NCBI GenBank assembly: GCA_964255285.1
Contig: CAXUUL010000016.1
Coordinates: 46,127-66,126 of the forward strand
Source of the DNA: Ionaspis alba
Taxonomy: Eukaryota
Length of the DNA stretch: 20,000 nt
Direction of reading: 5' to 3'
Shown: positions 1-20,000 of the stretch, one piece after another
Numbering within the stretch: the stretch's first letter is position 1
Layout of the letters: the number at the start of each line of letters is the position of its first letter
Notes under the pieces: model-generated
The model's database searches: none
What the model saw: only the letters and a program-made list of their open reading frames with translations
Told to the model about the DNA's origin: nothing
Made by a program: the position numbers and the translations under genes

Positions 1-48
1 GCCGATGACAGTGGGAATTGCGGTAATCATGAGAAGTCCAATGACCAT
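1..48 (-). CDS. 5' end (first 16 codons) of a probable conserved fungal hypothetical protein, running off the window
   Basis: The reverse strand from 48 reads ATG GTC ATT GGA CTT CTC ATG ATT ACC GCA ATT CCC ACT GTC ATC GGC = MVIGLLMITAIPTVIG. This resembles the hydrophobic 'MVLGLLxIxAIPTxxG' N-terminus I recall from Pezizomycotina hypothetical proteins. It is divergent from MDM12. Confidence 0.6.
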   Translation of the reverse strand, partial: MVIGLLMITAIPTVIG

Positions 49-407
49 TCTTCTCGACAGGAGCGTCCACTAACGAACGTGCATACTGGAGGGAAATACT
101 TCATACCAAACATGGTAAATACTTTAACGGAGTAAGTGTATTCATCCGTCGGGTCATCCAAACGAGCACGGAAAGATAGGAAAGGATTCCTTGCTGTATT
201 CGTATGACTAGAAACGTCATGGTACTTTTAGTATGCGGGAGGTAGTATCAGCCTCAAGTTAAGCCCAAGATAGTGGCTTTGTCTCGCCAACCACTCATTA
301 AAACTCGATAGCGATTAGGTGATACGGCGGCAATCCGTGAATTTGAGTTCGCTTACCTTGACATCCACAAGTCCCTCGACAACCCAGACGAGAGAAAAGA
401 AAATGTA

Positions 408-1712
408 ATGTCCATTGATATCGACTGGGAAGCTCTTACGACTGGCCCTGATGGGCTTGCACTAGCAGAATCGATCCGTGTCTTCATCCACGACAAATTC
501 CAACAGGTAGCATTACCACGCTTCATCAAATCCGTGGAGGTCCACTCCTTCGACTTTGGAAAACAATGTCCCGTCATAGAGTTGAAGGACGTCTGCGATC
601 CACTACAAGACTTTTATGATGGTAACGACGAAGATGAGGAAGAGCACGAAGGACGAGAACCGCCAGAAGACGAGGTAGAAAGGCAGGATGACCAGGCAAT
701 TGGCGTTGGAGGAGTAAGACCCGAAGAATCACTGAGAGACCGCCGAAAAGTAACTCGCTACAACGAGCTTAACGGAGCAGCGTTGATTTCGGGCACACAG
801 CCGAAGCCTCCCTCGATCATTGATGCGCGGCCGAATCTACGCTCTAATGGGAGCCTAGCAGACCAGATTGCAGGTCCATTGCTCAGCCGTTCTGGTACTC
901 CTGGCATTCCGGGAGGCACCTCGAATCTCAGCTACTTCCATCTTCCTCTCAGCGCTGGTCTGTCTGGTTCCCAAACACCTCTAGCAGCAGTGGCGGGCGG
1001 AACGCCTTACCAAGCGAACTGGCAAGACTTCCACGCACCGCCATGGGAGCATCATCCCCGATGTAATTTCCCGCGGGAAAGGCAGCACTACGTCTCTCAA
1101 GACCATACCTATGCCGACCCTTCCACACGTCCTTCCACGGCTACATCATACGCTCCACAGCATGGTGGCTTTACACGACAAGATTCTATTGACGGTACGG
1201 CGGATCAATCCGATTCGCAGACCCAACGCCACGAGCCAGATCCCTCAGACCTGCAGATCGTGTTACACATCTCATATAGCGGTGATATCAGGCTTTCATT
1301 AACAGTGGAAATCTTGCTCGATTATCCCATGCCAAGCTTTGTTGGCATCCCATTGAAGCTCAACATCACTGGTTTGAGCTTTGACGGTGTGGCTCTCATC
1401 GCATATCTGAAGAAGAGGGCGCAATTTTGTTTTCTCGGAGAAGAGAACGCCGTGACGTTGGTCGGTGCTGAGAATGCCCTTGATGACAGTGGACATGGTG
1501 AAGATACTAAAGCCATGGATCGTAATCAGCACGGCGACAAGCTGGGAGGGCTCTTACGTGAGATCAAGGTAGAAAGTGAAATTGGCCAGAAAGAAGGAGG
1601 AAAACAGGTGCTTAAGAATGTTGGGAAAGTGGAAAAATTTGTGCTTGAACAGGTCAGGCGAATCTTCGAGGAAGAGTTCGTTTATCCGAGTTTCTGGACA
1701 TTCTTGGTATAG
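408..1712 (+). CDS. MDM12: Mitochondrial distribution and morphology protein 12 (ERMES subunit, SMP domain), single exon, 434 aa
   Basis: N-terminus MSIDIDWEALT...FIHDKFQQVALPRFIKSVEVHSFDFG, central LLDYPMPSFVGIPLKLNITG, and C-terminus KQVLKNVGKVEKFVLEQVRRIFEEEFVYPSFWTFLV are typical of fungal Mdm12. A long low-complexity insertion lies between them. Confidence 0.95.
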   Translation: MSIDIDWEALTTGPDGLALAESIRVFIHDKFQQVALPRFIKSVEVHSFDFGKQCPVIELKDVCDPLQDFYDGNDEDEEEHEGREPPEDEVERQDDQAIGVGGVRPEESLRDRRKVTRYNELNGAALISGTQPKPPSIIDARPNLRSNGSLADQIAGPLLSRSGTPGIPGGTSNLSYFHLPLSAGLSGSQTPLAAVAGGTPYQANWQDFHAPPWEHHPRCNFPRERQHYVSQDHTYADPSTRPSTATSYAPQHGGFTRQDSIDGTADQSDSQTQRHEPDPSDLQIVLHISYSGDIRLSLTVEILLDYPMPSFVGIPLKLNITGLSFDGVALIAYLKKRAQFCFLGEENAVTLVGAENALDDSGHGEDTKAMDRNQHGDKLGGLLREIKVESEIGQKEGGKQVLKNVGKVEKFVLEQVRRIFEEEFVYPSFWTFLV

Positions 1713-1859
1713 AGACACGATGGTGGGCAAGTTCACAACCCTGTATTGGACCAGTCTCACTCCTGCAACTAAGATCAGGGGAGAAGAGATTGAGATTCAG
1801 GCGGGAGTATATCTAGAAGTTGAAGCTAGTAAAGACACGGCAACCCCAAATATCCGGTT

Positions 1860-3023
1860 CTAAACATCTACCTCGCTCTGAATCTGCACCTTGATCGCAC
1901 CCGTCTTTGGGTCCGCCGCCGTCTTGAAAGCATTGACTGCATCCTCGATATCGAAACGATGCGTTACCAGCTTCGACAAGTCAATGATTCCACTTTCGAC
2001 CAATCTGATAGCTCGTGGCCAGGTGTTGCAATATCTGTACTGAAACTGCAAATCGATCTCCTGCGTACTCAATCTCATGAAAGGCATATTCATCTCGTTC
2101 CTGCCAACTCCAATCACGAATACCTTACCTCCGAATTTGACGCTCCATATTGCAGTTGTGATGCTGCTCTCGACGCCGGTGCACTCAAGAGCGACGGCTA
2201 GTCGGATGTCCCCTGCAGCTTTGATGATCTCCTCCGCTGCCTGCTCGGGTCCAACACCTCGCTCGACCTTGTACGTTTTCACGCTTGGGACAAGCTCTTT
2301 CGCGAATTTGAGCCTTCCCTCGTCGATATCAGTAATCACAATAGGCTCGGCCCCAGCAGCTCGACAGCAGAGTAGGGTGACAAGACCTATAGGACCAGCA
2401 CCGCAGACAAGGACTGGGTCTCCGAGTCTGACGCCGCTCCGTTCCATACCAGCAAGAGCAACACTGAGAGGTTCCAGCATCGACCCCTTCTCAAAGCTCA
2501 TGTCACCAATCTTATGACACCACACTGCCGGGTGGTTGAGGTATCTCCTCAGTAGGCCGTTGAATGGTGGGGTCGATGAGAACTGCATGTCCTCACATCC
2601 GTTGTAGCGGCCAGTCAGACACGGCTCACACTTGTTGCAAATGATGTTCGGCTCAATCGCGACCCTGTCTCCGACTTTCAGATGTGTCACTGACGGATGG
2701 GCGGCGAGGACGACGCCAGCGGACTCGTGTCCGAGTATGTGGTCATCTTTGACTATCATTGGCCCAATGGCGCCTGCGTGCCAGAAGTGAACATCGGACC
2801 TGAGCTCTCACGTCATCAGTGTTACGTTCTCGAGCTAGATTATCTCTCGAACTGACCCGCAAATGCCGGTACTCTTGACTCCTACTGTCACCTCTCCCTC
2901 CTTCAATCCCTCTCCGCTCTTGACCTCTTCAAGGCTCGGCTTGGAGTCGGCAATCCAGAGATCGTGGGCTGGGTTCGTGTACACGCCCACATTCTTCTTG
3001 GTGATGGTTGTGGTGGCGGACAT
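1860..3023 (-). CDS. lad1: L-arabinitol 4-dehydrogenase (Zn-dependent medium-chain dehydrogenase), 2 exons (3023-2857, 2799-1860), 368 aa
   Basis: Intron 2856-2800 (GTCAGT...CAG, 57 nt) restores GICGSDVHFWH. Also present: GHE motif, structural Zn motif [15 protein letters not shown], Rossmann GAGPIG and TDID (NAD preference). [13 protein letters not shown] and [14 protein letters not shown] fit LAD better than sorbitol/xylitol dehydrogenase. Confidence 0.9.
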
Positions 3024-3600
3024 GCTGACTGTGTTGAATGTAAAATGGGGGAGACGAGATGGAGGGTGGAGTTCGCTGCAAGGGAAAGAGGGAAGGATGC
3101 TGGTAAGTTATAGATCGACGCCGGAGCAAGCAAGCTTCGAGTGGGGTTGTAAAGTGATAGAGGCGCCTAAGCGCACCAGTTGTAAGAACGAATCGCAAGT
3201 AAATAGAAGTTGAGACGATGTTGGATCCCAGAGTTCTAGATGTTCGAGGCGAGCTCGATCGCTATAGCATCCAGAAGCTGGTTAAATGGGAAGGGTGTCA
3301 ATATTTACTTTGCAGCTGTGGTGTTTTTAGATGTGGAAGATATATTATTGCATTCACCGATTCGAGTTGTGAATCAGGATGGTTGGGGTCAATCGATTTC
3401 ATGAGTTTGCTTTTCGATATTACCCCGCCATTACCTCTGTTTCCAGTCCCACCCGTTTCAATTCACCCTGGCAGGCGCGCAGGGTACCCTGCTGCCACAA
3501 AGTCGGTAACTTGTGGTCGCAGTTTAGCTGAAAGGCCGTTAGACGTGCCCCGGAACATCTGACTATTGGGTGGTCCCCGCCTCGGAGGCCAACTACATGG
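3024..3600 (-). promoter_or_regulatory. Putative lad promoter: TATA-like box, CT-rich leader and CreA/Cre1 consensus sites
   Basis: TATAA on the minus strand at 3112-3108 is followed by a pyrimidine-rich tract leading to the ATG. SYGGRG matches occur at 3141-3146 (GTGGGG), 3423-3428 and 3575-3580 (CCCCGC = GCGGGG). These motifs are short and may be chance matches. Confidence 0.35.
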
Positions 3601-3884
3601 GGGCTGAGGTGGCTGTGAACAAGGGACCCCGATGTGCAGTACTCAGGGTTGTGTCTGCAGAGACAGTCACCTAAACCTAATAAGAATTTGGACGGCGCTG
3701 CTACCCGAACAGATTCTACTGTTACCAGAGCCATATCACGCATGCAGGTGGGAAAACGGCTTGGCGGCAGCTCAGCCTTGTGATCGGAGCCCTACTTTTC
3801 CATCTCCTCAAATTAGGTTATTTTTTTCATCTTCCAGAGCCGACACAATTGCGTTGTTTGGCTGCTACAGCAATATTATCAATC

Positions 3885-6278
3885 ATGGGTGGCCAGTCTA
3901 GGAAAGCGACGAAGAAGTTTGAGAAGAACCATCTGAAAGATATCATTGAGCAGCGCAAAGACCACGCAAAAATCAAACAGCGTCAGCAGATCAAAGCTAA
4001 GAAGAAAGCCAGGAATGCGAGCGACTACGCCAAAGTTTCGGATCAGGAAGAGCCGGGCGCAACGGAGAGGAATGGCGGCAAACAGAGTCGCACAGCGGAT
4101 GCTCTGAAAGACATGACTGTGGATGAGTTCTTCCAAGGCGGATTCGATATTCCGGAACTCAAGGAGGCCCCCAAAACGCAGTCGACGGTTAAACACCTTG
4201 CACCTCAAACAGGAAAACGAAAGCAGCATGTTGGGTCAGATGATAAAATTGAGACCAGCGTTTCAGACTCCATGATCTTGAACGGAGAGGAAGTTCCAGC
4301 GGACGACCCAATCGTGTCCGAGTCCGAGCCCGAATCCGAGTCCGAGTCCGAATTCGAAGGCGATACAGCGATTAGAGCACACAGAGGGGAATTGGATGCC
4401 TTGGCTGCGAACGATCCAGACTTCTACAAATACCTGAAGGAGAATGATGCAGATATGCTGGACTTTGCCGAGGACGCGGACCTACCGGCTGTTCAAGTGA
4501 GCGAAGAGGAGGACGAACCGCCCTCTAAAAAAATAAAGCGCAAGCAGGTCGAGGCGGCTGTTCTGGAAACGGACGAGGAAACAGAGGTGACGATGGCGCT
4601 GCTCGAGAAGTGGCGGACTGCCATGGCAGAGCAGAAATCTTTGCGAGCAATGCGCGAGGTGGTTCTGGCTTTCCGTGCCGCCGTTCATGTCAACGAGGAG
4701 GACGGTAAAGCATACAAGTATAGCATTTCTAGTCCTGAGGTCTATCACCAGCTTCTTGTGATCTCTTTGCAATATGTCCCCGAAGTCCTGGGTCACCACC
4801 TTCCCATCAAGGAAGTAACGTCGGGCAGAGTGCGTGTTCCGACGGACTCAAAGAAGTATCGAACCTTGACACCCCTGCTGAAGTCTCATGCTGCATCGCT
4901 ACACCACTTGCTAGAAAATCTATCGGACCCTCCGACCATCAAACTGACGTTGAATTCAGTGCTCCCACTGCTTCCTTATGTGCTGTCATTCAAAAAGGCC
5001 CTCAAGAATCTAACCAAGACGATTGTCGGCATCTGGTCGGATTCTTCGAGCACGGAAGTGACCCGTATCAACGCCTTCCTTCTTATCCGTCGATTGGCCG
5101 TCATTAGCGATGCTTCTCTTCGTGAGGCTGTCCTCAAGACAACTTATCAAGGCTTGGTCAAAGGCAGTCGAAACACGACCATACACACTCTACCAGGTAT
5201 AAATCTTATGAAAAATTCTGCAGCTGAGCTCTGGGGTCTCGATCCGACTATCGGGTACACAACCGGCTTCACATATATTCGCCAGCTCGCAATTCACCTT
5301 CGGACTAGCATCACCCAACCCACCAAAGACTCCTACAAAGCTGTCTATAATTGGCAGTACACGCATTCCTTAGACTTTTGGTCTCGGGTGCTCTCTCTCC
5401 ACTGCTCGACCGCGACCAACCCCACAATCAGGAAGCCCTTCGACTCACCGCTCCACCCACTCATCTATCCTCTTGTTCAGATCACATTGGGAGCGCTGCG
5501 CCTCATCCCAACACCTACTTATTTCCCGCTTCGCTTCCATCTCGCTCGATCTATACTCCGTATATCTCGCAGTACGAATACCTACATTCCGCTTGTGCCA
5601 TCACTCGTCGAAGTTCTGCAATCACCAGAATTGAGGAAAGCCCCCAAGGCTAGTACTCTGAAACCGCTCGACTTCAATGTTGCCATTCGAGCACCCAAGT
5701 CTTACATCCGCACCCGTATCTACCAAGATGGGGTCGGCGAGCAGGTTTCCGAGCTTTTGGCCGAGTTCTTTGGGGTTTGGTGTAAAAGCATTGCCTTCCC
5801 CGAGCTCGTCATTCCACCTACTGTACTGCTGAAGCGATGGTTGAAGGAAGTCTCTGCGCCTCCATCGAAAGGATCACAGATTTCAGGGGCGCGGAAAGAT
5901 GGCAAAGGCAACAAGAATTCCAAGCTGAATTCATCCATCTCGCTTTTGGTCCAAAAGCTTGATGCTAACGCGAGGTACGTGGAAGAGACCAGAAGGAGGG
6001 TCGACTTTGCCCCGAGCAATCGCACGGCAGTCGAGGCTTTCCTGAAAGACGTAGAGTGGGAAAATATGCCGTTGGGGGCATTTTTGGTGGGGATGAGGAA
6101 GCAGCGGGAGCAAAGGGAGAAAATTTTAGAAGAAGGAAGGAGAGAGGAGCAGGAACGGCGGGACCAGGAGAAAGAGGATGGCAAGTCGGTCGACGAAGCC
6201 AGCGCTATTTCGACCGAAGGTGGTGATGATGACCTTGATGACGAGGTTGATGGAGATGGAGAGGCGATGGACGAATAG
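3885..6278 (+). CDS. NOC2: Nucleolar complex protein 2 (60S biogenesis), single exon, 797 aa
   Basis: First ATG at 3885 (ATCATGG); the ORF-track start at 3780 is not ATG. Noc2-type motifs: KATKKFEKNHL, MTVDEFFQGGF, DPDFYKYLKEND, INLMKNSAAELW, YIRQLAIHLR, VYNWQYTHSLDFW, FPLRFH, SIAFPEL. Acidic C-terminal tail. Confidence 0.95.
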   Translation: MGGQSRKATKKFEKNHLKDIIEQRKDHAKIKQRQQIKAKKKARNASDYAKVSDQEEPGATERNGGKQSRTADALKDMTVDEFFQGGFDIPELKEAPKTQSTVKHLAPQTGKRKQHVGSDDKIETSVSDSMILNGEEVPADDPIVSESEPESESESEFEGDTAIRAHRGELDALAANDPDFYKYLKENDADMLDFAEDADLPAVQVSEEEDEPPSKKIKRKQVEAAVLETDEETEVTMALLEKWRTAMAEQKSLRAMREVVLAFRAAVHVNEEDGKAYKYSISSPEVYHQLLVISLQYVPEVLGHHLPIKEVTSGRVRVPTDSKKYRTLTPLLKSHAASLHHLLENLSDPPTIKLTLNSVLPLLPYVLSFKKALKNLTKTIVGIWSDSSSTEVTRINAFLLIRRLAVISDASLREAVLKTTYQGLVKGSRNTTIHTLPGINLMKNSAAELWGLDPTIGYTTGFTYIRQLAIHLRTSITQPTKDSYKAVYNWQYTHSLDFWSRVLSLHCSTATNPTIRKPFDSPLHPLIYPLVQITLGALRLIPTPTYFPLRFHLARSILRISRSTNTYIPLVPSLVEVLQSPELRKAPKASTLKPLDFNVAIRAPKSYIRTRIYQDGVGEQVSELLAEFFGVWCKSIAFPELVIPPTVLLKRWLKEVSAPPSKGSQISGARKDGKGNKNSKLNSSISLLVQKLDANARYVEETRRRVDFAPSNRTAVEAFLKDVEWENMPLGAFLVGMRKQREQREKILEEGRREEQERRDQEKEDGKSVDEASAISTEGGDDDLDDEVDGDGEAMDE
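4317..4358 (+). repeat. Coding hexamer microsatellite, (TCCGAG)-like x7, encoding SESEPESESESEFE within NOC2
   Basis: tccgag tccgag cccgaa tccgag tccgag tccgaa ttcgaa. Confidence 0.85.
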
Positions 6279-6864
6279 AACGGGACGGTTCACACGATTT
6301 AGCTTGAGTAGAATGAGGAGGATTTGTACTCTTTGACCAGTTCAACCACTTATGGAAGGCAAGGCGTCATTAAATAGACCATCTAGTGTCTATACATCAA
6401 ATCTCGTAGCGTGGAGATATTTCTATGTTCCACCAAGCAAAGTTACTTCTTTCCGGCGCCCCAGTTCCATTCATTTTGTCTTTCCTTCTTTCAGCCTCTT
6501 CTAAACCCACACAAGTGCAGAAGCATAGCCAATAGGTCCCCTGGAGACCTGCACCCCGAATTGTCTGCACCGAATGAAGAAAACAAAGTCTAAGCGAGGT
6601 GGGCCCATGATCTGCTTCCAGGGAACCATCATAAGAACTGTACTGAAAAATCCATCTAGTACTCGTACACTTGCTCGCTCTAGCGCCAAATAGCAAAACA
6701 AATAATGCAAGCAACGAGTGTTGTCTTGATGTCCAGATCAAAGCAAAGCTTTTATGCAAATCGTCTGGGCGCAAACTGGACACAATGCCTCTGGTTCCAT
6801 TGACGATATCGAACATGAATAGCGAAGTATGAGAGGCGACAGTTTAGCAGCGTATCAGCATGGG

Positions 6865-8834
6865 TTATTGAACCATTTCCTCCCCTATTCCCGGCAAGCC
6901 CGCGCCAGCGATATTGGCGTTTAAACCAGCATTGATGGGTATGCCCGCACCGAGCTTCAATTCTGGATTGCAGGGCGGAGAGTGAGACTTGTGGTATTTC
7001 AGCCCATTCAGATTTTTATAGCGCTTGCCACAGACCTCGCATTTGTAGGGCTTTTCTTTTTCCATGCCGAGAGTGCCAGGATATGGAGACAGAGTGGTGG
7101 GGTCGACAATGGAGAATGTACCATCAGCGTTCTCATGTAGCTGCTGGTTATTGTGGCCATGCTGCAAAGTGGTAATTAGTCTTGTGCGACGGACTGCCAC
7201 ACGATAAGCTTACCGTCTTATGATACTTTAGTCCATTCTGGTTCTTGTATGCTTTCTCGCAGCCTATGACAGGGCATCTGAATGGTTTTGGTTCTTCTCC
7301 GTTCATACCCGTGGTTGTGTCCGCTAGCCCAACTCTCCGTTGCTGCTCGCGGATCCTCCGCGCAATCTCACTATTAGCGCCATACTGTGCACTCCCTAGT
7401 CTGGATTGAGTGTACTGTTGGTTGTTGAAGCCGCCGTTCGGATTGAATAATCGTTTGGCGGGCTCGTCAATGCAAAGATCCAACATATCGTTCCCGTTCC
7501 CAAACCCGTAACCACCTAAATCCTGCTGTTGACCTTGCATGAACTGGCTGTTATCCACAGCCATGTTGTCCATGTGCCCCAGAAAATCCGGATCCAACTC
7601 TCCGGGAGTTCCGGGTGCGGATGAGTCGGGTGTGTTGCGAAACTGCTGCTGCTGCAGAGGATGAGCGCTCAGCGTTGGTGTATTGACCGACGAAACTGTA
7701 GGGTTATGATGATAAAGGCCCCCAGGTCGACCACCTGAAACAGGAGTTGATGGCTGAGAGTGTTTTAAGCCCTGATAGCTATGCAAAGGATTGTTCAGGT
7801 TGTGGGTGTTGAGATCAAGAGGAGGAACCCGTGCGCCGCCTGGCTGACCGAACTGAGATCGTGGAGGAATCGGAGGTCTGTCTTGTAAAGGGTATTGTGA
7901 TTGTAGCTGAGCATTTGAGTGGAAATCATCCCCGAGCCCCCCGCCTGAGATATCATCCATGTCCATATCCTCGACGGACTCCATGTTATGTACCGGCTGT
8001 GATGAAAGCGAGGTGAATTCTCCTGGCCTGAACTGGGGATGGGATGGTAGAGCACGGGTAGAACTAGGCCCTTGGCGAGAAGATGATGACTGGTTCGTGG
8101 AGCTGGAGCTGTTCTGGTGTTGCTGCTGGACATTCGTAGCAGCCGAAGCGGCAAGTGCAGCTCTTGTGTCTGGAGGGGCCGTGCTTTGATGGGTTGGTTG
8201 CATAGGCATCGTGGTGGGCATTTGCTGAGCATGAGCCTCTTCATAATGCTGCAGCAGGTCATGTAGAGAAGGTAGTGTCATTCCGCAACAGGAGAAGTCT
8301 TTCATGAAATTGGCTTCGAGTTTCGGAAGATAAGAGGAGGAGTGGAAAGAGGGAGACTGGTAGGCAAAAGGTGAGGTTCCTTGCATTATGATGCTACTAA
8401 AGCATTAGTACTATCTTCGACGAGCTACCAGAACTTCATGCCAGCGAGCTTTGGGGAACAGGGAGGTACAAGATAGAGAGAGGACTTAGCACATACTCGT
8501 CGCGAATCCAACTCCCGACCGAGACTCCACCCCAGCTCATACCTCCTACAAGGCTGCCAGCCAGACTTTCTCGCCTAGGTTGGGATCTTCCCGCACTGTT
8601 CATGGATATAGGTTGTGCTCCGCTACCATATTGGGGCGTCAGTCCCGACATGGCTGCGGACAGAGAATCGTGCCGTCCAAAAGCGGTCGATTTGCCGCCG
8701 CCGCCAACCACGTTCAATGCTGATGAAGGTCTGATCTCATTTCCAGTGGTGGCTTGTAGGGCGGATGTCAGGTTAGACGAGCGGTTTTGCGGCGACTGGG
8801 TGGCAATGCTGATAGGGGAGGAAGCCGTCGCCAT
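6865..8834 (-). CDS. SFP1: Split zinc-finger (C2H2) transcription factor Sfp1; exons 8834-8497, 8393-7214, 7161-6865; 604 aa from the first ATG (699 aa if CTG 9119 is used)
   Basis: Intron 8496-8394 (GTATGT..TACTAAT..TAG) gives [25 protein letters not shown]. Intron 7213-7162 (GTAAGC..ACTAAT..CAG) gives [15 protein letters not shown]. Also [53 protein letters not shown] and [21 protein letters not shown], with a Q/S/N-rich middle. Confidence 0.93.
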
Positions 8835-11145
8835 TGCACGTGGCGGTGAGGAGTGGCCGAAGAGAGGAAAGCTGGAATCGTCCAAGTCGGAATCAAGCAG
8901 GGCCGAGTCGAGATAGAGGCTGGACTGTCCGCCGAAACCGTCGATGGACTTGCGATGCCAGGAGAAGAGGAGATCCTTCTCCCGCTCCGACTTGCGCGGA
9001 TAGACAGGGCCGAAACCCTTGGGCGTGCCAACCGGAGTCGTTTCGCTGGGAGAGACTCGTTCAAAGTCACTTGGGGTGGGCGAGTAGTGTAGAGGAGGTG
9101 GAGTCTCTCGAGAATCCAGCTTTACGAATTATTGAAGTCGAGATCTTAGGGGGAAGAGAGGCGGATATAAGCGGTGAGGTGTTTCGAGGCGGGAATACGG
9201 CTTTTGGGTTGACAGTTGCGGCGAGTGGCGACGGTGTGTATTGCAGTTGCCAGTGAAGCTGAAGAAGATGAATAAAGTGCCTGCTTGATGAAGCTGGGGA
9301 GATAGGTGGGTGGATGAAGGAAGTGGTACGAGTAGTCGCAGGAGCAGTAATAGCAGGCGCACTAGTGGTAGTGAGAGACGGGATGCTTGGCGGGCTAGAA
9401 GACTAATGTAGGCATGGAATAGTAGTACCCATGTAATAACACTGTAATGAGAAGGACAGTGATGGTATTATTGTGGAAGAGTTATGTCAGAGCACCTTTT
9501 TACTTCCTCGTACTCCGTATGATTGGCACTATGACGAACCGAAACGGGGGGCACCGGCTGCTGAGTTAGGGACCCTGTTTAGCTTGACCACAGTATCCAT
9601 AAGCGCTTGTACACTTTACTCGTGCTCGCACTGTCCGCTGGATTCTCTCCACCACCCAGCACAACTGCCGGTAAAATATCCAGACTATTGACAAGCGTTA
9701 GATGGGGTAGTGCAGGTGCCTGCAGACTTAAGTCTGACCAGCTCCGACGATATAATCCGGTGTCAGACCACAGAAGTAGCATTTTTGTCAGCGTGCAAGC
9801 TTGCCGAGGAAGGGCCATGATCGTGAATGCCATCTGCCAACCTGCCTCGGAAGGCGGACGGAGTGGCAACACATACATGGCATGGACGGGGTGGCAAGAA
9901 TTATGAGTGTACAGCTTACGAAGTCCCTCTGCGACATCTTCAATCTTGACTCTAGTAATTGTTCTCGGAGGATGATGTCTGTTCTGAAGCATATGCAGAA
10001 GCGACGACACAGGGACTGTACGACATGTTATGGACGGTCATTATTGTTCCAACTGATCGATCTCCGTTCACCCTGATTATTCAGGGTTGTGGGATTGTGG
10101 AGAGGATCGGAAGGACCCGATCGTGAAACCTGTGGATGCTACCACACCATCGACATGTGCAATCGTTTAAGCAAGTCAGCGTTCCGATAGCTGGCTATGA
10201 TCAAATATGGTCCAGCATCGCCGGAACAAGGCTGTCATGATGGATTTTATGAGTTAGAGTCCCTTCAACAGCAATCAAGTACGGACGATATCACAAGAAA
10301 TGGGCCGTTTATAGCTGACGATTATAGGAAAGAAGTGATCTCCACGAGAATGAAACTCTCCAAATGTCCTCTGAGCGTAAGGGTATGCTTTTCTGATTAT
10401 GTGATCCCCTTGACATGGATAAATGGGGTATGATGAACAGAAAGGGGTATCTTGAAGAGCTGGAGAAGAAGATGGATATAGTGGAGGCTACTAAGAAAAA
10501 GAGTTTGGCGCCTCAGCGTTTCCACGTTTCTCAGGGTCTTGGCAATTCGGCTCTTCTTCTCGTTGATGACGGAACCCTATTTGCTGCACCAGGACGATCT
10601 AGCCCTTGGATGGGACCTAAGCATAGCTGACCACCAAAACAGCCGTCTGTCTTCCAGTCACCCATTGTCCTCTTATTCGATCCAATCTACATAGGGTAGA
10701 CCGGGCCAAGGACCCCGTCAAGCCACAATGCGGTGAATTGTACCTTCAATCAACCGATCAAGAAAACGGTTCCTGCTCTTCGACAGTTCCTTCCCTGTCA
10801 AACAGTACACTGGATGCCAATTCCAGACAACAGCTGGCAGCCCCGGAGAGCTGTGAGGCGCTACTACCATTGAGCGGCCAAAGCACAGTTGAGCTTCAAC
10901 CATGTAAGTTCGACGTGCTCTCTTGCCCCTTGTAGATTACATTAGATTATCAGGGTATGGAGTACCAACTCGTGGAGTCGGCGCTTCACCGGCGTGAGTT
11001 TACGAGTGATCGGCTGCTAAGGTCTCTGTCGTAGTGTGTTGCACGCGTCTGTCACTGAGGCCATGTATCTGAGCGGCTGAATCCGAACAACTCGAGGATG
11101 GTTCCAAGGAATAGGTAGCACACTCGAACAATCGGCTATCCTATA

Positions 11146-13508
11146 ATGTCATCGATCAGCCAAAAGCCTTTCTCTAACCCTGTCGAGCCATCAGCAGGGT
11201 TAGCAGCGGCACCGTCTTCTAATGTCGAGGACGGAACTGCACCATCCCCAGCTCAAGACCAAGACTCATCTACCACGAAGGCCGAAAAGTTTGAGAGGAA
11301 TGGTCGTCCTTCCGGAGAGACAGAATTGGAGCCACCAGCCAAGAAGACGAAATTGGATGGGTTTCCTGAGATTGCTGGTGTGGAAAGACGGAAAGGAGTA
11401 GCTCCTATCAAAGCAGAGTAGATAAGATTTCTCCTTTCATTGCCTTCTCGACCTCTGACCTCGATAGATACTTAATCAGTGCACTTGGAAGTAGGAGCCT
11501 GCCGGTCCAAGCGAGTGTCGACGATGGCGCAGCCGAGACGGTACCGCACACAGATGATCGAGATCACCCTAACGGAGGAGGAGGTAGGAGAAGGGAGAAA
11601 GGTAAAGGCCAAAATAAAGGTCGCGACTATGGCACTTCACGAGATGAAAGGGGCTTATGTCAAAGTCGTGCCCAGTTCGCAGAATTCTCCCCCTCTTCTT
11701 GCCCATTTGGAGACAATTGTAAGTTTGAGCACGATCTTCGAAAGTATCTTCGAGAATGGAAGAGAGAGGATTTGAAGACGCTCGGAGGAAGGTGTCCCGT
11801 CTGGACACTGAATGGTACATGCAGCTCTGGCTGGAAATGTCGCTTCGTGGGATCCCACTCAGAGGAGAGGGACACTCTCGATGGTCGGAAAGAGCTTGTC
11901 TTGATAGAGGGGGCCAAGATAAACCGGTCGACATCGGGCTCCGCCGACGACGACCGCGGACTTTATATCTTGAACCAAGTGTCAACGGGGGCCAAAGTGG
12001 ACCTGATGAAGCGAAGGATTCAGACTTCTAAAGCCGATGAATACTCGAACTGGCTTGACGAGAGTGGAAAGGTCACACTCAAACAACAAAACAGAAAGAA
12101 GTATGAGAATGAAGGCAGTAGCCGCGTGGGAGTAGCTCCTGGGGAGGCACGCGAAGATGCTAGAGCACAATACCGAGAGGCACCCTTTCTGCCAATCGAA
12201 AAACGGCGAATCTATTTCGGGCCAGAGACTCCAGTCCTTGCCCCCTTGACGACGCAGGGCAACCTGCCGTTCAGAAGGATGTGTATTGACTTTGGTGCGC
12301 AGCTTACTTATTCGGAGATGGCTATGAGCATGCCATTGATACAGGGACAGAAATCAGAATGGGCTTTGATGAAAGCGCATCGGATTGAGGCGGAGCCTCC
12401 ACGATACAGTCCATCATCGATAGTCACCGACTACGACAATGCCAAAGATCTACGGTTTGGTGCCCAGATTGCAGGGAACAAGCCGCATCAAGTCATGAAG
12501 GCAACGGAAGTGCTCACAAAGCTTTGTCCCCATCTCCGAGTCGTCGACTTGAATTGCGGCTGTCCGATTGACCTAGTGTATCGTCAAGGCGCAGGTTCTG
12601 CACTACTTGATAGCCAGCCGAAACTTGAAAAGATGCTACGTGGAATGAATGCTGTCTCTGGAGAGATCCCGATCACAGTGAAAATACGGATGGGTACTCG
12701 GGATGGAAAGCCCAACGCTTTGAAGCTGGTCGACCGTTTAGTGTATGGTGGTTCTGATGGTAATGAAGCCAGTGGTGAACCGTGTGGCATCGCGGCCATC
12801 ACTTTACATGGTCGAAGTAGACAACAGCGATATACCAAGAATGCTGATTGGAAATACATCTACGACTGTGCAGCTCTGATAAAGAGACACACCGAGTACG
12901 GTAATGATCTTGCCGACACCAATCGAGAGCCCGAACCACGACAGCAGTCACCCTCCAACAAGGTTTTCTTCCTCGGAAATGGAGACTGTTTCTCTCACGT
13001 TGACTACGACGCTCACATTCGGGATGCTAGGGTCGATTCAGTCATGATAGCCCGCGGAGCATTGATCAAACCCTGGATCTTTGAGGAAATTGAGAAAGGT
13101 CAATATCTCGACAAATCTGCTACAGAGCGTCTTGCGATGGTGGAGTCATATGTACGGTATGGATTAGAAACATGGGGATCCGATGAAATGGGAGTGGGTA
13201 CGACTAGGAGGTTCCTATTGGAATGGCTAAGCTTTGCATATCGATATGTCCCTGTGGGAATATTGGAGTATCTGCCACCCAATCTACAAGATCGGCCACC
13301 AGCATGGAAAGGAAGGAACGAGCTGGAGACGCTGCTAGGAAGTGATAATTACAAAGACTGGATAAAGATAAGGTATTGAGATTACATCCACGCCAGGTAA
13401 AGGATGCTAATTTCTAGTAGCGAAATGTTCTTGGGTCCTGCAACCAAGGACTTCCACTTCCAACCCAAACATAAATCCAACAGCTACGAGATAGAGGCTG
13501 AAGGTTAG
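11146..13508 (+). CDS. DUS3: tRNA-dihydrouridine(47) synthase; exons 11146-11417, 11468-13372, 13421-13508; 754 aa
   Basis: Splicing gives [10 protein letters not shown], two CCCH-type fingers ([24 protein letters not shown]), [14 protein letters not shown], catalytic [31 protein letters not shown] and C-terminal ISEMFLGP...[14 protein letters not shown]. Introns are 11418-11467 and 13373-13420. Confidence 0.95.
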
Positions 13509-14066
13509 TTTACAATACCGTGAACGAGATGTCAATAGAATAGGGCGCAGTGGGCGGAGAGTAGCTGGAGGGTAGCTTGCAATGCTATCAACTTAATGTC
13601 GATAGTCGATAGCTTATGTCCCAGTAGACACCGGCTCGCGTTGAGCTTTATAGCCACCGAAGGATCGGTTTATCTGGCGGTGGCTTGAGTTATGAGACAG
13701 ATACCTTAGAGAGAGGCTCAGAACTACGTTGGTTTCCTTGCCAGGCGCTGAAACAACACGGCTCGAGTATTTTGACAAATATTTAGAAGAATTGTAGCTC
13801 GCGTGCTGCCAGGATTCTCTTACTGGTATGACGTCGTCAGGATGTGCGAGGAACATGCTACCTCGCCTGTTTTGGCACGCACACAAGCACTAAACACGTT
13901 GTAATCGTTCTCCGAAACCAGACGTCCTTTGCTTTGAGATACAAGAGTCAACATATCCGCTCTATGTAGGTTGTCATCTATGGTATCAACATTCATATAG
14001 GAGGGAACGCTGATTACTTGCAGTACTGTCTTACCTCAGGGTTCATATTCTACTACCAACTCCAAC

Positions 14067-15004
14067 ATGACGCTCTACTACAGTCTGGTAAGTGCCAGCA
14101 GCTGCGTCATCAGCAGCTCTTAACCTTGTCTTCTTTATCTACCTACCACTCTCCCACTCATTCAATTGTAAACTTCTATACCTTTTGTATCGACCGCAAT
14201 GCCGTCCCTCGTCTTTGCACCTGTCAGGATCCGGAGTCCTTTGTTTGGAACGACCAAGCTGATGGTATGTTGATTAGGTCTTCTTGCTCCTGGTGGCAGA
14301 AATGGCAATCTTCGTATTGCTCATTGTCCCGTTGCCGTATAGAATGAAGCGTAAGCTGTTTACCTTCATATCCGAGAGTCCTATTATAGCGAAGTTGCAA
14401 TATGGAATGAAGGTTCAAATGCATACTGCTATCCCGCCCCTAACCTCATGCTTACCGTGATTAGATTACTTTCATCTTCATTCTGATCCTGTTCATCGAC
14501 AGTGTCAATCGTGTCTATCGCGTACAGGTTGAGTTGGCTCAGGCAACAAAGCAGGGCGGGCAGGCAGGGTATAAACTCCGTCCATCCCTTCGATCTGTCT
14601 TAGGCTAACCTGCTTGCAGCGCTGCTGCCATTGGTGGCTCCGAACGAATGGAAGTTCAAGCCCGCAAGTTCTACTCTCAACGCAATATGTATCTCTGCGG
14701 CTTCACACTCTTCCTCTCGCTCATCCTCAATCGTACCTACGTCATGATTCTAGACGTGCTACGTCTCGAAGAGAAGGTCAAGCGCTATGAGGGTGACCCA
14801 AAATCACAGGGCAAGAGCGCAGACAAGCTCGATCGGGCTGGTGATGCAGGAGAAATCGGAAAGCTCAAGAATCAGTTGGCTCAGAAGGACCGTGATCTCG
14901 CCACGTTGAAGAAGCAGAGTGAAGGCCTCAACAAGGAGTACGGCAACCTCAGTGACCAATATGGCAAGATGAACGCGGATGGTACACCCAAAAAAGACAG
15001 GTGA
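14067..15004 (+). CDS. BAP29/BAP31 (Yet3-like) ER membrane protein; exons 14067-14087, 14278-14412, 14465-14568, 14620-15004; 214 aa
   Basis: The spliced product reads MTLYYSLVFLLLVAEMAIFVLLIVPLP...ITFIFILILFIDSVNRVYRVQ...RMEVQARKFYSQRNMYLCGFTLFLSLILNR. It has three TM segments, a coiled coil (LKKQSEGLNKEY) and a C-terminal dilysine ER-retrieval motif KKDR. Confidence 0.92.
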
Positions 15005-15861
15005 AGAGCCTTGTGGCTGCTATCTGTACAGCTTGATCCAAGTCCCGTTGGTGGCTCTTATTTGGTGGCATTGGCTACCAAAAAGAGAGATTATTGTTGG
15101 ACTATGGACAGATTGAAACGGGTATAACGAGAATCGCAACGACGTTCGTCATTGGCGAAGGGCACACCTCAATTGAAACTGAAAAGTGGACAAGATTACA
15201 AGAATGTGCTTTGAAGTTCGTGGCACTTGTGACTCAAGGGTTCTCCTGCAATATGAACCAAAAAAGCGCTTTATGTTCAATAGAAGTGATGAGGCGTTTG
15301 ATCAATTTACAAGACTCTAATCAACGACATCGGGACCAACTAAAATCATTAAAATCTTATTTCGTTCTTCGTCAGTGTATTCTAGTAGTCCACGTCAAGT
15401 AAAATTCCGATAGCAGCACAACTGGTGAACTCGCATTAAGTCCGACTCTATCTACCAATCTTGGAGCATAATGGTGGTCCGCTATGATCTTGGTACCCAG
15501 GCCCTGATGGTAGCAGAACTATTGCTTTAGTGTGTATACAAGCTACATGTATTAACGGGACTCAAATATAACGGAGTCCAAAGTCTATTCATGATCGTGG
15601 CCCTTTGAGGGCTTCATCATTAATGGTTACAAAACAATAGAACATTTTTATATACCGATATCGGACTTGATGAGTCGTGACTCTGGAACGCCTTCTCTAT
15701 GCCGCGTGGACGATAATGGAGACCTCCTTTACAGTGGGGTATATATAACCCTGGGGAAAAATGCCTTCCATAAGAAAGGAAATGCGAAATACTGCCTAGA
15801 ATAGCTGTAAATCAAGTGGGTGTAGGCGTGATGCCTTGGAACTGAGGATCAAGCATAGAGA

Positions 15862-18106
15862 TCATGATTGAATCATGAGACTTTGGCGCATAGGAGCCTC
15901 CTCCACGTGAAATCCGAGCACGAACCGGAACAACTCTTTCAACCAAACATATTGCCCATTCCTGACCATCCATTGAACGGCTTTTCCAACGTCAGTGGCA
16001 CTGGCTCGTCGGGCTGGACCCGCTGATCTGAAAGACGGATCAGTCGCGACCAACTTCTTGTACTTCTCCAGTAGTTGGAGTTGCCAGGACGCGGTTCCAA
16101 AGGAGTCAGACGGTAGAGTACGAACGAAAGAAGCTAGTTTCTCGTCTCTTCGAAATCCCGTATTAACCGCTGCCTTGACAATCAAGAGTCTCAGACAGGT
16201 AAGTCGGGGGTCCTCTGACGGATTGATGACGGTGCTAGTAGAAGATGTTGTGTTATCCGAATAGTCGGACAGAGAGCTCGAGGATGAAGACCACTGGGGA
16301 CCCGGAAATCGATCGCTTGCGTCTGGCCCCAGAACCAGGATATTTGGAACTTGTGCTTCGTCCGGTGAAACCTGCTGAGTGTCTTCGAAGATAGTCGTTG
16401 GGGTCTCTGGATTCTGTCTCCCAAAGTCATCATCCTCGACATCTGACTCTGCCACTGAAATGTCAGCAGCCAGCTCAGTCTGTTTGGCTTGCTGAAATGC
16501 TTGGGTAAAGGTGGTTTGGCTAGGTCTTGGTGTCCCTCTTTCTGGTCGTACCTGGGTCCATCCTTCACGAAAAAGATCGCAAAGTTCCCAGCAAGCTTGG
16601 ACGGCGGATCCCAAAAGCTCCTCATCCGCTTGTTTGCCTTCCCTTTTGTTCTGTCTCAAAGTGAACAGCATTTCTGCTAATGACCAACAGGCTCGTAGCA
16701 ACGCATCTGTCTCTTCTCCAAAATGTGTCCGTTGTTTCATAAGCCGATGGCATAAAGTAACATAGAAATCGAGAGTTCGTTCTCGGAAAGCTTCAGGGAG
16801 TGTGCGATCGTGGGTATTGAACAGGTGATTATTCAGCTCGAAACTGACACGTAGTACTGAATCCGCGATATCATGTTCTCTTTGGCGTACCTCGAATAGG
16901 GTTTGGCAGAAATCTCGACATAAGTCCAAAGTCGCTCGTACATGTAATGAAGTGTCTTCGTCCCTCGTCTCGTAGAGCTTTTGGCATAATTTCCAGCATG
17001 ATTTCCATGCCTGTTCCCGCCCGTTCCGCTTCTTGACCGCGGCGAAAGTCCGCCCTCGATGTATATAGCTCAACCCCGCTAAAGTATTGCATAGAGTCCA
17101 GCATTCTCCCAAAGCTAATTTCAAAGCCGCAATCTCGTTGGTCGTCTTTTGAAATTGATCAATGGCAAAATCGATTGAATCCTGGCAATTCTCATCCTCT
17201 GGATCTTGCGTTTCGGGTATGTCTGCCATTTAAGTCAGACAGGTGCTTTCAACACATGAGAGCGTACGATACCGTCAAGAGGCCGTGACTTTAGCTTTGC
17301 GCTTTTTTCTTGTTCGAAAGTCTCTGCTTCCTGCCTTGTTTGAGCCCGTGGTGTTGCCGACCAGTCTCTTGTAGGGGGTATGTCCGTCGTGATAGGTGGA
17401 GGAGAGAGTGGGCTTTGAACATTCTGGATGTTGTTAATCGACCAAGTCATCTACCAATCAAACAGCCTACCGAATTATCCTGACCAGGATTTGTAATCGT
17501 AACGTCGGATCGTTGAGATGGAGTCGGAGTCGACCGGCGAACTTCTGGAGGAGATGGTGGAGCATGCTGTTGCCTGTTAGCTGAAAGCCCTTGCTCGAGC
17601 TGACAGTACCGACAAATCTTTCGAAGCTCTTCGGCGCATGTATAACTGAAGTCGGATAGGTCTCTTCAGAAGTTCGGGGTTCTCTTGTCGCATCCTTGGT
17701 TTTGAGCTGCGAGACCGTCAGCTTGGTAGATACCCTTGGTAGTATAACCAGCCTTCAAGTTCGATTCTGCGTCTGTTGTGAGCGTGCTTGTAGAGTGCAT
17801 GGACTCCTCTAATGCTGTATCATCTATATCTGTGGAATCTGTGCCTGTCGAGGAAGGGGCAATAGGTGACGGATCGGCGATATCGCTGGGACTGAGAGGA
17901 TGAGGTGACTTTGGGTTAGGCTGTAGATGACCGGTTGAATCCCTGAATGTGTAAGTGTGTTGATTGAACAAGCAATTGATGCTTACGTACGTTGAGGATC
18001 TGTTGTGATAAGGAGCAGGAGAACTGGGGGAGTCTGAGTACGGGGAGAACGCTGACATGAGATTGCTATTAGGGGACGGTATGAGAGGAGGCTGAACGGC
18101 CATCAT
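15862..18106 (-). CDS. Conserved fungal hypothetical protein, about 668 aa; proposed exons 18106-17991, 17942-17753, 17706-17614, 17566-17471, 17423-17273, 17222-15862
   Basis: The long last exon has helical C-W-x-L-C motifs (ECWTLCNTL, SCWKLCQKL, ACWELCDLF) and PETPTTIFED. The S/P-rich N-terminus (MSAFSPYSDSP, TSVIHAP, ATPRAQTRQE) is joined in frame by five 46-50 nt introns, each with a branch-like motif and YAG. The upstream exon boundaries are less certain than the last exon. Confidence 0.8.
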
Positions 18107-18274
18107 GATGAGAGCTGCAGAACGGAAGCACCGTAATTCGCAAGAGCTCAAGTTGAGATGGTTACTGGCATCAACGCGCACTGGAGGGGAGGTTGGATTT
18201 CAGCTAATCGGGTTTACTTCGGGAATCCTCCGACTGTCAAGCCAAGTTCGAAATGCTTAGGGATAGAGTATCTT

Positions 18275-19312
18275 ATGCCCATGGAGAACAACCCGCTGAT
18301 TGTTTCCAATGAGAGGTAATACTATACCTGTTACAAAACATCGCATAGCTGATTACGTTTGAATAGTGCTCTCAAGTCTCCACCTTTCCAATTCTTGATC
18401 GGGAGCAGCAAGACGCTCTTCACAATTCATAGGGCCCTCGTTGTCCACCACTCTGAACCTCTCGGCGCACTTGTTAGCGGACCTTTGCGGGAGGCAAAAG
18501 AAGGATGCGCCTGGCTAGAAGACGTCGATGAGCACACGTTTTCTCAAGTCGGCCAATACTTTTACACGGGTGACTATAAAGCTACCGATCCAGCAATTAT
18601 ACTTGACTCTTCCAACGTTCCGGCGGAAAACTCTAACCCAGCCGGTGAGCTCGCGAACGAAACCAGGTTTAAAGATAATGTACATGGTATGGACGAGGGA
18701 TTTGGTTTGGCAGTTGAAGAAGAGCCGGTTGGCGAGCCAGGACTAGCGCCGCTAGAGCCTCCAGTTTATAATACTCTGCCTGGGTGGAACTTCGATGCGA
18801 ACTTGAGCAAGGGTTACAAAAAGAAAAAGGGGTCTCCAATGTTCAGCGATGGACCCCCGGCAGCTGTGAAGTCCAAGAAATCTCTGCTGTGGGAAGACTT
18901 CAAGAGCCTGTCATATCCTCGCTCGGGGCCCGAGTTCAAGCCACGCAAGAACCATGAAGCTTGCGAGGATTACACCGAGGTTTTTCTAGGCCATGCTCGG
19001 CTTTATGTCTTTGCCGACAAGTATAGCATCGATCATTTACGCTCGCTTTGCCTCCAGAAGCTCCATCAGACTTTGGTTAAGTTCACGCTGTACGAAGAAC
19101 GAGTTGGGGATATTGTAGAACTTCTACGCTACGGCTACTCGAATACAGCTGACCACACGAACTCACATGACGCTCTAAGGTTACTCATCATACGGTATGC
19201 GGCATGTGTCGTCGAGAAATTATTGCGGAACGAAGACTTCCGATCGCTTCTAGAAGATCCTGGCCAGTTAGCCAAGGACCTGGTCGAAGAAATGCTCAAA
19301 AGACTGGACTGA
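18275..19312 (+). CDS. BTB/POZ domain-containing protein; exons 18275 (or 18281)-18315 and 18367-19312; about 326-328 aa
   Basis: Intron 18316-18366 (AG|GTAATA..GCTGAT..TAG) joins MENNPLIVSNE to SALKSPPFQFLIG. Fungal BTB-type motifs: FTIHRALVVHHSEPLGALVSGPLREAKEG, LEDVDEHTFSQVGQYFYTGDY, FLGHARLYVFADKYSIDHLRSLCLQKL. Confidence 0.88.
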
Positions 19313-19319
19313 GTCTTTA

Positions 19320-20000
19320 TTAAAGACTTTCAGCAGCCAAGTTGAATTGTAAATTAAATTTTTAATGGCTTTCCCATAATAAATAATGTAAAAATTCAGG
19401 GGCTGACCCGATTTATTATATCATGGTTTGGCCCCGGGAGAACCTCGGGACCCGGAGAAACCTTATTTCGGTCAATATTCAATTGAAGAAACGTTGTTAC
19501 GGTTAATATCTAAAATTTTAATATTTTTTATTACAGTGAATTTAATAATAAATTTAATAATAAAAAATTTAAAATCTACAACAACGAATTATCTAAAAAT
19601 AATTAAATATTATATAAATAAACGTTTTTTATTTTATTTTATGTTTTTATAAACCTTTAGTAGTAAAAGATTCGCGAAACAGCTAAATCTATTACAAACT
19701 AATCTAATTTACAAACCCGCTAAATCTTTTATAAACTAATATTAAATTTTCGCGAAAATAATGTGGTGGATTGAGCAAGAATTCAGGTCTCGGTTTTTTG
19801 CATATTTTTGGATTTTAAGCGATAAATAGTTATCATTTAAAAACATATTCGTCAGATAGTAAATAAATAAATAATATTATTTTTATCGTTATATCTCGTT
19901 CGATTTATCGTAATTTTCTAATTTTATTTTGATTAAATAAATATTATCTTAAATATTTATTATTCTATATTTATAACGGTTGAGTTTTATAGCTATATAT
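19320..20000. mobile_element. AT-rich tract, probably a RIP-degraded transposon relic (family not identifiable)
   Basis: GC falls abruptly from about 50% to roughly 20% (by eye) right after the BTB stop. TpA is abundant and CpA/TpG scarce, while CpG/CpC survive (ttcgcgaa, ccccggg). No credible ORF. Confidence 0.6.
19682..19749 (+). repeat. Imperfect direct repeat of about 30 bp, two copies
   Basis: gctaaatctattacaaactaatctaattt (19682-19710) vs gctaaatcttttataaactaatattaaattt (19719-19749). Confidence 0.7.

Follow-up and report, generated by a model that had tools for sequence, protein, structure and literature searches.

Where does translation of an Sfp1 gene begin when its conserved reading frame continues upstream of its first ATG? 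The question is raised by a locus of Ionaspis alba, found in a stretch of 20,000 nucleotides of contig CAXUUL010000016.1 (hereafter the window), in which the initial annotation had proposed a 95-residue N-terminal extension of Sfp1, initiated at a CUG codon within an AUG-free leader. Comparison of this sequence with its relatives indicates that Sfp1 of Ionaspis alba appears to start at a deeply conserved CUG, and not at an AUG. In Saccharomyces cerevisiae, Sfp1 is a TORC1/PKA-controlled activator of ribosomal-protein and ribosome-biogenesis genes, and the yeast protein, from which the name is taken, is the master activator of ribosome production. A leaky first start on the Sfp1 mRNA, if true, would couple the output of the regulator to the fidelity of translation initiation. 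The case would also be an unusually clean one of non-AUG initiation, with an invariant CUG, a sharp boundary of conservation and, in the Ionaspis alba genome, a stop three codons 5' of the start; a natural control for the CUG is provided by a clade whose start is a weak AUG at the codon next to it.

The Sfp1 gene and the sequences compared

The gene at 9119..6865 of the minus strand, which has three exons (Table 1), is by its sequence a Lecanoromycete gene for an Sfp1-type regulator, the type with split C2H2 zinc fingers. The joined coding sequence of the CUG form has 2100 nt and encodes 699 amino acids with no internal stops. Both candidate zinc fingers are matched by the Pfam zf-C2H2 family, though below the gathering score (E = 0.0066 for the first and 0.0022 for the second), and the Cys/His pattern of both, with about 40 residues between them, is visible by eye. 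The candidate fingers would match the layout of Saccharomyces cerevisiae Sfp1, which has two C-terminal C2H2 fingers split by a spacer; the presumed kinship with the yeast protein is drawn here from the names of homologues. The 699-aa product aligns from its residue 1 with residues 73-778 of a Lambiella insularis protein (71% identity over 713 columns) named 'Transcriptional regulator of ribosomal biogenesis proteins'. Its residue 8 is matched to residue 13 of the 'zinc-coordinating transcription factor SFP1' of Aspergillus aculeatinus (54% over 719 columns), and its residue 5 to residue 6 of an Exophiala dermatitidis protein (51%); the CUG therefore sets the N-terminus at the place where Eurotiomycete Sfp1 has its AUG-started one. 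The two names come from NCBI and JGI, and we infer the function of Sfp1 in filamentous or lichen fungi from the name. The Aspergillus fumigatus homologue, AFUA_1g14750, is mentioned in PMC10542180.

Table 1. Features of the Sfp1 locus, in window coordinates
Feature	Position	Strand	Remarks
Two tiny overlapping ORFs	9395..9432	-	ATG 9432-9430 (9 codons) and ATG 9415-9413 (6 codons); by eye
Presumed 5' leader, ATG-free, C/T-rich part	9120..9412	-	All frames free of ATG from the one at 9415-9413 to the one at 8834-8832
In-frame TAA	9129..9131	-	Three codons 5' of CTG
Conserved start context CGTAAAG, -7 to -1	9120..9126	-	Conservation begins sharply at -7
Candidate CUG initiation codon	9117..9119	-	CTG in 56/56 class A sequences
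N-terminal domain, 95 codons, putative long isoform only	8835..9119	-	Conserved, predicted disordered
Internal ATG (Met96), proposed short-isoform start	8832..8834	-	G at -3, G at +4
Exon 1, CUG form	8497..9119	-	Donor GA/GTATGT, at 8496
Intron 1, 103 nt, GTATGT...TAG	8394..8496	-	Junction ...WIRDD/IIMQG agrees with orthologues
Exon 2	7214..8393	-	First C2H2 finger begins at 7282-7217
Intron 2, 52 nt, GTAAGC...CAG	7162..7213	-	Inside first finger
Exon 3	6865..7161	-	Second C2H2 finger 7047-6982; stop TAA 6867-6865

The comparison set consisted of 81 sequences, i.e., the window and 80 metagenome loci, most of them metagenome contigs. CTG-type sequences are referred to as class A; the cluster-based comparisons cover 30 sequence clusters, 20 of class A and 10 of ATG type. 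Two sequencing runs of DNA contigs aligned to the window, one probably its own source and the other from the same organism at low depth, showed no joints. The deeper statistics include 62 of the 71 classifiable sequences, with L039, L046, L053, L060 and L074 left out after failure of the motif parse, and L055, L059, L061 and L069 left out as recognised only later. The initial M of the prokaryote-style ORF calls 'MKLDSRE' and 'MTLDSRD' (P0023, P0065, P0015) was not counted as an ATG.

A conserved domain upstream of the first ATG

Re-reading of the minus strand confirmed that the Sfp1 frame is open from the TAA to the ATG at 8834-8832 and continues to the exon 1 donor, and the 95-residue peptide is exactly the one that had been written out, with 7 S/T-P sites and two RKS motifs. 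A search with this peptide gave eight matches, all with the domain, and a further search gave 50 matches with it; in relatives the peptide precedes the first ATG and is in frame with it. The domain is conserved in Sfp1 of Lecanoromycetes, Dothideomycetes, Sareomycetes and Eurotiomycetes; its identity to the window is 82% in Lambiella and 77-80% in three other Lecanoromycetes, and its conserved short motifs are TPPPLHYSP, TTPxGTP, FSWHRK and the acidic-aromatic ...DSxFPLF. The proposed extension is thus coding and conserved, but it is not a lineage-specific addition: the stretch is the ancestral N-terminal domain of Sfp1.

Of the 72 sequences in which the domain is recognisable, 71 have an unbroken frame, and the frame is open in all 56 CTG-type sequences; in L067, in-frame stops stand at the expected first codons, within the first 35 nt of the contig. 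Purifying selection, for which the initial annotation had suggested a test, is seen between the window and its relatives, where the domain (0.28-0.34) and the remainder of exon 1 (0.30-0.35) have equal dN and dS is saturated (>1.2). These observations bear on the possibility that the stretch is untranslated in Ionaspis alba and represents a decaying relic of an ATG-started domain, only the 604-aa protein being made. Eight of the 39 named public models that we inspected do begin exactly at Met96, and the domain seems to have been lost from L070-L073, which lack it and whose frame opens just 5' of the Met96 equivalent. A relic would, however, have gathered stops and frameshifts over such a distance, and the close similarity to Lambiella and the other three Lecanoromycetes, the open frame of every CTG-type sequence, and a dN no different from that of the rest of exon 1 at saturated dS make a relic hardly credible.

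The domain looks regulatory and is predicted to be disordered; the AlphaFold2 model, built from 30 sequences, has a mean pLDDT of 59.7, a pTM of 0.15 and no secondary structure. Pfam search of exon 1 returned no family.

The CUG codon and its context

The TAA is followed by TTC GTA AAG and then by the CTG, with A at -3 (9122) and G at +4 (9116), as the initial annotation had it. The stop limits an in-frame start to TTC, GTA, AAG or CTG. We rejected AAG (9122-9120), which is AAA in five loci, and GTA (Val), which is two positions off AUG and varies as GTN or GCG. Read-through of the TAA from an upstream AUG is excluded, since the 112-codon frame preceding it has no Met.

The signature AAR-CTG-GA(T/G) is found at the 5' edge of conservation in 56 of the 81 sequences. 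The near-cognate codon is invariant: CTG is present in 56/56 class A sequences, and all 20 class A clusters have both the A at -3 and the G at +4. When only unique class A sequences are counted, the codon is CTG in 35 of 35, against four to six codons in use at each of six other conserved Leu columns; across the 30-cluster tree, the codon of the start column never changes, versus 5-9 changes at these other columns. The Asp codon at +4 to +6 is GAT in 17/17 clusters, although four other Asp columns often have GAC. Upstream of the codon, the G at -6 and the A residues at -3 and -2 do not vary (20/20 class A clusters), and columns 5' of -7 are unconserved. To our knowledge, a conserved G at -6 and a conserved C at -7 exceed what is known of start contexts. 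No hairpin 3' of the CUG was predicted by RNAalifold, which found 0 pairs between -30 and +75 in 20 class A sequences. The CTG and ATG types are separated by one change on the tree, and the CTG class is therefore best seen as one ancient event that has since been maintained, rather than as many independent origins.

Between the upstream stop and the CTG, 19 of the 20 class A clusters have no in-frame ATG; the exception is L048, with one 15 codons (45 nt) 5' of its CTG. All other class A relatives have their nearest upstream ATG at a distance of 178 nt or more, or have none in the upstream DNA examined.

The leader and the possibility of an upstream exon

In the window, the 578 nt from 9412 to 8835 contain no ATG in any frame, as had been reported, and the nearest upstream ATG is at 9415-9413. 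The accompanying estimate of about 9 expected ATGs is right for uniform composition, and by our own arithmetic becomes about 5 with the real, C-rich composition. The resulting ATG-to-ATG gap of 581 nt is the longest on both strands of the 20-kb window, followed by gaps of 469 and 457 nt. Within the 95 codons, 0 out-of-frame ATGs are observed versus 1.96 expected (codon-order permutation, P = 0.10); in the window alone the depletion is not significant and only suggestive, and it is the comparative data across clusters (see below) that make it significant. The two tiny ORFs at 9395..9432 would be uORFs if the transcript begins further upstream, and their ATGs do not correspond to conserved ATG columns among the relatives.

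The protein would be AUG-started after all if an ATG-bearing upstream exon were spliced into the frame, an outcome that the initial annotation had named as contrary to its proposal. Among the in-frame options, just one has a consensus-like donor and retains the whole domain, namely ATG 9937-9935 and six further codons, the donor GTAAGC at 9919, an 800-nt intron, and the acceptor AAG ending at 9120. This combination is formally in frame, and the donor-side TTCGTAAGCTG (9922-9912) is oddly similar to the start context TTCGTAAAGCTG (9128-9117). Splicing into the domain or just 5' of it is also seen in several public gene models; among the 39 named models, six splice into the domain and 20 carry it behind N-termini of 20-643 aa before the PPPL motif. 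The front N-termini that were inspected are, however, unrelated in sequence. An intron of 800 nt is at odds with the 103 and 52 nt of the other introns of this gene, and a CTRAY branch site is absent 6-50 nt 5' of the acceptor. AAG is a poor splice acceptor, and L036, L037, L039, L041 and L042 have AAA before the CTG, and therefore no AG acceptor at this place. A splice site would, moreover, leave the invariant CTG and the use of GAT and not GAC unaccounted for, and the sharp end of conservation at -7 also argues against it. Over 900 nt upstream, no ATG column is common to any of three groups of relatives. We consider the upstream exon very improbable.

ATG-type relatives, Met96 and the spacer

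In 15 loci and in the named Eurotiomycete models, an ATG is found one codon 5' of the Leu position. The aligned Leu codon of the ATG-type loci varies and is CTG in 0/10. The context of this first ATG is weak, with a pyrimidine at -3 and without G at +4 in ten of ten clusters, and therefore the first start seems built to be leaky.

The internal ATG (Met96) is invariant in 30/30 cluster representatives, being one of 10 columns that never vary in a region where column identity averages 36%; it is preceded by a purine at -3 in 26 of 30 clusters and followed by G at +4 in 28 of 30. An invariant Met96 in good context could also be no more than a conserved residue. In the spacer between the two starts, out-of-frame ATGs number 7 over the 30 clusters versus 47.4 expected (0/2000 permutations as low); in the rest of exon 1, used as a control, there are 80 versus 63.1 expected. 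The exceptions are seven of the 30 clusters with one out-of-frame ATG each, and a single in-frame spacer ATG; the L009 cluster has an extra in-frame Met just 5' of Met96. Judged from the alignments, the dual-start layout is conserved in both the CTG and the ATG start types.

Two further explanations have to be weighed against this layout. If the CUG is the sole start, Met96 is a plain conserved residue and the short isoform is absent or negligible. The context of the CUG is indeed strong, with A at -3 and G at +4, and the long form is clearly needed, because constraint on the domain is no weaker than on the remainder of exon 1. On the other hand, a sole start at CUG fits poorly with the invariance of Met96, in strong context, amid much lower column identity, with the weak first AUG in all ten ATG-type clusters, and with L070-L073, which appear to manage with the short form alone; the depletion of ATGs in all frames of the spacer is relevant only if ribosomes scan there. 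Near-cognate starts are also usually far less efficient than AUG. Initiation at the CUG only is, in our estimate, unlikely. Alternatively, both proteins exist, and the short one is derived not from leaky scanning but from a second transcription start inside the domain or just 5' of it. N-terminal isoforms commonly arise from alternative promoters, and an internal start would likewise select against ATGs in that part of the domain which would become a 5' leader. The depletion, however, spans the entire 285 nt and extends into the leader, and the weak first AUG of the ATG-type clusters is a prediction of leaky scanning that two promoters would not need; a second promoter thus seems to us quite unlikely.

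A putative dual-start mechanism

The reading that we consider probable is that a CUG start and leaky scanning give rise to isoforms of 699 and 604 amino acids. In this mechanism, the conserved N-terminal domain would lack an AUG at its start in the mRNA, and scanning ribosomes would cross the AUG-free leader. A part of them would initiate at the CUG, in its conserved, strong context CGTAAAG-CUG-GAU, the codon presumably being read as Met by the initiator tRNA, and produce the 699-aa long form with its 95-aa domain, predicted to be disordered and rich in motifs. Those that pass over the CUG would scan on across the 285 nt kept AUG-free in all frames, and would then use the strong-context, invariant AUG at 8834-8832 to make the 604-aa protein without the domain. 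The ratio of long to short form would vary with the stringency of start-codon selection. From the conservation patterns described above we infer initiation at the CUG and the making of both isoforms, and with them any regulatory role that the isoform ratio may have.

More tentatively, and with confidence well below even, we suggest, extending a proposal of the initial annotation, that the long/short ratio may serve as a gauge of stringency (the state of eIF1, eIF5 and eIF2) that feeds the condition of the translation machinery back on the transcription of ribosome-biogenesis genes, so that it is the leakiness of the first start, and not its identity, that may have been preserved. Selection on leakiness would explain how, from one fungal class to another, a strong-context CUG and a weak-context AUG at the adjacent codon could take each other's place with no change to the AUG-free spacer or to the strong second AUG.

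Comparison with known systems

Human MYC (CUG/AUG) has a leaky-scanning dual-start mRNA with a suboptimal first start, and eIF1 and eIF5 use weak-context AUGs for autoregulation. Sfp1 resembles these mRNAs in the suboptimal first start, the AUG-free interval, the strong second AUG and the expected dependence of the isoform ratio on stringency, in the case of Sfp1 as read from sequence. It differs from them in belonging to another gene family and another kingdom, and in the interchange of CUG and weak AUG across fungal classes, which makes a natural comparison that the other cases do not offer.

Among fungi, the N-terminally extended CPC1 isoforms of Neurospora crassa cpc-1 are initiated at near-cognate codons that are conserved (Ivanov et al. 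2017, PMC5487733). Like Sfp1, cpc-1 codes for a Pezizomycotina transcription factor, with the frame conserved 5' of the main AUG across many species and with conserved non-AUG codons proposed to give long and short forms, as has been shown in vitro for cpc-1 (PMC5487733). There are, however, several candidate near-cognate codons in cpc-1, and a leader of more than 700 nt with regulatory uORFs (PMC5487733), whereas Sfp1 has one invariant CUG at a sharp conservation boundary and an AUG-free leader and spacer, and its sister lineages use a weak AUG one codon upstream. Sfp1 is not mentioned in the cpc-1 paper (PMC5487733). Peroxisomal isoforms of fungal 6-phosphogluconate dehydrogenase also arise by non-AUG initiation (PMC7214817); there, as may be the case in Sfp1, whose non-AUG initiation is a candidate, a functional peptide is coded in what is annotated as a 5' UTR. 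In this enzyme the extension serves as a targeting signal (PMC7214817), unlike the 95-aa domain of a transcription factor, predicted to be disordered, in which no targeting signal was recognised. A search of the open literature, judged in part by titles, found no publications linking Sfp1 to a non-AUG start.

The N-terminus of Sfp1 is treated inconsistently by gene annotators. With such inconsistent models, work on Sfp1 in lichen fungi and Dothideomycetes therefore appears to rest on wrong N-termini.

Gene structure and protein identity

On the minus strand, a TAA stop (9131-9129) is followed by the codons TTC, GTA, AAG, CTG (9119-9117) and GAT, and the Sfp1 frame runs uninterrupted from the CTG past the ATG at 8834-8832 (Met96, counting from the CTG) up to the exon-1 donor at 8496. 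The initial annotation had proposed that a CUG-initiated extension of 95 residues is encoded here, in an open frame reaching from the TAA to ATG 8834; minus-strand reading bears out the frame, and re-translation gives the identical 95 residues. The ATG-free run from 9412 to 8835 is likewise real. The first ATG upstream of the CTG in any frame is at 9415-9413. The resulting gap between ATGs measures 581 nt, more than any other in the window on either strand (runners-up 469 and 457 nt). Depletion of ATG is only suggestive in the window alone, with 0 out-of-frame ATGs observed in the 95 codons versus 1.96 expected (P = 0.10). The three joined exons give 2100 nt with no internal stop, i.e., 699 aa, or 604 aa if counted from ATG 8834. 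The two tiny ORFs that border the ATG-free run on its upstream side would be uORFs, given a transcript start further upstream.

Coordinates of genes and other features in the window
Feature	Position	Strand	Remarks
Sfp1 homologue, exon 1	9119..8497	minus	joined CDS
Sfp1 homologue, exon 2	8393..7214	minus	joined CDS
Sfp1 homologue, exon 3	7161..6865	minus	joined CDS
Sfp1 homologue, two introns		minus	103 and 52 nt, between the exons
Two overlapping tiny ORFs	9432-9395	minus	9 and 6 codons; upstream edge of ATG-free run
Noc2-family gene	3684-6278	plus	ribosome-biogenesis factor; Pfam E = 1.4e-123
Dus3-like tRNA dihydrouridine synthase gene	11370-13376	plus	Dus + CCCH finger
Open frame matching MMM1	312-1709	plus	E = 2.5e-09
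Open frame matching zinc-type alcohol dehydrogenase	1863-2807	minus
Open frame matching DUF7624	15865-17229	minus

Three named homologues align with the predicted protein from end to end: 'Transcriptional regulator of ribosomal biogenesis proteins' of Lambiella insularis (71% identity, subject residue 73 opposite window residue 1), 'zinc-coordinating transcription factor SFP1' of Aspergillus aculeatinus (54%, subject 13-678 opposite window residues 8-696), and the Exophiala dermatitidis homologue (51%, subject residue 6 opposite window residue 5). Both C2H2 fingers are matched in Pfam, though below the gathering score; a Pfam search of exon 1 found no family.

A conserved N-terminal domain

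The 95-residue peptide is present in relatives. A word-indexed search with residues 1-95 gave 8 proteins among 143 candidates; all eight contain the 95 residues (51-82% identity), and the six with names all come from Lecanoromycetes. When 1.84 billion representative proteins were searched exhaustively with phmmer, 50 matches had E <= 0.001, 29 of them with E <= 1e-10. Aligned exon-1 peptides (40 sequences) are conserved from (V)KLDSR[ED]TPPPL onward, and Met96 is nearly invariant in them (invariant in the 30 cluster representatives described below). By these comparisons, the 95-residue stretch forms a conserved domain. Its dN between the window and the closer Lecanoromycete-type loci is 0.28-0.34, and that of the rest of exon 1 is 0.30-0.35; dS between the window and other loci is saturated (>1.2). 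For the 87 pairs with usable dS, median omega is 0.40 in the domain and 0.25 downstream. Together, these values indicate that the domain is coding.

AlphaFold2 (30 sequences) predicts a disordered domain (mean pLDDT 59.7, pTM 0.15, no secondary structure). The sequence motifs listed in the initial annotation were recovered on counting: seven S/T-P sites, two RKS motifs and an acidic-aromatic patch with FPLF at its end. Predicted disorder and motif content fit a putative role as a regulatory disordered region.

Public gene models treat the domain in various ways. Among 39 named models inspected, 8 start at Met96, 20 place the domain behind an N-terminus (20-643 aa ahead of the PPPL motif), 6 splice into the domain, and 4, all from Eurotiomycetes, start at the ATG next to the CTG position. 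The N-termini put before the domain vary from model to model and have no mutual similarity among those compared. The remaining model (P0077, from Haloplaca sp. 1, known as a protein model only) starts with 'MDSRD', M being at the CTG position; this is either a natural CTG to ATG change or the CTG taken as start by the submitter's software.

Proposed start codons in relatives

The best 80 of 181 confirmed loci from a metagenome scan, together with the window, make 81 sequences. In 56 of these, the window included, the 5' edge of conservation reads G-T/C-N AAR CTG GA(T/G) with no ATG (class A); named proteins place this class in Lecanoromycetes, Dothideomycetes (Clohesyomyces and Setomelanomma, the model of the latter being spliced into the domain) and Sareomycetes (Sarea resinae). 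In 15 (class B; by named proteins Eurotiomycetes, i.e., Exophiala, a Chaetothyriales species, Rasamsonia and Aspergillus), ATG replaces the AAR codon and is followed by TTT, TTC, TTG, CTC or ATC. Ten are unclassed: L043 and L076 are truncated at the end of their contigs, L067 shows stops inside the first 35 nt of its contig, and L077, L079 and L080 have a different N-terminus. In the other four (L070-L073), the frame opens 4-13 codons before the Met96 equivalent (~2500-2850 in each locus), with no trace of the N-terminal domain within 1.5 kb; their exon-1 sequence resembles the type of protein models P0043/P0044, and the long form appears to be lost from this lineage.

Sixty-two of the 71 classifiable sequences entered the deeper analyses, where they collapsed to 45 unique ones and, with a cut-off of 85% nucleotide identity, to 30 clusters (20 class A, 10 class B). 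Left out were L039, L046, L053, L060 and L074, which did not pass a motif parse, as well as L055, L059, L061 and L069, which were classified at a later stage.

The near-cognate codon is conserved: the start column is CTG in 35/35 unique class A sequences, drawn from the best 80 of 181 loci plus the window, versus 4-6 codons in use at each of six control Leu columns that are 80-100% conserved. A maximum-likelihood tree was built for the 30 clusters from the columns other than the start columns; mapped on it, the start column has 0 codon changes and the control columns 5-9 each. The class B codon aligned to CTG is CTG in 0/10. The pattern points to constraint on CTG as a codon, not as leucine. 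The two types are one change apart on the tree; therefore CTG is a single old event, maintained since, the polarity of the change not being given by the tree.

The surroundings of the codon are also constrained. Position -3 is A and position +4 is G in all 20 class A clusters, and the nucleotide alignment from -30 to +75 is unconserved upstream of -7, then reads C(-7), G(-6), Y, N, A, A, R, CTG, G, A. For the Asp that comes next, the codon is GAT in 17/17 clusters, GAC being common at four other conserved Asp columns. No conserved RNA structure was found around the CUG in class A sequences. Between the upstream stop and the CTG, an in-frame ATG is lacking in 19 of the 20 class A clusters; the sole exception, L048, has one 15 codons (45 nt) upstream and keeps CTG and its context. 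In every class A locus other than L048, at least 178 nt separate the CTG from the closest ATG upstream in any frame, or the available sequence contains no such ATG.

Could the protein instead begin at an AUG in an upstream exon spliced into the domain frame, as the initial annotation had considered for the AAG at 9122-9120? The acceptor must follow the TAA, so only AAG| at 9120 is usable if the first residues of the domain are kept. Formally, an in-frame donor is available: ATG 9937-9935 plus six codons leads to GTAAGC at 9919, the sole in-frame partner with a consensus-like donor. The intron would, however, measure 800 nt, and a script found no branch-site consensus for it. Moreover, because the K codon is AAA in L036, L037, L039, L041 and L042, these loci have no AG acceptor before the CTG, and AAG itself is ruled out as the start codon. 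When three groups of relatives were aligned over 900 nt upstream, no common ATG column was found, leaving no conserved candidate exon. CUG initiation was favoured in every comparative test run.

Six codons past ATG 9937-9935, TTCGTAAGCTG (9922-9912, minus) nearly repeats the proposed start context TTCGTAAAGCTG (9128-9117, minus), a likeness probably due to chance.

Two proposed starts separated by an AUG-poor spacer

Counted over the 30 clusters, the interval from the first start to Met96 contains 7 out-of-frame ATGs versus 47.4 expected from codon-order permutation (0/2000 permutations reached 7 or fewer); 23 clusters lack them and 7 have one each. In the rest of exon 1, taken as a control, the count is 80 versus 63.1 expected. 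In-frame Met codons total 1 over the 30 domains, against 1-7 per cluster downstream. The stray ATGs are of two kinds. Those of L009 and L032 open longer ORFs (31-43 codons). In L020, L021, L024, L025 and L027, the ATG lies 23 nt before the Met96 equivalent and opens a 6-9-codon ORF ending beside the Met96 ATG; this ATG is conserved in the group and might serve for reinitiation there.

Relative to Met96, 26 of the 30 clusters have a purine at -3 and 28 have G at +4. In class B, position -3 of the first ATG is a pyrimidine in 10/10 clusters, and +4 is G in 0/10. From these contexts and the ATG-poor spacer, the first start would therefore be leaky, the spacer AUG-free and the second start strong in both classes. 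For the window gene, CUG initiation with leaky scanning to give two isoforms is, in our estimate, probable; the transcription start, the lack of splicing into 9120, CUG initiation and the two proteins are all inferred from sequence. The feedback from translation to ribosome biogenesis that the initial annotation proposed is still a hypothesis, and a rather unlikely one.

On sequence grounds, we file the Sfp1 case with conserved non-AUG-initiated proteoforms with leaky scanning, a described phenomenon. Among the described cases compared, Neurospora cpc-1, with conserved near-cognate starts and N-terminally extended isoforms, is the closest (PMC5487733); Sfp1 is not mentioned in that paper. A search of the open-access literature found nothing tying Sfp1 to a non-AUG start.

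Neighbouring genes and a second sequencing run

The Noc2-family gene is convergent with the Sfp1 homologue, their ends ~590 nt apart. The Dus3-like gene lies upstream on the opposite strand; the 2.25 kb between it and the CUG are a long intergenic stretch by the standards of filamentous fungi. A second public run of the same organism (X2) covers window positions 6576-10400 at low depth, with contigs outside the 95 codons; it differs from the window by three single bases (7087, 7138, 9651) and one 1-nt deletion (9673).
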